In this document: piece after piece, positions 1-64,000 of the stretch
Position numbering within the stretch: position 1 is the first letter of the stretch
How the letters are laid out: the number at the start of each line of letters is the position of its first letter
Assembly: GCA_035940855.1 (NCBI GenBank)
Contig: DASZEM010000025.1
Span: 8,067 to 72,066, forward strand
Length of the DNA: 64,000 nucleotides
Direction: 5' to 3'
Origin: Thermoanaerobaculia bacterium
Lineage (GTDB): Bacteria > Acidobacteriota > Thermoanaerobaculia > Multivoradales > UBA5704
Notes under the pieces: model-generated
What the model was told of the DNA's origin: nothing
Databases searched by the model: none
Seen by the model: the letters and a program-made list of their open reading frames with translations, nothing else
Translations under genes and position numbers: made by a program

Positions 1-136
1 GGGAAAGGGACGTCAGGAAGTCATTCCCGAGCAAAAACCCTCCTCCCACGGCGCTGACGATCACCGGCAGGAACACCCGCATGGCCAGCCGGGCGCCGAC
101 GGCGAGGTGGAAGCGGAGGAGGGGGAGGAGGGACAT
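1..136 (-). CDS. Partial CDS (N-terminus, runs off window), hydrophobic/membrane protein
   Basis: ATG at 136 opens MSLLPLLRFHLAVGARLAMRVFLPVIVSAVGGGFLLGNDF... with no stop before position 1. Confidence 0.45.
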   Translation of the reverse strand, partial: MSLLPLLRFHLAVGARLAMRVFLPVIVSAVGGGFLLGNDFLTSLS

Positions 137-155
137 GGGCGGGAGGATTCTAAAG

Positions 156-274
156 CCCCGCCCGGGCATAAATGCCCGGGCTACGTGAAAAGCGCCGGGT
201 GAACCCGACGCGATTTTTTGAGTCCCCTTCAGGGGGCTCTTTTGACTAGCCCGGGCATTTATGCCCGGGCGGGG
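156..274. repeat. REP-doublet/MITE-like element: perfect 28-bp inverted repeat whose arms are each palindromic
   Basis: CCCCGCCCGGGCATAAATGCCCGGGCTA (156-183) is the exact reverse complement of TAGCCCGGGCATTTATGCCCGGGCGGGG (247-274); intergenic. Confidence 0.8.
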
Positions 275-289
275 GTGGCGAGCACCCCC

Positions 290-2461
290 TTACCGCGATC
301 CGTCCCCCGCCCCCCGCGTCTCCGCCTCGCAGGCGTCCTCGATGTTCGGGATTGCGTTCAACCGCTTGGCCCGGCGGCCGGTGTCGGTCCCGCCGCAGCA
401 GCTCAGGAGGGCGTCCAGGAACGGCTTGGCCGCTTCAGGATCTCGCCCTTCGATCCAGTTGCCGGCGGTGGCGAGGACGCGGGCCTTTTCGGGCGTGCCG
501 TCGGGGAGCAGCGACGCCGCTTCCCTGGCGAGGTCCATCCCCCGGTAGCGGTAGTGGAAGCGCTTGGCCGGCTTGACCTCGCTCTCGCGGGCGCGCTTGC
601 GCTCGTCCGCCGTGGGGCCGAGATGGGGGAGCTTGCCCTTGGCGCGAGCCCCGGCGTAGGAGTCGTTCTCGTACTGCCCCTGGTAAATGAACCAGTCCGG
701 CTCGAGTTCCGTGCCTTGGAGCTGCAGGCCCTGGTAGCGGGTGACGCACGCGGCCCGGAACAGCGACCGCGCCCGGTCCGCGGGGGGGCGCTTCTCATCA
801 CGGCCTTCGGCGACGGAGCGGGCCAGCATCTTCAGAGGGACTCCCAGGTTGGTGGGCAGGAACTTCTCCGCCTCCTGATAACGCCCCTCCCGGACGAGCC
901 GCCGGCCCACCAGATAGCGCAGGTCGTAGGCGATCCGCTCCCTGTCCGGCGTCACGATCCCCGCGTACAGGTACGACCAGCCGTCGCCGTACTCATCCGG
1001 CCGGTGAGAGGCGAGAGCCACGGGCCAGCTCCGGTCCACGTAGGAACGCGCCTCGTCGGTCGTCAGCGCCCGCTCGGCGATGTAGGCGGCGTCACTCCAA
1101 TAGCCCCCGATGAGCAGGGAGTACAAGGCGCCCATGTAATCCCCCCGCGCCAGCAGGGAGGCGCCGATGTCGCCCTCGTAGCGGGGCGCGAGCGCGGGTT
1201 GGAGCTGGTTCTCGTAGGCCTGGAAGGCGTCGTGGTCCGGCCCGGGGTCCTTGGGCAGCCGCGAGCGGGCCCCCTGAAGAACCCGCTCGGCCTCTTGGAG
1301 CTTGCCGGCCCGCAGGAGGAGCTTGGCCTCGATCCAATGGGTCATCGGGCTGTCGCCCGGGGCGCGCTTCAGCCATTCCGAAGCAGCGTCGAAGTCCCCG
1401 GCCCGGTAGCAGACCCAGGCCAGGCGGTCGGCGTCCCCCACGTTCCTGGGCTGGACGGCCTTGATCGCTTCCAGCCACTTGCGGGCCGGCGCGGGATCGA
1501 GAGGGCCTTCGTAATCCACCCGGTCCCAGCGGGAGAGCACGTAGGCGGTCATGATGGGCCGCGCTTCGTCCGACGCGGCCACGATCCTGAGGCTCTTGGG
1601 TTCGTTGAGCAGCTTCGCGGCGGTGACGCGGATCGACTGCACGGCGCCCGGATCCTTGGCCTTCACCTGCTGCAGGTAGAGCACCAGCGCCTTGTCGGAA
1701 TGGTTGCGGGCGAGCTCGGCGCGGGCCTGCCAGCCGAGGCTGGCGGCGGCCAGGCCCAGGGGATCGGGGAAGCCCTGATCGGCCAGCTCGCGGGTGTGCT
1801 CGAACCAGCGGACGGCCCCTTCCGGATCTCCCGGGAGGGCCGTCTCCGGATCGTTCTGGAGGCTCAACCGGCCCAGCATGTACGCGGCCCAGGTGGAGCG
1901 GCGACGGCGCTCCGCCTCGGGACGGTCGAGGAGCTTCTGCCAGGAGCCCCGCGCCGCCTCGAACCGGCCCTGGTGGTAGGCGATGGCGCCCCGGAGATAG
2001 TCGTCGAACTCGCCCGGCAGGCCCGCGGGCACGGTGAGGTTCGCGGGCGGCTGCGGACGGGGCGGCGGCGGGTCGGACCAGGCCGCTTCCTGCCGCCAGG
2101 CGGCCAACGCGTCGCCATACTGGGCAAGGCTCTCGCGGATCTCGGCGTACTTCCCCGTCAGGCTCCGGTTCGACGTGGCGGTCTCGAGATCCCTCTGGTC
2201 CACCTCCGCCGTCTGGCGATGGGGACCGCGCTCGCCGGCCACCACGGCCTTGAGCCGCTGCTGGGGCCGGTTCCCGTCGAAGGGGGAGGGCCGGGGCTCG
2301 AGGGCGTCCTTGAGCCAGGTGGTGGGCGCTTCGAGGATCCAGGCCTCGTCCGTCAGCAGCCAGTTGGGGAAGAAGGGACCGCAGGCCCAGAGGGCGGCGC
2401 CCCCGGAAAGGACCGCCAACGCGGTCAGACCGGCTCGAATCAGCGTTTCACGGTAGCTCAA
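290..2461 (-). CDS. Exported alpha-helical (TPR-like) hypothetical protein
   Basis: 723-aa ORF, signal peptide ending AALWACGPFFP, repeated A..A.Y.LGR-type helical patterns; overlaps the DUF3142-like gene. Confidence 0.75.
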   Translation of the reverse strand: MSYRETLIRAGLTALAVLSGGAALWACGPFFPNWLLTDEAWILEAPTTWLKDALEPRPSPFDGNRPQQRLKAVVAGERGPHRQTAEVDQRDLETATSNRSLTGKYAEIRESLAQYGDALAAWRQEAAWSDPPPPRPQPPANLTVPAGLPGEFDDYLRGAIAYHQGRFEAARGSWQKLLDRPEAERRRRSTWAAYMLGRLSLQNDPETALPGDPEGAVRWFEHTRELADQGFPDPLGLAAASLGWQARAELARNHSDKALVLYLQQVKAKDPGAVQSIRVTAAKLLNEPKSLRIVAASDEARPIMTAYVLSRWDRVDYEGPLDPAPARKWLEAIKAVQPRNVGDADRLAWVCYRAGDFDAASEWLKRAPGDSPMTHWIEAKLLLRAGKLQEAERVLQGARSRLPKDPGPDHDAFQAYENQLQPALAPRYEGDIGASLLARGDYMGALYSLLIGGYWSDAAYIAERALTTDEARSYVDRSWPVALASHRPDEYGDGWSYLYAGIVTPDRERIAYDLRYLVGRRLVREGRYQEAEKFLPTNLGVPLKMLARSVAEGRDEKRPPADRARSLFRAACVTRYQGLQLQGTELEPDWFIYQGQYENDSYAGARAKGKLPHLGPTADERKRARESEVKPAKRFHYRYRGMDLAREAASLLPDGTPEKARVLATAGNWIEGRDPEAAKPFLDALLSCCGGTDTGRRAKRLNAIPNIEDACEAETRGAGDGSR

Positions 2462-3701
2462 CCTGAACCTCCGTCGGCGTCGAGAAGCGCAGCCACGCGA
2501 CGGGGCTGCGCGCGCCAGGGCGAAGGAACCCGGCTCCGGACCGTACCAGGAGGATGTCGGACGGGCTCTTCGAGACCACCTTGTATACGGCCAGACCGTC
2601 CGTGGCGATGGGGGCCTCGCCCTGCCAGCGGATCCGGATCGGGGAGGGCCAGGGAGCCTCGGCTTCGCCCTGGTTGGCGATGTCGACCTGGACCAGTCCG
2701 GGCTCGGGTTTCCGCATGGCGGCCCGGACCTCGCTCCGGGGTGCCCGTCCCGCCATGGCGGCCCGCAGGGTCGGCCACGTCCAGTTGCGGCGGTCGCCCT
2801 CGACGGGAAGGCGGTACCAGAGGATTCCCTGCAGCTCCTTGGGGCGCTCGTGGGTCCACTCGCGGATCAGCCCCGCCATGGCCGCCGGATCGCTGCGCGC
2901 CGTGCGGACGGTGCTGCCCGGCGAGAAGGAGAGCAGGGGGCCTTCGGCCAGCAATCCGATGAGATGGCCCCGGGAGTCGAAGGCCGCCTGGTAGCTGTAG
3001 GTGGGCAGCGCCGCGCGGAACGGGCGCCCGAAGCTCGCCGCCTTCTTCACCAGTCCCCTCGCCGTCGGGGGATCGGTGAGGATGATGTCTCCTTCATCGA
3101 TCCATTCCGGGGGCTTCAGCGAGTGGAGCTGGAGGACGTAGCCGTCGGCCTCCTGGATCAGGCCCCGGAACGGATGGGCCAGGAAGAGCCAGGCGGGCAG
3201 GGCGGTGAAGGTCAGGCGCGCCGGGGCCACGGCCGGCCGCAGGGCGGCGAGGAGGACGCGGTAGTCCCCGACTTTCGACTCCGGGCAGTCGTAGTCGATC
3301 TGGATCTCGGAGAGGGAGATCCCCTTGGCCCGGGCCTCCGCCGCCACGCCGCGGGCGAGGCCCTGGAGGAACGAGACCAGCCCGGGATCGTCCGCGAAGC
3401 GCCCGGGAAAGGTGTGTACCCGGATCGCCACGCCCACGGGCTTGCGGTAGCCCTTGAGGACTTCGGCGTCCAGCGGCACCCGGACGACTTGAGGAGGCTG
3501 AGACCGGGGGTCCACCTCGGCCGCGAGGACGATCAGATCGGAGAAGCCCGAGGCCCGCCGGACGGATTCACGGACGGCCGGAGTCCAGCTCCGCTGCCAG
3601 ACGTAGGCCCCCTGGGGAAGGGGACCGGAGGCGCGCTCGCCCCGGCAGGCAGGGAGGAGGAGGCAGAGAAAGACAGCGAGGCGTACGGATGGGCGGCTCA
3701 T
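2448..3701 (-). CDS. DUF3142-family lipoprotein
   Basis: Lipobox LLLPAC; motifs AYVWQRSW, QIDYDCPES, LTFTALPAWL, YVLQLH resemble DUF3142; start reset to MSRPSV. Confidence 0.75.
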   Translation of the reverse strand: MSRPSVRLAVFLCLLLPACRGERASGPLPQGAYVWQRSWTPAVRESVRRASGFSDLIVLAAEVDPRSQPPQVVRVPLDAEVLKGYRKPVGVAIRVHTFPGRFADDPGLVSFLQGLARGVAAEARAKGISLSEIQIDYDCPESKVGDYRVLLAALRPAVAPARLTFTALPAWLFLAHPFRGLIQEADGYVLQLHSLKPPEWIDEGDIILTDPPTARGLVKKAASFGRPFRAALPTYSYQAAFDSRGHLIGLLAEGPLLSFSPGSTVRTARSDPAAMAGLIREWTHERPKELQGILWYRLPVEGDRRNWTWPTLRAAMAGRAPRSEVRAAMRKPEPGLVQVDIANQGEAEAPWPSPIRIRWQGEAPIATDGLAVYKVVSKSPSDILLVRSGAGFLRPGARSPVAWLRFSTPTEVQVELP

Positions 3702-3729
3702 GGGCGCCCAAGGATATCCCTGCTCCCCC

Positions 3730-4680
3730 TCACCTCGCCAACGCCTTGACCGCCCCGTAGACTCCCTCCACAACCAGGGCCATCCGCCGGTAGTCGAGCG
3801 TGTCCGGCGTGTCCGATTCCCCGTGGTAGTGGGGATTCCGGAAGAACGCCGTGTCGGTGAGCATGACCGCCGGGTATCCCGCCGCCCAATAGTTGCGGTG
3901 ATCGGAGAGATCGACGCCCGGCAGAGAGGTCGGGGCGTTGATCGATTCGACGGGCAGCGGGGCCGCCCGCTTCATGGCTTTCTTGACCTTCCCCACGAGC
4001 GATCCCTGGCCGAGCTTGCCGACGACGGCGATGAAGTTCCCCTTCGAGGGATAGAGGAGCTTGAGGAACGGCGCGGGCAGCTCCTGGCTGCCCGGCGCGT
4101 CCGTGAAGTAGCCGATCATCTCGAGGCTGATCATGGCCCGCACCGGGATGCCCTGCTTCTTGAGAGACGCCGCGTGGACGGCGCTCCCCATGGCACCGCT
4201 GGCGAAATAGGGCGGCTCCTCCAGGGTGTACGCCACCAACTCGACCTGGAGGGGAAGCCCACCCTTGCCGAGCAGGAAGGCCAGCTCGATCAGTCCCGCG
4301 ACGCCGCTCGCGTTGTCGTCCGCGCCGGGATACGGACCGGCGGCGTCATAGTGGGCGCCGACGACGATCCGTTCCCGCGTCTCCGGGCCGAACCGGGCGA
4401 TGACGTTGCGGTAGGTGTTGCCCGCCACGTCGAAGGCCTGGTCTTCCACCCTGCCGCCGGCCTGCTCGAGCTGACGCCGGATGTAGGCCGCGGCCTGGTC
4501 CAGGTTCTCGGGATGGTCCTCGTCGCGGGGGATGAAGTCCTCGGCGAGCGCCCGGACGTGGGCTTCGAGCCGGGCAGGGTCCACGGTCCGGCCCCGGTTC
4601 CGGCTCTCCCCCCGGGTCCGGGCGAAGAGGGCCAGCAGCAGGAGAGGCAGGAGGATCGCCGTCAGCATTCTTGAGACCAT
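3730..4680 (-). CDS. M28 family metallopeptidase
   Basis: [27 protein letters not shown] motifs; start reset to MVSRML. Confidence 0.9.
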   Translation of the reverse strand: MVSRMLTAILLPLLLLALFARTRGESRNRGRTVDPARLEAHVRALAEDFIPRDEDHPENLDQAAAYIRRQLEQAGGRVEDQAFDVAGNTYRNVIARFGPETRERIVVGAHYDAAGPYPGADDNASGVAGLIELAFLLGKGGLPLQVELVAYTLEEPPYFASGAMGSAVHAASLKKQGIPVRAMISLEMIGYFTDAPGSQELPAPFLKLLYPSKGNFIAVVGKLGQGSLVGKVKKAMKRAAPLPVESINAPTSLPGVDLSDHRNYWAAGYPAVMLTDTAFFRNPHYHGESDTPDTLDYRRMALVVEGVYGAVKALAR

Positions 4681-4694
4681 CGGCGGCCGGCGCC

Positions 4695-6113
4695 TCAGAA
4701 CGTCCTCAGCCGCTCGACGGCCCGCGTCTCGTCGAAGTAGATCACGGCGTCGAATTGCTGGGAGAGACGCGTTTTCAGGTAGTGCGACCGCCGCTCCTCC
4801 TGCGGGTGGTAGAGCACGCCGATGGCCCGCTCCAGGCGCGGCTCGCCGAGAGCCTCGGCCAGCTCGCCGTTGCCGCGGATCAGCAGGAGAGAGTCGCCGA
4901 TTCCCGCCTCGTGCAGGAGGGCGGTGTAGCTCCCCTTGAGCGAGGGCCGGACCTGCTTGAGCTGGCCCCGCTCGCCCCAGACGGAGGCCGCCGCCACCGT
5001 CCCCGTGTAGGTGGTGAAGCCCACGAGCACGGCGTCGTCGCGATGGCGCTGGCGCACGAGCTGGCCGAGGTTCAGCTCGCCGAAGTCCGCCCGCTGGGTG
5101 CCGCTCGCGTCCCCCAGGTGGGAGCTGTGGGCCCAGACGACGATCTTCGCCGGCTTGCCCGGCTTGCCGAGGTGACCCGCCAGCTCGTCCAGCGTCGCCG
5201 CCATGTGGCGGTCCCGCAGGTTCCACGAGGAGACGCTGCTCGCTGCGAGCACCCGGTAGTAGGCCTCGCCGTTCCTCACGACGCGGGCGTGCTGGAGGAG
5301 CGAGAACAGCTCCTCGCGCCGGGCCGGGTCCGCGCCCGCGGCGTGCGTGGCGTTCCAGCTCCGGATCTCCTGGAGCTGCTCCATCGCCTTCTTCTCGCAC
5401 GAGCGGGACGGGTGCGCCGCGGCCTCCTGGCCGTAGACGGGGAAGTCGCCCCGGAACCGCGAGAAGCACCCGTAGCGTTTGCCGGCCCGGCGGGCCGCCG
5501 CGGGATCGAGCCGCTCCAGGGTACTGACCACGGTATCGGCCGAATCCACCACGCCGTAGAGGTCGAGCCCGTAGAAGCCCACGCGCTCTCCAGCGGGGAG
5601 GGCGGCGTTGTGGGTCCGGAGCCACTCGACGAGGTCGCGCACGTCCGTGTTGCCCCACATCCAGCCGGGGAAATCCCGGAAGCCGGCCAGGGCCTGCTCG
5701 GCGTTCGCGGCGTTCCCCAGGCCGCGGACGTAGCGGTTGACGAGGTCGGCGTCGTCCCAGTCGCCCTCGATGGCGACGGCGTCGAAGCCCTTCTCCCGGA
5801 TCAGCCGCTCGGTGATCCGGGCCCGCTCGCGGTAGAACTCGTGGGTGCCGTGGGTCGCGTCGCCCAGCAGCACGAACCGGCTGTCTCCCACGAGGTCCAT
5901 CAGCTTGTCGTAATCGGCTTCATCCCCCATGATCGGCAGGGCCGCCTCCCGTACCGGCGCGATCAGCTCGCCGGGAGCCGCGGCCGCGGTCCGGACACGG
6001 GCGGCGCGCAGGCAGCCGGTCAGGAGGAGCGAAGCGAGGAGGACGAAGAGGACGGTGATGCGATATGAATCTCGCGACGCGAGGCGCGCCGCGTTGAAAG
6101 CTGGTACTGCCAT
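4695..6113 (-). CDS. Erythromycin esterase-family (EreA/EreB-like fold) lipoprotein
   Basis: LLGDATHGTHEFY, GFYGLDLY, WNLRD, VWAHSSH, QQFDA motifs; lipobox LLTGC. Confidence 0.85.
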   Translation of the reverse strand: MAVPAFNAARLASRDSYRITVLFVLLASLLLTGCLRAARVRTAAAAPGELIAPVREAALPIMGDEADYDKLMDLVGDSRFVLLGDATHGTHEFYRERARITERLIREKGFDAVAIEGDWDDADLVNRYVRGLGNAANAEQALAGFRDFPGWMWGNTDVRDLVEWLRTHNAALPAGERVGFYGLDLYGVVDSADTVVSTLERLDPAAARRAGKRYGCFSRFRGDFPVYGQEAAAHPSRSCEKKAMEQLQEIRSWNATHAAGADPARREELFSLLQHARVVRNGEAYYRVLAASSVSSWNLRDRHMAATLDELAGHLGKPGKPAKIVVWAHSSHLGDASGTQRADFGELNLGQLVRQRHRDDAVLVGFTTYTGTVAAASVWGERGQLKQVRPSLKGSYTALLHEAGIGDSLLLIRGNGELAEALGEPRLERAIGVLYHPQEERRSHYLKTRLSQQFDAVIYFDETRAVERLRTF

Positions 6114-6183
6114 GTCAAACAACCCCTTCAGAAAGGTCCAGGGAGAGAACGGCTGGGGCGTGCGATAAAATCCCGTTTTCCTG

Positions 6184-6702
6184 ATGCTTTTGACGATCCG
6201 CGCCAGCCAGACCCCCGCCCCTGTTCTCGCGGCGCGCCTGGGCCTGCCGTTGGACCGGATCGAGACGTTCGAGCTCCCCTTCGGCCGCGCCCACGCGTTC
6301 TTCCCGGAGGCCACGGAGTCCGAGAGCACCGTGGCGCTGGTGGTGGATATCGATCCTTTGGAGGTCGATCCGGTCGATGAACGCCTCTACACGGCCTCGC
6401 CTCTCCTGGCCCGGGCTGTCGAGGGCCTGCTTGCCAAGCAGGCGGAGGCCGGGCCGGCGATCCCCCTGGAGGCGCGCCTGGCGGCCCTGCCCTGCCAGGG
6501 CGGGGAGGAGCGGCTGCGGCGCGCCTTCGAGCCTCTCGGGTATGCGGTGGCGGCGGAGGCGCTGCCGCTCGATCCGGCCTTTCCGGACTGGGGGCCGAGC
6601 CGGTGCTTCACGGTCACCCTGCGGGCGACCCTGCCCGTCCGGGAGGTGCTCGCTCATCTCCGTGATCTCATTCCGGGGCTGACTGAAGAGGCCGCCCCGT
6701 GA
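6184..6702 (+). CDS. hen1: Hen1 N-terminal (Hen1_L) domain only; lacks the methyltransferase domain
   Basis: MLLTI..., FELPFGRAHAFFPEA, LEARLAALPCQGGEE.LRR.FEPLGY, LD..FPDWG.S, LIPGL match bacterial Hen1 N-terminus; stops at 172 aa; overlaps pnkp start. Confidence 0.85.
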   Translation: MLLTIRASQTPAPVLAARLGLPLDRIETFELPFGRAHAFFPEATESESTVALVVDIDPLEVDPVDERLYTASPLLARAVEGLLAKQAEAGPAIPLEARLAALPCQGGEERLRRAFEPLGYAVAAEALPLDPAFPDWGPSRCFTVTLRATLPVREVLAHLRDLIPGLTEEAAP

Positions 6703-8999
6703 GCCTGCCGATCCCCGAGCTTTCCCTCGTCGTCCTCATCGGACCCTCCGGCGCGGGCAAATCCACTTTCGCCCGCCGGCACTTCCGGCCCACCGAGGTG
6801 CTGTCGTCCGACGCCTTCCGTGCCTGGGTTTCCGATGACGAGCACGACCAGTCGGCCACGCGGGACGCCTTCGACCTCCTCCACCGCGTCGCGGCCAAGC
6901 GGCTGGCCCGGGGCCGGCTCACCGTCGTCGACGCCACGAGCGTCAAGCCCGAGGCGCGCAAGCCCCTGCTCGAGCTCGCCCGCCGCTACTACGTGCGCCC
7001 GGTCGCCCTCGTCTTCGACCTGCCCGAGGAGGTCTGCCAGGAGCGCAACCGCCGGCGCCCGGACCGCCAGGTCGAGCCCTACGTCGTGAGCGGCCAGATC
7101 GACGAGCTCCGGCGCTCTCTCCGGGACCTTGCCAGCGAAGGGTTCCGCCGCGACGTCTGGATCTTCCGCTCGCCCGAGGAGGTCGAAGCGGTCCGCATCG
7201 AGCGGCAGCCCCTGCGGCCGGACCGGCGCTCCGATCACGGCCCCTTCGATTTGATCGGCGACGTCCACGGCTGCGGCGACGAGTTGGAGGAGCTGCTGGC
7301 GAAGCTCGGCTACGCGCCCGATGCCTCCGGCGTCTTCCATCATCCCGAGGGCCGGAAAGTGGTCTTCCTGGGCGATCTCGTGGACCGCGGGCCGCGCGTG
7401 CCGGACGTGCTCCGGATCGCCATGGGGATGGTGAAGGCGGGTTCGGCCCTCTGCCTCCCGGGCAACCACGACGACAAGCTGCTGCGCTGGCTCCGGGGGC
7501 GCAACGTCCGGATCGCCCACGGGCTGGAGCGCTCGATCGAGCAGATCGAGCGCGAAGACCCCGGGTTCCGCGCCGAGGCCGCCGACTTCCTGGCCGGCCT
7601 GCCGAGCCACTACGTGCTCGACGACGGCCGGCTCGTGGCCGCCCACGCCGGCCTGAAGAAGCCCATGCAGGGGCGCGACACGGGGCGCGTCCGCGACTTC
7701 GCCCTCTATGGCGAGACCACGGGCGAGGTGGACGAGCTGGGCCTGCCGGTCCGCCTCGACTGGGCCGCCGAGTACCGAGGGTCCGCCCTGGTGGTCTACG
7801 GCCACACGCCCGTGGCCGAGCCGCGCTGGTTCAACGGCACGCTCAACGTCGACACGGGCTGTGTCTTCGGCGGCAACCTCACGGCCCTGCGCTACCCCGA
7901 GCGGGAGCTGGTCTCCGTGCCCGCCCGGAGGGCCTGGGCGGGCACGGCCCGGTCGGCTCATCTGTTCCTCCCCCAGACGGCTCAGGGACCCTCCGGCGTG
8001 GATCCTCGCTGGCTCCTCTACCTGCCGCCCGCTCCGGTCCTGCCGGAGCCCAGCCGCCGGCCGGGTTTCCTCGAGCACCCCGACGAAGTGTTCGCCCACT
8101 TCCGGGCCGAGAGAATCGAGCGCGCCGTCTGCGAGGAGACGCTCGGAGGTACGAGAGCCGTGGTGGTGGTCTGCCGCGACGAGCAGGAGGCCCGCCGCCG
8201 CTTCGGGGGAGAGGGGATCGGAGCTGCCTGGACGCGCTCCGGCCAGCGTCTGATCGACGGTCCGGCGCTGGAGAAGGCCTTCCTCGGCCGTCTCCGCGAA
8301 ATCCTTGACCGCGCGGGGCTCTGGGAACGGCTGGACACGGGTTGGGTCTGTCTCGAAGGGGAGCTGACGCCCTGGTCGCTGCGGAACGGGGATCTCCTCC
8401 GAGATCGCCATGCCGCCGTGGGCGCGGCGGCCCGGGCGGCCCTGCCCAAGGTGGTGGCGCGTCTCGCCGAGGCTGGAGCCCGGGAGCTGGACGTTCGAGA
8501 TCTCCTGGCCCGGCACCGCGAGCGCTACGAGCTCTCGGTGCGGTTCGTCGAAGCCTACCGCCGCCGCTGCCGCCGGGTCGCCTCGGTGGCGGACCTCCGC
8601 TTCGCGCCTTTCCACCTCCTCGCGACCGAAAAGAACGCCCACGTGGACAAGGACCGCGTCTGGCATCTGGAGACCCTGGCCGAGGTCTGCCGGTCCGGTC
8701 CGGAGCTGCTCGTGGCTCTCCCGTTCCGCCTCGTGGATCTGGGAGATCCCGCGAGCGAGGCCGAGGCCGCGCGCTGGTGGGAGGAGAAGCCGGAGGGCAT
8801 GGCCGTCAAGCCCCTCGCCTTCGCCGCTCCGGGCCGCCGCGGCCTCGCCACTCCGGCCATGCTCTGCCGGAGCCGGGAGGCCCTGCGGCTCGTCCACGGC
8901 CCCGAGTACACGCTGCCGGAAAACCTGGAGCGCCTGCGGACGCGCTTGCGGGATGGACGCTCTCCTGGCCCGGGCCGGGTGTACGATTCCTTCCCATGA
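6699..8999 (+). CDS. pnkp: Polynucleotide kinase-phosphatase (Pnkp) with degenerate, truncated ligase domain
   Basis: P-loop GPSGAGKST; metallophosphoesterase GDVHG, GDLVDRG, GNHD, GHTP; ligase region VDPRWLLYLPP, EGELTPWS, FAPFHLLATE, EGMAVKP but motif I reads EETLGGTRA. Confidence 0.9.
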   Translation: MSLPIPELSLVVLIGPSGAGKSTFARRHFRPTEVLSSDAFRAWVSDDEHDQSATRDAFDLLHRVAAKRLARGRLTVVDATSVKPEARKPLLELARRYYVRPVALVFDLPEEVCQERNRRRPDRQVEPYVVSGQIDELRRSLRDLASEGFRRDVWIFRSPEEVEAVRIERQPLRPDRRSDHGPFDLIGDVHGCGDELEELLAKLGYAPDASGVFHHPEGRKVVFLGDLVDRGPRVPDVLRIAMGMVKAGSALCLPGNHDDKLLRWLRGRNVRIAHGLERSIEQIEREDPGFRAEAADFLAGLPSHYVLDDGRLVAAHAGLKKPMQGRDTGRVRDFALYGETTGEVDELGLPVRLDWAAEYRGSALVVYGHTPVAEPRWFNGTLNVDTGCVFGGNLTALRYPERELVSVPARRAWAGTARSAHLFLPQTAQGPSGVDPRWLLYLPPAPVLPEPSRRPGFLEHPDEVFAHFRAERIERAVCEETLGGTRAVVVVCRDEQEARRRFGGEGIGAAWTRSGQRLIDGPALEKAFLGRLREILDRAGLWERLDTGWVCLEGELTPWSLRNGDLLRDRHAAVGAAARAALPKVVARLAEAGARELDVRDLLARHRERYELSVRFVEAYRRRCRRVASVADLRFAPFHLLATEKNAHVDKDRVWHLETLAEVCRSGPELLVALPFRLVDLGDPASEAEAARWWEEKPEGMAVKPLAFAAPGRRGLATPAMLCRSREALRLVHGPEYTLPENLERLRTRLRDGRSPGPGRVYDSFP

Positions 9000-9775
9000 T
9001 CCAGACCATCGACCACGGTCCCGTCCGCGAGCTGCGGCTCGACCGGCCGCCGGCCAACGCCCTGTCCCCCGAGCTGATCGCCGCCCTGCGCGAGGCGGTC
9101 GAGGGGGCACCGGGCGCCGGAGCCCGCGCGCTGGTCCTCTCCGGTTCGCCCGGCCGGTTCTCGGGCGGCTTGGACGTGCCTCTCCTGATCCAGCTCGACG
9201 CGGCGTCGATCGCGGCCACCTGGAGGGATTTCTACCGTCTGATGAGCGCTCTCGCGGGCTCGCCCATCCCCGTGGCGGCGGCCATCACGGGCCACAGCCC
9301 GGCCGGCGGCGCCGTGCTGGGAATCTTCTGCGATACCCGGATCATGGCTCAGTCACCGGAAGGGGACTTCAGGATCGGCTTCAACGAGGTGCAGGTGGGA
9401 ATCCCCCTGCCGCCCATCATCTTCCGCGCCTTCCGCCGGCTGGTGGGGCCGCGCCAGGCCGAACGGCTCTCCGTCAGCGGCCAACTGATCTCCGGAACTG
9501 AGGCCTACGGGATCGGCCTCGTGGACGAGCTCGTGCCCGCCGGCCGGGTGGTGGAGCGGGCCGTCGAGTGGTGCAACGGCCTGCTCGCCCTGCCGCCCCA
9601 GGCCCTGGCCATCACCCGCCAGACCGCCCGGGCCGATCTCATCGCTTTGTTCAACGAGACCGAGGGCGAGCTGGCGGGGCTGGTGGACATGTGGTTCAGT
9701 GACGAGACACAGACGGTGCTGAGGTCGGTCGTGGAGCGGCTGACGAAGAAGCCCTCGCCTCCCCGATCGGCTTGA
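8996..9775 (+). CDS. Enoyl-CoA hydratase/isomerase family protein
   Basis: RLDRPPANAL, FSGGLD, GHSPAGGAVL, IGFNEVQVG, GLVDE motifs; ATG overlaps pnkp stop (ATGA). Confidence 0.9.
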   Translation: MIQTIDHGPVRELRLDRPPANALSPELIAALREAVEGAPGAGARALVLSGSPGRFSGGLDVPLLIQLDAASIAATWRDFYRLMSALAGSPIPVAAAITGHSPAGGAVLGIFCDTRIMAQSPEGDFRIGFNEVQVGIPLPPIIFRAFRRLVGPRQAERLSVSGQLISGTEAYGIGLVDELVPAGRVVERAVEWCNGLLALPPQALAITRQTARADLIALFNETEGELAGLVDMWFSDETQTVLRSVVERLTKKPSPPRSA

Positions 9776-10586
9776 AGAACGCCTTCCTCACCCCGGCGAG
9801 GACGAGGAGCGTCAGGCCGAAGGTGGCCACGATCGCGGCGCCCGTCGGCAGGTCCATGAGGAACGACAGGGCGACGCCGCCGGCCGAGACCACGGCGCCC
9901 ATCGTCCAGCCGATGGCGAGGCGCGCCCACAGGCGCTCGGCGAAGAGCATCGCCGTCACCGAGGGCACGATCAGGAAGCAGAAGACCAGGAGCACGCCCG
10001 CGATGGCGACCGAGGAGGTCACCACGAAGCCGAACGAGACGTAGAACAGGAAGTCCCAGAAGCGGACGTTCAGGCCCTGCCGCTCGGCCTCCTGCTCGTC
10101 CATCGAAATGAGCAGGAAGCGCTTCCGGAAGATGTAGTGGAAGAGGCCGACGGCCGCATAAAGGACGGCCGTCTTCGCCAGCTCCGGCCAGGTCACCGAG
10201 AGGATGTTGCCGACCAGCATCTCCTTCAGGTGCTCGGTCTCCTGGGTGGCCTTCGACATCACCAGGATGGCGACCGCCGCCGACACCGCGTAGACGATGC
10301 CGATCACCGCCTCCTGGGGGATGCGGGTCTGCCGGTGCACGCGCGACAGGGCGAAGATCGCGGCCCCCAGGAAGGTGAACCCCAGCGAGTAGAGGTAGGC
10401 CGTCGTCGAGTGGAGATCGTTGCCGAGGAGATAGGCCACGGTCGCCCCCAGGGCGGCGATCTGGGCCAGCGAGAGGTCGACGAAGATCACCCCGCGCTCG
10501 ACCACGTGGACGCCCAGATAGGCGTGGATGCCGGTCAGGATCAGGCTCGCCACGAAGGCGGGCAGGAGCAGTTGGAAGATGGTCAT
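9696..10586 (-). CDS. Metal (Zn/Mn) ABC transporter permease
   Basis: Multi-TM protein; LGVHVVERGVIFVDLSLAQIAALG, ISMD...AE..G, AGVLLVF..LIVP (ZnuB-like). Confidence 0.9.
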   Translation of the reverse strand: MTIFQLLLPAFVASLILTGIHAYLGVHVVERGVIFVDLSLAQIAALGATVAYLLGNDLHSTTAYLYSLGFTFLGAAIFALSRVHRQTRIPQEAVIGIVYAVSAAVAILVMSKATQETEHLKEMLVGNILSVTWPELAKTAVLYAAVGLFHYIFRKRFLLISMDEQEAERQGLNVRFWDFLFYVSFGFVVTSSVAIAGVLLVFCFLIVPSVTAMLFAERLWARLAIGWTMGAVVSAGGVALSFLMDLPTGAAIVATFGLTLLVLAGVRKAFFKPIGEARASSSAAPRPTSAPSVSRH

Positions 10587-10595
10587 TTCTTTCCC

Positions 10596-11516
10596 CTATT
10601 TCTTTCCTTTCATGGCCGCCACGAAGGCGTCGATGTCCGCGTCGAACAGCGAGAAGTAGTCCTTGATCGCCGGCGTGCCGCCGACCGACGGGTAGAAGAC
10701 CACCACGGCGGCCCCCGTCTTGCCCGCGATGTAGTCCGGCGTCTTGCGGTCGAAGTAGGGCTCGACCAGGATCACCGGCACCTTCTGCGACTGGATCAGG
10801 TTGATGGTCTCCAGCGTGTGCGTGGGCGACGGCGGGATGCCGGGCTTGGGCTCGACGTGGCCCACGATGTTGAGCTTGAACGCCTTGGCGAAGTTCGGCC
10901 AGGAGTCGTGGAAGGTGACGATCTTCGTGCCCGCGTAGGGAGCCATCCTCGCCCCCCACTCCGCCTGCTTCTGGGTCAGGCGCTGCTCGAAGGCGGCGAG
11001 GTTCTTCTGATAGGTGGCGGCGCCGGCCGCGTCGAGCTGCGACAGGCGGCCGGCGATGGCCCGCGCGACCACCCGGCCGTTCCCGGGATCGGTCCAGTAG
11101 TGCGGGTTGCCGTAGGGGTGGACGTCGCCCATGGCGCGGGTGACCTGCCCCGCGGGCCGCTGGAGGATGTTGCAGCCCACGGAAGCGTCCAGGTAGCCGG
11201 GGTTGCCGGGGTGGATCTTGCTGTTCCGGCTCTGGTCGATCATCGGCGGCAGATAGCCGATCTCGAGCTCCAGGCCGGCCACGATCAGCAGGTCGGCGCG
11301 CGAGAGCTGGAGCACGAAGGACGGCTTGGCGTCCACGAAGTGCGGGTCCTGGTAGCCCTTGGCGAGGGCGAAGGTCTCGACCCGGTCGCCGCCGATCGCC
11401 TGGGCGATCGAGGACAGGTCCTGGAGCGAGGTGACGACGCGGAGCTTGGCCTCGGCCGCGGAGCTGAAGCTCGCGAGCGCGGCGAAAGCCAGGACGACGG
11501 AAAAGATGCGTTTCAT
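10596..11516 (-). CDS. Metal ABC transporter substrate-binding protein
   Basis: Signal peptide; QDPHFV, GNPHYW, TFHDSW, VEPKPGIPPSPTH (ZnuA/TroA cluster). Confidence 0.92.
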   Translation of the reverse strand: MKRIFSVVLAFAALASFSSAAEAKLRVVTSLQDLSSIAQAIGGDRVETFALAKGYQDPHFVDAKPSFVLQLSRADLLIVAGLELEIGYLPPMIDQSRNSKIHPGNPGYLDASVGCNILQRPAGQVTRAMGDVHPYGNPHYWTDPGNGRVVARAIAGRLSQLDAAGAATYQKNLAAFEQRLTQKQAEWGARMAPYAGTKIVTFHDSWPNFAKAFKLNIVGHVEPKPGIPPSPTHTLETINLIQSQKVPVILVEPYFDRKTPDYIAGKTGAAVVVFYPSVGGTPAIKDYFSLFDADIDAFVAAMKGKK

Positions 11517-11529
11517 GGCGTACCTCTAT

Positions 11530-12885
11530 CTAGAAGGGATGGGCCCCGTGGGCGCCGATCGCGAATTGGAGTTGGAGGAGGAGCTCGTTGGCGTCCTCGT
11601 CGGTCAGGCTGTAGTGGCGGCGCCGGAGCTCGGCCCGGAGCTGGGAGAACTCGCTCGGCCAGAACGTCAGCAGGGCGGCCTTGCCGGTGTCACGCCGCGT
11701 CTCGTCGTCGGCGTGGTCGGCCGCTTCGAGGCGGGCGCCCACGAACCAGCGCCGGGCGAGCTGGTAGTCGCCCGAGACGTACCAGCCGACCGCGTTCTGA
11801 TCGCCTCCCGGCTGCTCGCGGCGGCTCCGGTACACCTCGCCGCGCAGGATGGCCGAGCGGTAGCTGCCGGTCTGCAGCGGCTTCCAGCGGTAGGTCAGGT
11901 CCAGGCCTTCGAGGCGGGTGTCGGCGTCCTCCTCCGTGCCGTTGGGACCGAAGCCGTAGGAAAGCCCCAGATCCAGGTTGCTGGCTTCCGTCAGATCGGC
12001 GAAGACCCGGTAGTGGCCGTTGTAGGAGAGATCGCCGCGGCGCTCTCCCTCGAAGAGCCCCTCCGCCTGGCCGCGGAAGACCTGCAGCGTGCCCTCGGTG
12101 AAGACGTCCCCCACCGGGAAGAGCCGGGAGACCGAGGCGCCGGTGGCGATCCACCCCTCGTCGCCGCCCAGGAGGTTCACCACCGGCAGCGGCTCGTCGG
12201 GCCAGGGCAGGACGTGGAGGTGCAGGGTGTTGACCTTGCCGAACGAGGTCCGGATGCGGCCGACCTTGGCCAGCAGGCCCGCCGGGAGGGCGGTGAACGT
12301 GATGAAACCCTCTTCGACGTCGACTCCCTCTTCTCCGAAGGAGAGGAAGAAATCGGCGCGCGCGTAGGGATCGACGATCGCCTGAAGCCCCACCTCGGAT
12401 TCGCGCAGCTCCGTGGCCGGGAGGTTCTCTGTGTGGTTGCGGCCGGCGACGGCGAGGAAGTTGCCGATCACCGACATGCTGGGATTGAAGTAGTTCGAAG
12501 TCTGCCCCCCCTCGCCGCCGCCCCCGCCAGTCCCTGGCTCGGCCGGAGCTTCTGCTACGGCCGTGGGCTCGGCGGGCGGGACGGCTTCCGGCGCCTGGGC
12601 GGTCTCCTGCGGGGGCGGCGGGGGAGCCGTCTCCTCGGGGAGGGCCGGGGGAGCCTGTCCTTGGGCAACCTGCAGGTCGGCCAGACGCTTTTCGAGATCG
12701 GAGATCCGCTGCTCGTAATCGGCCCGGAGCGCCTCGATTTCCTTGCGCAGGGCGGTCACGGCGTCGTCCGGCGGCGGCGTCTGCGGCTCTTGCGCGCGCG
12801 CGGCGGCGGGCACGAGCAGGCAGAAAACCGTGCACGCTCCCAAAATCCAACAGCGGGCGCTCGCGGCCCGCGAATCGGTAGACAT
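11530..12885 (-). CDS. Outer-membrane beta-barrel protein of metal uptake operon
   Basis: Signal peptide, coiled coil and Pro-rich linker, alternating beta-strand pattern, C-terminal LQLQFAIGAHGAHPF; GGAGAGG RBS before MSTDS. Confidence 0.75.
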   Translation of the reverse strand: MSTDSRAASARCWILGACTVFCLLVPAAARAQEPQTPPPDDAVTALRKEIEALRADYEQRISDLEKRLADLQVAQGQAPPALPEETAPPPPPQETAQAPEAVPPAEPTAVAEAPAEPGTGGGGGEGGQTSNYFNPSMSVIGNFLAVAGRNHTENLPATELRESEVGLQAIVDPYARADFFLSFGEEGVDVEEGFITFTALPAGLLAKVGRIRTSFGKVNTLHLHVLPWPDEPLPVVNLLGGDEGWIATGASVSRLFPVGDVFTEGTLQVFRGQAEGLFEGERRGDLSYNGHYRVFADLTEASNLDLGLSYGFGPNGTEEDADTRLEGLDLTYRWKPLQTGSYRSAILRGEVYRSRREQPGGDQNAVGWYVSGDYQLARRWFVGARLEAADHADDETRRDTGKAALLTFWPSEFSQLRAELRRRHYSLTDEDANELLLQLQFAIGAHGAHPF

Positions 12886-12944
12886 TGGGGTCCTCTCCAC
12901 GAAGCAGCCTCCGCGCTCCATGCGCCGGAGGGTGAAGCTTCACG

Positions 12945-13331
12945 CTACGCGGACAGGGAGACCGGAGGGGCTCGGGCGGGGCCGAAAAGGGTGACGTCCC
13001 GGGAGGAGAGGCGCACCGCCGAGGCGGCCGCGTGGACGTCGCGCGCGAGCGGCGGGATGGGGATGGGGGGCTGGCCGAGGACGGTCCGGGTCTCGAGCTG
13101 CAGCAGGCAGGCCACGCAGCCCGGGTGGACCTTCATCTCCGCCGGCTCGAGGTGGGCGGGATCGCCGGGGTGGACGGCGCTCTCGGCGATCTCCATCCGG
13201 GAGACCGCGCCCGCCCGGTCCGCCGCCATGTCGTGCGGCGTCACTCCCTCGGACGCCAGCCCGAGGCAGGCGGCGATCGCGAAGATCACGCGCCACCAGG
13301 CGAGCGGTCCATGGGCGTTGCGGGCGTTCAT
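12945..13331 (-). CDS. DUF2946-like leader protein with CxxC and C-terminal RAPP motif
   Basis: Hydrophobic N-terminus, HPG..H, GCVAC, Pro-rich linker, ends GPARAPPVSLSA; directly upstream of the OM protein gene. Confidence 0.75.
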   Translation of the reverse strand: MNARNAHGPLAWWRVIFAIAACLGLASEGVTPHDMAADRAGAVSRMEIAESAVHPGDPAHLEPAEMKVHPGCVACLLQLETRTVLGQPPIPIPPLARDVHAAASAVRLSSRDVTLFGPARAPPVSLSA

Positions 13332-13424
13332 CACCGGTGTGTCCCTCGACACCTCTCCATGGTATCAGGCGACACGTCCTCGGCAAGAGGGAACAAGCGG
13401 GAAGGGGCTCGGGATTCCGGGCCG

Positions 13425-13904
13425 CTAATCCGGTCCGGGGATACCGCCGGCGATCGACGCCACGATCGGGACTCCGACGAAGGGAAAGTGCCCGATCAGT
13501 TGGACCCACCAGCGCGGGTTGATCGTGGGCGGGCGATGCAGCAGCAGAGGAATGACCGCCAGCGACATCACCAGCCAGATGAAAGGTCCATACACCGAAG
13601 CGGCCTTGACCACTCCATACCGCGAGCTGAGCACGCGGCGGATCCGGGCCGAGCGCAGGACGAGGAGCAGAAAGACGGCGGACCACCCGAACGCGACCCC
13701 GAAGTGCATCAGAACGCCGATCAGGGCCGGTTTGGTTCCCCCGCCGATCGCCTCCTTGCCCAGGAGCGTCGAGGCGACGCCCTGCCAGAGCCGCGTCACC
13801 GTCGAGCCGTAGAAGGCGACGCTCAGGACGCTCGAGAAGAGCCCGTCGGTGACGCCGGTCAAGAGACCGGCGCGCACGAGCCGGGACCAGGGATCTCGGA
13901 TCAT
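13425..13904 (-). CDS. Integral membrane protein (four predicted TM segments)
   Basis: GLLTGVTD, WQGVASTLLG, GVLMHF, YGPFIWLVM..AVIPL; start reset to MIRDPW. Confidence 0.7.
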   Translation of the reverse strand: MIRDPWSRLVRAGLLTGVTDGLFSSVLSVAFYGSTVTRLWQGVASTLLGKEAIGGGTKPALIGVLMHFGVAFGWSAVFLLLVLRSARIRRVLSSRYGVVKAASVYGPFIWLVMSLAVIPLLLHRPPTINPRWWVQLIGHFPFVGVPIVASIAGGIPGPD

Positions 13905-13956
13905 GCGGGGAATATAGTACAGGCGCCCCCTTCCAAAGGGCTCCGCCCCCCGCGGC

Positions 13957-14073
13957 AATGATGATGAGGTTGAGCAGGGGCTTGGGCGTGAGGAGCAGGC
14001 GGCTCTGGAAGGTCCGGGTGGTGACCTCCACGAGTGCGCCGCCTTCTGGGATGAAGCGAAGAGGTCGGGCCAT
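13957..14073 (-). pseudogene. N-terminal remnant of an IS200/REP-associated tyrosine transposase
   Basis: MARPLRFIPEGGALVEVTTRTFQSRLLLTP resembles Y1_Tnp/RAYT N-termini; similarity ends after 39 codons, no HUH motif follows. Confidence 0.55.
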
Positions 14074-14165
14074 GGCGGGGCCGCCGTGGAGCAAGGGCCT
14101 GGCCGATCCTGAAGAGGGAAGCTAAAGCATCTGGGTCAGGCGGCCAACCTCGCGGGCTTTCCGGT

Positions 14166-15395
14166 TCACCGCCGCACGATTCTGCCGCGGAAGCCCACGG
14201 GCATGGGCACCGCGGCGAGCATCATGCGCACAGACTCCGGCTCCTCCACCTCCAGGCGATAGCGGGTCAGCATCAGGTGGCAGAGCAGGATCAGTTGCGT
14301 GGTGCCCAGGCTCGCGCCAATGCATGCCTTGGGCGCCCAGCCGAACGGGACGTAGGAGGCACGGGGGCAGGGGCCGTGTTCCTCGTCGAGCAGCCAGCGG
14401 TCCGGGTCGAAGACGTCGGGATCCTTCCAGTGCCGCGGGTCGTGATGGATAAGGTACGTGCTGAGGAGATACCGCTGGCCAGGCTCGAGGTTTACGTTGT
14501 CGAGGCGGATGCCCGTGCGCACCGGCCGGGTCATGAACACCGGCGGGCTCCAGATGCGCAGGACCTCCTTCACGAAGCGGTGCGTCTCCGGGGCCGACTG
14601 CGTGGGCGAGCCGTACAACCGCTCCAGGGGCAGCGGCGCAAGCTCGGCTGTCAGGCGCGCGGCCCAGTCGCTCCGACGGGTCAGCTCGTACAGCAGGCTC
14701 GCGGCGGCGGCACCCGGGGGCCCGGCGATGGCGGTCAGCACCGTGGTGACCGCGTCCACCGCGCGGTCCACGCCGAGCTCCGGCAGCAGGTCGACGATCG
14801 GATCGGTCAGGTCGAGCCGGCGTGGCCTGTGGCCCCTGGCGCGGTCGCGAAGCTCGCGGCGCACCGCGTTTCCCGCGCGGATCTGGATCCAGATCGAGCG
14901 GATCTCCTTCCAAATCGACTCGCCGTCGGACTGGGTGCGCACCAGCCGCGCCAGCTTGAAGTCCTGATCTCGCAGGATGTGCGCCCGGTCGGCCGGCGGC
15001 AGCCCGTCCACGACCGTGGGCAGGAGAGCGCGCGTGCACACCTGCTGCGTCGCCCATGTCATGTCGAGAAGCCGGCCGAGTCGCTCTTCAATCAGGCCGC
15101 TCATGCGTTCGGCGAGCTGCCCCACCCCCTCGGCGTCGGACAGGCGCCGGAGCTGCGTGATCAGCGCCGAGCGCACCTGCTTCCAGGAGACCGGAGGGCC
15201 CTTGCGTCCCCGCACCACGTCAGCGAGCTTGTCGGGCAGGGTCAGGTCGCCGAAGTTGATTGCGTTGACCTTCTGAGCGATCTCGGGATCGAACACGGCC
15301 AGCTCGCCTTCGGGGGTCCAGAAGACGCCGCCTTCCGCGAGGCTCCGGGCGCGCATCTCGGTAACGAACTCAACTTCCTCGGGTGCTCTGTCCAT
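14166..15395 (-). CDS. Cytochrome P450 (P450-1, downstream of precursor)
   Basis: ExxR (KEVLR), FDPDRW, heme motif FGWAPKACIG; GGAGG RBS before MDRAPEE. Confidence 0.92.
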   Translation of the reverse strand: MDRAPEEVEFVTEMRARSLAEGGVFWTPEGELAVFDPEIAQKVNAINFGDLTLPDKLADVVRGRKGPPVSWKQVRSALITQLRRLSDAEGVGQLAERMSGLIEERLGRLLDMTWATQQVCTRALLPTVVDGLPPADRAHILRDQDFKLARLVRTQSDGESIWKEIRSIWIQIRAGNAVRRELRDRARGHRPRRLDLTDPIVDLLPELGVDRAVDAVTTVLTAIAGPPGAAAASLLYELTRRSDWAARLTAELAPLPLERLYGSPTQSAPETHRFVKEVLRIWSPPVFMTRPVRTGIRLDNVNLEPGQRYLLSTYLIHHDPRHWKDPDVFDPDRWLLDEEHGPCPRASYVPFGWAPKACIGASLGTTQLILLCHLMLTRYRLEVEEPESVRMMLAAVPMPVGFRGRIVRR

Positions 15396-15413
15396 GCGTC
15401 CTCCGCAAGGCGC

Positions 15414-15444
15414 GGCCGGAGGGCAAAACCTCCGCCCTCCGGCC
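15414..15444 (-). other. Stem-loop immediately 3' of the precursor-peptide stop
   Basis: Perfect 11-bp stem GGCCGGAGGGC / GCCCTCCGGCC with 9-nt loop, no U tract. Confidence 0.7.
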
Positions 15445-15454
15445 TTCGAACGAC

Positions 15455-15544
15455 TCAAATGTGGTGATAGAAGTACCACCAATATTCACGATCCCTACGC
15501 CGGACGGCCAGGGCCGTTAGGACGGCGCGCGCGATCTTGGCCAT
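15455..15544 (-). CDS. Putative RiPP precursor peptide MAKIARAVLTALAVRRRDREYWWYFYHHI (29 aa), below the ORF-track cutoff
   Basis: ATG 15544, TGA 15455-15457; AAGGAGGT Shine-Dalgarno with 7-nt spacer; 8 consecutive aromatic residues in the C-terminal core; sits between two P450 genes. Confidence 0.85.
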   Translation of the reverse strand: MAKIARAVLTALAVRRRDREYWWYFYHHI

Positions 15545-15568
15545 GTGACTCACCTCCTTTCTCCTGGT

Positions 15569-16711
15569 TCAAGGCCGATGCGGGTGCAGGCCCAGCGTGA
15601 ACCGGGGTGGCGCGAGCGCCGGGCCCATGCTCGGCCGGGTGTCCCGGGGCGCGACGGTCAGCTCGTGGCCGTCGAGTAGGATCTTGAGCACGTCCTCGAC
15701 GAGCTGGATGGAGAGCGAGCCCGCGACGCACGTATGCGGGCCCCATCCAAACGGAATGAACGCCTGCAGGTCGGGAGAGGCGGCCCAGCGCTCGGGCCGG
15801 AAGCTCTCGGGATCGTCCCAGTAGCGCGGGTGCCGGTGCACCAGGTAGGGGCAGACGACCACGACATCCTGCGGTGTGACCTGGACGCCCGCCACCTCGT
15901 GGGCTCGGGTGGGCTGACGCCCCAGCATCCAGGCCACCGGCCAGAGCCGCAGCGCCTCCAGCACGATCCACGCCGGCGGCGCATCAATGCGCGGATTTGT
16001 GCCCAGCAGCCAGACCGACCAGCCGAGCACGAAGCCGACCGAGCCGCCGATCGAGAAGACGAACGACAGGAACACCTCGGCCAGTTCCGAGGACAGCGCG
16101 TCCGGCCCCGCTCCCTGGACCACCACGTCGAGCAGGTCGGCTGGCTCGCCGCCGCTGCGCGCTCTCCGCTCCTCCACTGCCCGCACGAGCGCACGCTCCA
16201 CCTGAAACCGGAACACCGCCCGCCGCAGACGGGAGTAACGCTGGCGCGCCCCGGCCAGCACCGCGCGCTCCAGAACCGCGTCGATCGTCCTGCGCAGCGG
16301 AGCCGGGCTGTCCGGCGAGAGCAGGGCATCCGCGAGATGCTGGTAGAGGAGTCGGTTGCCGGCGTCGGGCCACTCGCTCGACGGCGCGAGCCGCCGCACG
16401 GACTCCTCCAACTCGCCCGCATGGGCGCGCAGATAAGAGCGCAGCAGCATTCGCGCTGAGCGGCCGATCTGGATCTGCGCGGAGCGCGGACCGAACACAC
16501 CGCGGCGCGTGTGGAAGAAGTCGGCGTGCTCCTCGTACAGCCCGTCGCCGTTGATCAGCACGGCACGAGCCGCCGCCGGCTCCGCAACACAGAGCTGCCG
16601 GCCCGGCAACCAGAAGGCGTCCCCCGCGGCCGGGAACGCCCGATCGAGATACCCAGCCGGATCGCGGTGGAACGCGGCATCCAACTCTCGTTTGAACATC
16701 ACGAAACCCAT
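15569..16711 (-). CDS. Cytochrome P450 (P450-2, upstream of precursor)
   Basis: ExxR (LEALR), FRPERW, heme motif FGWGPHTCVA; start uncertain (16750, 16711 or 16699). Confidence 0.9.
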   Translation of the reverse strand: MGFVMFKRELDAAFHRDPAGYLDRAFPAAGDAFWLPGRQLCVAEPAAARAVLINGDGLYEEHADFFHTRRGVFGPRSAQIQIGRSARMLLRSYLRAHAGELEESVRRLAPSSEWPDAGNRLLYQHLADALLSPDSPAPLRRTIDAVLERAVLAGARQRYSRLRRAVFRFQVERALVRAVEERRARSGGEPADLLDVVVQGAGPDALSSELAEVFLSFVFSIGGSVGFVLGWSVWLLGTNPRIDAPPAWIVLEALRLWPVAWMLGRQPTRAHEVAGVQVTPQDVVVVCPYLVHRHPRYWDDPESFRPERWAASPDLQAFIPFGWGPHTCVAGSLSIQLVEDVLKILLDGHELTVAPRDTRPSMGPALAPPRFTLGLHPHRP

Positions 16712-16788
16712 CGGCCGTGGACCCTTCGACCCACAGCATGCACGGTTCATAATATCTAGGTGCTCAGAAGAAAAAGGACGGGACACCC

Positions 16789-17538
16789 ATGACTGACAAG
16801 AGCTATCGGTTGTTCGGAGAGCTGGCGCACCGCTATGATCTGCACACGCCGCCCGGCCACTACCTGCCCAAGTACGAGTTCGTGCTCGACGAGCTACGCC
16901 GATACGGCGCGGGCGCCCAGGTGCTGGACCTGGGCTGCGGCACCGGGGCCCTGCTGGAGAGTCTTCGCTGCGCGGGCCTCGCGGGTCGCGGGATCGATAT
17001 CTCGCCAGAGATGGTCGCCGTCGCCGAGCAGCGTCTCGGCCCCGGCGTGGTCCGGGTCGGGCGCCTGCAGGACCTCGAAGAGCGGGAGACGTGCGACGCC
17101 ATCGTCTCGATGGCCTTTGCATTCAACTACTGCGCTGACGTTGCCGAAGCACGGCAGGCCCTGGCGGGATTCCACCGCGCCTTGCGCCCCGGTGGGCTCG
17201 TCATACTCCAGGTAGCGCACGCGCCGAACTGCCCCGACCACCTCTTCGAAGAGTGGGAGCCGGGACCCGGCGGCGAGAGGGATGTCCAATTTCTCTGCCG
17301 CTTTTTGCCCGTGCCGGGAGAGGTGCCCGCCGTCCGGGCGCAGTATGTCTACTCCTGCCGGAGCCTCAAGGAGCTCCTCGCCGAAGAGCACGTCCTCAAC
17401 GTGGCGGACGTGTACCTGATCGCCGGGCTCCTGCGTGACACAGGGTTCTGCGAGGTCCGGATCTATGACAACTCGCGGCGAGAGCCCCTGTTGAACGCTC
17501 TCGCGCCGTACGTCCTCGGAGTTCGTCGGATCTTGTAA
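16789..17538 (+). CDS. Class I SAM-dependent methyltransferase
   Basis: Motif I VLDLGCGTG, GIDISPEMV, CDAIVS..AFNY, ALRPGGLVIL; divergent from P450-2. Confidence 0.9.
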   Translation: MTDKSYRLFGELAHRYDLHTPPGHYLPKYEFVLDELRRYGAGAQVLDLGCGTGALLESLRCAGLAGRGIDISPEMVAVAEQRLGPGVVRVGRLQDLEERETCDAIVSMAFAFNYCADVAEARQALAGFHRALRPGGLVILQVAHAPNCPDHLFEEWEPGPGGERDVQFLCRFLPVPGEVPAVRAQYVYSCRSLKELLAEEHVLNVADVYLIAGLLRDTGFCEVRIYDNSRREPLLNALAPYVLGVRRIL

Positions 17539-18435
17539 TACAGAAACCAGTCGCCCCCGGGGAAGGGGGCGGTTCCACCGACAGATGTTTCCAGCAGGGG
17601 AGAGGCGCCAAGGTGAGCGTCTCGGGCTCGGCGAAGCGGTCGGGGCTTGTCTCTATAGGTACCTATCCCGTCGGGAGACACCCACCTGATTGAGAGGACC
17701 AGGATTTACTTCCTGGCTGAAAGGGGCGGGGGAGGCGCCGCCGAGGGCGCATTCCCCGCCCTCGACGGTGCTACTTCTGGCTTCTGTCGACAGGACTGGG
17801 TTGACTACACTCTCTCCGGACAATCGACTGGTTCATGGTCCCGTCTCGCAAGACCCGCAGGTGATAGTGACCGAAGTCGAGCCGTCCGTCCGGGCGGGCG
17901 GAACCGTTCGCCAGGATTCCGAACTCTCGCAGGTTGTCCATCAGCTGTTCGGCGGTGACGCAATAGGCTTAACAGGTGGGTCACGGGTGAACCCTGGAGG
18001 GGATCTGGCACGAGCGCAAGCAGAGACCCGCGCCCGCAACCGGGGCCAGAAGGTGGATCCCGGCCAGTTCGAGACGCCCGAGACCGTGACGTTCGATCCT
18101 CTCCCGTGCTGGCAGCATCTCGCCGGAGGAGCAACGGTAGTGTGTCGCCCCGCTTGGTGGAGGAGATCGAAGCCGAAGCCGCCGGGCAGGTGGAGCCGTC
18201 CACCTATAGATAGGTGGGCCGGAAGGCGTCGGCCCGAACTGCCTCCCGGGTCATCGTGTCGGTTGTCAAAGAACCGGTCTCCGGCCTTCCAAAGGCCACC
18301 GGGCGGGTCCATTCGCTGGATTCCCTGGTGCCTTGTCTCATTTCGGCCCGCCGTACCCGACTGCCGGGGCTCCAGAGGTTGTGTTTGGCCCCCGAAATCC
18401 TCTTTTCGATCTCCGCCGTGCTGATTTCCGTCCTC

Positions 18436-18620
18436 GAATCCAGTGGATTCGGGCGGAGAAGCATTCATCTCGGATCCAGAAGCCAGTGGATTGTCCCCAA
18501 AAGCATTGTGATGGAACCCGGAATCCAGTGGATTCTGGTTTCCAGATGAATGCTTCTGGACGGAATCCACTGGATTTTGAGCCCGAGATCAATGCTTCCC
18601 GGGCCGAAACCAGTGGATTC
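18436..18620. repeat. Array of five 15-bp quasi-palindromes GAATCCASTGGATTC at 42-43 bp period
   Basis: Copies start at 18436, 18479, 18521, 18563, 18606; linkers carry AAGCATT or its reverse complement AATGCTT. Confidence 0.8.
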
Positions 18621-18770
18621 TGAGTCTGAATCGGATGCTTCCCCGAGGAGAGTCATGGGCCCGATGGATGAGAGAACTGTACCAGAATTGACAGAAGCGC
18701 GCAAGCCGTGGACAGTGATGGCGCTTCGGACGGAAGTGGAGGAGGGTCCTTTCCCGGCTCTTGACCGCTG

Positions 18771-18799
18771 TGGCCCGAGCAGGTATCCTCCCCCTCCTC
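18771..18799 (+). promoter_or_regulatory. Sigma70-type promoter for tRNA-Pro
   Basis: TTGACC - 17 bp - TATCCT, about 45 bp upstream of the tRNA. Confidence 0.7.
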
Positions 18800-18843
18800 G
18801 CGGTTGACCCCTCGGGGTGTCTTTGCATGACCGCAGATCCTGT

Positions 18844-18920
18844 CGGGGCGTAGCTCAGCTTGGTAGAGCGCACGGTTCGGGACCGTGAGGCCGGAGGTTC
18901 AAATCCTCTCGCCCCGACCA
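18844..18920 (+). tRNA. tRNA-Pro (anticodon CGG)
   Basis: CGGGGCG/CGCCCCG acceptor stem, D loop AGCTTGGTAGA, anticodon arm CACGG-TTCGGGA-CCGTG, GGTTCAAATCC T arm, encoded CCA. Confidence 0.97.
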
Positions 18921-19002
18921 TTCCCAATCCCAAAGCCATGAAAAGTCCCTCTCCTGGTGGCGGCTCGCTACCCGGGACGGGTGTGTTCCTGAGGAGGATG
19001 CC

Positions 19003-20556
19003 ATGACCCTACGGAAAGCGTTCGGGGTGGGGATCGCCTTGATGGCGGCGCTGCTGACAACAGGGGCGGGGGCGGCGCCGGAGACGGGTGTGCGCGACGC
19101 GGTGCGGACCTACCGCGCGGCCCATGAGAAGGAGATCGTGCGGGAGCTCTCGGACCTGCTCGCCCTGCCCAACGTGGCGACCCGCATCCCGGACATCGAG
19201 CGCAACGCGGATCATCTGACGGGGATGCTGGAGCGCCGGGGCTTCAAGGTGCAGCGGCTGTCGGCGGGGGAGGGCACGCCGCCCTCGCTCTATGGCGAGC
19301 TGCGCGTCCCGGGGGCGAAGCGGACGCTGATGTTCTACGCCCACTACGACGGCCAGCCGGTCGACCAGAAGGGCTGGGTCTCCGATCCGTTCAAGCCCGT
19401 GGTGCGCAGCGGGCCTCTCGGCGAGGGGGTCAAGGAGATCGATCTGGGAAGCGTCCAGGGGCCGCTCGATCCCGAGTGGCGGATCTTCGCCCGCTCGGCG
19501 AGCGACGACAAGTCGCCCATCGTGGCCATCCTGACGGCGCTCGACGCCCTGCGCGCCTCGGGACGGCAGCCGTCGGTCAACGTGAAGCTGTTCCTGGAGG
19601 GAGAAGAGGAGCAGGGCTCGCCCCATCTGACGGAGATCCTCCGCAAATACGCCTCGCTGCTCACGGCCGACGCCTGGATCCTCTGCGACGGGCCGGTGCA
19701 CCCGACGCGGCGGATGCAAGTGTTCTACGGCGCCCGCGGGGTGGCGGGGCTGGAGCTGACGGTCTACGGTCCCGTGCGGCCCCTCCACAGCGGCCACTAC
19801 GGCAACTGGGCGCCCAATCCGGCCGTGACGCTGGCCCACCTCGTGGCGAGCCTGCGGGACGAGGAGGGGCGCATCCTGATCCCCGGCTTCTATGACGACG
19901 TGCGCCCGCTCAACGAGGCGGAGAAGAAGGCCGTCGCGGCCATGCCTCCCGTCGAGGAAGGGCTCCGGGACGAGCTGGGCCTGGGCCGCACGGAAGGAAA
20001 CGGCGCGCGCCTGCAGGACCGTCTGATGGACCCCGCGCTCAACGTGCGCGGCCTGCGCTCGGCCGAGGTGGGCGACGCGGCGGCGAACGCCATCCCCACG
20101 GAGGCCCAGGTGTCGATCGATTTCCGCCTGGTGCCGGACCAGACGCCGCGGAAGGTCCAGGAGCGGGTCGAGGCGTTCCTGCGTTCCAAGGGGTGGTATT
20201 TAGTGAACGAAGCTCCGGACCGGGCGGCGCGGCGGGCCCATCCCAGGATCGCCCGCTTGGAGTGGTCGCTCGACTATCCCGCGGCCCGCACGGACATGAG
20301 CCTGCCGGCTTCACGGGCGGTCGCCGCGGTGGTGGAGAAGGCCGTGGGCGGGCCGATCGTGATCGTCCCCATGCTGGGGGGCAGCGTGCCGATGTACCTG
20401 TTTACGGAGAGCCTCAAGGCGCCCATCATCGGCGTGCCCATGGTGAACCACGACAACAACCAGCACGGGATCAACGAGAACCTGCGGCTCAAGAACCTGT
20501 GGGACGGGATCGAGGTGTACGGGGTGCTGATGGGGGAGATGGGGGCGGGCTGGTAG
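19003..20556 (+). CDS. M20/M25/M40 family metallopeptidase, exported
   Basis: FYAHYDGQP, ARSASDDKS, EGEEEQGS, HSGHYGN, NQHGINENL; signal peptide. Confidence 0.92.
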   Translation: MTLRKAFGVGIALMAALLTTGAGAAPETGVRDAVRTYRAAHEKEIVRELSDLLALPNVATRIPDIERNADHLTGMLERRGFKVQRLSAGEGTPPSLYGELRVPGAKRTLMFYAHYDGQPVDQKGWVSDPFKPVVRSGPLGEGVKEIDLGSVQGPLDPEWRIFARSASDDKSPIVAILTALDALRASGRQPSVNVKLFLEGEEEQGSPHLTEILRKYASLLTADAWILCDGPVHPTRRMQVFYGARGVAGLELTVYGPVRPLHSGHYGNWAPNPAVTLAHLVASLRDEEGRILIPGFYDDVRPLNEAEKKAVAAMPPVEEGLRDELGLGRTEGNGARLQDRLMDPALNVRGLRSAEVGDAAANAIPTEAQVSIDFRLVPDQTPRKVQERVEAFLRSKGWYLVNEAPDRAARRAHPRIARLEWSLDYPAARTDMSLPASRAVAAVVEKAVGGPIVIVPMLGGSVPMYLFTESLKAPIIGVPMVNHDNNQHGINENLRLKNLWDGIEVYGVLMGEMGAGW

Positions 20557-20563
20557 CCCGCTG

Positions 20564-20712
20564 GCCCTCACCTCCCCGACCCTCCTCTCCCGGCCCTCCT
20601 CCCGCCCTGCCGGGGAGAGGAGGGAGAAAGAAAGACTGACTTTGTTCTGTTTCCCCTCTCTCCCTGGCGGGTGGACGGTGGGCCGGGAGAGAGGGGTCAG
20701 GGGAGTGAGGGC
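20564..20712. repeat. REP-like element, second family (inverted arms GCCCTCAC...CTCTCCCGGCC)
   Basis: Left arm GCCCTCACCTCCCCGACCCTCCTCTCCCGGCC; right arm is the near reverse complement GGCCGGGAGAGAGGGGTCAGGGGAGTGAGGGC; between convergent genes. Confidence 0.75.
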
Positions 20713-22014
20713 CTACTGCCCCAGCCCGAAGTTGAACGTCACCACCACCGAGTCCATGTGCATGCCGGTGGTCACGGAGGTGCCGGCGACGGGACCCGTG
20801 GCGCCGAAGATGGGGCCGGTGATCTCGTTGTCGTTGACGTGGTAGTAGGCCACGTCCAGGTTCAGGTTGTCGGTGGCCTGGAGGCCCAGGCCCAGGCAGT
20901 AGCGGTCCTCGAAGATGGCGGGCGTCGCCACGGTGAAGAAGGCGCGCTCTTCCGGGATGGGGTTGTCGCCGCGGTTGTAGCCGGCGCGCAGGGCGAGGCG
21001 CTCGACCGGGCGGAACTGGACGCCGAGCTCGACCACGGTGATGTCCTCGAAGCCGAGCACGTCCTCGAAGCCGGCGGCGTTCTCATAGTTGATCCACTTG
21101 CCGTCGAGGGCCACGGCCAGCCGGTCGGTGGGCGTCCAGCCGAGGCCCACGACGGCCACGGCCGGCATGTTGAGCTGGAGCTTGACCGTGCGCGACGTGC
21201 CGAAGTTCGCCAGGTTGGGGTTGGCGTGGGACGTGTTCCACTCGAAGTCCTCGAAGTCCATCTCCGTGTTGTAGGAGGCGCCGAGGGCGAAGGCGGGGCT
21301 GATCCGGTAGCGGGCGCCGATGCCCAGGCCCGTGCCCCAGGCGCTGTCGGTGTTGACGCTGGGGAAGTAGCAGGGCCCGGCGGGACCGGAGCAGTCCGGA
21401 GAGGCGAAGCCCGCGGGGCTGGCGGTCAGCGCGGCGCGGGCCACGTTGAGCGACACGCCGAAGGAGAAGGCGTCCGAGAGCTGCCAGGCCAGCACGGTGG
21501 GCACCTTGAGGAGCTGGTAGTTGGAGTAGACCCGGCCGAAGCCCCGGGGCTGCGGAGCGAGGAGCGGGTTGCCGGGGTCCTGCGGGTAGTCGGCGCCGAA
21601 GCCGGCCAGGCCCAGGAAGCCCATGCCGTAGGCGAAGCGCGAGCCCTTCTTGTGGTGCACGAAGCCGAAGGCCGGGATCAGGGCCGTGTCGCCCCCCTCG
21701 TCGGTCTTGCCGCGGAAGGTGCCGACCGGAGTGCGCACGGAGCTCGAGACCGAGTTGCCGGCCTTGTTGTACTCGGCGCTGAAGGCGAAGTAGCTGCCGT
21801 CCCTGCCGGTCGCGAGGGCCGGGTTGAGCAGCAGGCCGCCGAGGGTGTCGACGGGCAGCGCGACGCCGGCGCCGCCCATGGAGCTGTTGACGGCGCCGAC
21901 GCCGTGGAGGGTGTGGCCGTTGCCGGCCCAGGCGGCCGGCGCCAGCGCCGTCAGCGACGTCAGCCAAGCGAGGACGGCGACCACGAGGAACGAGAAGAAT
22001 CCTTTGCGGTTCAT
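20713..22014 (-). CDS. FadL/OmpP1/TodX family outer-membrane transporter
   Basis: After signal peptide NGHTLHGVGAVNSSMGGAGVA, NPAL, LRAGYN; beta-barrel pattern ending FNFGLGQ; start reset to MNRKGF. Confidence 0.88.
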   Translation of the reverse strand: MNRKGFFSFLVVAVLAWLTSLTALAPAAWAGNGHTLHGVGAVNSSMGGAGVALPVDTLGGLLLNPALATGRDGSYFAFSAEYNKAGNSVSSSVRTPVGTFRGKTDEGGDTALIPAFGFVHHKKGSRFAYGMGFLGLAGFGADYPQDPGNPLLAPQPRGFGRVYSNYQLLKVPTVLAWQLSDAFSFGVSLNVARAALTASPAGFASPDCSGPAGPCYFPSVNTDSAWGTGLGIGARYRISPAFALGASYNTEMDFEDFEWNTSHANPNLANFGTSRTVKLQLNMPAVAVVGLGWTPTDRLAVALDGKWINYENAAGFEDVLGFEDITVVELGVQFRPVERLALRAGYNRGDNPIPEERAFFTVATPAIFEDRYCLGLGLQATDNLNLDVAYYHVNDNEITGPIFGATGPVAGTSVTTGMHMDSVVVTFNFGLGQ

Positions 22015-22323
22015 ACAGTCTCCCTGAGAAACGAACGTGAAACGGGACGCACTCCGGCATGCCGAGGGCAGTCTCGAGCCACAGCCCTTGAGCGTCTTGA
22101 AGAGAAAACGAAATATTAGGTCTATTCTATAACCCAATCGGCTCGGAGTTTCAACTGGCGGGGTGACAAGACGGTGCGCGGCTTGCGGCTGGAGGGCGAA
22201 TTCCCTATTCTACGCGCACGCTTCGTTTGAATGCGCCAGAACGTGCCGGGAGCTTCGCCGCGCCGCCTCGCAGGGGTCCGCGCGTGGGATCTCGCTCCGC
22301 GGCAGCAAAGGAGAGATCGCAGG

Positions 22324-24027
22324 ATGGAAGCAGAGTCGGCCTTTCCCGCCGTGAGCTCCGCGGATCCCACGGCCGCCGTTCACCCGGGCGGGCAGGAGGG
22401 CGCGCGCGAGGGGCGCCACACCGAGAACGCCCTGGTCGGCTGGATCCTGGTCGTGGGCCTCACGCTGGTGGGGTACCTGCTGCTGGTGCTCGGCGGCCAG
22501 CAGGGTGGTCCGGCCTGGCCGCGCAACGTCTTCCTGGTGATCGGCGCCGCCGGGGTGATCTCCTACGGCCTGTGGGTCTTCCCCTATTTCCGCCGCCTGG
22601 AGCTGCAGCTGCCGGTGGGCCGGGAGCGCTGGTCGAAGCTGGAGGCCGAGCTGATCGCGGCCTTCGAGCAGCTCGGGGCGGGCGACCTGGTGCGCTCGAT
22701 CGAGCACACGCGGAACCTGCCGGAGCGGCTGGCGAAGATCTCGGAGGCGGCGAGCGGGGCGCTGTCGCAGCTCGCCCAGCAGATCCAGGACAGCTCGATC
22801 GAGGTGGCTTCGGCGGCGGACGCGGTCAACGAGATCGCCTCCGAGCTGGCCTCGGGCTCCTCGGAGCAGGCGGCCTCGGTGGTGGAGATCACGGCCGCCA
22901 TGGAGGAGCTGGCGCGCACGGCCTCGATGATCGCGGAGAACGCCTCGCGCCAGGCCGAGCTGGCCTCCCAGGCCGAAGCGAGCGGCGACGCCGGCTCGGC
23001 GTCCGTCAACGAGGCGGTGACCGGCGTGGAGGAGGTGCAGAAGCGGATCAGCGCCATCGCCAACCGCGCCGACGCCCTGGGCACGCGCTCCAAGGAGATC
23101 TACCGGGTGCTCGACCTGATCACGGAGATCGCCCAGGAGACGCACATCCTGTCGCTCAACGCGGCCATCGAGGCGGCGGCGGCCGGGGCGGACGGCCGGC
23201 GTTTTTCCGTCGTGGCGGAGGAAGTTCGCCATCTCGCGCAGCGCTCCCAGGAGTCGGTGGAGTCGGTGCGCAACCTGCTCGACGAGTTCGCCAGCTCGAT
23301 CCGCGCCACGATCGTCGCCACGGAAGAGGGGAGCAAGGAGGCCTCGCGGGTGCTGGAGCGCTCGCGGGCTGCGGCCACCGCCATCGAGGAGCTGCGCGGC
23401 GCCTCGGGCGACACGTCGCGGGTGGCCCGCCAGATCTCGCTCGCCACCCAGCAGCAGAACGCCGCTTCCGACGAGGTAGTGATGACGCTGCGCGAGGTGA
23501 GCCTGGTGGTGCAGCGCATGACCGGGGGCTTGAAGAACCTCTCCAGCACGGCCGACCGGCTGAACACGCTGGGCCTCGAGATCCAGCTCCTCGCCCAGTC
23601 CTTCCACCTCGACTCGCCGCGCTCGCTCAAGCATCTGGTCGAGACCTGGGCGCGCAAGCTGGAAGGGCTGCCGGGCGTCGCCGAGAAGGAGGCGGCGCTC
23701 GAGGGGCTCGTGCGCGAAGCGCCGTTCGTGGAGCTGGGCTACCTGATGGCGCTCGACGGCAGCACGCTGGTGCTGAGCTTCAACCGGAACCTCCTGGACG
23801 AGCGGCAGCGCTCGCTGGCCGAGGAGGTGCGCAAGACGGACGTGCGCGTCCGCCCCTGGTTCAAGGCGGTGGCGCGGCACTGGCGGACGACGCTCATTCC
23901 GCCTTATGAATCGATGCAGAACTCGGAGGCCTGCTTCACGGTCTGCACGCCGCTGCTCAACCCGGACGGTTCGGTGTCCTCCGTGCTGGGGATCGACATC
24001 AACGTGACCGGCTGGACGAGGATCTGA
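22324..24027 (+). CDS. Methyl-accepting chemoreceptor with C-terminal Cache-like domain (MCP1)
   Basis: Two close TM helices, signalling core IAQETHILSLNAAIEAAAAGADGRRFSVVAEEVRHLA, C-terminal RPWFK...PPYES...GIDINV. Confidence 0.9.
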   Translation: MEAESAFPAVSSADPTAAVHPGGQEGAREGRHTENALVGWILVVGLTLVGYLLLVLGGQQGGPAWPRNVFLVIGAAGVISYGLWVFPYFRRLELQLPVGRERWSKLEAELIAAFEQLGAGDLVRSIEHTRNLPERLAKISEAASGALSQLAQQIQDSSIEVASAADAVNEIASELASGSSEQAASVVEITAAMEELARTASMIAENASRQAELASQAEASGDAGSASVNEAVTGVEEVQKRISAIANRADALGTRSKEIYRVLDLITEIAQETHILSLNAAIEAAAAGADGRRFSVVAEEVRHLAQRSQESVESVRNLLDEFASSIRATIVATEEGSKEASRVLERSRAAATAIEELRGASGDTSRVARQISLATQQQNAASDEVVMTLREVSLVVQRMTGGLKNLSSTADRLNTLGLEIQLLAQSFHLDSPRSLKHLVETWARKLEGLPGVAEKEAALEGLVREAPFVELGYLMALDGSTLVLSFNRNLLDERQRSLAEEVRKTDVRVRPWFKAVARHWRTTLIPPYESMQNSEACFTVCTPLLNPDGSVSSVLGIDINVTGWTRI

Positions 24028-24030
24028 GGC

Positions 24031-24486
24031 ATGCCCGCGGACGCCGTGGACCGAGGGGGGGACCTCAGCCGGCGCGACGGCACGCACCTGCTGGTGCGGG
24101 CGGGCGATCACGCCTGCGCCCTGCCGCTCGCCCAGGTCCGCCGGGTGGTGCGGGCGCTCACCGTGCACCCGCTGCCGGGCGCGGCGGGCGAGCTCGAAGG
24201 GCTGGCGGAGTTCGGCGGCGAGCCGCTGCCGGTGCTCAACCTGGCCCGCCTGGTCAACGCGCCCCAGGGCGCCAACCCCGCCTATCCGGTGACGGTGGTG
24301 GTGTGGGTGGGGCCGGCGGAGGCGCGGGAGATGATCGGCCTGTCGGCCGACGCGGCCCTGGAGGTGGTGCACGTGCCCGCGGACTCGATCGTGGCGGGCG
24401 ACGGCGGGTTCCTCCAGGGCGAGGCGCCGGTGGGAGGCGAGGTGGTGCGCGTGCTCAACCTGGACGCCCTGGGGCGCGAGGCATGA
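24031..24486 (+). CDS. cheW: CheW-like coupling protein
   Basis: ALPLAQVRRV, PLPGA..EL.GLAEFGGEPLPVLNLA, IGL.AD. Confidence 0.85.
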   Translation: MPADAVDRGGDLSRRDGTHLLVRAGDHACALPLAQVRRVVRALTVHPLPGAAGELEGLAEFGGEPLPVLNLARLVNAPQGANPAYPVTVVVWVGPAEAREMIGLSADAALEVVHVPADSIVAGDGGFLQGEAPVGGEVVRVLNLDALGREA

Positions 24487-24788
24487 GCGTTCCTCATGCC
24501 CGGGGCTTCCTGCTGCTGCGCCGCGCGGGCGGCGTGTGGGGGATCGCCAGCTCGGACGTGGAAGGCATGGCGGTGGAGGACGGCGGCTACCGGATCTCGG
24601 CGGGCGGCGAGGCGTTCTTCGCGGACTCGATCGTGGGGGTCGTGGCGGACCTCCGGGTCCATCCGCCGGCCCCGGTGCTGCGGCGGTTCTGGCCCGAGAC
24701 GGTGGCGGGCCTCGCGGTGTACGAACGGACGCCGGTGGTGATGGTGGACCCCCGGTATCCGCCCGCGATCCTGAAGCTCGATGACTGA
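24483..24788 (+). CDS. Short CheW-like protein
   Basis: WGIASSDV, FADSIVGVV, VAGLAVYERTPVVMVDP; operon context; ATG overlaps previous stop. Confidence 0.65.
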   Translation: MSVPHARGFLLLRRAGGVWGIASSDVEGMAVEDGGYRISAGGEAFFADSIVGVVADLRVHPPAPVLRRFWPETVAGLAVYERTPVVMVDPRYPPAILKLDD

Positions 24789-24812
24789 GAGATGAGGGAT
24801 GAGGGAAGAACG

Positions 24813-26438
24813 ATGAGGCAAGCGACCGACTCGACCAACCATGCCCTGACCGGGCTGCTCATCCTGGGCGGCATCGCCCTCTCGGGGCTCGTGCTGCTCA
24901 TGGTGGCCCAGGCGGGAGGGGCCCAGAACTGGCTCTTCAACGCCTTCCTGCTGGTGGCGGCCGCCACGGTGGCGCTCTACGCCCGGGTCGTCTACCGCTC
25001 CCAGCAGGGCCTGCGCGAGCGGGTGGAGGCGACGGAGCACCGGCGCGAGGCGATCGAGCGGACGCTGGTGGCGGCGCTCGACCGGCTGCGCGACGGCGAC
25101 CTGGTGAACTGCTCGGAGCATTCGGATTCGCTGCCCGGGCGGCTGGCCGTGTCGCTCTCGAACGCCACCAACGCCCTCGACGTGCTGGCCCAGCAGATCC
25201 AGACGAGCTCGATCGAGGTGGCCTCGGCGGCCAACTCGGTCAACGAGATCGCCTCGGAGCTGGCCTCGGGCTCCTCGCAGCAGGCGGCCTCGGTGGTGGA
25301 GATCACGGCCGCCATGGAGGAGCTGGCCCGGACCGCCTCGCAGATCGCCGACAACGCCGCCTCGCAGGCCGACCTGGCGCAGGCGGCCGAGGAGAGCGGC
25401 ACGGCCGGCCAGGGGGCCGTGGAAGAGGCGGTCGAGGGGATCGAGGAGGTCAAGAAGCGGATCAGCGGCATCGCGAGCCGCGCCGAGATCCTGGGCACGC
25501 GCTCCAAGGAGATCTACCGCGTGCTCGACCTGATCACGGAGATCGCCCAGGAGACGCACATCCTGTCGCTCAACGCCGCCATCGAGGCGGCCGCCGCGGG
25601 CGACCACGGCCGGCGTTTCTCCGTGGTGGCCGAGGAGGTGCGGCGGCTGGCCCAGCGCTCCCAGGAGTCGGTGGAATCGGTGCGCAACCTGCTCGACGAG
25701 TTCGCCGGCTCGATCCGCGCCACGGTCGTCGCCACCGAGGAGGGGAGCACGGAGGCGGGCCGGGTGCTGGCGCGGGCCCGCTCGGCGGCCTCGGCCATCG
25801 AGGACCTGCGCGGCGCCTCCTCCGACACCGCCCGCGTGGCGCGCGAGATCTCGCTCGCCACCCAGCAGCAGAACGCCGCCTCGGATGAAGTGGTGCTCAC
25901 CTTGAAGGAGGTGAGCCAGGTGGTGCAGCGCATGGCCGACGGCCTGAAGCACTTCACGGAGACGGCCGACCGGCTGAACCGCCTGGGGCTGGTGATCCAG
26001 ATGCTGGCCCAGTCCTTCCACCTCGATTCGCCTCACTCGCTCAAGCACATGGCCGAGATCTGGTCGCGCGAGGTGCGGCGCCGGCTGGGCAACTGGGAGT
26101 CGATCGAGCGGCTGCTCGAGGACATCGTCCGCCAGCAGACCTATGTGGAGTGCCTCTACTTCTTCGACGGCCGGCGCAACCAGACGGCGCTCGTGGTCAA
26201 CCGCCAGATCGTGGGCGACCGCGAGGTGCCGGCGGGGGTCAAGACGGGCGAGGGCTTCGCCGAGCGGCCCTGGTACAAGGCGGCGGTGCGCGAGGGGCAC
26301 ACGATCCTGACGCCGCTGTTCAACTCGCTGCTGTCCGGCCAGCCCATCTTCACCGCCGCCTCGCCCGTGTACGAGAAGGGGGAGCTCGAAGGGGTGCTCG
26401 GGCTGGACGTCAACGTCGACAGTTGGACCAAGATCTGA
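24813..26438 (+). CDS. Methyl-accepting chemoreceptor with C-terminal Cache-like domain (MCP2)
   Basis: Same architecture as MCP1; signalling core nearly identical; C-terminal RPWYKAA...SGQPIFTAASPV...GVLGLDV. Confidence 0.9.
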   Translation: MRQATDSTNHALTGLLILGGIALSGLVLLMVAQAGGAQNWLFNAFLLVAAATVALYARVVYRSQQGLRERVEATEHRREAIERTLVAALDRLRDGDLVNCSEHSDSLPGRLAVSLSNATNALDVLAQQIQTSSIEVASAANSVNEIASELASGSSQQAASVVEITAAMEELARTASQIADNAASQADLAQAAEESGTAGQGAVEEAVEGIEEVKKRISGIASRAEILGTRSKEIYRVLDLITEIAQETHILSLNAAIEAAAAGDHGRRFSVVAEEVRRLAQRSQESVESVRNLLDEFAGSIRATVVATEEGSTEAGRVLARARSAASAIEDLRGASSDTARVAREISLATQQQNAASDEVVLTLKEVSQVVQRMADGLKHFTETADRLNRLGLVIQMLAQSFHLDSPHSLKHMAEIWSREVRRRLGNWESIERLLEDIVRQQTYVECLYFFDGRRNQTALVVNRQIVGDREVPAGVKTGEGFAERPWYKAAVREGHTILTPLFNSLLSGQPIFTAASPVYEKGELEGVLGLDVNVDSWTKI

Positions 26439-26451
26439 TCCTGGGGCGGCC

Positions 26452-28626
26452 TTGGACGCGGAGTTCGCCGATCTCGTCCCCCTCTTCGTGGAGGAAGCCC
26501 GCGACCGCCTGGAGCGGCTCGCCACCAGCGTGCCTCACCTGGAGGCCGACCCTCAGTCCATGGTGGAGGCCAAGCGCGAGCTGCACACGCTGAAGGGGGC
26601 GGGCCGCATGATGCGGATCGGCGCCCTGGCCGAGCTGTGCCACGCCGCCGAGGAGGTGCTGCATGCCTCCAAGCCGGGCATGATCCCCCTGCTGACGCGG
26701 GTGGTGGACGAGCTTTCGTCGCTGGTGGAATCCGTCTCCCGGGGCGAGGAGCCGCCGGTGGACGCGGAGCTGGTGAAGCTGCTGCGCTCCTCGGCGGATG
26801 ATGGCGGGGGGGCCCCGGCCCCGGCCCTGGCTCCGAAGCCCGAGCCCATCCCCGAGCCCGCTCCGGAGCCCGAACCGGCTCCCTCCGCGCCGCCCCCACC
26901 GCCCCTGTCGCCCCTGTCGTCCTTGCCGTCCCCGCAGGCCTCGCCGGCCCCCGCGGCCAAAACCGCGCCCGCGCCCACCACCACCGGCGACGTGCGGGTG
27001 GACGCCGGCGCGCTCGACGCCGTGGCCGAGCGGGCCACGCAGGTGCGCATCATGGCCATCGCCGGGCGGCAGATCACGGACCGCATCTACGACCTCGCCC
27101 GCCTGGCCGAGGACGGCCTCCACGAGCCGCAGCCCACGCAGGTGCTGGCCGTGCTCGCCACCATGCTGCGCCGGGTGGCGGTCGAGCTGGAGGGCGGGCA
27201 GCGCCGGCTCATCCGTTCCGCGGAAGAGCAGCTCGAGAAGATGCTGGCCCTCCAGCTCCAGCCCATGCGGGGCTTCATGCTCTCCTTCGCCCGCTACGCC
27301 CGGGAGCTGGCGCGCTCGCTCGGGCGGGAGGTCGAGGTGGACTTGGAGGGCGAGGAGACCCGGCTCGACCGGCGGATCGCCCGCGAGCTCGAAGAGGCGC
27401 TCGTCCACCTGATCCGCAACGCCGTGGACCACGGCATCGAGCCGCCCGAGGTGCGGGAGGCGCGGGGCAAGCCGCGGGCCGGCCGCATCCGCATCAAGGC
27501 TCTGGCGGACGGGCCCAAGGTGCGCCTGGTGATCGAGGACGACGGCGGCGGCATCGACATCGCGCGGGTGCTCCAGAAGGCGGTGGACGTGGGGCTCGTG
27601 GACGCGGGAGTCGCCGCCGGCATGGGCAAGAAGGAGGCCCTGCGGCTGCTCTTCGCGCCGGGGTTCTCGACCCGCAAGCAGGTGTCGGAGATCTCCGGGC
27701 GCGGCGTGGGGCTCGACGTGGTGGCCAACGCCGTGGCCCGCGTGGGCGGCGAGGTCTTCGTGGACACCGAGCCCCGCCGCGGCACCACGTTCACGGTGGA
27801 CGTGCCCGTCGCCCGGCGCGGCGAGTCGGTGATGCTGCTGCGGGTGGGGCAGCTCAAGATCGCGCTTCCGGCCTCGGTCGTCCGCCGGGCCACGCGCGTC
27901 GAGGCCGGAGCCGTGGTGGAGCGCGACGGCCGCACGATGGCCATGCTCCCGGACCGGCTGGTCCCCTTCGTGCCGCTGTCGCGCATTTATGGTCAACCCG
28001 CGGCCGAGAGCCAGCTCCTGCTGGAGGGGATCGTCTCCGGGCAGCCGCTGGCGCTGGCGGTGGACGACGTGTTCGGTGAGCAGGAGGTGCTGGTGCGCCC
28101 CATCACCCGGCGGGCGCCCACGGACCGGCTGCTCGAAGGCGTGGCTATGCTGGCCTCGGGCGAGCCGGTGGGCGTGCTCTCGCCCTCCGTCCTCGCCCAG
28201 CGCGAGTACCTGCGGGCCCTGCCGGCGGCCCGGCCCGTGGTGGCCGTGCGGCGGACGCGGGTGCTGCTGGTGGACGACTCGCTGGTGACCCGCGAGATGG
28301 AGCGGCGCCTGCTCGAGGACGCCGGCTTTGAAGTGGTGGCCGCGGGCGACGCCGAGGAGGCCCTGTCGCTCCTGGGCGAGGAGAGCTTCGACTGCGTGGT
28401 CACCGACATCGAGATGCCGCGCATGGACGGCTTCGAGCTGGCGGCCCAGCTCCGGGGCATGGAGCACTTCGCGCAGCTCCCCATCATCGTCGTCTCCACC
28501 CGCGACCGGCCGGAGGACCGCCTGCGCGGCCTCAAGGTCGGCGCCGACGCCTATCTCACCAAGCAGAGCCTGGACGCGGGGGAATTGGTGGACCTCGTCC
28601 GCCGGTTGAGCGGGAGCGGACGATGA
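26452..28626 (+). CDS. cheA: Hybrid CheA (Hpt, Pro-rich linker, HATPase, CheW, REC)
   Basis: ELHTLKG, HLIRNAVDHGIE, IEDDGGG, PGFST, SGRGVGLDVV, C-terminal REC LLVDD...VTDIEMP. Confidence 0.95.
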   Translation: MDAEFADLVPLFVEEARDRLERLATSVPHLEADPQSMVEAKRELHTLKGAGRMMRIGALAELCHAAEEVLHASKPGMIPLLTRVVDELSSLVESVSRGEEPPVDAELVKLLRSSADDGGGAPAPALAPKPEPIPEPAPEPEPAPSAPPPPPLSPLSSLPSPQASPAPAAKTAPAPTTTGDVRVDAGALDAVAERATQVRIMAIAGRQITDRIYDLARLAEDGLHEPQPTQVLAVLATMLRRVAVELEGGQRRLIRSAEEQLEKMLALQLQPMRGFMLSFARYARELARSLGREVEVDLEGEETRLDRRIARELEEALVHLIRNAVDHGIEPPEVREARGKPRAGRIRIKALADGPKVRLVIEDDGGGIDIARVLQKAVDVGLVDAGVAAGMGKKEALRLLFAPGFSTRKQVSEISGRGVGLDVVANAVARVGGEVFVDTEPRRGTTFTVDVPVARRGESVMLLRVGQLKIALPASVVRRATRVEAGAVVERDGRTMAMLPDRLVPFVPLSRIYGQPAAESQLLLEGIVSGQPLALAVDDVFGEQEVLVRPITRRAPTDRLLEGVAMLASGEPVGVLSPSVLAQREYLRALPAARPVVAVRRTRVLLVDDSLVTREMERRLLEDAGFEVVAAGDAEEALSLLGEESFDCVVTDIEMPRMDGFELAAQLRGMEHFAQLPIIVVSTRDRPEDRLRGLKVGADAYLTKQSLDAGELVDLVRRLSGSGR

Positions 28627-28660
28627 CGCTGATGGCGCTGATGAAGAAGAGGTTCCTGGT

Positions 28661-29731
28661 TTGATCCGTGTCCTGCTGGTGGACGACTCGCCCTCGGTGA
28701 GGGCGGTGCTGCGGCGTTTCTTCTCGCGCACGCGGGACATCAAGGTCGTCGGCGAGGCCGCCGACGGCGAGCAGGCCGTGCAGGCCGTGCTCGACCTCCA
28801 GCCGCAGGTCGTGGTGATGGACCTCCAGATGCCGGTGCTCGACGGCTACGAGGCCACCGAGCGGATCATGGCGGTGCGCCCGACCCCCATCGTCGTCCTC
28901 TCCTCGCGAGCCAATCGAAATCAGATTCAGACCGCCTTCGAGGCCATGAAGCGGGGTGCCCTGGAGGTGCTGCCCAAGCCCGAGGACACGCCGAGCTGGC
29001 AACAGCTCGCCGAGAGCCTGCCGGAGACGGTGCGCACGGTGGCCGAGGCCCAGGCCGCCCCCCGCCGGAGCCCGCGCCCGCGCCCGCACCCGCAGACATC
29101 GCGGACGAGGACCGCCCTTGGTCCGGAGGCCCTGCCGGCCGCCCCGTCCGAGCTGCGCTGGGTGGCGATCGGCGCCTCGACGGGCGGGCCGGCCGCCATC
29201 CGCGAGCTCCTGGCAGAGATCCCGGCCGAGGCTCCGTTGGGCGTCGTGATCGTGCAGCACATCGCCTCGGGCTTCGAGCTGGGCTTCGCCGACTGGCTCA
29301 ACAAGGAGCTCCCCTTCGACGTGCGGCTGGCCCAGGACGGCGAGGCGCTCCGCCCCGGCGCCGTGCGCCTGGCCCCGGGCGGCGCCCATCTGCGCGTGGA
29401 AGCCGGGGGCGTGCTGCGCCTCGATCCCGACACGCCGGCGCGGCGCGGCCACCGGCCGTCGGTGGACGAGATGTTCCTCTCCTGCGCCGCCCACTGCCCC
29501 CACGAGGTGGCCGGGGTGCTGATGACGGGCATGGGCGCCGACGGCGTCGAGGGCCTGCTCGCGCTGCGCCAGGCCGGCGGCGTCACCCTGGTGCAGGACG
29601 AGGCGAGCTCCGCCGTCTTCGGCATGCCCCGCGTGGCGCTGGAGAAGGGCGCGGCCGACGTGGCCCTGCCGCCGCGGGCCCTGGCCCGCGCCCTGGCGCG
29701 CCTGTGGCAGAAGAAGGAGGAGGAGCGGTGA
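28661..29731 (+). CDS. cheB: CheB methylesterase with N-terminal REC domain
   Basis: IGASTGG, IVQHI, HRPSVD, GVLMTGMGADG catalytic motifs; TTG start. Confidence 0.95.
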   Translation: MIRVLLVDDSPSVRAVLRRFFSRTRDIKVVGEAADGEQAVQAVLDLQPQVVVMDLQMPVLDGYEATERIMAVRPTPIVVLSSRANRNQIQTAFEAMKRGALEVLPKPEDTPSWQQLAESLPETVRTVAEAQAAPRRSPRPRPHPQTSRTRTALGPEALPAAPSELRWVAIGASTGGPAAIRELLAEIPAEAPLGVVIVQHIASGFELGFADWLNKELPFDVRLAQDGEALRPGAVRLAPGGAHLRVEAGGVLRLDPDTPARRGHRPSVDEMFLSCAAHCPHEVAGVLMTGMGADGVEGLLALRQAGGVTLVQDEASSAVFGMPRVALEKGAADVALPPRALARALARLWQKKEEER

Positions 29732-31161
29732 ACCGGCGCGTCCTGGTGGTGGACGACAGCGAGGTGACGCGGGCGATCCTCTCGCGCACCCTGCGCGCCG
29801 CCGGCTTCGAGGTCCTGGAGGCCCGCGACGGGGCCGAGGGCGCCATGGCCGCCCTGCGCGAGCAGCCCGCCGTGGTGGTGACCGACCTCGAGATGCCCAC
29901 CATGGACGGCTTCCCCCTGCTGCGGCTGCTCAAGGCGGACCCCGCGAGCTGCCACATCCCGGTGCTGATCCTGACCAGCCACGGCGAGGCGGCCTCCCGC
30001 TACTGGAGCCTGCGCACGGGGGCGGACGCCTACCTCACCAAGGACTTCCATCCCGGGGACCTCGTCAAGCTCGTCTCCCGGCTCACCGAGGCCGCCGCCG
30101 CGTCGCCGCGCGCGGTCCTGGTGGACTCCGCGGACCTCCAGGCCCTGGGGCCCGTCGAGGTGCTGGCCCGGGTGGCGCGCCACCTCGACGCTTCGCTGCT
30201 CCAGGCCACGGTCCTCAACACGCTCCTCGAAGGGGGCATGGCCGCCGGCGACTTCCACGAGGCCGCCCACGGCGCCCTGGAGACCCTGGGCCAGGTGGTG
30301 GACGCCCAGTTCCTGGCCGTGGCCGTGGCGGAGGCCGACTCCGCCATGATCCAGATCCTCCTCCAGGATCCGGTCCGCCAGACCGACGTCGAGGTCCTGG
30401 GCGATCTGCTGGCGCGCCGGCTCGGCCTCCTGCCCGGCTCCGCGGTCGAGACCCGCGTCAGCGGGGACGGCGGAGACGTGGCGGTCGAGCTGGAGCGCAC
30501 GGTCTGGCTCCCCCTCTCGGTGCGCGGCGCCGCGGGCACCCTGGCGTTCCTGCCCCGGGACCCGAACGAGATGCCGGCTTCGACCGTCGCGCTGGTGGGA
30601 GCCCTGACCAGCCATCTCGCCATGGTGCTCGACAACGCCCGGCTCTCCCAGCGGCTCCACGAGCTCTCGACGCTGGACGGCCTCACCCGCCAGCTCAACC
30701 ACCGCGTGATCTACGACCGGCTCACCGAGGAGCTGGAGCGGGCGCGCCGTTACCGGTATCCCTTGAGCGTGGTGCTCTGCGACTTCGACCACTTCAAGGA
30801 AGTCAACGACACCCACGGCCACCTGGCCGGCGACGCCGTGCTGCGAGAGGGCGCGGCCGTGCTGCGGCGGTGCCTGCGGACGACCGACCTGCTGGGGCGC
30901 TACGGCGGCGAGGAGTTCCTGGCCGTGCTGCCGCAGGTCGACCTCGCCGGGGCGCGCATGGCGGCCGAGCGGCTGCGCCAGGGACTGGAGAACCACTCGG
31001 TGCGGCTCTCGGGCGGCCGTGAGGTGCGGATCACGGGCTCCTTCGGCGTCGCCTCCCGCGACGAGGTGGCCAACCTCGAGAGCGGCGACGTCCTGGTGTC
31101 GCTGGCGGACGGCCGCCTCTACGAAGCCAAGGCCGCCGGCCGGAACCTCGTGCGTCCATGA
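29728..31161 (+). CDS. Response-regulator diguanylate cyclase (REC-GAF-like-GGDEF)
   Basis: REC (VTDLEMP), DGLT...N, DFDHFKEVNDTHGH, RTTD I-site, RYGGEEF, YEAK..GRN. Confidence 0.93.
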   Translation: MNRRVLVVDDSEVTRAILSRTLRAAGFEVLEARDGAEGAMAALREQPAVVVTDLEMPTMDGFPLLRLLKADPASCHIPVLILTSHGEAASRYWSLRTGADAYLTKDFHPGDLVKLVSRLTEAAAASPRAVLVDSADLQALGPVEVLARVARHLDASLLQATVLNTLLEGGMAAGDFHEAAHGALETLGQVVDAQFLAVAVAEADSAMIQILLQDPVRQTDVEVLGDLLARRLGLLPGSAVETRVSGDGGDVAVELERTVWLPLSVRGAAGTLAFLPRDPNEMPASTVALVGALTSHLAMVLDNARLSQRLHELSTLDGLTRQLNHRVIYDRLTEELERARRYRYPLSVVLCDFDHFKEVNDTHGHLAGDAVLREGAAVLRRCLRTTDLLGRYGGEEFLAVLPQVDLAGARMAAERLRQGLENHSVRLSGGREVRITGSFGVASRDEVANLESGDVLVSLADGRLYEAKAAGRNLVRP

Positions 31162-32519
31162 GCCAGTCCGCGGCCGCCTCGCCGGTGCAGCAGCTCGTCT
31201 CGCTGATCCGCGAGGCCACGGGCAACGTCATCCCGCCGGCCCGCGTGGGCTTCCTCGAGGACGTGGCCGAGCGGCGGGCGCACGCCCGGGGCTATCCGGG
31301 GATCGCGGAGTACGTCGAGGCCCTGGCCGGGCGCGAGATCGAGGGCGAGTGGGGCCATCTGATCTCGCTCGTCACCATCAAGGAGTCGTACTTCTTCCGC
31401 GCGCCGCAGCAGTTCGAGGTCATCCGGCAGCAGGTCCTGCCGGTCCTGGTGCGGGCCCGCTCCGCGGCGCGCAGCCTGCGGATCTGGTCGGCCGCCTGCG
31501 CCCGGGGCGAGGAGCCGTCGACGCTCGCGATCCTGCTCTCCGAGGAGCCGTCGCTCGCGGGGTGGGAGTGGACCATCGTCGCGACCGACCTCGACGAGGA
31601 GGCGCTGGCCGGCGCCCGGCTGGGGCTCTACGGCGAGCGCGCCGTCTCCCAGGTGCCGCCCGCTCTGCTGGAGCGCTGGTTCACCCGCCGCGGCAAGCTC
31701 TACGAGCTCGATCCCGCGATCCGTTCGCGCATCCAGTACCAGGCGCTCAACCTCTCGCAGACGCCGTTCGCGCTCCCGTTCGCCGAGTGTGACCTCGTGC
31801 TGTTGCGGAACGTCCTGATCTACTTCCGCCGGCCGCTCCAGCGCCTGGTCGTCTCGCACATCGCGCGCCTCCTGGCGCCCCAGGGCTATCTGTTCCTGGG
31901 TGCCTCGGAGACGCTCTGGCAGATCCAGGACGAGCTCGAATCGGTCGATCTGGGGCCCTGCTTCGCCTACCGGCACCGCACGGCGCCCCGGCCCGAGCCT
32001 GCCGCGCCAAGAAAACCGAAGTCGGCGCCGGCCCCGGCCCCGCCGGTGGAGAAGCCTGGGACCGCCGCGCCGCCGGTCCCGAAGCCGGCGCCCGCTCCCG
32101 CGATCCTCCAGCCTCTGGGGGTGCACGAGCGGCTGCTCGCCGCGGCCCGCGACCTGGCGGCGAACCGGATCGACGAGGCCGCCAAGGTCATCGGGCAGGC
32201 CCTGGCCGCGGATCCGTCCGAGCCGGCGGCCCACGCCCTGGAGGGCTTCCTGAACGATCTGCGCGGACGCACCGAGGACGCCGTCTCCTCCTACCGCGCG
32301 GCCCTCTACCTCGATCCGGCCCTCTTCCAGGTCCGGGTCCTGCTGGCCGACTGCCTCCTGCGTCTCGGCCACCGCGACCGTGCCGAGCACCAGTTCCGGG
32401 AGGTCCTCACCCTCCTGGCGGGCGGACGCGAGCGGGCGTTGATCCTCTTCGAGGATCTGCCGCTGCCGGACCGGGAACGGGCCCAGCGGCGGTGCCGGCA
32501 GGTGCTCAAGGGGCAATAA
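31158..32519 (+). CDS. cheR: CheR methyltransferase with C-terminal TPR (WspC-like)
   Basis: ESYFFR, IWSAACARGEEP, LRNVLIYF, C-terminal TPR helices (YRAALYLDP). Confidence 0.92.
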   Translation: MSQSAAASPVQQLVSLIREATGNVIPPARVGFLEDVAERRAHARGYPGIAEYVEALAGREIEGEWGHLISLVTIKESYFFRAPQQFEVIRQQVLPVLVRARSAARSLRIWSAACARGEEPSTLAILLSEEPSLAGWEWTIVATDLDEEALAGARLGLYGERAVSQVPPALLERWFTRRGKLYELDPAIRSRIQYQALNLSQTPFALPFAECDLVLLRNVLIYFRRPLQRLVVSHIARLLAPQGYLFLGASETLWQIQDELESVDLGPCFAYRHRTAPRPEPAAPRKPKSAPAPAPPVEKPGTAAPPVPKPAPAPAILQPLGVHERLLAAARDLAANRIDEAAKVIGQALAADPSEPAAHALEGFLNDLRGRTEDAVSSYRAALYLDPALFQVRVLLADCLLRLGHRDRAEHQFREVLTLLAGGRERALILFEDLPLPDRERAQRRCRQVLKGQ

Positions 32520-32538
32520 ATCGTCTCGATCGAGATCC

Positions 32539-32567
32539 TGGACATCCGCAAGACTCGGCTATACAAT
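32539..32567 (+). promoter_or_regulatory. Sigma70-type promoter for the small ORF/SDH protease pair
   Basis: TGGACA - 17 bp - TACAAT. Confidence 0.55.
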
Positions 32568-32597
32568 ATGCGTGTGATGAGGGAGGATGGAGACGAC

Positions 32598-32792
32598 ATG
32601 CGCGATCGAAATGCTGGCTACGAGTTGCTTCGCGATAGGGAGCATCTGGAGCAACGCCATCCGGATCTGGTTTCCAGCTACCAGTCCTTCCTGCGCGACT
32701 TCGCCCAGTTCCAGGAGTCCTGGAAACAGTTCGAGGTAAAGCCCGAAAAGAAGCCTCCAGTCTCCTCACCCTTTGCTGCCCGCTTGAAATAA
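32598..32792 (+). CDS. Small hypothetical protein (64 aa)
   Basis: GGAG RBS before MRDRNAG; stop 6 nt before the protease start. Confidence 0.55.
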   Translation: MRDRNAGYELLRDREHLEQRHPDLVSSYQSFLRDFAQFQESWKQFEVKPEKKPPVSSPFAARLK

Positions 32793-32798
32793 GAACCG

Positions 32799-33679
32799 AT
32801 GTCGGTCGCCGACACCGGTCCGAGCCGGTCTCCTCTCTACGAGGCCCTCCACGCGAAGCGGTACCAACGCCAGGATCTGATCCGTGGGATTGAAGAGCGG
32901 ACGGGACGGCGGCTTGCGGTCTATTTTGCGAACCTGAGCCACAGCGAAGGGAGTATCTCTCCTGAGGATATCGCTCCGCTCCACGACATTCTTTTCGACT
33001 GCGAGAGCGGTTGCGATCTCGATCTCCTCCTGCAGAGCCCTGGAGGGGATATCGACAGTGCCGAGAAGCTCGTCTACATGATCCGTGAACGGGTCCGCAG
33101 CCTGCGGATCCTCGTGGTGGAGCGCGCGAAGAGCGCAGCCACTCTCATGCGCTCGCCTCGGATGAGATCCTGATGAGCTCCACCTCAGAGCTCGGACCTA
33201 TCGATCCACAGGTCACCACTTTTGCCGCCGATGGCCGTCCGCTCCAGCGGCCGGCCCGCTCCTTTCTGGATGGCCTTGAGCAGATCAAGAGAAGCGTCGT
33301 GGGGGAGGGGGACCTCAATCCTGCTTACTACCCTCTTCTCCACCAGCTCGACCCAGCTTTACTCGACTTCTGTGAGAAGGCGATCCGCCGTTCGGAACAG
33401 TTCGCCGAGAAATGGCTGGTCAAGTTCATGCTGCGCGAGGATCCCGGCCAGGCGGGGCGGATCGCGAAGCGCCTGACGGACGTTGAGCAATACCGGTCCC
33501 ACGGCATGGTCATTGACTGGAGGGAAGCGGAGGACATTGGGCTCCGGGTCTCTTTTCTGGTGACGGACGATCCGCTCTGGCAGCAGCTCTGGAGTCTTTT
33601 CCTGGCCTATCAGATCGAATGTGTCCAGCAAAACTTCGCGAAGATCTTCGAGACTCGTAAGGTTTCCCTCTCCTGGTAG
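32799..33679 (+). pseudogene. SDH_sah/ClpP-class serine protease split by a 1-nt frameshift
   Basis: LLLQSPGG and AKSAATLM in the first frame, ELGPIDPQ and SHG..ID in the second; one G missing after 33149 restores ATLMALASDEILMS. Confidence 0.8.
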
Positions 33680-33732
33680 CCTGGGTTTCGCGGTTTGCGG
33701 GGCCGGCCCCCCAAGAGGTACATTCGGCCCGT

Positions 33733-34530
33733 ATGGCGACCGCCCGTCCCCCCGCCGTAGCCGGCCTGTTCTATCCCGGCAACGCCGCCGAGCTGAAGTC
33801 GATGGTGGAAGGCTTCCTGCGCGAGGCTCCCGCCAGTGGAAACGGCCCGGCACCCAAGGCCGTCATCGCGCCCCACGCGGGGTACGTCTACTCCGGTCCC
33901 ATCGCCGCCAGCGCCTTCCGGACCCTTGCCTCCGTGGCGGGAACGATCCAGCGGGTGATCCTGATCGGACCGGCCCATTTCGTTCCGATCCGCGGCCTTG
34001 CGCTGCCGGGGCATTCGCGGTTCGCGACGCCCCTGGGCGAAGTGACGGTGCAGCCCGAGGGCGCCCAGGCGTCCCTCCGCCTGCCTCAGGTCCGGGTGAT
34101 CCCCGAGGCCCACACCCGCGAGCACTCGCTGGAGGTGGAGCTTCCCTTCCTCCAGGCGCTGCTCGGGGATTTCGATCTCGTGCCGCTGGTGGCGGGGGAG
34201 GCGAGCGGCGAGGAGGTGGCCGAGGTGCTGGAGCGGCTCTGGGGCGGGCCGGAGACCCTGATCGTCATCAGCTCGGACCTTTCCCATTACCTCCCGTATG
34301 AGGCGGCGCAAAGGGCGGACCGGGCCACGGCGGACGAGATCCTCGCCCTGGGCGGCCCTCTCCATTCCCGCCAGGCCTGCGGCGCCGTGCCGGTCAACGG
34401 CCTGCTGGAGGCGGCGCGCCGGCGCGGGATGACTCCGGAGCTGCTCGACCTGCGCAACTCGGCTGACACGGCGGGAGATCCGTCGAGAGTGGTGGGCTAT
34501 GGAGCCTTCGCCTTCCATGAACGGTCCTGA
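33733..34530 (+). CDS. amrB: AmmeMemoRadiSam system protein B (MEMO1 family)
   Basis: RPPAVAGLFYP, APHAGYVYSG, REHSLEVELPFLQ, ISSDLSHY, VVGY. Confidence 0.95.
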   Translation: MATARPPAVAGLFYPGNAAELKSMVEGFLREAPASGNGPAPKAVIAPHAGYVYSGPIAASAFRTLASVAGTIQRVILIGPAHFVPIRGLALPGHSRFATPLGEVTVQPEGAQASLRLPQVRVIPEAHTREHSLEVELPFLQALLGDFDLVPLVAGEASGEEVAEVLERLWGGPETLIVISSDLSHYLPYEAAQRADRATADEILALGGPLHSRQACGAVPVNGLLEAARRRGMTPELLDLRNSADTAGDPSRVVGYGAFAFHERS

Positions 34531-35140
34531 TCCCTGGAATCCCTCGAGCCAGGAGCGAGGCCGCCTGCTCCTGCGGATCGCCCGCGAGAGCGTGGCCGAG
34601 GCCCTGGGCCTGGGCGCCTCCGGCCGTTACGAGGAGCCCTGGCTGCGCGAGCCGGGCGCCTGCTTCGTGACCCTCCGGCGGCAGGGTGACCTGCGGGGCT
34701 GCGTGGGCTCGGTGCGCGCCTACCGGCCGCTCTTCGAGGACGTCTGGAGCAACGCCCGGGCTTCCGCTTTCCGCGACACGCGGTTCCATCCGGTCGAGCC
34801 GTGGGAATGGGCCGAGATCTCGGTCGAGGTCTCGCTGCTCTCGGCGCCCGAGCCCCTGGCCTGCTCGTGCGAGGAAGAGGCGCTCCGGCTCCTGCGCCCG
34901 GGCGTGGACGGCGTCATCCTGGAGTATCAGGAGTACCGCAGCACCTTCCTGCCGCAGGTCTGGGAGCAGCTCCCCGATCCGCGCGACTTCCTGGGCCACC
35001 TGAAGGCCAAGGCCGGACTGCGCCGCGGCTTCTGGGCGCCCGAGGTCCGGCTCCAGCGCTACGGCGTGATGAAGTGGGTGGAGGAGCGGGCGGAGACCCC
35101 GGAGACCCCGGGAGTTACTCCGCCCGCAGAGCCTCGATAG
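34517..35140 (+). CDS. amrA: AmmeMemoRadiSam system protein A (AMMECR1 family)
   Basis: ACFVTL, LRGCVGS, AFRDTRF, EVSLLS, RSTFLPQVWEQ. Confidence 0.95.
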   Translation: MNGPDPWNPSSQERGRLLLRIARESVAEALGLGASGRYEEPWLREPGACFVTLRRQGDLRGCVGSVRAYRPLFEDVWSNARASAFRDTRFHPVEPWEWAEISVEVSLLSAPEPLACSCEEEALRLLRPGVDGVILEYQEYRSTFLPQVWEQLPDPRDFLGHLKAKAGLRRGFWAPEVRLQRYGVMKWVEERAETPETPGVTPPAEPR

Positions 35141-36311
35141 GATCGAGCGCCGCCGCTCTCCGGGCCGGCAGCAGTCCGGAGAGGAGCCCCGTCCCCACGC
35201 TCACCGCGACCGCCACCACCACGAAGAGCAGCGGCGTGTGCACGGGCAGACCCGGCACGGCGAGGCGCAGCAGGGCGGCGATTCCCATGCCGGCCAGCAC
35301 TCCAAGAATCCCGCCGGCCGTGGCGAGGGCCGCGGCTTCCACCAGGAACATCACGTGGATCTGGCGCCGGGTGGCGCCGATCGCCCGGGCGAGGCCGATC
35401 TCGCCCGTGCGCTCGCCGACGGCGATCCACATCATGGTGAGGATGCCGATCGCCCCCACCAGCAGGGAGATGCCGGCGATGGCGCCCACGGACATCGTGA
35501 TCACGTTCATCACGTTGTCGAACACCGCGAGCATGGCCGCCTGGGTGGTGACCGTGAAGTCCTCCTCGCCGCCGTGGCGCTCGGTGAGGACGCGCCGGAT
35601 ATCCCGCTCCACCTGCGGAGCGAGCCCGGCGTGGGCGTAGACGATGTCGATCTCGTTGAGCTCGGAGAGATTGAAGAGCTTCATGGCGCTCGCGACGGGG
35701 ATGTAGGCCGCGTCGTCGATGTCGAAGCCGAGGAACTGCCCCTTGGAAGACATGACGCCGATCACCCGGAAGCGGGTGCCCGCGATGCGCACGAACTGGC
35801 CCAGGGCGTTCGTCTCGCCGAAGATCTCGCGCTTGAGCTTGGGACCCAGCACGGCGAACTGCGAGCCGCGGTTCGCGTCCCCCTCCGGCCAGAAGGTGCC
35901 CAGGCGGACCTGGTACTTCCAGACCTTGGGGGCGTCGGGAGTGACGCCGTAGATGAACACGCTGCGCCCCCGGCCATTGCCTTCCACGCGGGCGCTGCCG
36001 AAGGCCACGGGCATGGTGTGCTCGACCCCGGAGATGCGCGTGAGGGCGAGCGCGTCGTCGATCGTCAGCTTGTGCGTGGTGCCGCCGAACGCTCCCGGGA
36101 CGCCGGTCGTCTCCGATTTGCCCGGGTTGACTCCCATGAGGTTGGTGCCGAACTGGGTGAACATGTTCAGCAGGTAGCGCCGGGTCCCCTCGCCGATCGA
36201 GGTGAGGAGGATCACGGAGGCGATGCCGATGCCGATCCCCAGCATCGATAGGGCCGAGCGGAGCCGGTGGCTCAGGACGGCGCTCAGGGCAAGCCGGATC
36301 AGGTCGCGCAT
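35115..36311 (-). CDS. ABC transporter permease (MacB/FtsX-like)
   Basis: RLRSALSMLGIGIG, GAIGILTMMWIAVGERTGEIG, PARRAAALDPIEALR. Confidence 0.93.
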   Translation of the reverse strand: MRDLIRLALSAVLSHRLRSALSMLGIGIGIASVILLTSIGEGTRRYLLNMFTQFGTNLMGVNPGKSETTGVPGAFGGTTHKLTIDDALALTRISGVEHTMPVAFGSARVEGNGRGRSVFIYGVTPDAPKVWKYQVRLGTFWPEGDANRGSQFAVLGPKLKREIFGETNALGQFVRIAGTRFRVIGVMSSKGQFLGFDIDDAAYIPVASAMKLFNLSELNEIDIVYAHAGLAPQVERDIRRVLTERHGGEEDFTVTTQAAMLAVFDNVMNVITMSVGAIAGISLLVGAIGILTMMWIAVGERTGEIGLARAIGATRRQIHVMFLVEAAALATAGGILGVLAGMGIAALLRLAVPGLPVHTPLLFVVVAVAVSVGTGLLSGLLPARRAAALDPIEALRAE

Positions 36312-36326
36312 GGCATCATCTCCCGA

Positions 36327-37526
36327 TTATCTTCCGGCCAATGCCGCCACGGGATCGAGCCGCGCCGCCCGCCGGGCGGGCAGCAGGCCGAAGAAGAGAC
36401 CCACGCCCAGCGACAGGAGGAGGGCCGCGGCCACGGCCCACGCCGGCGGGGAGGCCGGCAGGGCGGGGAAGAGATGAACCAGGACGCGCACGGCCCCCCA
36501 GCCCACGGCGAGCCCGAGCAGGCCGCCGGTGGCCGAGAGCAGCGCCGACTCCGTGAGGAAGACGGCCAGCACCTGGCGGCGCCGGACCCCCAGGGCCCGC
36601 AGCAGGCCGACTTCCCTCGTCCGCTCCGAGACCGAGACCAGCATCACGTTCATGATGCCGATGCCGGCCACGGAAAGCGAGATGGCGGCGATGGCGCCGA
36701 GGGCGAGCGTCAGGGCACCCAGGATCTGCGAGAAGGTGGAGACCACGGCGTCCTGGGTCAGCACCGTGATGTCCTCCTCACCGTGGCGCTCGGCCAGCAG
36801 GCGGACGACCCGGCCCTTGACCGCTTCGAGGTCGGCGCCGCCCCGCACCTGGATCATGATCCGGAACAAAGACCGGCGGTCGAACAGGCGCATGCCGGTC
36901 GCCACGGGGACGACGGCCGTCTCGTCGATGTCCGCTCCGAGCTGGACTCCCTTGGGGGCGAGCACCCCGATCACCCGCATCCGCCAGCCGCCGATGCGCA
37001 CCACCTGGCCGACCGCCTCTTCGCCGGGGAACAGCTCGCGGGCCACCTTGGCGCCCAGCACCACGACGGGCCGGCCGCGCCGCAGCTCCTCGGCCGGGAT
37101 GAACTCGCCCCGGGCGAGCGCGAGCTTGCGCACCTCCAGGAGCTCCCGCGTCGAGCCCACGATGGCCACCTGACGCCGCCGCGCGCCGTGGGCCACGGAC
37201 TCGGTGCCGATCACGAACGGGGCCATCTTTTCTGCCTCGGGGATCGAGCGCTCGATGGCCCGCGAATCCTCCAGCGTCAGGTCGTTGGACGCCGCGGCCA
37301 CGCCGGGGATGCCCGTCGTCTCCGTCTTGCCGGGCACCACGATCAGCAGGTTCGAGCCGATGCTCGCGAACTGGTCCACCACGTAGAGACGGGCGCCCTC
37401 TCCCAGGGCCGTCAGCGCGATCACGGCGGCCACGCCGATCGCCATGCCCAGCAGCGAGAGCGCCGTGCGCAGCCGGTGGCCGGAGAGGGCCTGAAGGCAG
37501 AAGCGGAAGAGGTCGGCGGCGGTCAT
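36327..37526 (-). CDS. ABC transporter permease (MacB/FtsX-like)
   Basis: RLRTALSLLG, GIGIMNVMLVSVSERTREVG, PARRAARLDPV. Confidence 0.93.
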   Translation of the reverse strand: MTAADLFRFCLQALSGHRLRTALSLLGMAIGVAAVIALTALGEGARLYVVDQFASIGSNLLIVVPGKTETTGIPGVAAASNDLTLEDSRAIERSIPEAEKMAPFVIGTESVAHGARRRQVAIVGSTRELLEVRKLALARGEFIPAEELRRGRPVVVLGAKVARELFPGEEAVGQVVRIGGWRMRVIGVLAPKGVQLGADIDETAVVPVATGMRLFDRRSLFRIMIQVRGGADLEAVKGRVVRLLAERHGEEDITVLTQDAVVSTFSQILGALTLALGAIAAISLSVAGIGIMNVMLVSVSERTREVGLLRALGVRRRQVLAVFLTESALLSATGGLLGLAVGWGAVRVLVHLFPALPASPPAWAVAAALLLSLGVGLFFGLLPARRAARLDPVAALAGR

Positions 37527-37540
37527 GTAAGCTAAGGGGT

Positions 37541-38011
37541 ATGGATCTGAGCCTAGCCAAGAAGGTGCTCGAGGCCTTCGAACGGGAAGGAGTCCGGTAC
37601 GTCGTCTGCGGTGCGGTAGCCATCAACATCCTGGGCCTGCCTCGCGCTACGGAGGACCTCGATGTCTTCATAGAACCGCAACGAGAGAACGTCGAACGGG
37701 TGAAGGCGGCTCTGCGGTCCGTCTTCGCCGATCCCCTGATCGAAGAGATTTCGGCCGAGGATCTGTTGGGCGAGTATCCCGCCGTTCAGTACGTTCCGCC
37801 CGAGGGGGCCTTTCACATCGACATCCTGACGCGGCTCGGAGAAGCCTTCAGCTTTGAGGACCTCGAAGCGATTCGCGTCGATTTTGATGGCAAGCCCGTC
37901 TGGGTCACTTCTCCCAAGACCCTCTACCTCATGAAGAAGGATACCGTGCGGCCCAAGGACTGGGGAGACGCTGAGGCGGTCAAGCGCCGGTTCCACCTGA
38001 AGGAGGACTGA
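37541..38011 (+). CDS. Minimal nucleotidyltransferase (Pol beta superfamily)
   Basis: YVVCGAVA..ILG.PRATEDLDVF, IDIL, LYLMKK..RPKD..D. Confidence 0.8.
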   Translation: MDLSLAKKVLEAFEREGVRYVVCGAVAINILGLPRATEDLDVFIEPQRENVERVKAALRSVFADPLIEEISAEDLLGEYPAVQYVPPEGAFHIDILTRLGEAFSFEDLEAIRVDFDGKPVWVTSPKTLYLMKKDTVRPKDWGDAEAVKRRFHLKED

Positions 38012-38265
38012 TGCCGGTCCGGAAGTTTCGCAATCTGCAGGACATGGAGGACTCCCTCTGGCGGGAGCCGGGAGACCCGCGCCTGGGAAAGGCGATCGAC
38101 TCCGTATGGAGGTTCGCGGCTCAAACCTGCCCTCGGCAGTTTCCCCCAGGCGTCTACAAGCACCGCTCCATCGAGGACGCTCAACGCCTGCGCGATCTTT
38201 GGGAAGAGAAGGACTTCGAGGCTCTTTGGAAGCGGCGCGGGATTGATCCCAGAGACCTCTCCTGA
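38011..38265 (+). CDS. Small protein translationally coupled to the nucleotidyltransferase
   Basis: ATG overlaps upstream TGA; internal echo VRKFRNLQDM / VYKHRSIEDA. Confidence 0.75.
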   Translation: MPVRKFRNLQDMEDSLWREPGDPRLGKAIDSVWRFAAQTCPRQFPPGVYKHRSIEDAQRLRDLWEEKDFEALWKRRGIDPRDLS

Positions 38266-38274
38266 GCTGACCGT

Positions 38275-38993
<719 letters not shown>

Positions 38994-38997
<4 letters not shown>

Positions 38998-40145
38998 GGA
39001 GAGGTACTCTGGCGCACCGTCCGCACCTTGGCGCCGGCTTTGACCTCCGGCTTGTCCAGAGAGGTCACCACCAGGTCGCCCGGCGCGACCCCGGAGAGCA
39101 CCTCGGTCCAATCCCAGTTCTTGAGGCCGATCTTCAGCGTGCGCTCGGCCAGCACGCCGTTCCGGGCCACCAGGACCCGCTCGCCTTCGATCAGGGTCGA
39201 GGTGGGGACGCGGGTCACGTTCTCCCGCGCCTGGAGCAGGACCTCGACGTCCGTCGACGTGCCGGGCAGGAGCTTCACGGCGCCCGGGTCGTCCAGGTCC
39301 ACCTCGATCTCCACCGTGCGGTTCTGCTCCTCGCGGTCGAGGACGTAGGGGGCGACCCGCCGCACGTGGCCGGGGAACTGGCGGCCGGGGTAGGAGTCGA
39401 ACGTCACCCGCGCCGTCTGCCCGGGATGGATGCGGGCCGAGTCCACCTCGTCCATGGGAGCGCTGACGTAGATCGAGCCTGGATCGAGCACGTCGATGAC
39501 GGGCGGGATCGGCATGCCGGGCGGGGAAGGGGTCGTGAACTCGCCCACCTCGACCGAGAGGTCAGCCACGATGCCGTCGAAGGGCGCCCGGATCACCGTC
39601 AGCGCCTGCTCCCGCGAGGCCAGCTCGATGGCGGCCCGCGCCTGCTCGACGCCGGCCCGGGAGGCCCGGCAGGCCGCGGCGGCCGTCTCGGCGGAGGTCT
39701 GGGCCTGATCCAGGGTGTCCGTGGAGACGATCCCCTCGGCGGCCAGCTTCTTCAGCCGGTTGCGCTCGCGCCCCGCCCGCTCGGCGGCCACGCAGGACTG
39801 CTGGCGCTGGGCCTCGGCGGCCTGGAGCTCGCGGCGGGAGAGGTCGATCCGCGCTCCCGACACGCTCGGGTTGAGCCGCAGCAGGACGTCGCCCCGCTGG
39901 AACGCGTCGCCTTCGCGGAAGGGGATCTCGACCACCCGGCCGCCGACTTCAGGAGAGATCTGGGCGCGGCGCCGGGCCTTCACCGTGCCGGCCCGCGAGT
40001 TGGTGACCGTCTGCTCGACCCGGCCCCGGGCGACCTCGGTCACGGTGACCTCAAGGGGCTTGGGCGCGAACACCGTGGCCCGCAGGGCGAGCCCCGCCGC
40101 CACGATCCCGAGGATCACCAGGAGACGAACGATCCAGCGCCGCAT
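38994..40145 (-). CDS. Periplasmic adaptor (MFP, MacA-like)
   Basis: N-terminal TM, ISPEVGGRV, helical hairpin, IRAPFDGIV, APMDEVD. Confidence 0.92.
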
Positions 40146-40210
40146 TGCGGCTTCCACTCTACCACCGCGGGATGGTTGACACCCCGAGGCGCCGGTGGAC
40201 ATCATGCGGC

Positions 40211-40639
40211 ATGTTCAAGAAGATCCTGGTCCCCGTCGACTTCACGGAGAAGAACGAAGCGGCCCTGAGCAGCGCGATCGAGATCGCGGGCCGAAGCGAC
40301 GGCGAGGAGGGCGAGGTCTCTCTCCTCCACGTCATCGAGACGATCGAGCACATCGAGTTCGACGAGATGTCGGACTTCTACCGCGGCCTGGAGACGCGGG
40401 CGTCGGCCCGGCTCTTCGCCATGGAGGAGCGCCTCCGGCAAGCCGGCATCCGGGCGCGGCACGACATCGTCTACGGCAAGCGGGCGGAGACCATCGTGCG
40501 CTACGCCGAGGACCACGGGATCGACCTCATGATCCTCTCCTCCCACAAGGTGGACCGCGATCACCCCGCCCTCGGCTGGGGGACGATCAGCTATCGGATC
40601 GCTATCGTGGCGCGGTGCCCGGTGCTGCTGGTGAAGTAG
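40211..40639 (+). CDS. Universal stress protein
   Basis: MFKKILVPVDF, LLHV, IVRYA...DLMIL, ARCPVLLVK. Confidence 0.93.
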   Translation: MFKKILVPVDFTEKNEAALSSAIEIAGRSDGEEGEVSLLHVIETIEHIEFDEMSDFYRGLETRASARLFAMEERLRQAGIRARHDIVYGKRAETIVRYAEDHGIDLMILSSHKVDRDHPALGWGTISYRIAIVARCPVLLVK

Positions 40640-40661
40640 AAGCCGGCCACCCCCATCCGCC

Positions 40662-41912
40662 ATGTTCCGCTCCATCGCCACCGCCTACCACGATGCCTTC
40701 TCGGGCCTTTCCCGGCCCGTCTGGCTGCTCTCGATCGCCACGCTGATCAACCGCAGCGGCACGATGGTGATGCCGTTCCTGGCCCTGTATCTCACGGAGA
40801 AGCGCGGCTTCACGACCACCCAGGCGGGCCAGACCCTGGCGCTCTATGGATTGGGCGCCATGGGCGCCTCGTACCTCGGCGGCTGGCTCTGCGACCGGTT
40901 CGATCCCCTCCTGGTCATGAAGTGGAGCCTCGGACTGACCGGGCTCTCGTTCCTGGCCCTCGGCCACATCCGGGGACGGCTCGAGATCTCGGCCATGATG
41001 ATCGGGCTGAGCTTCGTGGGGGAGGTCTTCCGCCCGGCCAACCTGGCGGCTCTGGCCTCGGCGAGCGATCCCGGGGAGCGGGCGCGCAGCTTCGCCCTGA
41101 TGCGCCTCGCCGTCAACATCGGCATGACCCTGGGACCGACCGTGGGGGGATTCCTGGCGCTGCGCGACTACGGCTGGCTGTTCGTGGGGGACGGCGCGAC
41201 CTGCCTGCTGGCCGTGGGGCTGCTCCATTTCGCCTTCCCGGGCAGGGTGCTGCGGGCCGCGCCACGGTCCGCCGAGAGGGCGGCGAAGGCCGCGGCGGCC
41301 TCGCCCTGGCGGGACCTGCCCTTGCTGACCGTCCTGGCGCTGATGTTCCTGCTCAACATCGTGACCTTCCAGGTCGTGGGCACCTTCCCGCTGTCGCTGC
41401 GGGACCTCTATGGCTTCTCCGAGGCGCGGATCGGCCTGGTGCTGGCGGTCAACACCATCCTGATCGTGCTCTTCGAGATGGTCCTGGTCCACTCGCTGTC
41501 GAAGCGGGATCCGCTCAAGGTGTCGGGCCTCGGCGCGTTCCTTTTCTGCACCGGCTTCGCCCTGCTGCCGTTCGGGGCAGGCTTCGCCTACGTGGTGCTC
41601 ACGGTGGCGGTGTGGACGATGGGGGAGATGCTGGTGTTCCCCATCGTGTCGAGCGCCATCGCCGACCGGGCGCCCGAGGAGAGCCGGGGGCGCTACATGG
41701 GCCTGCTCAACCTGTCCTTCGCCACGGCGTTCGTGGTGGCGCCGCTGGTGGGCACCTGGGTCTATCAGAACCTGGGACCGCGCACGCTCTGGCTGGCCTG
41801 CGGCGCGGTGGGAATCCTAGTCTGGGCGGGATTCCACACCGTGGCGGCCCTCACTCCCCCAACCCCCTCTCTCCCGGCCTCCCTCCCAACCGCCGGGAGA
41901 GAGGGGGCTTGA
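40662..41912 (+). CDS. MFS transporter
   Basis: About 12 TM segments, GGWLCDRF, APEESRGRYMG. Confidence 0.92.
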   Translation: MFRSIATAYHDAFSGLSRPVWLLSIATLINRSGTMVMPFLALYLTEKRGFTTTQAGQTLALYGLGAMGASYLGGWLCDRFDPLLVMKWSLGLTGLSFLALGHIRGRLEISAMMIGLSFVGEVFRPANLAALASASDPGERARSFALMRLAVNIGMTLGPTVGGFLALRDYGWLFVGDGATCLLAVGLLHFAFPGRVLRAAPRSAERAAKAAAASPWRDLPLLTVLALMFLLNIVTFQVVGTFPLSLRDLYGFSEARIGLVLAVNTILIVLFEMVLVHSLSKRDPLKVSGLGAFLFCTGFALLPFGAGFAYVVLTVAVWTMGEMLVFPIVSSAIADRAPEESRGRYMGLLNLSFATAFVVAPLVGTWVYQNLGPRTLWLACGAVGILVWAGFHTVAALTPPTPSLPASLPTAGREGA

Positions 41913-41993
41913 AAACCGTTTCAGACAAACCTCTCCCTCTTCTCCCGGAAGGGGGAAGGGAGGCCGGGAGAAGAGGGCCGGGGTGATGAGGGT
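41847..41993. repeat. REP-like element, same family as 20564..20712, overlapping the MFS 3' end
   Basis: GCCCTCACTCCCCCAACCCCCTCTCTCCCGGCC ... GGCCGGGAGAAGAGGGCCGGGGTGATGAGGGT. Confidence 0.75.
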
Positions 41994-41995
41994 TT

Positions 41996-42496
41996 CTAAC
42001 TCTGCGGCTCTTCATGCAGCCGGAGCTTGCGGTAGCCGCGGTTCCAGTAGACGAGCGGCGGCGCCTCTTCCTGGGGGACGTTGCTCGCGGCCACCTCGCC
42101 CACGTAGATCGTGTGCGAGCCCGCCGGATAGCGGGCGTGGATGCGGCAGTCGAGCCAGGCCAGGGCGTCGACCAGGACGGGGGCGCCCGTGGTGGCCATG
42201 GACCAGTCGCCCATGGCGAAGCGGTCCTCGTCCTTGACCCAGGCGAAGCGGTTGGACAGCTCCGACTGGTCCTCTCCCAGGATGTTCACCGCGAAGACCG
42301 CCTCCGGCTCCTCCAGCAGGGTGTGGGCGTGATGGCGGTTCTCGATGATGATCATGATCAGCGGCGGCTCGGCCGAGACCGAGGCGAACGCCGAAACGGT
42401 GAGGCCGTGTCTGTGGTCGCCCGCCTTGACGGTGACGATGGTCACGCCCGCGGGGAAGTGGCGCAGCGCTTTGCGGAATTCTTCCGATGAGATCAC
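41996..42496 (-). CDS. Flavin reductase family protein
   Basis: FRKALRHFPAGVTIVT, GLTVSAFASVS.EPPL, GSHTIYVGEV, PLVY; GTG start. Confidence 0.93.
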   Translation of the reverse strand: MISSEEFRKALRHFPAGVTIVTVKAGDHRHGLTVSAFASVSAEPPLIMIIIENRHHAHTLLEEPEAVFAVNILGEDQSELSNRFAWVKDEDRFAMGDWSMATTGAPVLVDALAWLDCRIHARYPAGSHTIYVGEVAASNVPQEEAPPLVYWNRGYRKLRLHEEPQS

Positions 42497-42559
42497 CGGG
42501 TATCTCCTCTCCCAAAAGATTGTCGCTCGCTTGAGCGGAGCGATTCTGACACAAGTTTC

Positions 42560-42575
42560 TGGCACTTGCCTTGCA
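42560..42575 (+). promoter_or_regulatory. Sigma54 (-24/-12) promoter
   Basis: TGGCAC-TTGCC-TTGCA, exact match to TGGCAC-N5-TTGCW. Confidence 0.75.
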
Positions 42576-42673
42576 CAAGCCATAGTGCAGCCGGAGGCGG
42601 GGTTGAGGACAACCCGCCCGCGGCTCCAAAGAGATTCTCGACCGGTGGCTTCGGCCTCCAGGAGGAACGATCG

Positions 42674-42814
42674 ATGGGCAAGGTCAAGAGAAACGTCAAG
42701 GGTCTGCTGAACACGCGCGTGCGCATGGGCCTGTTCACCGTGCCGCTGTGGGTGGTGGGCGCGGTCTTCGTGGCGCGCAAGCTGCGGGACCGCCGCCGCT
42801 ACGCCACGGTCTGA
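42674..42814 (+). CDS. Small single-TM protein (46 aa)
   Basis: GGAGG RBS; MGKVKRNVKGLLNTRVRMGLFTVPLWVVGAVFVARKLRDRRRYATV; GC3-rich codons. Confidence 0.65.
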   Translation: MGKVKRNVKGLLNTRVRMGLFTVPLWVVGAVFVARKLRDRRRYATV

Positions 42815-42820
42815 GCCTCT

Positions 42821-42845
42821 CCGCCCGGGATGGCATCCCGGGCGG
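42821..42845. terminator. Hairpin downstream of the small protein
   Basis: CCGCCCGGGAT-GGC-ATCCCGGGCGG, 11-bp stem, weak U tract. Confidence 0.45.
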
Positions 42846-42954
42846 TTCCCCGCCAGCTTCAGATCCCGCCGAAAGACAAGGCCTCTCTTTACTGAGAAGC
42901 GGCATCCATCTAAGCTACAGCCAGCTTTCGTAGTCCTCCAGGAGGTCCGAACAG

Positions 42955-44349
42955 ATGACGCTGTGGAAGTCTCGCGAGGGATGGTGCGTCCTGCTGCTGC
43001 TCGGCGTGGGGCTGTGCGGTCCCGCGGTCCGGGCCGCGCAGGAGCCGGCGGAAGAGGCGCAGCCGGCGGAAGAGACGGCGAGCCTGCGGCCGCGGCTCTC
43101 GTTCGGCCTCGAGGCCAAGGCGAATTTCCGGAACAGCGAGGAGAACCGCTTCCCGGTCAACTTTCAGTTCACGCCCGACCAGCTCCCGGCCGGCCAGAAG
43201 CAGGCGTTCGAGGAGACGGTCAATCCCGGCTCCCACTTCGAGCTGTCGAACGTCACCCTGTTCCTGGACGCGGTCTGGGGCGATGGCCTGACGGCTCACG
43301 GCAAGGTCGACTTCATCGATCTCTACGACCGCAATCCGACCTCGTCGGATAAGAAGGTTGACGTGGACGAGGCGTGGATCCGCTTCGGTATCGAGCCCGA
43401 TCCGGCCGCCCTGCCGGCTCGGGGCGGGGTCTATCTCAAGGTCGGCAAGCTCCCCAAGTTCGAGCGCCAGGACGACCGCCATCTGGAGAGTTATGGCCTC
43501 GTTTCGACCGCCTTCAACCGCATGGAGGACGCCGGGGCCGAGTTGGGGGTCAACCTCGGCCGCCACGTCTACCTGAAGCTCTCGGCCACCCAGGGCAATC
43601 CGGTCTTCCTGCGCGATCCGAACGCCCTCGCGGGCGACAACGGCACGCCCGCCCTGCTGCGGAAGAACCCCGACCCCGAGCTCGGGAGCGGCGTCGTGAT
43701 CCTCTACGACGCCGAGGTCGAAGACCTGGACGTGGACGGCAAGCTGGAGTCCGGCGCGGGCCTGGGCTATCGCTTCGCGGACGAGGAGGGGAGGAACGGG
43801 CTGGACGTGCTGGCCTGGGGCTACCGGCGCAAGCTCGCCCGGACGGTGGAGCTGGAGGGCACCTTCTACGGTGGCGACCTCGACATTCTCAACGGGCCCG
43901 TCGACGCGCGGCCCGCACTCCCCATCACGGACGACGACAAGCAGGAGGTGGGCGCCAACGTGTGGCTCTACCTGGGCGGCTTCTCCTTCTTCGGCCAGTA
44001 CGTGGACCAGGAGCTGGCCGGCCTGCCGCGCACGGGCCTCGAAGGGGAGATCGCCTGGCGCTTCGAGCTGCCGCTCGTCTGGTCGATCGGGGACCGCCAG
44101 CTCTTTCCCTTCGTCGCCCCGGCCGTGCGCTACTCGAAGCTCGACAACGACTTCCGCAACCGCCCCGGGGTGCAGACGCCGAGCCCGAGCTTCGCCTGGG
44201 ACTGGGAGAAGCTCGACGCCGGCCTGCGCCTCGGCATCTTCTCCGGCGTGGACCTGACGGTCGAGTACGAGAGCAACGACTTCATCCTGGGCTCCGGGGC
44301 GGAGCGGGACAACGACGAGCTCCTGACGACGCTGCGGTGGAGGATCTAG
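42955..44349 (+). CDS. Outer-membrane beta-barrel (porin-like) protein
   Basis: Signal peptide, beta-strand alternation, DEAWIRF, C-terminal LTTLRWRI. Confidence 0.75.
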   Translation: MTLWKSREGWCVLLLLGVGLCGPAVRAAQEPAEEAQPAEETASLRPRLSFGLEAKANFRNSEENRFPVNFQFTPDQLPAGQKQAFEETVNPGSHFELSNVTLFLDAVWGDGLTAHGKVDFIDLYDRNPTSSDKKVDVDEAWIRFGIEPDPAALPARGGVYLKVGKLPKFERQDDRHLESYGLVSTAFNRMEDAGAELGVNLGRHVYLKLSATQGNPVFLRDPNALAGDNGTPALLRKNPDPELGSGVVILYDAEVEDLDVDGKLESGAGLGYRFADEEGRNGLDVLAWGYRRKLARTVELEGTFYGGDLDILNGPVDARPALPITDDDKQEVGANVWLYLGGFSFFGQYVDQELAGLPRTGLEGEIAWRFELPLVWSIGDRQLFPFVAPAVRYSKLDNDFRNRPGVQTPSPSFAWDWEKLDAGLRLGIFSGVDLTVEYESNDFILGSGAERDNDELLTTLRWRI

Positions 44350-44350
44350 G

Positions 44351-45043
44351 GTGAGGAAGGCCTTCCCCCTGCTCCTCGCCGTCCTCGCGCTCCCACTCGG
44401 CGCTGGCAGCGAGGAGATCCGCGGCCGGATCGACCTCCTGGCCAGGGGGGGCAAGGGGGCGGCGCGGGGGAGCGACGTGCGGCAGGCGGTGGTGTACTTC
44501 GAGCCGGCCAGCCCGCAGTCGTTTCAGCCCATCCGTCCGGCCGAGACGCCGTTGGAGATGGTGACCCGGCGCAAGGAACTGGTGCCGCGGGTGCTCGTGG
44601 TGCCCAAGGGGAGCCGCGTGCGCTTCCCCAACCAGGACCCGATCCTCCACAACGTGTTCTCCGTCTCCGCGCCCAACCAGTTCGACCTGGGCCTCTACCG
44701 GCAGGGGCCGGGCAAGGAGAAGCGCTTCGAGGACCCGGGCCTGGTGCGCGTCTACTGCAACGTGCACCACGACATGGTGGGCTACATCCTGGTGCTGGAC
44801 ACGCCCTACTACGCCTCGCCCAACGCCGCGGGCGAGTTCGTGCTCACCGGCCTCCCCCGCGGGCCCGGCAAGCTCACCGTCTGGCACGAGCAGGCCGAGC
44901 CGTGGACGGTGGACGTCGATCCGGCGAAGGGCGCCGCGCCGGTCGTGGCCCGCGTCGAGATCGTGCGGCCCCTGATCCCGTCCCATCTCAACAAACTCGG
45001 ACAGTCCTACTTCAGGTCGCAGCGTGACCGCTACAACAACTAG
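44351..45043 (+). CDS. Periplasmic cupredoxin-fold protein with C-terminal beta-sandwich
   Basis: VRFPNQDPILHNVFS and YCNVHHDM provide His/Cys/His/Met type-1 copper ligands. Confidence 0.85.
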   Translation: MRKAFPLLLAVLALPLGAGSEEIRGRIDLLARGGKGAARGSDVRQAVVYFEPASPQSFQPIRPAETPLEMVTRRKELVPRVLVVPKGSRVRFPNQDPILHNVFSVSAPNQFDLGLYRQGPGKEKRFEDPGLVRVYCNVHHDMVGYILVLDTPYYASPNAAGEFVLTGLPRGPGKLTVWHEQAEPWTVDVDPAKGAAPVVARVEIVRPLIPSHLNKLGQSYFRSQRDRYNN

Positions 45044-47645
45044 CCGTTCCGGCCTGTCGCTGGAGACCCGGATCTTCCTGGTCACCTCGCTGCTGATCGC
45101 CCTGCTGGTGGGCGGAGCGGTCGCGGTCACCTCCATCCTCCTGCGGCGGATCGCCCGCGAGGCCGCGGCCGACTCGCTCAAGAGCAGCGCCTCGGTGCAG
45201 TCGACCTACGAGAAGGAGCGCTACGAGCGGCTGCAGCTGATCTCCAGAGTCTTCGTTTCCAACCCCGACCTGGTCGCCTATCTCGCCGAAGCCGCGCGGG
45301 CGCGGGACACGGCCTCGCTCCTCGACCGGCTGGCGGACGGCCAGAAGGAGCTGGGGTTCGACTTCGCCATCCTGCTCGATCCGAACGGTCGCGTCGCCGC
45401 CCGGACCGACAATCCGAATGCCGTGGGAGAGGACCTTTCGAAGCGGCCCCTGGTCGCCAAGGCCCTGACCGACTTCGAGGCCTCCGGCGTCTGGCGGGAG
45501 GGCAACCGCCTCTATCATGCGGTGGCGGTACCGGTCGCCCAGCAGTTCACCGTCCTCGGCTACCTGGTGACCGGCTTCGCCATTTCCGACGTTTCGGCCC
45601 GCGAGGCCAACCGCGTGAGCGGGGCCGACGTGGCCATCCTGGCCAACCCGGCCGAAGGCGAGCGGGAGCCAGAGATCGTGGCCACCACGCTCGGGGAGCG
45701 CATGGCCCGCAGCCTGACGGCGGCGCTCGCCTCGGGAGGGCACGGGATGGGAGAGGCCCTCCGCGCCGGCCGTGCCATGGCGCAGGCCGAGCTGGTGCTC
45801 GACGGCGAGCCCTGGCTGGCCCAGGAAGCGCCGCTGCTCGACGCCCAGGGCAAGGCCGTGGGCGCCATGGTGGCCCTGGCTTCCCTCGAGCGGGAGCTCG
45901 CCGCCTACCGGCAGATCCAGAACGTGCTCCTGGCGGCCGGTCTCGCGGCCGTGCTCCTCGCCCCGTTCCTCGCCTTCGCCTTCACGCGGCGGGCCCTGGC
46001 GCCCGTGCGCCGGCTGGTGGCCGCCGCCGAAAAGGCCCGCCAGGGGGACTACGACGAGAAGATCGACTCCGACCGCACGGACGAGGTGGGCCGGCTCGCC
46101 CACGCCTTCCACGACCTGCTGGCCGACCTGCGCGAGAAGCGGGACATGGAGGAGTACGTCAACGACCTCTCCCGCACCCTGCCCGAGCCGGCGCCCGCGC
46201 GGGGCCTCCTGGGCGAGGCGCAGAGCCGCGACGTGCTGCTCCTGGCCATCGAGCTCCGCCAGTACGCCCGCGCCGCGGGGGGCGAGCCCCGGGAGACCCT
46301 GGCGCGGCTGGCCTCCGACCTGGAGCGTGTGACTTCGGCCGTCACCCAGGGCCGCGGGCAGGTGGAGGCGGTCTCGGGCCACCGCGTGCTCGCCCGCTTC
46401 GAGGGCGACGGCCGGGGGTTCCGGGCGCTCTCGGTAGCCGCCCAGGTGCTCGGCGCCTCCGCTGAAGGAGAAGACGCCGAGGCGCCGGTCGCGGCCATGG
46501 CGGCCGGCCGGGCGGTCACGGGTCCCGTCACCTGGGGCGAGCGGGCGGAGCGGGCCCTGGTGGGCCTGCCCGTGCAGCAGCTCGAGAGCCTGCTGCGCGA
46601 GGCCACGCCGGGCGAGCTGCTGCTCTCCCGCGAGGTGCACGAGGAGCTCAAGGAGCCCTTCGAGCAGGCCGGCTACCGGCTGGCTCCGAGGCGCGGGATC
46701 ATCTCGCCCCAGCCGCTCTACGTGGTGAGCCTCGCCCTGGCCTCGCGCCTGACCGGCGAGACCGGGCTCGGCGCCGGGGCCGAGACGCTGGACGCCGCCG
46801 GCCGGGCGACCCTTTCGGGCATCTCGCCGGGCACCCTCCTGGGACAGCGGTTCGAGATCCTCTCCGTGCTGGGCGCGGGCGGCATGGGGATCGTCTACAA
46901 GGCGCGCGACCGCGAGCTCGACGATCTCGTCGCCCTGAAGATGCTCAAGCGCGACCTCTGGGGCGACCCCTCCCAGCTCGAGCGCCTGAAGAGCGAGATC
47001 AAGCTGGCGCGCAAGATCACCCATCCCAACGTGCTGCGCACGCACGACTTCGGCGAGATCGACGGCGTGCCCTACATCTCCATGGAGTACGTGCGGGGCG
47101 TCACCCTGCGCTACATGCTCGACCAGACGAGCCGGCTGCCGTATTCGGCGGGCCTGCGGCTGGCCAAGCAGCTCTGCTCGGGCCTCGGGGCCGCCCATTC
47201 CGTGGGCGTGCTCCACCGCGACATCAAGCCGGAGAACCTGATCCTGGAGCCCACGGGCAACGCCAAGCTCATGGACTTCGGCATCGCCCGCCCCATCGAC
47301 CGCATGGCCCCGGGGCAGACCCAGGCCGGCTTCATCGTGGGCACCCCGCAGTACCTGGCGCCCGAGATCCTCCAGGGCCAGGAGGCCGATCCCCGCTCGG
47401 ACCTCTACTCCTGCGGCATCGTGCTCTACGAGATCTTCACCGGCGCCTTGCCGTTCGACGGGGCGTCGGCCATGGACGTCATGGTCAAGCACCTGCGCGA
47501 GGAGCCGCCGCCGCCCGGCTCCCGCTGGCGGGAGATCCCGCCCGCGCTGGAGGCGGCCATCCTCAGGTGTCTGCGGAAGGACCCCGGCGAGCGCTACCGC
47601 TCGGTCCCGGACCTGCTCCGCGACCTCGAAGCGCTGAGCGCCTGA
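45024..47645 (+). CDS. Membrane Ser/Thr kinase: periplasmic sensor, HAMP, cyclase-like domain, kinase
   Basis: Two TMs, HAMP (DEVGRLA.AF), GAGGMGIVYKA, VALK, HRDIKPEN, DFG, GTPQYLAPE. Confidence 0.92.
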   Translation: MTATTTSRSGLSLETRIFLVTSLLIALLVGGAVAVTSILLRRIAREAAADSLKSSASVQSTYEKERYERLQLISRVFVSNPDLVAYLAEAARARDTASLLDRLADGQKELGFDFAILLDPNGRVAARTDNPNAVGEDLSKRPLVAKALTDFEASGVWREGNRLYHAVAVPVAQQFTVLGYLVTGFAISDVSAREANRVSGADVAILANPAEGEREPEIVATTLGERMARSLTAALASGGHGMGEALRAGRAMAQAELVLDGEPWLAQEAPLLDAQGKAVGAMVALASLERELAAYRQIQNVLLAAGLAAVLLAPFLAFAFTRRALAPVRRLVAAAEKARQGDYDEKIDSDRTDEVGRLAHAFHDLLADLREKRDMEEYVNDLSRTLPEPAPARGLLGEAQSRDVLLLAIELRQYARAAGGEPRETLARLASDLERVTSAVTQGRGQVEAVSGHRVLARFEGDGRGFRALSVAAQVLGASAEGEDAEAPVAAMAAGRAVTGPVTWGERAERALVGLPVQQLESLLREATPGELLLSREVHEELKEPFEQAGYRLAPRRGIISPQPLYVVSLALASRLTGETGLGAGAETLDAAGRATLSGISPGTLLGQRFEILSVLGAGGMGIVYKARDRELDDLVALKMLKRDLWGDPSQLERLKSEIKLARKITHPNVLRTHDFGEIDGVPYISMEYVRGVTLRYMLDQTSRLPYSAGLRLAKQLCSGLGAAHSVGVLHRDIKPENLILEPTGNAKLMDFGIARPIDRMAPGQTQAGFIVGTPQYLAPEILQGQEADPRSDLYSCGIVLYEIFTGALPFDGASAMDVMVKHLREEPPPPGSRWREIPPALEAAILRCLRKDPGERYRSVPDLLRDLEALSA

Positions 47646-47667
47646 CGACCTCCAGGAGACGGGAAAG

Positions 47668-48837
47668 ATGATCGCCATCGAATCCGAAGGACCGCTCCCC
47701 GGGACGCCGTTCGACTCCGACCGCCGGCTGGCCGAGTACGAGACGCTGCTCGACATCGGCGTCAAGCTCTCCGGCACCCTGGACCTCGGGACCGTGCTGG
47801 AGCTGGCGCTCGAGAACGCCGAGGAGGTCTGCCGGGCCGAGACGAGCTCCGTCTGGGAGCTCGACGAGGAGCGGCGGGAGCTCTTCTTCCGCCTGGTGCG
47901 GGGGCGGGCCGCGGGGGCCATCCGCGGCATGCGGGTGCCGATGGGGGAGGGGATCGCGGGCAGCGTGGCCCTTTCCGGAGAGGCCGAGGTGGTCAACGAC
48001 GTGGCCGCCGACCCGCGCTGGAACGGCGACGCCTCGGGCGCCTTCCAGACGCGGGCCATCCTCGCCGTGCCCCTGATCGCCCAGGGGAGCGTCATCGGCG
48101 TCGTCCAACTCCTCAATCCCGTGGACCGCGACCGTTTCACGGCGGGCGACCTCTGGCGCATGCGGCAGTTCGCCGCCATCCTCGCCCCGACGCTCCAGAA
48201 CGCCCGGCTCTACGCGGCCCAGCGCCGGCAGTTCTTCCAGATGGTGACGGCGCTCGCCGAGGCGCTCGACAAGCGCGACCCCTACACCGGCGGCCACGTG
48301 CGCCGCGTGGTCGCCTACTCGATGCTGCTCGGGGCCGAGATGGGGCTCGGGCGGGAGGACCTGCGCGACCTGTACCTCGCGGCCACCCTGCACGACATCG
48401 GCAAGATCACGACGCCGGACCGTATCCTGGGCAAGCCCTCGCCTCTCGATCGCGAAGAAGTGGAGATCATGCGGCGCCACGCGGCGGACGGCGCCTCGAT
48501 CGTCTCCCATCTGTCCAACCCCTGGGTGCTGACCGGCGTCCGCAGCCACCACGAGCGGATCGACGGCAAGGGCTATCCCGACGGCCTCAAGGACGAGCAG
48601 ATCCCGCTCGCCCCGCGCATCATCGCCGTGGCCGACACCTACGACGCCATGACGACCAGCCGTCCATACCGCGCCGGCCTGCCGCCCGAGCGGGCCGCCG
48701 AGGAGATCCTGGGCGCTTCCGGCAGCCAGTTCTGCCCGCGGGTGGTGGCGGCCTTCCGGGGGCTCTTCGAGAAGGGACGGTTCCACCTGGAAGGGGCGGA
48801 GAAGGTGCTGGAGGCGCTGTTCGAGCCGGGGGTGTAG
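47668..48837 (+). CDS. GAF + HD-GYP phosphodiesterase
   Basis: GAF (ILAVPL...IGVVQLLN), TGGHVRRV, LHDIGK, HHERIDGKGYP, AVADTYDAMT. Confidence 0.93.
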   Translation: MIAIESEGPLPGTPFDSDRRLAEYETLLDIGVKLSGTLDLGTVLELALENAEEVCRAETSSVWELDEERRELFFRLVRGRAAGAIRGMRVPMGEGIAGSVALSGEAEVVNDVAADPRWNGDASGAFQTRAILAVPLIAQGSVIGVVQLLNPVDRDRFTAGDLWRMRQFAAILAPTLQNARLYAAQRRQFFQMVTALAEALDKRDPYTGGHVRRVVAYSMLLGAEMGLGREDLRDLYLAATLHDIGKITTPDRILGKPSPLDREEVEIMRRHAADGASIVSHLSNPWVLTGVRSHHERIDGKGYPDGLKDEQIPLAPRIIAVADTYDAMTTSRPYRAGLPPERAAEEILGASGSQFCPRVVAAFRGLFEKGRFHLEGAEKVLEALFEPGV

Positions 48838-48850
48838 GCTTCTCCCCACC

Positions 48851-50467
48851 ATGCTGCGTCTGCGCTACACCGTCAACGGCGAGGAGCGCGCCGTCCCTCT
48901 GACCGGCGGCCGGACCCGGCTGGGCCGGGGAGGGGACAACGACGTCGTCCTCTCCGACGTCTCGGTCTCCCGCTACCACGCCGAGATCCTGCGCGAATCC
49001 GACGGCTGGTTCGTCCACGATCTCAAGAGCACCAATGGCGTCGAGGTCAACCGCGTGCCCGTGGAGAAGGCGCCTCTGCGGCCGGGCGACCTCCTGGGCA
49101 TCGGCGCCTTCGAGATCCACGTCGAGGCCGGGGAGAAGCCTCCCGAACGTCCGAAAAGGCCCACGTCCGTCCTGGAAGAGGCGCCCCTCGAAAGCTTCGG
49201 CAACGCCACCATCATCCGGCCGCTCTCCGAGTTCGCGGCGGCCTACGTGGCTCCCATCGCGGACGCCGTGGACGCCGGGGGCGACGAGGCGTACGTCCGC
49301 CGGATGTTCGGCTTCCTGACCCGCCTGGCGCGCATGCTCACGGTCGCCGAGTCCGTGGACGACGTGCTGGCGCGGGTGCTCGACCTGGCCTTCGAGGCCT
49401 TTCCCGTGGACCGCGGCTTCATCCTGCTCTCCGACGACTCGGAAGAGCTCGTCTGCGAGGTCGTGCGCGTCCAGGACGGGGTGCAGTTCCGTCCGTCCGG
49501 AGAAGTGCCCGTCTCCCGCACCATGCTGCGGGCGGTCATGCGCGAGCGGGTGGCGCTCATCACCTTCGACGCCCAGTCCGACCAGCGGCTCTCGGGCGGC
49601 GAGTCGATCCGCCTGCACCAGATCCGCTCCGCCATGTGCGCCCCCCTCTGGTCGGGCGACCGGATCCTGGGCGTGATCCAGGTCGATTCCCCCTTCCAGG
49701 TGGGAGCCTTCGGCGAGCGGGACCTGGACGTGCTGACGACGCTCGCCAACTACGTGGCGGTCGCGGTGGAGCGCATCCGCTACGCGAAGAAGGCCGAGCG
49801 CGAGAGGCAGGCGCGCGCGCGCCTGGAGCGCTACCACTCGCCGAGCGTCATCGAGGAGGTGCTGCGCGGGGGCGACGAGGGCATGCGGCGCCTCCAGACG
49901 GCCGAGGCCACGGTGCTCTTCGCCGACCTCGTGGGCTTCACGGCCTTCGCCGAGAACGCGCCTCCGGAGAGCGTGGCCGAGTCGATCGACGCCTTTCTGG
50001 ATCTTTCGGTCGAAGCCATCTTCCGGGCCGGCGGCACGCTCGACAAGTTCATCGGCGACTGCGTGATGGCCTTCTTCGGCGCGCCCGTGGCCCAGCCGGA
50101 CCACGCCGTGCGGGCCGTGCGCGCGGCCGTCGAGATCCAGCAGGGGCTCGCCGCCTGGAACACCCGCCGCGCGGCCGAGGGCCTGCCCGGTTTCCGGGCG
50201 CGGGTGGCTCTCAACAGCGGTCCCGTGGTGGTGGGGGACATCGGCAGCGCCCGCCGGGTGGACTACACCGTGCTGGGCAACACGGTGAACGTGGCCGCCC
50301 GCCTCGAAGCCTTCGTGGCCGAGCCGGACGACGTGGTGCTGGGGCCCACGACCCATCTCCTCCTGGACGGCGCCATCCCCACCGAGCCGCTCGGCGAGTT
50401 CCAGCTCAAGGGACTGCAGCAGAGGATCCAGGCGTACCGGGTGGCGAAGGGGCCGCCGGATAGTTAA
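48851..50467 (+). CDS. FHA-GAF-class III adenylate cyclase
   Basis: FHA (LGR, SRYHA, STNG), GAF, VLFADLVGFT, DKFIGDCVMA, DYTVLGNTVNVAARL. Confidence 0.93.
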   Translation: MLRLRYTVNGEERAVPLTGGRTRLGRGGDNDVVLSDVSVSRYHAEILRESDGWFVHDLKSTNGVEVNRVPVEKAPLRPGDLLGIGAFEIHVEAGEKPPERPKRPTSVLEEAPLESFGNATIIRPLSEFAAAYVAPIADAVDAGGDEAYVRRMFGFLTRLARMLTVAESVDDVLARVLDLAFEAFPVDRGFILLSDDSEELVCEVVRVQDGVQFRPSGEVPVSRTMLRAVMRERVALITFDAQSDQRLSGGESIRLHQIRSAMCAPLWSGDRILGVIQVDSPFQVGAFGERDLDVLTTLANYVAVAVERIRYAKKAERERQARARLERYHSPSVIEEVLRGGDEGMRRLQTAEATVLFADLVGFTAFAENAPPESVAESIDAFLDLSVEAIFRAGGTLDKFIGDCVMAFFGAPVAQPDHAVRAVRAAVEIQQGLAAWNTRRAAEGLPGFRARVALNSGPVVVGDIGSARRVDYTVLGNTVNVAARLEAFVAEPDDVVLGPTTHLLLDGAIPTEPLGEFQLKGLQQRIQAYRVAKGPPDS

Positions 50468-50561
50468 AGGCGCCCGGCCCGAGCGGGCCGGACGCCGGAA
50501 GACGGCTCGTTGAAGTTAAGGCTACAGAGCTACAGGACTACAAGTGAAGAGGAGGTAGGAT

Positions 50562-51230
50562 CTAGGATCCGCCACCACCGCCACTCCCGCTCCCGCTGTC
50601 GTTGCCACCGAAGTTGGTGTTGAAGAAGTTGTTGAACGCGTTCTGAACCTGTCCCACTCTCGACTGCTGAGTCGTACCGTCATCACTCGTGTAGAAGCTG
50701 AAGGTACGAGCCACGCTCACCGTACCCGAGCCTTGGACAGGCGAGAAGACGGTGATCGTAGCCATGGCGGTCTCCCCCGACTGAGCGTCGCCGTTGTTGG
50801 AGTTCCGCCGGAAAGCCCCGGCCTGCCGAAGGCCCTGGATGAACTCATTCACCTGCGAGGTCGAGAGCTGAACGGTGTCGACGCAGTTGCCGGTGCAGCC
50901 ACTGGTGCCGCTGCCGTTGGCATTCGACCGGTTCCAGGTCGCGAGGCCGTTGTCATAGATGACCAGAGTGCTCACCGGCGAGTCGGCGTTCAAACTGGCC
51001 CCGCCGGAGCCCGATCCACCGGACCCGTTGGCCAGGCCCCAGACGGTATAGATCAGGACAGGCACGGGATTGTTCAACCGGAAGGAAGCGCTCCCCCCAC
51101 GGCCGTTGACCGTGCCACCGCCGCTTCCACCCGTGCCACCGCCCCCGCTCTGCGCCAGGGCCAGGGTCGGGAGACAGATCAGAAGTGCCAGAACCAGAAT
51201 TCCCCACTTCATCGAACGGCTGCTTTTCAT
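50562..51230 (-). CDS. Secreted Gly/Ser/Asn-rich hypothetical protein
   Basis: AAGGAGGT RBS, signal peptide ending ALA-Q, Gly-rich termini, CTGNC pair. Confidence 0.75.
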   Translation of the reverse strand: MKSSRSMKWGILVLALLICLPTLALAQSGGGGTGGSGGGTVNGRGGSASFRLNNPVPVLIYTVWGLANGSGGSGSGGASLNADSPVSTLVIYDNGLATWNRSNANGSGTSGCTGNCVDTVQLSTSQVNEFIQGLRQAGAFRRNSNNGDAQSGETAMATITVFSPVQGSGTVSVARTFSFYTSDDGTTQQSRVGQVQNAFNNFFNTNFGGNDSGSGSGGGGGS

Positions 51231-51276
51231 TGATGTACCTCCTTGATGCTTTGAGCCGTCTGCGAGCTTTCTCTAA

Positions 51277-51292
51277 AGCAAGAACCAATCCA
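51277..51292 (-). promoter_or_regulatory. Possible sigma54 promoter
   Basis: Minus strand TGGATT-GGTTC-TTGCT: GG-N10-GC spacing, perfect -12, imperfect -24. Confidence 0.4.
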
Positions 51293-51379
51293 GTGGGATA
51301 TGTAAATGTCTAGGCAAGTCCATACCGGCCCGGAGGAACCCGGGCCGGCAGGGCTTGCGGAGCCTTCGGCGTGAAGAGG

Positions 51380-52243
51380 CTAGCGGGTGGGGATCGACAG
51401 CACCTGCCCCGGCTTCAGGCGGGTGGAGCGGATGCCGTTGTACTTCTTGATCGTGGTGACGCTGACGCCGTGGCGCTTGGCGATCTGCCAGAGGGTGTCG
51501 CCGCGCCCGACGCGGTACTTCTTGCCATGACTGGAGCTCCGGCTGGACGCCAGCGCCGTCCTGCTCTTGCTCGACCGGCTGCTCCTCGTGGCCTTGGTAG
51601 TGGCCTTGGCGACTTGGACGGGCAGCTGGTCTTCCGACCCGAGATAGCGCATGTATGGCTCGGGGAAGAGCGTCACGTGATAGTGCGGGGGATGCTGCTC
51701 GCGCGTGGCCTCCAGGACGTCCCTGCCTTCCAGGTAGAGCAGGGTCTCCTCGAGCCACTGCCGGCAGGAGGCGCGGTTGCTGCGGCGCAGGTCCGCGGCC
51801 ATGCCGGTGGGATGGACCGAGAGGTGCGAGGCGTTGGGGGGCTGGCGCGTGATCGGACGGGTGAGGCTGGTGACGATCAGGCGCTCGCCGCAGCCGCTGT
51901 GGTACTGGTCCGACAGGCGCTCGATGAACACCTTCACCTCCGGCCGCGCGTAAGGGAAGGAGACGTAGTCTTCCGCCAGCCGGTAGTCCGAGTTCCCCCG
52001 CAGGCGCACCAGGAGGCCCTTGCGGGCGAAGGAGCGCACGTCGGAAGAGGTCTTCAGGTAGGTGAAGTCGTGGCCCTGGGCCTGCTCGTTCTGGCGCAGC
52101 AGCGAATCCCGCGAGCCCATGAGGCTCTGGGCCTGGGCGAGCGGCACGGCCGCGATCCCGGCCATCCCGGCGATGGCCAGGGCAAACGCGGAGCAGGCCG
52201 CGATGTGGCGGCGAGGGCGGTTGGAAATGGCAGAGCTCTGCAT
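51380..52243 (-). CDS. DUF5715-like protein with C-terminal LysM domain
   Basis: Signal peptide, RLIVTSLTRP, SVHPTGMAADL, HYHV, LysM YRVGRGDTLWQIAKRHGVSV; start uncertain. Confidence 0.8.
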   Translation of the reverse strand: MQSSAISNRPRRHIAACSAFALAIAGMAGIAAVPLAQAQSLMGSRDSLLRQNEQAQGHDFTYLKTSSDVRSFARKGLLVRLRGNSDYRLAEDYVSFPYARPEVKVFIERLSDQYHSGCGERLIVTSLTRPITRQPPNASHLSVHPTGMAADLRRSNRASCRQWLEETLLYLEGRDVLEATREQHPPHYHVTLFPEPYMRYLGSEDQLPVQVAKATTKATRSSRSSKSRTALASSRSSSHGKKYRVGRGDTLWQIAKRHGVSVTTIKKYNGIRSTRLKPGQVLSIPTR

Positions 52244-52496
52244 GGGCGTCGTCGGGAACTCCATTCCAGTTGTTGGCCCCATGCGCCCTACGGCGCGAAA
52301 GAATGTAAGGTATACGCCATTCCGGCTCCTTGAGAGTAGCACAGAAAGACGAGATTTCAAGGGGATTTAACGGGGATTTTGGGTTCGTGCCCCGAAACCC
52401 CCCGGTGACCCTTTTACACACTCGGGGTACGTCCTGGTCATGGAACTGGAACGGCGGTCGAGGGAAGGTGAGCCTGGAGGCGGAAGTCGGCGGACG

Positions 52497-52520
52497 GAAG
52501 GGGCGGGAAACCGCCCCTTC
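52497..52520. terminator. Hairpin downstream of the S1-domain gene
   Basis: GAAGGGGCGG-GAAA-CCGCCCCTTC, perfect 10-bp stem. Confidence 0.55.
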
Positions 52521-52544
52521 TTCCTTCGGCAGGGCGAAGCTCGA

Positions 52545-54068
52545 TCAGCTCTTCTTGGCGCGCGAGAAGAAGTCGGCCATCGAGCCGAAGCCCGAGCCGG
52601 ACGAGTTGCTGCTGGCGTACTCCTCGACGTCGCCGCGGTTCCGGTCCCCCCGATCGCCGCGGTCGCGCCGGTCTCCCCGATCCCGGTCCCCGCGCTCCCC
52701 GCGGGAGTAATCCCCGCGCTCCCTGCCCCCGCCGCCGACGCCGCCGACCCGCCGCTCATCCCCCCCACCGCCGCCGCCCCGCGCCTCGCCGGCTGGAGCC
52801 ATCGAGAGGGAGATCCGGCGCCGGGTGGTGTCGACGCCGAGCACCCGCACCTGGACGTCCTGGCCCTGCTGCACCGCCTCGCGGGAATGGTTCAGGCGCC
52901 GTCCGGCTCCCATCTCGCTGATGTGGACCAGGCCTTCGAGGCCGGGCGCCAGCTCGACGAAGGCGCCGAAGGTCTCCAGGCGCATCACGCGGCCCGTCGT
53001 CTCCGTGCCCTCGGGAAAGCGATCGGCCGCGTCCCGCCAGGGGTCGCGCTCGAGCGAGCGGCGGGAGAGCGAGATCCGCTCGGGGCGCTTCTCGTCCTTG
53101 CCCTTCTCGATCTTGATGACCTGCACTTCGACCTCGTCGCCGACCTTGAAGACGTCCTGCGGGTGAGACGTGCGGCTGTGGCCGATCTCGGAGACGTGCA
53201 GCATGCCCTCGATGCCGCCGAGGTCGATGAAGGCGCCGTAGGTGGTCAGCGAGGTCACCCTGCCGGTGAGCACGGCGCCCACCTGGAGCTTCTCCCGCGT
53301 CTCGGCCGCCTTGGACTGCTGCTCCTCCTCGAGGAGCTGGCGGCGCGAGAGCACGATGTTGGGTCCGCGTCCGCCGCGGTTGCCTTCCTCCAGCCGGTTG
53401 ACCTTGAACTGGAGCTTCTGGCCCACGAACCGCTGCGGGTCTTCGACGTAGCGCAGATCGAGCTGGGAGAGCGGGCAGAAGGCCCGCATGCCGTAGAGCT
53501 GCACCTCGGCGCCGCCCTTGTTGAGGCCCGTCACGAGGCCCTCGACCGGCAGGCCGCTCTCGAAGGCCTGGCGGATCTCGGGCACCACCTCGGCCGCCCG
53601 CTTGCCCTTGCCGCCGCCGGCCTTGCGCTTGAGCAGCAGGGCCCCGGACTCGGGGTCGGTGCCGGTGACGGTGGCTTCCAGGGTGTCGCCTTCCTTGACC
53701 GTGAGGTTGCCTTCGGCGTCCTTCAGCTCGGCCGCCGCGATCCTGCCTTCAGACTTCGTTCCGAGGTCGACGAAGATCCACTCTTCGCCAATCGAGAGGA
53801 TGCTGCCGCTCACCTTCTGGCCGGCTGCCGGGTCGTTCCGCTTCGCCGGAGCCTCCTGCTCGAAATCGGCCAGGATCTGGCCGAAGTCCTCTGTCTTCTC
53901 CGCAGCGCCGGCATTCTCTGCCTGCACCGGTGCCTGCACCGGAGCGCCGGCATCTTCTGCTTGCACCGGAGAGCCGGAGTCCTCTGCCTGCGCCAGAGGG
54001 CCGGAGTTCTCTGTGTTCTCCAGAGAGCTGAAATCCTCTGTCTTCTCCTGGGTTTCCTGGTCGTTCAT
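52545..54068 (-). CDS. Ribosomal protein S1-like protein with four S1 domains
   Basis: S1 motifs FVDLGTKSEG, RAFCPLSQL, YGAFIDLGGIEGMLHVSE, FGAFVELAPGLEGLVHISE; acidic repetitive N-terminus; RGD-rich tail. Confidence 0.9.
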   Translation of the reverse strand: MNDQETQEKTEDFSSLENTENSGPLAQAEDSGSPVQAEDAGAPVQAPVQAENAGAAEKTEDFGQILADFEQEAPAKRNDPAAGQKVSGSILSIGEEWIFVDLGTKSEGRIAAAELKDAEGNLTVKEGDTLEATVTGTDPESGALLLKRKAGGGKGKRAAEVVPEIRQAFESGLPVEGLVTGLNKGGAEVQLYGMRAFCPLSQLDLRYVEDPQRFVGQKLQFKVNRLEEGNRGGRGPNIVLSRRQLLEEEQQSKAAETREKLQVGAVLTGRVTSLTTYGAFIDLGGIEGMLHVSEIGHSRTSHPQDVFKVGDEVEVQVIKIEKGKDEKRPERISLSRRSLERDPWRDAADRFPEGTETTGRVMRLETFGAFVELAPGLEGLVHISEMGAGRRLNHSREAVQQGQDVQVRVLGVDTTRRRISLSMAPAGEARGGGGGGDERRVGGVGGGGRERGDYSRGERGDRDRGDRRDRGDRGDRNRGDVEEYASSNSSGSGFGSMADFFSRAKKS

Positions 54069-54309
54069 GTCGTCTCCACTCTTCTTCTTTGGGGTTCTTG
54101 CGGCCCGGGGCGCCTCTTGGTCCTGCGGGGGAGCACCGGCTCCAGGCGGGAACGCATGAAAGTATCATGCCGAGCATCTATTCAACGGATGTGGTGCTCC
54201 TGGAATTCCATTCCGCGCCGGGGGAAGCGCGGGTGTGAGGCCCGTCCCATTTGAGGCAGAATATCAGGCACTCTGCACCGTTCCAAGACCGATGAGAAAC
54301 GGGGACCCC

Positions 54310-57084
54310 ATGAATCTGCGCATTCTGCCACTTTTCCTCGCCGGCCTGCTCGGGGCCGGCGTCCTGGCCGCCTCCGGAGAGGCGGCCCGTCCTCTGAAGG
54401 AGCCGTCGCTGGACTCCCGGGAGGTCCATCTCTCGGACCTGCGCCAGCTCACCCGCGGGGGCGAGAACGCCGAGGCCTACTGGGCGCCCGGCGGCGCCGA
54501 ACTCGTCCTCCAGTCCACCCGGCCGCCCTATGTCTGCGACCAGATCTTCCGCCTGCCGGCGGACGGCTCGGGCGAGGCCCGGCTGGTGTCGACCGGCAAG
54601 GGGCGCACCACCTGCTCCTACACGGCGGCGGACGGCCGGCGCATCCTCTACTCGACCACCCACCTGTCGGGCCCCGAGTGCCCGCCCGCCCCGGACCGCT
54701 CCCAGGGCTACGTGTGGGCACTCTATCCTCAGTATGAAATCGTGAGCGTGCGGCCCGACGGCTCGGACCTCGTGCGGCTGACCGACAACCAGGCCTATGA
54801 CGCCGAGACGACCGTCTGCCCGAAAGACGGCTCGCTCCTCTTCACCTCCACCCGCGACGGCGATCTCGACCTCTACCGCATGGACGCCGACGGCAAGAAC
54901 GTCCGCCGGCTGACGGACACGCCCGGCTACGACGGCGGCGCCTTCTTCTCACCCGACTGCTCGAAGATCGTCTGGCGCGCCTCCCGGCCCCGGCAGGGCG
55001 CGGAGCTCGAGGACTACAAGCGCCTCCTGGCCCAGGGTCTCGTGCGCCCGTCCAAGCTGGAGATCTGGGTGGCCAACGCCGACAATGTCAGCGGGGGCGC
55101 CCGGCAGATCACCTACCTCGACGCCGCTTCCTTCGCCCCGTCGTTCTTCCCCTCGGGCGACCGCGTCATCTTCGCCTCCAACTACGGCGATCCCAAGGGC
55201 CGCGAGTTCGACCTGTGGGCCGTCAACGTGGACGGCACCGGCCTGGAGCGCATCACCTGGACGCCGGGCTTCGACGGCTTCCCCCTGTTCTCGCCCGACG
55301 GCAAGCGCCTGGCCTTCTCCTCCAACCGCAACCAGGGCGCGCCCGGCGAGACCAACGTCTTCGTGGCCCGTTGGGCGGGCCGCCCGGCGGCCTCCCCGGC
55401 CTCTGAGACCGCGGCGGCGGACCGCTACCTCGCCGACGTGCGCTGGCTCGCCGACGACGCCCGCGAGGGGCGGGGCATCGGCACGGCCGGGCTCGAAGAG
55501 GCCTCGAAGTGGCTGGCCGCCCGCTTCCGCGAGGCCGGCCTCGCGCCCGCGGGGGAGAACGGCGGCTACTTCCAGAGCTTCGACGTGCCCGTGGCCGTGG
55601 AGGCCGGACCGCGCACGGCCGTGGCGATCGACGGCAAGCCCCTGGAGCGCGGAGACTTCCAGCCCATCACCTTCTCGGCCAACGGCGAGGCGGCGGGCGA
55701 GGTGGTGGCGGCCGGCTACGGCATCACCGCCCCGGAGTTGGGGATCGACGACTACAAGGGCGTCGACGTCAAGGACAAGATCGTCGCCGTCCGCCGCTTC
55801 ACGCCCGGGGGCGGACCGTTCGCCAAGGAGGACGTGGAGAAGCGCTACGGCGACCTTCGCTACAAGGCCTGGAACGCCCGCGAGCACGGGGCGAAAGCCG
55901 TGATCGTGGTGGACCTGTCGCCGGAGGCGCCCGGCGACGAGGCGCCTCTCCCCACCTTCGCCCTCCACGGGAGCGAGATCCGCGGCGGAGACTCCGGCCT
56001 GCCCGTGGTGGTGCTCAAGCGCTCGGCGGGCGCGGCTCTCTTCGAGACGCTCGAGAACAGACATCAGGCCAGCCTGACGATCGACCTCGAGCACCGCACC
56101 CGGCCCACCGCGAACGTCGTGGGCGTCGTGCGGGCCGGGGCCGCGGACCGCCTCCAGGGCGCCGTGGTGGTGGGCGCCCACTACGACCACCTGGGCCGGG
56201 GCGACACGGGCTCCCTCCTTCCCGACTCCAATCAGATCCACAACGGCGCGGACGACAACGCCTCCGGCACCGCCGCCCTGCTCGAAGTGGCCCGTCGGCT
56301 GCGGGGCGAGCGGGAGCGCCTGCGGCGGGACGTCTACGTCATCGCCTTCTCGGGCGAGGAGGCGGGCGTCCTCGGCTCGACCGCCTTCACCCGCCACCCC
56401 ACGGCCGGGCTCAAGATGTCCGACGTGGCCGCCATGCTCAACATGGACATGGTGGGACGGCTCCAGGGCAACGTCCTGGCCGTGATCGGCGTCGATACGG
56501 CCCAGGAGTGGAGGAGCGTCGTGCCGCTCGCCTGTGAGCGGGAGCACCTCGCCTGCACCCTCTCGGGCGAGGGCTTCGGCCCCTCCGACCATACCCCGTT
56601 CTACGCCGCGGGGGTGCCGGTGCTCCACTTCTTCACCGGGGCCCACGACGACTACCACAAGCCCTCGGACGACGCCGACAAGATCAACGCCGCCGGGGGC
56701 GCCCGGGTGGCCGGCCTGGTGGCGGACCTCGCCCTGCAGGTCGCCGGCGGCCCCCGGCGGCTCACCTACAAGGACGCGCCGCCGCCGCCTCCACGGGGAG
56801 ACACGCGCTCCTTCGGCGCCTCGCTCGGCACCGTGCCCGACTACGCGGGCGACGGCCGGCCGGGCGTGCTCGTGGCCAGCGTGGTCCCCGGCAGCGGGGC
56901 CGCGCTGGCGGGGATCCAGCGCGGCGACCTCCTGGTGGAGCTCTCGGGCAGGCCCATCCGTGACATCCATGACCTGACGTACGTGCTCCAGCGCTCCAAG
57001 CCGGGGGCGAAGTCGACCGCCGTGGTGGACCGCGGCGGCCAGAGAGTCACCCTGGAGGTCACTTTCGGGAAGTCGAGGAGGTAG
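54310..57084 (+). CDS. Exported multidomain peptidase: TolB-like (PD40) propeller, PA, M28, PDZ
   Basis: PD40 repeats ([14 protein letters not shown]), [25 protein letters not shown] (GIQRGDLLV). Confidence 0.92.
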
Positions 57085-57090
57085 AACGCC

Positions 57091-58932
57091 ATGCGGAAAC
57101 CGATGCTGTTGCTCGCGATGCTCTTGCTGGCCAACGCCACGGTCCCTGCCAGGGCCGCCGTCGCTCCAGACCTCGCCGAGTACGCCCGCAGGTTCGAGCA
57201 GTTCCCCGCGACCCAGGGACAGGGGAGCGAGAGCGAGCGGCTCCGGAAGCTGTTCGACCTCTCCTGGGAGTACGCCATGCACTCCTCGCCGGAGCTCGCC
57301 ACCTACATCGGCTACCCGGGCCTGAACGGCCGCTGGTCCGACTCCTCCTTCGAGTCGATCGAATTCGGCCGCGCCACCGCCCGCAAGATCCGGGAGGCCC
57401 TCCTGTCCGTCGGCCGCGCGAAGCTCACGCCGGCCGAGCAGGTCAACTACGACCTCGCCCGCCGCAGGCTCGATCGGCAGATCGAAGGCGACCGCTTCCA
57501 CGGCGAGTACCTGGTGATCAACCAGGTGACCGGCATCCAGCAGGGGATCCCCCAGATGCTCGCCCTCATGCCCGCGGACGGCGTCCAGGGCTACGAGGAC
57601 ATCCTCTCCCGCCTGCGCGGCATCCCCACCGTGGTCGACCAGACGATCGCCCTGCTCGACCGGGGTTTGAAGGAAGGGATCACGCCGCCCCGCGTCACCC
57701 TGCGCGACGTGCCCGCCCAGGTGGGCAACCTGCTGGTGGACGACCCCATGAAGAGCCCCATGCTCCGGGCCTTCCAGAAGTTTCCGGCCGCCGTTGCGGC
57801 CGCCGAGCAGGAGCGCCTCAAGGCCGAGGCCGTCCGCGTCTTCAACGAGCAGGCCGTCCCCGCCTTCCGCAAGCTCCAGAGCTACCTCGCCAACACCTAC
57901 CTGCCCGCCGCCCGGGACTCGATCGCCATGAGCGACCTGCCCGACGGCAAGGCCTGGTACGCCTACAACGTGCGCAACCAGACGACGACCGATCTCACGC
58001 CCGAGCAGATCCACCAGATCGGCCTGGCCGAGGTGGCGCGCATCCGCAAGCAGATGGACGAGCTGATCGCCGCGACGGGTTTTGCGGGGAGCTTCCAGGA
58101 GTTCCTGACCTTCCTGCGCACCGATCCCCGCTTCTTCTACGACAAGCCGGAGGACCTCCTGGCCGGCTATCGGGACATCGCGAAGCGCATCGATCCCGAG
58201 CTCGTGAAGCTCTTCGGCAAGCTGCCGCGCCTGCCCTACGGCGTCATCCCCGTGCCGTCGTACGCCGAGAAGTCGCAGACCACGGCGTACTACGACGCCG
58301 GCTCGCTCGCCGCCGGCCGGCCCGGGTACTTCTACGCCAACACCTACGACCTCAAGTCGCGCCCCAAGTGGGAGATGGAGGCCTTGACCGCCCACGAGGC
58401 CGTGCCGGGCCACCACCTCCAGATCTCCCTCGTCCAGGAGCTCGAGGGTGTCCCCCAGTGGCGCCGGTACGACGACTACACGGCCTTTTCCGAGGGCTGG
58501 GGCCTCTACGCCGAGAGCCTGGGCGACGAGATCGGCCTCTACAAGGACCCCTACTCCAAGTTCGGCCAGCTCACCTATGAGATGTGGCGGGCCGTCCGCC
58601 TGGTGGTGGACACGGGCATGCACGCCAAGGGCTGGACGCGCCAGCAGGCGATCGACTATTTCAAGGCCAACGCCGGCAAGACCGAGCACGACATCGAAGT
58701 CGAGGTGGACCGCTACATCGTCTGGCCCGGCCAGGCCCTGGCCTACAAGCTCGGCGAGCTCAAGATCAAGGAGCTGCGCGCCTACGCGGAAAGGGAGCTG
58801 GGGCCGAAGTTCGACCTCCGCGCCTTCCACGACCACGTGCTGGGCAGCGGCGCCCTGCCGCTCGACCTGCTGGAGAAGAACGTCAAGGCCTGGGTCGGGG
58901 GACAGAGAGCGGAAGAGAAGGGCAAGGGGTAG
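57091..58932 (+). CDS. DUF885 family protein
   Basis: [48 protein letters not shown]. Confidence 0.93.
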
Positions 58933-58940
58933 GCCATGAA

Positions 58941-59018
58941 GCCGGCTACCGCGACATCGCGAAGCGCATCGATCCGGAGCTCGTGAAGCTCTTCGGCCGG
59001 CTGCCGCGGCTCCCCTAC
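58941..59018 (+). pseudogene. 78-bp diverged copy of an internal DUF885 segment (58162..58239)
   Basis: Encodes [26 protein letters not shown]; 7 mismatches to the internal copy. Confidence 0.85.
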
Positions 59019-59130
59019 CGCGCCCGGGCGATGGCGGACCGTGCCCGGGCCTCGCCCGCCTCGGTGATCGCGGTTGCGATGGCGATGGGGAGACGCTGAT
59101 CGCCTTGGCGCTGGCCGATCTATAGATCCC

Positions 59131-59146
59131 TGGCAATGGGATTGCA
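59131..59146 (+). promoter_or_regulatory. Sigma54 (-24/-12) promoter
   Basis: TGGCAA-TGGGA-TTGCA about 60 bp upstream of the OMP start. Confidence 0.65.
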
Positions 59147-59208
59147 AGAACGGCCGGAAGAAGGCTCCCGAAGCTGTCGGGGAGACCTTTCCTTGAAGGA
59201 GGAACGCC

Positions 59209-59709
59209 ATGTGGAAGACGACAGGACGAGCGGTGTGGCTTCTCACCGTGGCCAGCCTTTTCCTGATCCCCGCGACCGCCCAGGCGCAGATCGACTTCGG
59301 CGTGCGCGGCGGGTTCTACAGTGACGCCGACGCCGGCTTCCTCGGCGCCGAGCTGCTGACGCCGCTCCCGATCTTCAGCCGGGGTTGGTTCTTCAATCCG
59401 AACTTCGAGTACGTCTTCGTGGACGACGGACACCTCTACACCCTCAACCTCGACGCCCACTACGACCTGCGCACGGGCGCCCCGTACAACGTCTGGCTGG
59501 GCGGCGGCCCGGCCGTGATCTTCTCCGGGTTCGACGCGCCGGCCGGCTGCCGCCGGTGCGAGTCGGACGACGAGACCAACCTCGGCCTCAACCTGCTCGC
59601 CGGGCTCGGCATCTGGCCGCGCAACCCCATCCGCCCCTACGTGCAGGGCAAGGTCACGCTCTCGGACAACACCGAGGCGTCGATCGCGTTCGGTCTGCGG
59701 TTCCACTGA
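59209..59709 (+). CDS. Small outer-membrane beta-barrel protein
   Basis: AAGGAGG RBS, signal peptide, alternating strands, C-terminal GLRFH; CRRC in a loop. Confidence 0.85.
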   Translation: MWKTTGRAVWLLTVASLFLIPATAQAQIDFGVRGGFYSDADAGFLGAELLTPLPIFSRGWFFNPNFEYVFVDDGHLYTLNLDAHYDLRTGAPYNVWLGGGPAVIFSGFDAPAGCRRCESDDETNLGLNLLAGLGIWPRNPIRPYVQGKVTLSDNTEASIAFGLRFH

Positions 59710-59763
59710 GCCCCGGCAGACCTTCCCGAATCCGGCCTGCTTGCCGCGTCGACGTCACCCCTG

Positions 59764-59796
59764 CCCCTCTTCCTGAAGGAGAGGGGTTTTGTTTTG
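59764..59796 (+). terminator. Rho-independent terminator
   Basis: CCCCTCTTCC-TGAA-GGAGAGGGG hairpin followed by TTTTGTTTTG. Confidence 0.7.
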
Positions 59797-59921
59797 TCGT
59801 AGAGGAAGGGAACCGTCCGCCTCCCGCGTCGTCTAAGATAGCCAGGGAGAGTCGCGGGACGGGGTGAAACGTTTTCGGCCTACCCGGCGTTATAGGTATG
59901 GACAGGACTGAGATGGGACCT

Positions 59922-60131
59922 ATGTATCCTGAAATCCGGGTTTCCCTGCGCAGCCGAAACCGTTTCGCCCTCGTGAGCGCCATCCGCTACGGCCTGCGCC
60001 GGGCGGGCAAACCCCACGCCGAGATCGAGCGCTTCAGCCAGGAGGCCCTCGCGACCCAGGATCCCGGCCGCTTCGAGGAGCTTTGCGGCCAGTGGGTGCG
60101 TCTCGAGGGCGCGCCTCCGGCGCGGGACTGA
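59922..60131 (+). CDS. Small hypothetical protein (69 aa)
   Basis: MYPEIRVSL...FALVSAIRYGLRRAG...EIERFSQEAL...WV; fills gap before qor. Confidence 0.6.
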   Translation: MYPEIRVSLRSRNRFALVSAIRYGLRRAGKPHAEIERFSQEALATQDPGRFEELCGQWVRLEGAPPARD

Positions 60132-60182
60132 CGAACCCCCCTCCTTGCGATAACCTTTCCTCTTCCGCGAGGAGGGGAGATC

Positions 60183-61163
60183 GTGAAAGCCATTCGCATC
60201 CACAACCTGGGCGGTCCCGAGGTTCTCACCTGGGAGGACGTGCCCGATCCGGAGCCCGGGCCGGGCCAGGCGCTGGTGCGCGTCGAGGCCGCCGGGGTCA
60301 ACTTCATCGACGTCTACATCCGCACGGGCCTCTACAAGGGGCCGGAGCTGCCCTTCATCCCCGGCCAGGAGGCGGCCGGCACCGTGGCGGCCGTGGGGCC
60401 TGGGGTTGCGGATCTCGCGGAGGTCTCGGTGGGCGACCGGGTGGCCTACACGGGCGTCCATGGCGCCTATGCCGAGCTGGCGGCCGTGCCGGCCGACCGG
60501 CTGGTGAAGCTGCCGGACGGCGTTGCCACCCGGGACGGCGCCGCCGCCATGCTCCAGGGGATGACGGCCCACTACCTCACGCACAGCACCTATCCCCTGA
60601 AGCCGGGCGACACCTGCCTCGTCCACGCGGCGGCGGGCGGCGCGGGCCGGCTCATCTGCCAGATCGCCAAGCTGCGAGGCGCCCGGGTGATCGGCACCGC
60701 TTCGACCCCCGAGAAGGAGCGCATCGCCCGCGAAGCCGGGGCGGACGAGGTCATCAACTACACCCGGCAGGACTTCGCGGCCGAGGCGAAGCGCCTGACC
60801 GGCGGCAAGGGCGTCCAGGTCGTCTACGACAGCGTCGGCAAGGACACCTTCGACAAGAGCCTGGACTCCCTCGCGCCGAGGGGCACCCTGGTGACCTTCG
60901 GCCAGTCGAGCGGACTGGTGCCGCCCGTCGACGTCCGGACCCTCAACGCCAAGGGCTCGCTCTACCTGACCCGCCCCTCTCTCCACCACTACGTCCACCT
61001 CCGCGAGGAGCTGGTGGAGCGGGCGGGGGACGTCCTCGGCTGGATCGCCGAAGGGAAGCTCCGGCTGCACATCGGTCTCGAGCTGCCCCTGGCCGAAGCC
61101 GCCGAGGCCCACCGGGCCCTGGAGGGGCGGCGGACGACGGGGAAGGTGCTCCTCGTGACGTAG
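60183..61163 (+). CDS. qor: NADPH:quinone oxidoreductase (zeta-crystallin/Qor)
   Basis: GVNFID, PG.EAAG, TAHYL, HAAAGGAG, VYDSVG, FGQSSG, TTGKVLL. Confidence 0.93.
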   Translation: MKAIRIHNLGGPEVLTWEDVPDPEPGPGQALVRVEAAGVNFIDVYIRTGLYKGPELPFIPGQEAAGTVAAVGPGVADLAEVSVGDRVAYTGVHGAYAELAAVPADRLVKLPDGVATRDGAAAMLQGMTAHYLTHSTYPLKPGDTCLVHAAAGGAGRLICQIAKLRGARVIGTASTPEKERIAREAGADEVINYTRQDFAAEAKRLTGGKGVQVVYDSVGKDTFDKSLDSLAPRGTLVTFGQSSGLVPPVDVRTLNAKGSLYLTRPSLHHYVHLREELVERAGDVLGWIAEGKLRLHIGLELPLAEAAEAHRALEGRRTTGKVLLVT

Positions 61164-61312
61164 GAAAAGATTTTTCAAGAAATCCGTCCTGGGCTGTCCC
61201 GCTTTGGGGTCTCTCGCGCACCCTTCTGCCGTAGCACTTCATTGCTGTTCACATGGCGGCCTCCCGGCTGCTTTATTTCGGAGCGCTTTGTCGCTTCAGG
61301 GGGAGAAAATCC

Positions 61313-62986
61313 GTGAAACAGGAAACGTATGACGTTGCCGTGCTCGGTTCGGGCATCGCCGGCGCCACGCTGTCGGCCATCCTTGGACGCCAGGGTTTCC
61401 GCGTGCTGCTGCTCGAGAAGGGCACCCATCCGCGCTTCGCCGTCGGCGAGGCCATGCAGCCGCAGAGCTCGATGCTGATGTGGATGCTCGGCAAACGGTT
61501 CGACGTGCCGGAGATCGAGCACATCAGCAGCACCGAGAAGATCCTCAAGCACGTCACGCGCAACTGCGGGGTCAAGAAGACCTTCGGCTTCCTCTACCAC
61601 GAGGAGGGAAAGAAGCAGGACCCGAACCAGGGGCACCTGCTGATCCCGCCCCAAACCCCGCTGGTCTCTGAAAGCCACCTGTTCCGGCAGGACATTGACC
61701 ACTACCTGGTCAAGGCGGCCATCAAGTACGGCGCCGACTACCGTGACCGGACCGACGTGGAGGACTTCGAGATCAACGACGACGGCGTCGTCCTGCGCAC
61801 CTCCACCGGCGAAGAGTTCCACGCCCGCTACCTCGTGGACGGCACCGGCCACAAGTCGGTGGTCGCCAACAAGTTCGGCCTGCGCCCGGCGGTGCCGGAC
61901 CTGCGCACCCAGTCGCGGACCATCTTCACCCACATGAAGGGGTTCCGGCGGTGGGATGATTCGATTCCGCCGGAGGATCGGCCGGTAGGCCTGTCGCGCG
62001 GGTATTACGAGGGCACGCTGCATCACATGATCGACGGCGGCTGGTTCTGGATCATCCGCTTCGACAACGTGCCGGGCTCCGAGAGCGACATCACCAGCAT
62101 CGGCGTGACCGTCGACATGCGGAAGTACCCGAAGCGGAACGACATCACTCCCGAGGAGGAGTTCTGGGAGATCGTGTCCAAGTACCCGAGCATCGTCGAG
62201 CACCTCAAGGGCGGCGTGGCGGTGCGGCCCTGGGTCGGGACGGACCGGCTGCAGTTCTCGGCTACGGACAGCGTGGGCCCCCGCTGCTTCCTCATGTCCC
62301 ACGCCCACGGCTTCATCGACGCCCTCTATTCGCGCGGCATGATCAACACCTTCGAGCAGATCCACGCCCTGGCGCCCCGCCTCATCCAGGCGCTCCAGGA
62401 CGACGACTTCTCGCCCGAGCGTTTCGACTATCCGCGGCGGCTCCAGCAGTCGATGATCAAGGACAACGACCGGATGGTGTTCAACTCCTTCCGCTCCTTC
62501 GCCACCTTCGACACCTGGAACGCCTGGCTGCGGCTCTGGCTGGTGAACATCATCTTCGGCGACCTGCGCATGTTCCGGGTCTGCCTCAGGTACCTCGCGT
62601 CGGGAGACGTGGCCGATCTCGCGGCCCTGGAGGACGATCCGCTGCCGCTCAGCACCGCCCCCGGGGAATGCCTGATGGAGGACCTCTACCGGTTCGGCGA
62701 CGCGACGTTCGACCGCTGGGAGGCCGGCGAGATCTCCGCCCAGGAGGCGGCGGCCCTCATCTTCCAGAAGCTCGGCGAGGCCAACCTGCCCCCCATCCAT
62801 CCCTGGGGAGACCCTGAGGCGCGCCACCTCGACTTCCTGCCCGAGAAGCTCGGGCAGATGGTCGGCTGGGGCATGACCGCGGCGCCGCCCTCGATCGCCC
62901 GCTGGTTCGACTTCGATCCGTCGGTGCTCGCCAAGCTGCCCCCGCAGCCGGTGCTGGAGCCGGAGCCGGCGTTGGCGGTCGCCTAG
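61313..62986 (+). CDS. PrnC-like flavin-dependent halogenase
   Basis: GSGIAG, HPRFAVGE, CGVKKTFGF, EGTLHHM.DGGWFWII, TDRLQFS, HGFIDALYSRG, DDDFSPERF resemble PrnC; GTG start. Confidence 0.85.
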   Translation: MKQETYDVAVLGSGIAGATLSAILGRQGFRVLLLEKGTHPRFAVGEAMQPQSSMLMWMLGKRFDVPEIEHISSTEKILKHVTRNCGVKKTFGFLYHEEGKKQDPNQGHLLIPPQTPLVSESHLFRQDIDHYLVKAAIKYGADYRDRTDVEDFEINDDGVVLRTSTGEEFHARYLVDGTGHKSVVANKFGLRPAVPDLRTQSRTIFTHMKGFRRWDDSIPPEDRPVGLSRGYYEGTLHHMIDGGWFWIIRFDNVPGSESDITSIGVTVDMRKYPKRNDITPEEEFWEIVSKYPSIVEHLKGGVAVRPWVGTDRLQFSATDSVGPRCFLMSHAHGFIDALYSRGMINTFEQIHALAPRLIQALQDDDFSPERFDYPRRLQQSMIKDNDRMVFNSFRSFATFDTWNAWLRLWLVNIIFGDLRMFRVCLRYLASGDVADLAALEDDPLPLSTAPGECLMEDLYRFGDATFDRWEAGEISAQEAAALIFQKLGEANLPPIHPWGDPEARHLDFLPEKLGQMVGWGMTAAPPSIARWFDFDPSVLAKLPPQPVLEPEPALAVA

Positions 62987-64000
62987 ATCACCCGCTCGTT
63001 CCCTCCGTCCACCGGAATCGAGGCCCCCGTTGTCTTCGCGAAACGGGGGCCGCACAGCTCCGCGGCCAGCTCCGCCACGTCGCGGCTCGTCACTTCGACC
63101 CCCATCACGTTGTTGCGCCGGTACTCCTCGACGGTGAGGCCGTAGGCGGCGGCCCGGGAGGCGAGGACCTCGTCCGTCCAGACGCCGGTGTCGAAGACGG
63201 CGTTGGGATGGAGGACGTTGATCCGGATGCCGTCCTTGCCCCATTCCAGGGCCGCCACGCGGGCGAGCTGGGTGAGGGCGGCCTTGGAGGCCGAGTAGGC
63301 GGCGGCCCCCGGCCCCGGGGCGAGGACGTTCTTGGAGCCGATCACCACCACCCGCCCGCCGGCCGGCGCGAGCTTCAGGAGGGGATGGCAGAGGCGCATC
63401 AGCAGGAGGTTGGCGTCGAGGTTGACCCGCATCACCCGGTCCCACTCCTCGAGGGAGAGCTCCGCGATCTTCCGGGCGGCCGGGAAGATGCCGGCGTTCA
63501 GGATCAGCAGGTCCAGCCCGCCGAAGGCGGCCACGGCCCTGCCGAGGGCCTCCGCCACGTCGTCTTCCACGGTGACGTCACAGGGCAGCCCGAGGAAGTC
63601 GCGGCGGGGGAGGCGGCCCGCGATCCCGGGATCGACGTCCAGCCCCACCACGGCCGCGCCCCGGGCGAGCAGCGCCTCGGCGCAGGCGCGGCCGATCCCC
63701 GAGGCGGCCCCGGTGACCAGGGCCACCTCGCCCGCGAAGACCGGGGGCTTGCCGGCCTTGGCGAGCTTGGCCTGCTCCAGGTCCCAGTACTCCATGTCGA
63801 ACAGCTCGCGGGAAGAGAGCGCCCGCCAGCCGCCCAGGCGCTCGGCGCGCTCGATGGCGTCCATCGTGTGCCGGTAGATCTCCGCCGAGATGGCCGCGTC
63901 CTTCACCGTGCGTCCCGCGGTCGCGAGACCCAACGCCGGATCGAGGACGACGCGGGGAGCCGGATCGAGCATCGTTTTGGATCGCGATGCTTGAGCCTCG
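62983..64000 (-). CDS. Bifunctional class II aldolase/short-chain dehydrogenase (C-terminal part; 5' end outside window)
   Basis: ELFDMEYWDLEQAKL, VTGAASGIG, NAG, YSASK, GIRIN, DGGNERVI. Confidence 0.92.
   Translation of the reverse strand, partial: EAQASRSKTMLDPAPRVVLDPALGLATAGRTVKDAAISAEIYRHTMDAIERAERLGGWRALSSRELFDMEYWDLEQAKLAKAGKPPVFAGEVALVTGAASGIGRACAEALLARGAAVVGLDVDPGIAGRLPRRDFLGLPCDVTVEDDVAEALGRAVAAFGGLDLLILNAGIFPAARKIAELSLEEWDRVMRVNLDANLLLMRLCHPLLKLAPAGGRVVVIGSKNVLAPGPGAAAYSASKAALTQLARVAALEWGKDGIRINVLHPNAVFDTGVWTDEVLASRAAAYGLTVEEYRRNNVMGVEVTSRDVAELAAELCGPRFAKTTGASIPVDGGNERVI

Follow-up and report, generated by a model that had tools for sequence, protein, structure and literature searches.

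A lysine-less Pnkp encoded with a truncated Hen1 in Thermoanaerobaculia: a probable end-healing-only variant of the bacterial RNA repair system

A stretch of 64 000 nucleotides from a Thermoanaerobaculia bacterium (the whole of which is referred to here as the window) encodes a variant of the bacterial Hen1-Pnkp system in which the kinase and phosphatase of Pnkp keep their catalytic residues, the ligase-like domain has lost its motif I lysine and Hen1 is reduced to its N-terminal Pnkp-ligase-binding domain (Hen1-N). The system is probably an end-healing-only enzyme, in which the pseudo-ligase and Hen1-N would act as a non-catalytic docking or scaffold module. The combination of a lysine-less Pnkp with Hen1-N is a variant of a known system that is undescribed in the literature found; a literature search located no description of a lysine-less Pnkp or of a Pnkp-type pseudo-ligase.

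The pnkp gene (6699..8999; this and all other features described are on the forward strand) is an uninterrupted frame of 766 codons for amino acids, as the sequence-only reading of this DNA had reported. The product matched the bacterial Pnkp family model TIGR04075 (bacter_Pnkp) with 1015.5 bits (cut-off 750), and Pfam placed AAA_33 at residues 10–142, Metallophos at 182–372 and PNKP_ligase at 434–750. The individual domains share 41–43% identity with those of Clostridium thermocellum (Cth) Pnkp. Immediately downstream, the ATG of an enoyl-CoA hydratase gene (8996..9775) overlaps the pnkp stop codon (ATGA); this gene is the syntenic neighbour of every variant and probably lies outside the repair system. 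A promoter and terminator scan of the region, which is 70% GC, was uninformative, and comparison with the PADLOC anti-phage defence profiles gave no meaningful match.

The 5′-OH polynucleotide kinase domain (residues 1–170; 6699..7208) and the binuclear metallophosphoesterase domain, a 2′,3′-phosphatase/cyclic phosphodiesterase (residues 175–417; 7221..7949), both appear catalytically intact from their sequences. The earlier claim that both sets of motifs are intact was borne out by the presence of every published essential residue. The kinase P-loop reads GPSGAGKST and 11/11 kinase residues were present (S17, K21, S22, T23, S37, D38, R41, T80, R116, R120 and R123, Cth numbering; list from PMC3902929), as were all the phosphatase residues (D187, H189, D233, R237, N263, H264, H323, H376 and D392, Cth numbering; list from PMC3675462). 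K21, S22, D38, R41 and the lid arginines R120 and R123 were found in the window protein and in every member of its clade. The metallophosphoesterase domain aligned with 4J6O at E = 8e-102.

The ligase-like domain (residues 434–750; 7998..8948; PF16542, E = 8e-101), which comprises the adenylyltransferase fold and a helical insert, has undergone a different fate. The motif I region reads R-A-V-C-E-E-T-L-G-G-T-R-A, and codon 481 (8139..8141) is ACG. HMMER alignment to 3TY9, the C. thermocellum Pnkp ligase domain, placed CEETLGGTRA on CEQKHMGSRA, so that Thr481 occupies the position of K531 in the KHMGSR motif, and PAMLCRS on PAVKCRG, with Leu722 (8862..8864) where motif V has the lysine K792. 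A third family-invariant lysine, K614, is replaced by Arg562 (8382..8384). The sequence-only reading had described the first two of these substitutions, and both stood up to the alignment. Among the nine clade members, which come from independent assemblies, 9/9 have T, M, V or L at the K531 position, the K614 position is variable and 9/9 have Leu at the K792 position; all three are Lys in 20/20 canonical relatives. Loss of the motif I lysine from every clade member and its retention in every canonical relative argue that it is not a sequencing slip. The roles given here to K614, K792 and R568 in the Cth ligase derive from motif position and family invariance rather than from original mutational data. 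With the ligase-AMP lysine and two other invariant lysines lost, classic three-step ligation should be impossible.

No conserved lysine elsewhere was found by alignment that could serve as motif I, and no newly conserved lysine was present in the ligase-like domain or in Hen1-N across the clade. K584 and K704 (motif IV), the sole conserved lysines in the domain, were considered as substitute nucleophiles and rejected, being conserved in canonical Pnkp too; Hen1-N contained no conserved lysine at all.

Two segments are also missing, as had been proposed from a shortened linker and absent C-terminal helices. Approximately 47 pre-ligase residues, which are 96–100% conserved in canonical relatives, are deleted near residue 428, leaving a residual linker of residues 418–433 (7950..7997); in the family alignment none of the clade members contained the canonical segment LTxQQxxDxVLDLxDVxGKRIxxTRL...AAALExMSRFA. 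At the C-terminus, the protein is truncated after RLRxR and ends in a short, non-conserved tail and stop codon (8949..8999) in place of the canonical helical module. PF16542 (377 positions) was matched at 11–332 only, leaving 333–377 unmatched, and TIGR04075 (851 positions) was matched only as far as position 800, leaving 801–851 unmatched. Clade members have different end points and different C-terminal tails; L034/P0003 retains the module. Such uneven truncation amounts to decay, at the least of this part of the protein.

Change at family-invariant positions is concentrated in the ligase-like domain, where 54/88 are kept and 34/88 changed, compared with 5/144 changed in the kinase and phosphatase together (kept, kinase 46/47, phosphatase 93/97; Fisher p = 4.7e-12). 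Of the changed ligase positions, 24 are now variable and 10 have become fixed for a different residue. Two positions, R568 and K614, are hypervariable within the clade. Several residues of the nucleotide pocket are invariant in the clade: G534, R536, R551, E607 (motif III), EGMxVK774P (motif IV), R794, E797 and R800.

An AlphaFold2 (AF2) model of the ligase-like domain (pLDDT 87) gave best Foldseek matches to 4E6N_A (TMq 0.86, rmsd 3.0 Å) and 4DRF_A (TMq 0.85, rmsd 2.2 Å), and TMq of only 0.57–0.62 with 14–16% identity against 4XRU/4XRP. The window Pnkp is thus predicted to retain the ligase fold with its unique alpha-helical insert module.

The gene upstream of pnkp, hen1N (6184..6702), encodes 172 amino acids and shares 4 nt with pnkp, its stop codon overlapping the pnkp start. 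The product matched Pfam Hen1_L (PF12623) over positions 1–191 of 242 (E = 2.8e-35) and TIGR04074 over positions 1–189 of 462, with 118 bits, under the cut-off of 340; the reading frame ends at residue 172 and the Mn-dependent 3′-terminal 2′-O-methyltransferase domain is absent. The AF2 model (pLDDT 91.7) was most similar to 4DRF_B (TMq 0.88) and 4E6N_B (TMq 0.87), the Hen1-N chains of the Pnkp-C/Hen1-N heterodimer, so that both window models find their best matches in chains of that complex (TMq 0.85–0.88, rmsd 2.2–3.0 Å). Compared with canonical Hen1, the window Hen1-N lacks an 18-residue internal segment and the YVNDRPY motif, so that it does not necessarily bind the pseudo-ligase. Stand-alone Hen1-N proteins of 167–183 amino acids formed 26 distinct clusters at 90% identity. 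Three candidates for the same phenomenon in other phyla were rejected: in P0238 and P0231 Hen1 is split and lies next to a methyltransferase reading frame and a canonical Pnkp, and P0223, a stand-alone Hen1-N, is an orphan. The truncated upstream Hen1, the clade-wide extent of the variant and the retained ligase fold had not featured in the sequence-only reading.

The pairing of a Hen1-N-only protein with a lysine-less Pnkp was found at at least nine related Thermoanaerobaculia loci (including L001, L016, L017, L030–L033 and L041), where the two-gene variant occupies the chromosomal locus that holds the canonical system in sister species. Per-domain dN/dS in these relatives, a check which the earlier reading had proposed, placed all three domains under purifying selection. 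Maximum likelihood codon omega values in the clade were 0.066 (kinase), 0.063 (phosphatase) and 0.110 (ligase-like), compared with 0.081, 0.058 and 0.072 (ligase) in canonical relatives. For the ligase-like domain, with a tree spanning 4.9 substitutions per codon, omega = 1 was rejected (lnL −4681 with omega free, −5070 with omega = 1; 2ΔlnL ∼777), as it was for Hen1-N (omega 0.12, 2ΔlnL ∼395). The ligase-like omega is ∼1.5-fold above that of canonical relatives, and there is some relaxation of selection on this domain. The ligase-like domain is, judged by its sequence, a pseudoenzyme by operational definition, its catalytic residues being lost while its fold and sequence are under purifying selection.

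Within the same genus the locus exists in canonical, lysine-less, phosphatase-less, kinase-phosphatase-only and absent forms. The phosphatase has been deleted in two lineages (L017 and L033), in which the kinase, pseudo-ligase and Hen1-N are retained; on at least two occasions (L010/L050 and L052) the ligase domain was lost entirely together with Hen1, and Pnkp is absent in 12/37 species. These outright deletions and absences suggest that the pseudo-ligase is possibly dispensable in the long term. L001 carries a stop codon, within a 100-nt patch of A>C and T>G changes of the kind that assembly errors typically produce, and L016 a frameshift; both look like assembly errors, with true pseudogenisation the less likely cause. 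Lysine-less Pnkp-type ligase domains recur in other phyla, where they arose independently (13/127 representatives, some still paired with Hen1); a genomic locus was searched for in the case of one such representative, P0354, and none was found.

The host is a soil bacterium, and its genome (99.7% complete) contains one Pnkp. A search of this genome for a second intact Pnkp/Hen1 or for a detached Hen1 methyltransferase found neither, yielding only generic methyltransferase matches of 35–40 bits. The separate RNA ligase for which the sequence-only reading had suggested a search was found in part: RtcB is present and no Rnl-type RNA ligase was found in the genome. Matches to PF09414 were rejected as RNA ligases, being ATP-dependent DNA ligase domains, and six ATP-dependent DNA-ligase-type domains (PF01068) were detected. 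RtcB is implausible as a downstream sealer because it joins 3′-P and 5′-OH ends, precisely those that Pnkp destroys.

The organization of the window resembles that of the canonical bacterial Hen1-Pnkp (Cth) in its overlapping hen1 and pnkp genes in that order, the kinase and phosphatase folds, whose catalytic residues are all present, the ligase fold and its helical insert, the Hen1 N-terminal fold and a locus shared with canonical sister species. It differs in that Pnkp lacks the lysines of motifs I and V, K614, the 47 pre-ligase residues and the C-terminal helices, and Hen1 lacks its entire methyltransferase half. Owing to these losses the window system should neither seal nor 2′-O-methylate. 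Healing and sealing are divided between separate proteins in the Pnkp1-Rnl-Hen1 heterohexamer of Capnocytophaga gingivalis (Pnkp1 and Rnl, respectively), in which the insert of a Pnkp-type ligase fold provides the docking site for Hen1-N (PMC4411300; PDB 4XRP/4XRU). That complex was rejected as a match, having an active Rnl, a full Hen1 with methyltransferase and a T4-type Pnkp1, whereas the ligase fold in the window is part of Pnkp itself and predicted to be inert, and a search for an active Rnl as partner found none. T4 Pnkp, Runella HD-Pnk, the eukaryotic Clp1/Grc3 kinases and the human 2′,3′-cyclic phosphatase ANGEL2 are healing-only end-processing enzymes, in which healing without an attached ligase is useful because it licenses decay, 3′-end rebuilding or sealing by another enzyme. 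Their folds or domain combinations differ from those of the window Pnkp, and we know of none that has a conserved inactivated ligase domain and a dedicated partner protein. Loss of a catalytic motif, a fold under purifying selection and active partners are shared with pseudoenzymes in general (PMC10211241).

Slow decay, whereby the ligase-like domain and Hen1-N would be functionless leftovers kept since truncation harms the folding or expression of the kinase and phosphatase, would account for the coexistence in the genus of all stages of reduction at a single locus (including complete absence), the unevenly truncated tails, the 24 invariant ligase positions that now vary, the stop in L001 and the frameshift in L016. 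However, the low ligase-like omega has been sustained over a long tree, hen1N is a separate gene with no folding link to the kinase and yet is constrained and present in 26 clusters, the pseudo-ligase outlasted the deletion of the phosphatase in L017 and L033, and the L001 stop lies in a suspect patch; on balance slow decay appears quite unlikely. The preference of the sequence-only reading for a repurposed kinase-phosphatase over simple decay gains support from the clade-wide absence of K531, K614 and K792 alongside near-complete conservation of the healing domains and the ligase-like omega of 0.11. Since both remnants are still under selection, a repurposed end-healing machine appears likelier than a decaying gene.

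Two further possibilities would assign the system a different chemistry or substrate. The pseudo-ligase may perform nucleotidyl transfer without the lysyl-AMP step, as a step-3-only ligase on 5′-adenylylated RNA, or sense ATP, AMP or 5′-P and so gate healing. Some ligases can still seal pre-adenylylated nicks after their motif I lysine has been mutated to alanine, and the invariant nucleotide-pocket residues and the ten positions switched to a fixed new residue, rather than drifted, are compatible with such a role. The loss of three invariant lysines and not one, the hypervariability of R568 and K614, the missing C-terminal module and 47-residue segment, and the lack of an identified enzyme to supply AppRNA make it very improbable. 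DNA end processing, in which 5′-OH/3′-P DNA breaks would be cleaned for ATP-dependent DNA ligases as with mammalian PNKP, is highly improbable too: the kinase and phosphatase of CthPnkp act on DNA ends as well in vitro, and the genome offers six PF01068 domains and no Rnl-type ligase, but the locus has no linked DNA-repair genes, descent from the RNA repair operon is clear and the retention of Hen1-N, an RNA-repair-specific partner, would go unexplained. The CthPnkp kinase has been crystallised with a DNA oligonucleotide (PMC3902929), which also speaks for this possibility. A last alternative is that the lysine-less ligase fold and Hen1-N have gained a function of their own, as a reader or clamp of broken RNA or as a nucleotide or 5′-end sensor that gates the kinase and phosphatase. 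The ten positions switched to new fixed residues and the recurrence in other phyla lend this some support, and we consider it unlikely; if true, Pnkp-type ligase domains would repeatedly have given rise to non-catalytic modules for RNA-end recognition.

The end-healing-only reading, which we favour, envisages that the two genes derive from the bacterial Hen1-Pnkp RNA repair operon and that their products would heal RNA ends and neither seal nor methylate them. From the intact active sites we infer that the kinase would still phosphorylate 5′-OH ends and that the metallophosphatase would still convert 2′,3′-cyclic-phosphate or 3′-phosphate ends to 3′-OH. The C-terminal domain, with its predicted fold and helical insert kept and its lysyl-AMP lysine and two other invariant lysines lost, would most probably still pair with the retained Hen1-N, and the pair may dock or position broken RNA, or hold the complex together, for both healing activities. 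The 5′-P/3′-OH products may then pass to other enzymes, for 5′-P-dependent and 3′-exonucleolytic decay, 3′-end rebuilding or joining by an unrelated ligase.

Annotation pipelines label the lysine-less variants "polynucleotide kinase-phosphatase" with an implied ligase, and so overstate their capability. What bacterial Pnkp-Hen1 does in vivo has so far been deduced largely from in vitro work on "repair with immunity". In this lineage sealing and methylation have been discarded, yet selection has continued to act on the kinase and phosphatase, the ligase scaffold and the docking domain of Hen1, which suggests that the cell benefits from end healing by itself and that the module of Hen1-N and ligase has a non-catalytic role, for example in docking or architecture. 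The clade may provide a ready-made separation-of-function system in which such ideas can be tested.

The pnkp gene (6699-8999, + strand) encodes a bacterial Pnkp of 766 aa, scoring 1015 bits against TIGR04075 (cut-off 750), with Pfam matches to AAA_33 (the kinase, residues 10-142), Metallophos (182-372) and PNKP_ligase (434-750). Every residue published as essential in the kinase of Clostridium thermocellum Pnkp (K21, S22, D38, R41, S17, T23, S37, T80, R116, R120 and R123; PMC3902929) and in the Pnkp phosphatase (D187, H189, D233, R237, N263, H264, H323, H376 and D392; PMC3675462) was present. When the protein was aligned by HMMER with the solved ligase domain of C. thermocellum Pnkp, CEETLGGTRA fell opposite CEQKHMGSRA and PAMLCRS opposite PAVKCRG, the motif I lysine being replaced by Thr481 (ACG, 8139-8141, + strand; local peptide RAVCEETLGGTRA). 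Compared with canonical relatives, which keep this lysine, ∼47 strongly conserved residues were absent from the phosphatase-ligase junction, four were deleted ahead of EGMxVKP and the C-terminal helical module was missing. These alignments and the residue check therefore bear out, in all particulars, a sequence-only reading of intact healing domains, altered ligase motifs, a shortened linker and lost C-terminal helices, and the presence of a Pnkp lacking the ligase lysine (Lys-less) in the window is confirmed. A substitute for this lysine was sought, and the only conserved lysines in the ligase-like domain were K584 and K704 (motif IV), which are equally conserved in canonical Pnkp.

Directly upstream, and overlapping the pnkp start by 4 nt, is hen1N (6184-6702, + strand, 172 aa), whose match to Hen1 is confined to the N-terminal portion that associates with Pnkp (positions 1-191 of 242 in PF12623; 1-189 of 462 in TIGR04074, at 118 bits, below the cut-off of 340). 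The window was placed in Thermoanaerobaculia (Acidobacteriota) by protein and genome searches, and the same gene pair was found at the related loci L001, L016, L017, L030, L031, L032 and L033, and at L041, which branches deeper. At each, the stop codon of a Hen1-N-only gene (167-183 aa) either overlaps or adjoins a pnkp whose product lacks the motif I lysine. In this group position 481 was T, M, V or L, the K614 equivalent R, N, T, S, Q, G or D, and the K792 equivalent L in every case; all three were lysine in 20/20 canonical proteins, other phyla included. Judged by these sequences, the Lys-less Hen1-N/Pnkp form is a clade and not an accident. The Hen1-N query recovered 26 distinct 90%-identity clusters (167-183 aa, 67-100% identity), below which identity fell to 49%, representing fragments of ordinary Hen1. 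Clade Hen1-N proteins have an 18-residue internal deletion relative to canonical Hen1, and the near-invariant motif YVNDRPY is replaced (PVDERLY in the window; alignment A4), which hints that the interface or function of Hen1-N may have shifted.

Among 37 species of the window organism's GTDB genus, canonical Pnkp (CEEKHMGSRA, ∼850 aa) was found in ∼18, Lys-less Pnkp in four, a kinase-phosphatase without any ligase domain in two and a phosphatase-less Pnkp in one; 12 had no form of Pnkp. The same enoyl-CoA hydratase gene lies downstream of every variant in the genus, in some with one or two genes between, which means that they arose in situ at a single chromosomal locus. In the window the ATG of the hydratase gene overlaps the pnkp stop (ATGA, 8996-8999), which suggests that the two genes are translationally coupled. 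L041 joined the Lys-less clade in the ligase tree (85%), but the kinase-phosphatase tree grouped it with a canonical protein (82%), thus there were one or two origins of the Lys-less form.

An erythromycin-esterase family gene (4695-6113, - strand; PF05139, E = 1e-114) is divergent from hen1N, with ∼70 bp between the starts, and is present also in L017. In most relatives the Lys-less pnkp is followed, with an overlapping start, by a gene for a conserved membrane protein (L030:2997-4313, L001:7243-8559, L031:2898-3791, L033:2238-3566 and two tandem copies at L016:8276-9586 and 9601-10920) of ∼300 aa with terminal transmembrane helices and usually C-terminal ankyrin repeats, the sole portion with a family match. 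Neither the window nor the rest of its genome has this gene, and L017 lacks it too.

The sequence-only reading had favoured a repurposed kinase/phosphatase over simple decay, and this was supported by maximum-likelihood codon models (GY+F3X4). In the Lys-less clade omega was 0.066 for the kinase, 0.063 for the phosphatase and 0.110 for the ligase-like domain, compared with 0.081, 0.058 and 0.072 for the respective domains of same-genus canonical proteins. Fixing omega at 1 was far worse for the ligase-like domain (lnL -5069.6 vs -4681.3 with omega free), and the same comparison for Hen1-N (omega 0.121) gave -2973.8 vs -2776.3; NG86 pairwise values followed the same rank order. Of the positions that do not vary among the 20 canonical proteins, the core clade kept 46/47 in the kinase, 93/97 in the phosphatase and 54/88 in the ligase, where another residue had become fixed at 10 positions and 24 were variable (Fisher p = 4.7e-12). 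Site-by-site loss of constraint is confined to the ligase. The C-terminal module ends at differing points among clade members and is still present in one (L034/P0003). At the sequence level, this pattern is as expected if catalysis was abandoned and the fold still needed. The L001 Pnkp has an in-frame stop inside a ∼100-nt patch (L001:5940-6035) that departs from all relatives by A>C or T>G at ∼10 positions; one such change is the TAT>TAG of the stop, and the phosphatase Asp is lost. The patch probably arose in assembling or sequencing this MAG, rather than marking a true pseudogene. The L016 Pnkp, from a nanopore-derived MAG, has a 1-nt deletion.

An AF2 model of Pnkp residues 420-766 (pLDDT 87, pTM 0.85) best matched the Pnkp-C chain of the Pnkp-C/Hen1-N heterodimer (4E6N_A, TMq 0.86, rmsd 3.0 Å; 4DRF_A, TMq 0.85, rmsd 2.2 Å) and was farther from the free ligase domain (3TY5/8/9, TMq ∼0.7). 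The Hen1-N model (pLDDT 91.7) matched the partner chains 4DRF_B (TMq 0.88) and 4E6N_B (TMq 0.87). Published work places the binding site for Hen1-N in the helical insert of the ligase domain (PMC3675462, PMC4411300). As both Hen1-N and the pseudo-ligase are retained and constrained, the simplest inference is that the predicted heterodimer persists.

The enzyme would be healing-only, the kinase yielding 5'-P and the phosphatase 3'-OH ends, and the pseudo-ligase/Hen1-N module is probably a non-catalytic docking or architectural unit. Healed ends could pass to decay, to 3'-end rebuilding or to sealing by an unrelated ligase. The window organism's genome (6.64 Mb, 99.7% complete) contains no second Pnkp, Hen1 methyltransferase or Rnl-type RNA ligase; of the separate RNA ligases proposed for this search only RtcB was found, together with six ATP-dependent DNA-ligase domains. 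RtcB joins 3'-P/2',3'>P to 5'-OH ends, and because these are the ends that Pnkp removes it was rejected as a downstream partner. In L017 and L033 the phosphatase is deleted, yet kinase, pseudo-ligase and Hen1-N are kept, which speaks for the module having a real role. These two Lys-less lineages (L017:6001-7515, P0007; L033:676-2208, P0006) have the kinase fused to the pseudo-ligase, and a similar form occurs separately in proteins bearing the motif I lysine (G025/L064, P0060 and P0070). Other species have deleted the ligase domain and Hen1 outright, at least twice (L010:6001-8055 / L050, and L052, at the same locus), so healing alone suffices for some purpose and the module is not indispensable. 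In L010/L050 no stop codon separates this frame from that of the enoyl-CoA hydratase, and the 685-aa product may be a fusion protein.

With the ligase-like domain as query, exhaustive HMMER searching returned 2034 relatives; in the best 150 representatives, 127 span motif I and 13 of these lack the lysine, including four full three-domain Pnkp (P0354, P0357, P0381 and P0389) and several Hen1-like/ligase-like fusions. The lysine is absent from the Hen1-ligase-like fusions P0284 and P0301, and a further Lys-less family has a Hen1-like N-terminus (P0279, P0287, P0325, P0328 and P0379). P0381, from a Bacteroidota MAG (L076:2601-6547), is independent, with VQEMPGAKRVV as motif I and CEEKHMGSR in all its nearest genomic relatives; the full-length Hen1 preceding it has a degenerate SAM-binding motif (LDLNPGDG for LDLGCGxG). 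From these representatives, the ligase nucleophile thus seems to have been lost repeatedly while the domain was kept. No description of a Lys-less Pnkp ligase domain was found in the literature searched. These data support the interpretation of repurposing for healing only, and Lys-less Pnkp/Hen1-N appears to be a previously undescribed form of the Pnkp-Hen1 system, which concerns RNA-repair specialists and is directly testable.

Follow-up and report, generated by a model that had tools for sequence, protein, structure and literature searches.

A putative divergent DUF2946 leader with a RAPP core heading a zinc-type uptake operon in Acidobacteriota

Only two leaders of the DUF2946 family have been studied, both copper-responsive and working in opposite ways: CruR is relieved by metal, and CutF is arrested by it (PMC9426467; PMC9973294). 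CruR (Bp2923 of Bordetella pertussis; PMC9426467) is the small, predicted unstructured product of the first gene of a metal-uptake operon, with an N-terminal export signal, a CxxC motif, and a RAPP sequence a few codons before its stop, and is followed by a 162-nt spacer and by genes for an outer-membrane TonB-dependent receptor and a PepSY_TM protein. The spacing between CxxC and RAPP is approximately 44-45 residues in CruR and 45 ± 1-2 across the family, changing it impaired copper regulation, and the 3′ half of the gene, like the rut region mapped in cruR, has rare CCT codons and a C>G bubble (PMC9426467). In a purified system, CruR stalls when the third and fourth codons of its core occupy the P and A sites (PMC12992588; PMC10951233), and RAPP and RGPP are the two strongest arrest cores (PMC12992588). 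CutF of Rhodobacter capsulatus (PMC9973294; bioRxiv 10.1101/2025.02.05.636593) is also exported, but has a CxxxC motif and an EF-P-dependent PPP; there the metal induces stalling, and the stalled ribosome opens a stem that covers the Shine-Dalgarno (SD) sequence beyond a short spacer, switching on a detoxifying oxidase.

An export signal or Nin-Cout anchor is present in >95% of the DUF2946 family. Not all members are copper-specific, as the CutF paper points out from HupE/UreJ neighbours and CzcI (PMC9973294), and DUF2946 genes such as czcI and Caulobacter CC2720 head Zn/Co/Cd transport operons of the czc/czr RND type. ApdA, ApdP, ApcA, and SecM are likewise small exported proteins, each encoded ahead of a regulated gene and with RAPP or RGPP close to its C-terminus; they monitor Sec or YidC activity via the pulling force of translocation (PMC7897499, PMC10951233, PMC12992588). 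Acidobacteriota are abundant in soil, and their metal homeostasis is largely unknown.

Here, we analyze an acidobacterial open reading frame (ORF) within a 64-kb stretch of DNA, the whole of which is referred to as the window. The earlier note described a 128-aa product with an export signal, His residues, CVAC, and a Pro-rich linker, in which RAPP is five codons short of the stop and the next gene starts 59 nt further on. All of these features are present, the export signal as a hydrophobic N-terminus and the 59-nt spacer at 12944-12886 (Table 1; protein sequence MNARNAHGPLAWWRVIFAIAACLGLASEGVTPHDMAADRAGAVSRMEIAESAVHPGDPAHLEPAEMKVHPGCVACLLQLETRTVLGQPPIPIPPLARDVHAAASAVRLSSRDVTLFGPARAPPVSLSA). 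The ORF is on the minus strand, which that note left unstated, and an in-frame GTG at 13352, upstream of the ATG, would extend the protein to 135 aa. The hydrophobic segment (residues about 11-30; Kyte-Doolittle 1.8-1.9 in 15-aa windows) is preceded by a basic N-terminus, and is a candidate export signal or membrane anchor. The AlphaFold2 model is mostly unstructured (pLDDT 56, pTM 0.18), with helices only at residues 9-26 and 73-82.

Table 1. Features of the leader and its operon, in order of transcription; coordinates are positions in the window
Feature	Coordinates	Strand	Description
Candidate leader-operon promoter	13359..13386	-	TTGCCG (13386-13381), 16-nt spacer, extended -10-like TG-n-TACCAT (13367-13359)
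Possible 5′-UTR hairpin	13339..13352	-	GUGUC-GAGG-GACAC, just 5′ of leader start codon
Leader ORF	12945..13331	-	128 aa; ATG 13331, TAG 12947-12945; apparently a divergent DUF2946 (CruR/CutF family) member
N-terminal hydrophobic segment	13251..13307	-	Residues about 9-27; hydropathy and predicted helix
Putative metal-binding core	13107..13172	-	H54-x5-H60-x-E62 ... E65 ... H69-P-G-C72-V-A-C75; CVAC is residues 72-75 (13118-13107)
Candidate Rho-utilisation region (C>G bubble)	12920..13127	-	C about 50%, G about 27%; 78-nt sliding windows
Pro/Ala-rich linker	12990..13082	-	Residues 84-114; sequence varies, length fixed
Candidate arrest module	12963..12989	-	L-x-G-P-A-R-A-P-P, residues 115-123; RAPP is residues 120-123 (12974-12963)
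Leader tail codons VSLSA	12948..12962	-	GUCUCCCUGUCCGCG; putative anti-SD partner of porin SD
Intergenic hairpin	12908..12931	-	CCUCCGGCGC-AUGGA-GCGCGGAGG, just 5′ of SD
Porin SD	12892..12898	-	GGAGAGG, 6 nt 5′ of porin ATG
Porin-like outer-membrane protein	11530..12885	-	451 aa; ATG 12885
Terminator-like hairpin	12843..12871	-	Hairpin + AUUUUGGG, within first 45 nt of porin ORF
ZnuA-family periplasmic metal-binding protein	10596..11516	-	306 aa; PF01297 E 1.9e-51
ABC-3 (ZnuB-type) permease	9696..10586	-	296 aa; PF00950 E 4.8e-40

The leader itself matches the DUF2946 profile PF11162 at 18.7-18.9 bits (E 0.003; gathering score 23.7), covering profile positions 5-117 of 117, and 31 of 34 close homologues also match it (E ≤ 0.1), the best with an E of 1.8e-6. 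Precomputed PF11162 matches are available for P0026 and for the leader of locus L029. Taken together, these matches identify the leader as a probable divergent DUF2946 member, in agreement with the family placement made in the earlier note, and it shares the family hallmarks of CxxC, a C-terminal RAPP, fixed spacing between them, and a position as the first gene of a metal-homeostasis operon, here a conserved cassette. A comparison with NCBIfam assigned neither the leader nor the porin nor the upstream membrane protein to a family. The clade of related leaders, found in Acidobacteriota (Thermoanaerobaculia), appears to be a divergent acidobacterial branch of DUF2946 that is wired to zinc-type transporters, and a variant of the copper-sensing leader family.

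The 34 close homologues (55-100% identity; there are also 56 representative homologues) have an uneven pattern of conservation, with H54, H60, E62, E65, H69, C72, C75, P118, and R120-A121-P122-P123 unchanged in all of them. The leader is a real conserved gene, and the conservation among these homologues is specific to the motifs. Mean identity is 0.89 in the metal motif, 0.66 in the linker, and 0.92 in the arrest module, fitting an organization of sensor, spacer, and arrest module. Among 79 clade members examined with complete C-termini, H-x5-H-x-E and CxxC are present in every one, and the distance from CxxC to the Arg of the core is 44 residues in 71 (including the window leader), 43 in six, and 45 in two. 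The core itself is RAPP in 70 of these, RGPP in six, RASP in two, and RSPP in one, with 2-10 residues following it. L115, G117, P118, and A119, just N-terminal of RAPP, are invariant or nearly so among the 34 homologues, and are putative arrest-supporting residues of the type conserved next to such cores. By analogy with CruR, stalling is expected with P122's CCU codon in the P site and P123's CCG codon in the A site. The first Pro of the core is encoded by the rare CCT codon at 16 of 23 loci, compared with 3.8% of Pro codons in the window genes.

The leader is followed by genes for a porin, a ZnuA-like binding protein, and a ZnuB-like permease, which together with it would form a four-gene operon. 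The porin has a signal peptide, a coiled coil (residues 42-76), a Pro-rich linker, and a β-barrel of about 16 strands, and its C-terminus is ...GAHGAHPF; in its AlphaFold2 model (mean pLDDT 62.7) the barrel has a pLDDT of about 80, and Foldseek ranks chitoporin, OprP, DcaP, and general porins as most similar to it (E 3e-8 and weaker, TM 0.4-0.5). A sequence search of the PDB with this protein gave no match; its homologues number more than 7,600, every one of them annotated as hypothetical, and belong to no Pfam family. The ZnuA-like protein has a three-His pattern in DPH, NPHYW, and FHDSW, aligning with DPH/DPHIW/FHPSW in Synechocystis ZnuA and SEH/NMHLW/FHDAY in Escherichia coli ZnuA. A His as third ligand is typical of zinc binders and a Glu of Mn/Fe binders. 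In NCBIfam the protein comes closest to AztC, scoring 109 bits relative to a cut-off of 350, and the His-rich loop of classical ZnuA is not present between residues 100 and 133; AztC-type proteins likewise have no such loop. There is no cognate ABC ATPase gene in the window, the only candidate being a MacB/LolD-like gene about 25 kb away.

At each of 25 related loci that were read, the leader is the first gene and is co-directional with its targets. Downstream are the porin, ZnuA, and ABC-3 genes at 20 loci, OEP/RND genes at two, and a gene for a TonB-dependent receptor at two, and the genes flanking the cassette are unrelated between loci. The spacer between leader and porin is 56-133 nt in the 23 relatives measured. 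The zinc-type context is real and conserved, and the earlier description of the operon as 'Zn/Mn-type' can be narrowed, the third ligand position being a His as in zinc binders. Judging from gene context alone, Zn(II) or another divalent cation is favoured over copper as the metal concerned.

Several mRNA elements accompany the leader. The promoter-like block cTGaTACnAT is unchanged at 13 related loci and may direct transcription of the operon, although a strict sigma-70 scan did not call the candidate (8/12 matches). In the possible 5′-UTR hairpin 84.6% of cells are paired across 13 loci, and one pair shows a two-sided change (UA to CG in three sequences); its covariation is not above that of shuffles in these loci, so that it indicates conserved pairing potential with weak support. 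The intergenic hairpin has 97.3% of cells paired in 14 loci, compared with 39-67% in slid registers, and here too there is one two-sided pair change and covariation not above shuffles, pointing to conserved pairing potential only. A possible intrinsic terminator in the spacer between leader and porin was considered and rejected, as a terminator scan found no site and the hairpin has no U-run, and an Rfam scan of 12600-13600 (E ≤ 1) found no known riboswitch or leader RNA.

The leader tail can also pair with the porin SD, GGAGAGG, which is near-invariant in 18 uptake-type loci. A fold sequestering the ribosome-binding site, for which the earlier note proposed a check, is present in the window, and the tail-SD pairing recurs within the minimum-energy fold at 15 of 16 related loci. 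The duplex has a predicted energy of -17.6 kcal/mol, relative to a background of -10.7 ± 3.0 (top 2.6%), and at the median locus it beats 95% of background windows. Relatives keep the CCUCUCC anti-SD in two reading frames, using the rare TCT codon. The two sides of the pairing hardly vary, and covariation is therefore unable to test it; taken by itself, the window fold falls short of significance (z = -1.68 and z = 0.42), and other SD partners are found in this 70% G+C RNA. Loci L026 and L027, which form a short-tail subgroup, have no tail-SD complementarity and would need a different fold. The pairing starts about 4 nt past the A-site codon, and the unpaired probability of the SD is 0.03-0.06 in free mRNA, 0.09 with a ribosome 30 nt upstream, 0.19 with one at RAPP, and 0.18 with one at the stop codon; in this thermodynamic model the opening is modest (0.06 to 0.19), and a stalled ribosome is not told apart from one at the stop.

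We consider it fairly probable that the leader is a cis-acting DUF2946 regulator that controls the four-gene uptake operon through arrest at RAPP and masking of the SD. With the geometry established for RAPP peptides and for CruR, a ribosome arrested at the core would place the H-x5-H-x-E...CxxC segment 45-66 residues from the peptidyl-transferase centre, just out of the exit tunnel, where metal binding or folding could alter the force acting on the nascent chain, and with it the duration of arrest. The final leader codons, which can pair with the porin GGAGAGG, would lie inside the stalled ribosome or at its leading edge, and while this ribosome is parked the SD would be free, allowing translation of the porin and of the tightly packed ZnuA and ZnuB genes. 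When arrest is relieved, the ribosome would terminate and leave, the tail would re-pair with the SD, stacked on the conserved hairpin, and expression would fall, a shutdown to which Rho may add by acting on the leader RNA with its C-rich composition. The polarity that is sensible for an importer is that of CruR, with metal presumably relieving arrest and turning uptake off.

In its peptide the system is like CruR, and in its mRNA layout like CutF. The leader resembles CruR in its small size, first position in the operon, candidate export signal and predicted disorder, the arrangement of CxxC, spacing, and RAPP ahead of an outer-membrane uptake protein, a 3′ half that has rare CCT codons and a C>G bubble, and the expected relief of arrest by metal. 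Unlike CruR, it is below the Pfam threshold and acidobacterial, has the additional invariant H-x5-H-x-E/E/H motif, a structured spacer of 59 nt, and a tail complementary to the next SD, and precedes a porin and a ZnuA/ABC-3 importer rather than a TonB-dependent receptor and PepSY_TM protein, with a metal that is probably not copper. The candidate export signal, the short spacer, and the stem over the target SD are those of CutF, which provides a precedent for opening of such a stem by a stalled ribosome, but here an importer is targeted and the core is RAPP, which reportedly resists EF-P. The likeness to ApdA, ApdP, ApcA, and SecM is in the position of the arrest core; in contrast to them, the leader has a putative metal motif at a fixed distance and heads metal transporters.

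Alternatively, the output could be transcriptional, as it is in CruR, with the stalled ribosome blocking Rho and its release permitting Rho to terminate transcription ahead of the porin gene or within it, either alone or together with SD masking; we regard this as rather unlikely. On the mRNA strand a C>G bubble extends from just past CxxC to 25 nt beyond the stop codon, taking in some 190 nt at the end of the leader ORF and 25 nt of the spacer; rare CCT codons occur in it, as in the cruR rut region, and the hairpin with a short U-run within the porin ORF could act as a pause or stop point. That hairpin is kept in close relatives and uses the rare codons ATT and TTG, and is not significant by itself (0.3 ± 0.8 expected in shuffles). 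However, the C excess may merely mirror Pro/Ala/Ser/Leu codons, the spacer is strongly structured and much shorter than that of cruR, and a purely Rho-based account gives the conserved anti-SD in the leader tail no role.

The second alternative concerns the metal. The leader may sense copper, the operon being either copper-repressed or else a zinc importer that copper stress induces, and although we find this doubtful, CxxC is a classic Cu(I) site, and at loci L001 and L002 the cassette adjoins genes for PepSY_TM and a TonB-dependent receptor, the usual partners of CruR. The copper response of both characterised family members likewise counts for copper and against the reading preferred here. 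However, no ZnuA/ABC-3 system is known to import copper, and the three His residues of the binding protein follow the zinc pattern. The pump at a sibling locus bears a divalent-cation signature and is not CusA-type, and the clade's invariant His/Glu motif is absent from the family motifs given in the CruR paper (PMC9426467).

It is improbable that the product of the ORF works as a metal-binding protein in the periplasm or anchored to the membrane, acting in trans as a chaperone or accessory of the transporter, with RAPP having no regulatory role. The candidate export signal, the invariant putative metal motif, and the constant company of transporters would suit such a protein, and a role as regulators in the periplasm has been discussed for the family members CzcI and CopL, but the leader is predicted to be disordered, its linker varies in sequence while being fixed in length, R[AG]PP stands at a set distance from CxxC, and the tail nucleotides are conserved as the SD complement. 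Moreover, selection disfavours RAPP-like sequences in ordinary proteins (PMC12992588), and CruR and CutF are unstable and cis-acting. A chance ORF with CxxC and RAPP in G+C-rich DNA can be dismissed, for although 16 stop-to-stop ORFs in the window have R[AG]PP within 12 aa of the stop, the leader alone has CxxC too, and the 34 close and 56 representative homologues, the Pfam matches, and the fixed place heading the cassette refute it.

Leaders closely related to that in the window head efflux operons, where the opposite response is needed, and the polarity or the mRNA logic must therefore differ within the clade. The L030 leader heads an OEP-CzcB-CzcA operon whose pump carries DFGILVDGAVVMVEN, corresponding to the HME1/2 divalent-cation signature DFGX3DGAX3VEN. 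This sibling and that of L020 are placed as CzcI and CC2720 are; CzcI has no C-terminal Pro motif, whereas the acidobacterial siblings keep RAPP or RGPP. The core does not discriminate between the two outputs: an assignment of RGPP to efflux and RAPP to uptake was rejected, with L028 and L032 combining RGPP with the porin cassette and L020 combining RAPP with efflux. The earlier suggestion that the mechanism extends to other metals is not a new one: the CutF paper had already made the point, and in Caulobacter a DUF2946 gene precedes czrCBA.

A speculative and on present evidence unlikely extension is that the His/Glu/Cys motif of the clade senses Zn(II) or other divalent metals co-translationally and that the position of the anti-SD alone inverts the output, lying inside the stalled footprint in importer operons (4-13 nt past the second Pro codon) and beyond it in HME-RND efflux operons (7-17 nt past the stop codon). 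If true, the clade would provide the first sensor of zinc in a nascent chain, with one module switching both uptake and efflux. The clade would offer natural tests of whether nascent-chain metal sensing can be retuned to zinc or other divalent metals by added His/Glu ligands, of how a fixed 44-residue ruler couples the tunnel exit, where metal would bind, to the peptidyl-transferase centre, and of whether one sensor can be wired to import and to efflux. It also provides a working annotation for the unannotated porin-like proteins, as the outer-membrane entry of Znu-type uptake in Acidobacteriota.

The 128-residue leader ORF lies on the minus strand and shows the features that the earlier note had listed: a hydrophobic N-terminus fit for an export signal, His residues, CVAC, a Pro-rich part and RAPP five codons ahead of the stop. 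The protein includes several His and Glu residues. The claimed 59-nt spacer to the next gene is likewise right: the porin-like gene starts with ATG at 12885, and its Shine-Dalgarno (SD) sequence GGAGAGG (12898-12892) lies six nt further upstream. An in-frame ATG at 12921 was rejected as an alternative porin start, having no ribosome-binding site; the relatives' proteins start M-S/T-T-D-S-R instead. R[AG]PP within 12 aa of a stop occurs in 16 stop-to-stop ORFs of the window, and only the leader also has CxxC; RAPP close to a stop is by itself no rarity in this DNA of 70% G+C, and it is conservation that identifies the ORF as real.

Coordinates of the leader, its RNA and promoter elements, and the downstream cassette
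Feature	Position (nt)	Strand	Remarks
Candidate promoter	13359-13386	-	TTGCCG, 16 nt, then TGATACCAT; -10-like part invariant in 13 related loci
Possible 5'-terminal hairpin	13339-13352	-	GUGUC-GAGG-GACAC; short 5' UTR of leader
Leader ORF, 128 aa	13331-12945	-	ATG 13331; TAG 12947-12945
Basic N-terminus, then hydrophobic stretch		-	residues ~11-30; predicted from hydropathy
CVAC	13118-13107	-	residues 72-75
Pro-rich stretch GQPPIPIPPL		-	between CVAC and FGPARAPPVSLSA
RAPP	12974-12963	-	within C-terminal FGPARAPPVSLSA, followed by stop
Porin-like gene	12885-11530	-	
Terminator-like hairpin	12843-12871	-	GCGGGC...GCCCGC within CCGAU...GUUGG, then AUUUUGGG; 15-43 nt into porin ORF
ZnuA-like gene	11516-10596	-	
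ABC-3 permease gene	10586-9696	-	

A search of 5.8 billion proteins gave 34 clusters at 55-100% identity to the leader, in whose alignment H54, P55, P58, H60, E62, E65, H69, P70, C72, C75, P118 and R120-A-P-P123 are invariant. The clade is small, as searching 1.84 billion representatives with a profile yielded only 56 clusters, and the named genomes carrying its leaders belong to the Acidobacteriota, class Thermoanaerobaculia. The proposed DUF2946 (PF11162) membership is supported, as that of a divergent member, by matches in 31 of the 34 homologues (best E 1.8e-6), with the window protein itself just below the Pfam cut-off (18.7 against 23.7 bits) in an alignment that spans the whole profile. 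The CruR study takes CxxC and RAPP, set 45 +/- 1-2 residues apart, as the hallmarks of DUF2946, and altered spacing impaired copper regulation (PMC9426467). Among 79 clade members having both motifs, the CxxC-to-R spacing is 44 residues in 71, 43 in six and 45 in two, the core is RAPP in 70, RGPP in six, RASP in two and RSPP in one, and H-x5-H-x-E precedes CxxC in all 79. RAPP and RGPP are the strongest known arrest cores, and CruR – the Bordetella pertussis DUF2946 leader – undergoes arrest in a purified system when its two Pro codons occupy the P and A sites (PMC12992588; structural basis, PMC10951233). Identity is 0.89 over residues 47-83, 0.66 in the linker (84-114) and 0.92 in LxGPARAPP, a conservation profile that fits a putative sensor, ruler and arrest module. 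Apart from a helix at the N-terminus and a short one beginning at CxxC, AlphaFold2 predicted no fold (pLDDT 56, pTM 0.18).

The leader peptide resembles that of CruR (CxxC, RAPP, and a spacing of 44 here versus 45), and the mRNA layout resembles that of CutF, the Rhodobacter capsulatus DUF2946 leader, in which a stalled ribosome melts a stem that shields the SD of the next gene, cutO (PMC9973294; bioRxiv 10.1101/2025.02.05.636593). The last leader codons are complementary to the ribosome-binding site of the porin gene: RNAfold pairs CCU-G-UCCGCG (12958-12948) with CGUGGA-G-AGG in the window, and relatives' leader tails contain CCUCUCC, the exact complement of GGAGAGG. An RBS-sequestering fold of the kind envisaged earlier is found in the minimum-energy structures of 15 of 16 loci, where it encloses a conserved hairpin (12931-12908), but taken by itself the fold of the window does not reach significance, and the short-tail subgroup (L026 and L027, two related loci) lacks the complementarity. 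At the median locus the tail-SD duplex beats 95% of other 21-nt windows of the same locus, and in the window it reaches -17.6 kcal/mol against a background of -10.7 +/- 3.0. The anti-SD is kept in two reading frames, t-CC-TCT-CC-g (Ser-Ser-Pro) and c-CTC-TCC (Leu-Ser), and uses TCT, a codon that accounts for just 5.5% of Ser in the genes of the window, which speaks for selection at the RNA level. At the first proline of R[AG]PP (12966-12968 in the window, minus strand), 16 of 23 distinct loci have CCT, a codon used for 3.8% of Pro in the genes of the window; this rare codon may serve either base pairing of the RNA (CCUCC) or selection of the P-site tRNA.

We propose that the ribosome would arrest at RAPP with CCU in the P site, protecting about 15 nt downstream, which include most of the anti-SD, and that its stalling there would free the porin SD by CutF-like stem melting. 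For SD opening by the stall, modelling gives no more than qualitative support: the SD is unpaired with a mean probability of 0.06 in free RNA, 0.19 with a ribosome at RAPP and 0.09 with one parked 30 nt upstream. With the ribosome at the stop codon the value is a similar 0.18, so that dwell time would be what matters. Ample metal should switch an importer off, and the expected effect of metal is therefore to relieve the arrest, as it does in CruR. At arrest the H54-C75 motif would lie 45-66 residues from the peptidyl-transferase centre and, by the general tunnel-length argument, would therefore just have emerged from the tunnel, a place at which folding driven by metal could exert force on the nascent chain; as a general principle, SecM-type arrest is relieved when the chain folds close to the tunnel exit. 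Leaders of efflux pumps need the opposite output from those of importers, and in the efflux-type sibling loci L020 (756-868) and L030 (4349-4437) an anti-SD-like CUCUCC lies 7-17 nt past the stop codon, outside the stall footprint. In these two loci it could invert the output with the sensor unchanged, and modelling shows a weak trend (0.24 stalled versus 0.34 at the stop).

The leader region also contains a C>G bubble (13127-12920; C ~50%, G ~27%) like that of the CruR leader, and Rho, acting on the C-rich RNA, may therefore reinforce control; that Rho-dependent termination, alone or with SD masking, explains the regulation we regard as doubtful. The block at 13359-13386 probably serves as promoter of the operon and would have an extended -10, although a strict consensus scan made no call there. 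In the possible 5'-UTR hairpin the paired cells amount to 84.6%, with a single pair that turns from UA to CG in three loci, and covariation in neither this nor the spacer hairpin exceeds shuffles; the promoter spacer holds a second GTGTCG (13375-13370), and the 13339-13352 element could therefore be an operator repeat instead. The hairpin inside the porin ORF is kept in close relatives, is built with rare ATT and TTG codons, and could act in pausing or attenuation until erased by translation of the porin gene.

The order leader-porin-ZnuA-permease recurs in 20 of 25 related loci read, with unrelated flanking genes, and gaps within the window cassette are 13 and 9 nt; in the distant cassettes L026-L029 the porin is just 59-73% identical and the leader far more diverged. 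The 451-aa porin-like protein matches no Pfam or NCBIfam family, and its family comprises more than 7,600 proteins, every one labelled hypothetical. In its model a coiled coil is joined through a Pro-rich linker to a barrel of ~16 strands, which matches chitoporin, OprP, DcaP and general porins. Two His-containing motifs are invariant across the family, HLHVLPW (~residues 222-228) and GAHGAHPF at the C-terminus, and there is an N-terminal coiled coil as in DcaP; these may be metal-selective features. The next genes encode a ZnuA-family binding protein (PF01297, E 1.9e-51) and an ABC-3 permease (PF00950, E 4.8e-40). No ABC ATPase gene occurs in the cassettes of the window, L002, L003 or L026-L029, and the importer's ATPase must therefore be shared or encoded elsewhere; the sole one in the window is MacB/LolD-like (~38.3-39.0 kb). 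More distant sibling leaders of the clade head an OEP-CzcB-CzcA efflux operon (L030), an OEP gene (L020) and TonB-dependent receptor genes (L033, L034).

Aligned to Synechocystis and E. coli ZnuA, the binding protein keeps three His (DPH, NPHYW, FHDSW), which we take from published structures to be the metal ligands. The third position is Glu in Mn/Fe binders, so of the Zn/Mn-type operon suggested previously zinc is favoured over manganese. The L030 pump carries DFGILVDGAVVMVEN, an instance of the DFGX3DGAX3VEN signature that marks divalent-cation pumps of the HME1/HME2 type (Zn, Co, Cd, Ni; not the copper/silver type; PMC3637150). The clade-specific His/Glu motif would supply additional ligands typical for Zn(II), unlike Cu(I). 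That the leader senses copper, as the two characterised family members CruR and CutF do and as PepSY_TM and TonB-receptor genes beside the cassette in two loci (L001, L002) might suggest, is less likely given the three-His protein, the pump signature and the clade motif, which favour zinc or another divalent metal.

Earlier publications cover the family, its arrest core and the two kinds of output mechanism. They also cover the idea that the mechanism extends to other metals, which the Zn-type context favours: non-copper specificity of some DUF2946 members was stated in the CutF paper, and a DUF2946 gene ahead of czrCBA has been described. The main texts of the CruR paper, the CutF papers and the 2025 RAPP survey do not mention zinc, ZnuA, ABC transporters or porins, and as the downstream porin is unannotated, annotation-based surveys would not classify the leader's context. 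What is new, judged from sequence comparison, is an acidobacterial clade that has diverged and carries an extra His/Glu motif, the apparent combination of a CruR-type peptide with a CutF-type mRNA, and the predicted wiring of the leader to a porin and Znu-type importer, and of siblings to HME-RND efflux operons and TonB-dependent receptor genes.

Next to the cassette is a gene for RNA repair of the Pnkp type (kinase-phosphatase-ligase; 6699-8999, plus strand), as in L002, L026 and L027, with Hen1 nearby in L002; this is local synteny, and a functional link is not obvious. Two cytochrome P450-like ORFs (14166-17122, minus strand) lie upstream of a 177-aa membrane protein (13425-13958), and a scan of the one at 14166-15482 matched PF00067 (E 2.1e-26); not being kept beside the leader in relatives, they fall outside the leader unit. 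In the L001/L005 locus (8452-11728), on contig_19633 of a long-read MAG, the porin and transporter genes are broken into pieces of 215 and 143 aa plus an ABC-3 fragment of 111 aa, probably through assembly indels rather than as pseudogenes.

What the first reader, a model, noticed from the sequence alone, without database searches (positions are those of the whole stretch)
14166..17538. Candidate new RiPP cluster: two P450s flanking an aromatic precursor, plus a SAM methyltransferase
Order on the minus strand is P450-2, 29-aa peptide, hairpin, P450-1, with a divergent methyltransferase (seen). P450 enzymes are known to form biaryl C-C/C-N/C-O crosslinks between Tyr, Trp and His in biarylitides, cittilins and atropopeptides, some of which are also methylated (established). 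A precursor with eight consecutive aromatics served by two divergent P450s matches none of those motifs as I recall them, so a new polycyclic crosslinked peptide class is plausible (inference). No dedicated protease or exporter is in the cluster.
Basis: partly seen in the sequence, partly recalled or inferred. Interest (0 to 1): 0.95.

Follow-up and report, generated by a model that had tools for sequence, protein, structure and literature searches.

The report
Two-P450 cross-linked peptide gene cluster
This is a real, compact gene cluster for a small ribosomal peptide whose aromatic side chains are welded together by two cytochrome P450 enzymes. It belongs to a family already described (the GpeC/gpertide "WxxY" peptides), so it is a new member, not a new class.

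Summary
On the minus strand lie a P450 (15569-16711), a 29-aa ORF MAKIARAVLTALAVRRRDREYWWYFYHHI (15455-15544) with a strong ribosome-binding site, a GC-rich hairpin (15414-15444) and a second P450 (14166-15395). A SAM methyltransferase (16789-17538) is divergent.

The "new class" reading is not supported:
- The same P450-peptide-P450 unit occurs in at least 85 loci from Acidobacteriota, Myxococcota, Chloroflexota, Gammaproteobacteria and many Streptomyces.
- Across 32 distinct cores only Trp3 and Tyr6 never change. The run of eight aromatics is peculiar to this window.
- The core fits the published pattern W/Y-x-WxxY-H/N-H/N-I.
- The upstream P450 is 38% identical over its full length (E 6e-78) to GpeC (PDB 9ULW). 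GpeC makes a Trp-C7 to Tyr-C3 biaryl bond in WxxY and was shown to cyclise YRWYLYHHI.

The second P450 always accompanies the first. I could read no account of its chemistry. A paper I could not access (hyalucidin A, "tandem P450 catalysis") probably covers the Streptomyces branch. The methyltransferase is an accessory gene, found in 4 loci.

Verdict: new member of a known kind, moderate interest.

The parts
16789..17538 (+). Class I SAM-dependent methyltransferase (249 aa), divergent from the P450 operon. It is an accessory tailoring gene.
   Evidence: It hits Pfam Methyltransf_25/11/12/23/31 at E 1e-11 to 1e-15. No NCBIfam equivalog reaches its cut-off. Orthologues of 58-78% identity sit in the same divergent position in only 3 other loci: L001, L010 and L022. 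Corallococcus coralloides has an unrelated methyltransferase at the same place.
16712..16788 (.). Divergent intergenic region of 77 nt between the methyltransferase and the upstream P450. It presumably holds the promoters.
   Evidence: A single sigma-70-like match lies at 16726-16753 (+). This is a consensus match only, not evidence of function.
15569..16711 (-). Upstream P450, of the GpeC type. The start is ATG 16711 or, more likely, ATG 16699 (MFKREL, 376 aa). Predicted Trp-Tyr biaryl macrocyclase.
   Evidence: It hits PF00067. The heme-binding motif FGWGPHTCVA and an ExxR motif (EALR) are present. It is 38.2% identical over 364 residues to GpeC, PDB 9ULW, at E 5.9e-78; the next PDB hit is at 7e-17. 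Candidate start codons are listed.
15553..15558 (-). Shine-Dalgarno sequence AGGAGG of the precursor gene, 8 nt before its ATG.
   Evidence: Read directly from the sequence.
15455..15544 (-). Precursor peptide gene: 29 aa plus stop, MAKIARAVLTALAVRRRDRE-YWWYFYHHI. Residues 1-20 are the leader. Residues 21-29 are the 9-residue core at the extreme C-terminus. The invariant residues are Trp23 and Tyr26.
   Evidence: Homologous ORFs lie between or before the P450 pair in every complete related locus. Against L001, 11 codon changes are synonymous and 6 are not.
15414..15444 (-). GC-rich stem-loop (14 bp, no U-tract) directly after the precursor stop codon. It is probably an intra-operon mRNA stabiliser or partial terminator that raises the ratio of precursor to enzyme.
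   Evidence: RNA fold gives -37.7 kcal/mol and z -3.5. A hairpin of 10-16 bp sits at the same place in every locus folded that carries a precursor between the two P450s (about 70, several phyla). The stem sequences differ between clades.
14166..15395 (-). Downstream P450 (409 aa), the obligate partner of the GpeC-type enzyme. Predicted to make the second oxidative modification of the same core.
   Evidence: It hits PF00067. An alignment of 22 homologues shows invariant Cys358 in FGWAPxxCxG and an invariant ExxR. The AlphaFold model has pLDDT 81 and a P450 fold, with no close solved relative. It is adjacent to a GpeC-type P450 in all complete loci.

Best explanation
The region is a compact biosynthetic gene cluster for a P450-cross-linked ribosomal peptide (a "cyptide") of the Gpe-like WxxY family, in an Acidobacteriota genome.

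Shown: the operon encodes a GpeC-type P450, a 29-residue precursor whose last nine residues YWWYFYHHI form the core, a stem-loop, and a second P450 that is always paired with the first.

Inferred pathway:
1. The precursor is translated in excess over the enzymes. The conserved hairpin behind its gene would favour this.
2. The GpeC-type P450 oxidatively couples Trp23 (indole C7) to Tyr26 (C3), closing a four-residue W-Y-F-Y macrocycle (-2 Da). This is the reaction demonstrated for GpeC on WxxY cores.
3. The second P450 adds a further oxidative modification to the same core, most likely a second aromatic cross-link that engages Tyr21 or Tyr24. It may be the enzyme that reads the conserved leader, because GpeC does not need the leader.
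4. The methyltransferase adds one methyl group (+14 Da).
5. Redox partners, the leader protease and export are supplied by genes elsewhere.
For: Anatomy.

Family:
- The downstream P450 has 454 database relatives at E <= 1e-5; the 120 best listed are at least 60% identical.
- It has 143 confirmed loci among GTDB species genomes, of which 80 were fetched.
- Every complete locus pairs it with the other P450. The only exceptions are L026 and L083, which are cut by a contig end.
- A 27-35-aa ORF ending in ..W..Y... plus stop lies between or just before the pair.
- Among 32 distinct cores, Trp3 and Tyr6 are invariant and the C-terminal residue is aliphatic.

Function of the upstream P450:
- Its best PDB match is 9ULW (E 5.9e-78, 38% identity, full length).
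- 9ULW is GpeC, which forms Trp-C7 to Tyr-C3 in WMLY and WVMY, works on 9-mers and tolerates W1Y and M9I (bioRxiv 10.1101/2024.10.06.616194).
- GpeC also cyclised the native 9-mer YRWYLYHHI, which differs from this core at 2 positions.
- The published precursor pattern is W/Y-X-WXXY-H/N-H/N-I.

Other points:
- Loci close to GpeC carry the second P450 as well.
- The hairpin is conserved with changing stem sequences.
- The small ORF is under purifying selection.
Against: - No chemistry was measured for this locus.
- Identity to GpeC is only 38%. Related P450s of this superfamily are reported to give different linkages at more than 35% identity (PMC12797325), so the exact atoms joined could differ.
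- The role of the second P450 is inferred only. No additional aromatic position is conserved across all clades. Position 1 is Tyr/Trp outside actinobacteria but variable in Streptomyces. Position 4 is Tyr in Streptomyces and most Acidobacteriota but aliphatic in Gammaproteobacteria.
- By sequence and by fold the second P450 is closest to generic P450s.
- The methyltransferase is present in only 4 of about 85 loci.
Confidence: 0.8

Rival explanations
1. One reading: a categorically new class of polycyclic RiPP, defined by a block of eight aromatic residues served by two P450s.
For: The exact core YWWYFYHHI was not seen in any other locus. Full-text searches for related motifs found nothing.
Against: Positions 2 and 5 of the core vary freely (I, R, G, L, N, H and L, W, Y, V, G), so the aromatic block is not a family trait. 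The enzymes and the precursor pattern match the published Gpe-like family.
Confidence: 0.04
2. The cluster is Gpe-like, but the second P450 is not a cross-linker. It would either hydroxylate the core or act mainly as a leader-binding partner of the GpeC-type enzyme.
For: No second pair of aromatic positions is conserved in all clades. GpeC alone gives a single -2 Da product and is leader-independent, while the leader is conserved across phyla. Its I-helix reads AGPPG, without the usual acid-alcohol pair.
Against: The heme-ligand Cys and ExxR are invariant in 22 homologues, so it is very probably catalytic. The title of the hyalucidin A paper speaks of a motif made "by tandem P450 catalysis", and a homologous locus exists in Streptomyces hyaluromycini (L070). 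Known RiPP clusters with two P450s use the second enzyme for extra cross-links.
Confidence: 0.2
3. The methyltransferase is a neighbour by accident and does not act on the peptide.
For: It is absent from about 95% of related loci. It matches no RiPP methyltransferase equivalog above cut-off.
Against: Orthologues keep the same divergent, immediately adjacent position in four separate metagenome-derived loci while the outer flanks differ. An unrelated methyltransferase occupies the same slot in Corallococcus. Cittilin and myxarylin clusters carry tailoring methyltransferases.
Confidence: 0.2
4. The 29-codon ORF is a regulatory upstream ORF or attenuator for the downstream P450, not a substrate.
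For: It is followed by a strong hairpin just before the next gene.
Against: Conservation is at the amino-acid level, concentrated in the last nine residues, with synonymous changes predominating. In L002, L003 and the gammaproteobacterial loci the peptide gene lies upstream of both P450s. Homologous peptides are demonstrated GpeC substrates.
Confidence: 0.02

Closest known systems
GpeC / gpertide (gpe cluster; Liu et al., bioRxiv 10.1101/2024.10.06.616194; PDB 9ULW)
   Same: The upstream P450 is a full-length homologue (38% identity, E 6e-78). The core is a 9-residue C-terminal [W/Y]-x-W-x-x-Y-H-H-[I/M] ending at the stop codon. Gammaproteobacterial loci close to GpeC also carry the second P450.
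   Different: Gene order differs: here it is P450, peptide, P450, whereas the gammaproteobacterial loci have peptide(s), second P450, GpeC-type P450. This locus has Tyr at positions 1 and 4 and aromatic residues at 2 and 5. It also has a methyltransferase and an Acidobacteriota host. The paper's text never addresses a second P450.
Hyalucidin A (Yin et al., Angew. Chem. 2025/26, doi 10.1002/anie.202522698), known to me by title only
   Same: The title reports a bacterial RiPP made by tandem P450 catalysis. Streptomyces hyaluromycini NBRC 110483 (L070) carries a homologous locus: P450, MRALYLKTKSVLNVRRSYGQFWYLYHHI, P450. Both enzymes are 52% identical to the window's.
   Different: The paper is not in the library, so linking its cluster to L070 is my inference. 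The Streptomyces cores have F2 and a variable position 1. A benzofuranoindoline is not something I can predict for this core.
Rubrin (PruA/PruB; Nam et al. 2023)
   Same: The same type of cross-link is expected: Trp C7 to Tyr C3 in a WxxY motif (PMC11659900, PMC13383641, PMC12352619).
   Different: It is described as a single-P450 cluster with a WHHY ring. Homology of PruB to these P450s was not tested here.
Cittilins (CitA/CitB/CitC, Myxococcus xanthus)
   Same: A short precursor (27 aa) with the core at the extreme C-terminus, P450 cross-linking, a tailoring methyltransferase, and a leader protease encoded elsewhere.
   Different: One P450 makes both links. The core is YxYY with no Trp. The gene order is citA-citB-citC.
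Tsukirubin and olivorubins (tsu/oli atropopeptide clusters)
   Same: One precursor served by two P450s, with the second adding an extra cross-link.
   Different: The core is WYxWY with tryptorubin-type links. Homology was not tested, and the core motif is absent here.

Membership tests
Gpe-like WxxY two-P450 cyptides | A P450 homologous to GpeC (PDB 9ULW) | tested here: met
   E 5.9e-78 and 38.2% identity over 364 of 376 residues. The next PDB hit is at 7e-17.
Gpe-like WxxY two-P450 cyptides | Precursor ending in W/Y-x-W-x-x-Y-H/N-H/N-I directly before the stop codon | tested here: met
   The core is YWWYFYHHI followed by the stop. The pattern is taken from the paper's supplement. W3 and Y6 are invariant in 32 cores.
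Gpe-like WxxY two-P450 cyptides | A second, divergent P450 adjacent to the GpeC-type P450 | tested here: met
   Present in all complete loci from five phyla, including those nearest to GpeC.
Gpe-like WxxY two-P450 cyptides | Trp-C7 to Tyr-C3 biaryl bond in the product | not testable with these tools
   Needs LC-MS/MS and NMR of the co-expression product.
Hyalucidin family | Homology to the hyalucidin P450 pair and precursor; benzofuranoindoline product | tested here: inconclusive
   A homologous locus exists in S. hyaluromycini (L070, 52% and 52% identity). The paper could not be read, so whether L070 is the published cluster is unverified.
Cittilins | C-terminal YxYY core processed by a single P450 (CitB) | tested here: not met
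   The core contains no YxYY, and two P450s are present. Homology to CitB was not tested.
Biarylitides | Five-residue precursor MxYxH/Y encoded by an 18-bp gene next to one P450 | tested here: not met
   The precursor is 29 aa with a conserved 20-residue leader (definition from PMC12002111).
Atropopeptides (tryptorubin, tsukirubin, olivorubin) | WYxWY core | tested here: not met
   The core YWWYFYHHI lacks WYxWY (motif from PMC11659900).

The most novel reading that the evidence does not exclude
In the methyltransferase-bearing Acidobacteriota branch, the second P450 and the methyltransferase would turn the Trp23-Tyr26 macrocycle into a scaffold not yet described. An example would be a second cross-link from Tyr21 or Tyr24 onto the same indole, plus O- or N-methylation. 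That would give a fused, methylated polycyclic peptide. As far as I could find, it would also be the first cyptide characterised from Acidobacteriota.
Probability: 0.3. Interest if true: 0.55.

Novelty: new member of a known kind. Interest (0 to 1): 0.35.

Why it matters
P450-cross-linked peptides are sought as rigid drug-like macrocycles and as sources of biocatalysts.

This locus adds an Acidobacteriota member, with an unusually aromatic core and an extra methyltransferase, to a family whose first enzyme (GpeC) is already a promising general biaryl cyclase.

The comparison across about 85 loci yields two points that are not in the text I could read:
- The second P450 is an obligate partner in every phylum.
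- The leader and the post-precursor hairpin are conserved although GpeC ignores the leader. This makes the second P450 the main open question of the family.

Tried and rejected
- The first call to the search for related loci failed on a frame error and was repeated with 14166-15395.
- Full-text searches for YLYHHI, WYLYHH, YHHI and similar strings found nothing relevant. A search for hyaluromycini with P450 and RiPP found nothing.
- The hyalucidin paper is not held.
- An exact DNA pattern for WFWMLYHHM found no genome. A search with the GpeC sequence read from the PDB alignment found only relatives of 51% identity or less, so the gpe source genome itself was not recovered.
- The sequence search of PDB and the Foldseek search of the AlphaFold model for the downstream P450 gave only generic P450 matches such as CYP17, CYP11B and CYP46. 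This says nothing about specificity.
- NCBIfam puts both P450s nearest to the RiPP P450 ApyO, but far below cut-off: about 72 bits against 525.
- The neighbouring ORFs carry no domain that would suggest a linked protease, exporter or redox partner. These are the 177-aa membrane-like ORF 13425-13958 and the ORFs over 17463-18570. They are also not conserved in related loci.
- The M20 peptidase at 19003-20556 lies beyond a tRNA gene and is not conserved next to the pair, so I do not count it as part of the cluster.
- A second aromatic run, SGEFWFWHF near 51199 (-), lies off-frame inside a 222-aa secreted Gly-rich ORF and was dismissed as chance.
- No second precursor copy exists in the window.
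Full report
OBSERVATION.
- Two minus-strand ORFs hit Pfam p450: 14166-15482 at E 2e-26 and 15569-17122 at E 1e-18.
- The plus-strand ORF 16789-17538 hits class I SAM methyltransferase domains.
- Between the P450s the minus strand reads AGGAGG, then 8 nt, then ATG (15544). It encodes MAKIARAVLTALAVRRRDREYWWYFYHHI with stop at 15455-15457.
- Directly after the stop lies a 14-bp GC-rich stem-loop (15414-15444). The 66-nt intergenic stretch folds at -37.7 kcal/mol, with z = -3.5 against shuffles.
- The next gene starts at ATG 15395 (MDRAPEEV, 409 aa).
- The mechanical ORFs over-extend. The upstream P450 most likely starts at 16699 or 16711, giving 376-380 aa.
- The two P450s are only about 24% identical to each other.
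- Window GC is about 70%.

RELATIVES.
- A scan of one genome per species with the downstream P450 found three close loci, all from Acidobacteriota metagenome-assembled genomes, at 77-82% identity. The window is therefore very probably from Acidobacteriota too (a Thermoanaerobaculia- or Holophagae-like lineage).
- The protein database holds 454 relatives at E <= 1e-5. The 120 listed are at least 60% identical. They include Thermoanaerobaculia, Myxococcaceae (Corallococcus coralloides, Hyalangium) and Herpetosiphonaceae.
- A profile scan confirmed 143 genomic loci. The 80 fetched add Thalassomonas, Shewanella and about 50 Streptomyces at roughly 50% identity.
- In every locus not cut by a contig end, both P450 types are adjacent. 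No other gene is conserved around them.

THE PEPTIDE FAMILY. A 27-35-aa ORF lies between the two P450s. In L002, L003, L018, L033 and the gammaproteobacterial loci it lies just upstream of both.
- Acidobacteriota and Myxococcota: MAKIxRAVMxALSIRRKD..Y.W[YW].Y[HN]HI.
- Streptomyces: MRALYLKxKSVLN[IV]R..Y..FWYLYHHI.
- Corallococcus: ...YIWVMYRSI.
- Gammaproteobacteria: ...YLWLMYHNV, ...WRWVHYHNM.

Among 32 distinct nine-residue cores, Trp3 and Tyr6 are invariant and the last residue is I, M, V or L. Position 1 is Tyr or Trp outside actinobacteria. Position 4 is Tyr in most Acidobacteriota and all Streptomyces, but aliphatic in Gammaproteobacteria. Positions 2 and 5 vary freely. The window's eight-aromatic run is therefore an accident of W at position 2 and F at position 5.

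Against L001, 17 codons differ, and 11 of those changes are synonymous. Some loci carry two or three tandem precursor genes (L024, L031, L054). L001 carries a second precursor type, YGWWGYHQI.

IDENTIFICATION.
- The upstream P450 has one outstanding PDB match: 9ULW, at E 5.9e-78 and 38.2% identity over 364 residues.
- 9ULW is GpeC (bioRxiv 10.1101/2024.10.06.616194). It forms a Trp-C7 to Tyr-C3 biaryl bond in the WxxY motif of GpeA1/GpeA2, whose 9-mers are WRWVMYHHM and WFWMLYHHM.
- GpeC needs no leader but does need the 9-mer. It accepts W1Y, M9I and nearly any residue inside the ring.
- The supplement states the clade's precursor pattern as W/Y-X-WXXY-H/N-H/N-I. It shows GpeC cyclising the native Gpe-like 9-mer YRWYLYHHI within WYLY. 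That core is the one I found in L011, L013 and L020, and it differs from the window's at two variable positions.
- Rubrin (PruA/PruB) carries the same linkage.

The window's Trp23 and Tyr26 are therefore the predicted coupling partners.

THE SECOND P450.
- It has no close solved relative by sequence or by fold.
- Its heme Cys and ExxR are invariant in 22 homologues.
- Loci nearest to GpeC (Rheinheimera, Pseudoalteromonas; at most 51% identity) show the order precursor(s), second P450, GpeC-type P450. That order fits the names GpeA1, A2, (B), C. The paper's text and supplement never mention GpeB.
[quoted passage not shown] It is not held.
- Streptomyces hyaluromycini NBRC 110483 carries a family member, L070. 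It is therefore likely, but unverified, that this paper describes both enzymes of the Streptomyces branch.
- The leader motif (K..x..A-h-x-x-[AS]-[LFM]-x-[ILV]-R) is conserved from Gammaproteobacteria to Streptomyces, yet GpeC ignores the leader. I infer that the second P450, or an unlinked protease, reads the leader.

METHYLTRANSFERASE AND HAIRPIN.
- The window's methyltransferase has orthologues of 58-78% identity at the same divergent position only in L001, L010 and L022.
- Corallococcus coralloides has an unrelated methyltransferase in that slot.
- The methyltransferase is thus an accessory, recurrently recruited tailoring gene, as in the cittilin (CitC) and myxarylin (BytZ) clusters.
- The hairpin after the precursor gene is present in every locus folded that has the precursor between the two P450s (about 70), with different stem sequences. 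This is structural conservation. It fits a role in stabilising or partly terminating the precursor transcript.

MECHANISM.
- Shown: the gene content, the homology to GpeC and the precursor pattern.
- Inferred: Trp23-C7 to Tyr26-C3 coupling by the upstream P450; a second oxidative step by the downstream P450; one methylation; and trans-encoded redox partners, protease and export.

COMPARISON AND VERDICT.
- The locus meets every testable defining feature of the Gpe-like WxxY family.
- It fails those of cittilins, biarylitides and atropopeptides.
- It is a new member of a known kind. New aspects are the host phylum, the hyper-aromatic core, the methyltransferase, and the family-wide pairing of two P450s documented here.
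- Interest is moderate (0.35). It would be higher if the second P450 and the methyltransferase prove to build an undescribed scaffold.

Noticed in passing
window 18416-18643: An array of about five or six 42-43-nt units, each with the palindromic core GAATCCAGTGGATTC. It lies in a roughly 1.3-kb stretch without convincing genes, between the methyltransferase and tRNA-Pro (18844-18920). No Rfam or Pfam match.
   Followed up: partly
L001 6413-6499 (+); L002 6765-6851; L003 5449-5535: A second precursor type, MKKIATAMMRALSIRRKDRVYGWWGYHQI. In L001 it co-exists with the YIWYLYHHI type and is convergent with the methyltransferase. In L002 and L003 it is the only precursor and precedes both P450s, which are then only 10 nt apart.
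   Followed up: partly
L024 3543-3941; L031 2234-2471; L054 2660-2752 and 3841-3933: Two or three precursor genes with different cores in one locus: in tandem in L024 and L031, about 1.1 kb apart in L054. In L031 each copy is followed by its own hairpin.
   Followed up: no
window 14166-15395 and 15569-16711 (-): Both P450s lack the usual I-helix acid-alcohol pair: AIAGPPGAA in the downstream enzyme and SIGGSVGF in the upstream one. In their C-terminal halves they score best against eukaryote-type P450s such as CYP17, CYP3A and CYP51, not typical bacterial ones.
   Followed up: no
window 51170-51199 (-): An aromatic run, SGEFWFWHF plus stop, lies off-frame inside the start of a 222-aa secreted Gly/Ser-rich ORF (50562-51230). 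Judged to be chance.
   Followed up: yes
window 10596-12921 (-) and 20713-22137 (-): Neighbouring genes unrelated to the cluster: a ZnuA-type periplasmic metal-binding protein, a porin-like 463-aa protein, and a FadL/TodX-type outer-membrane transporter.
   Followed up: no
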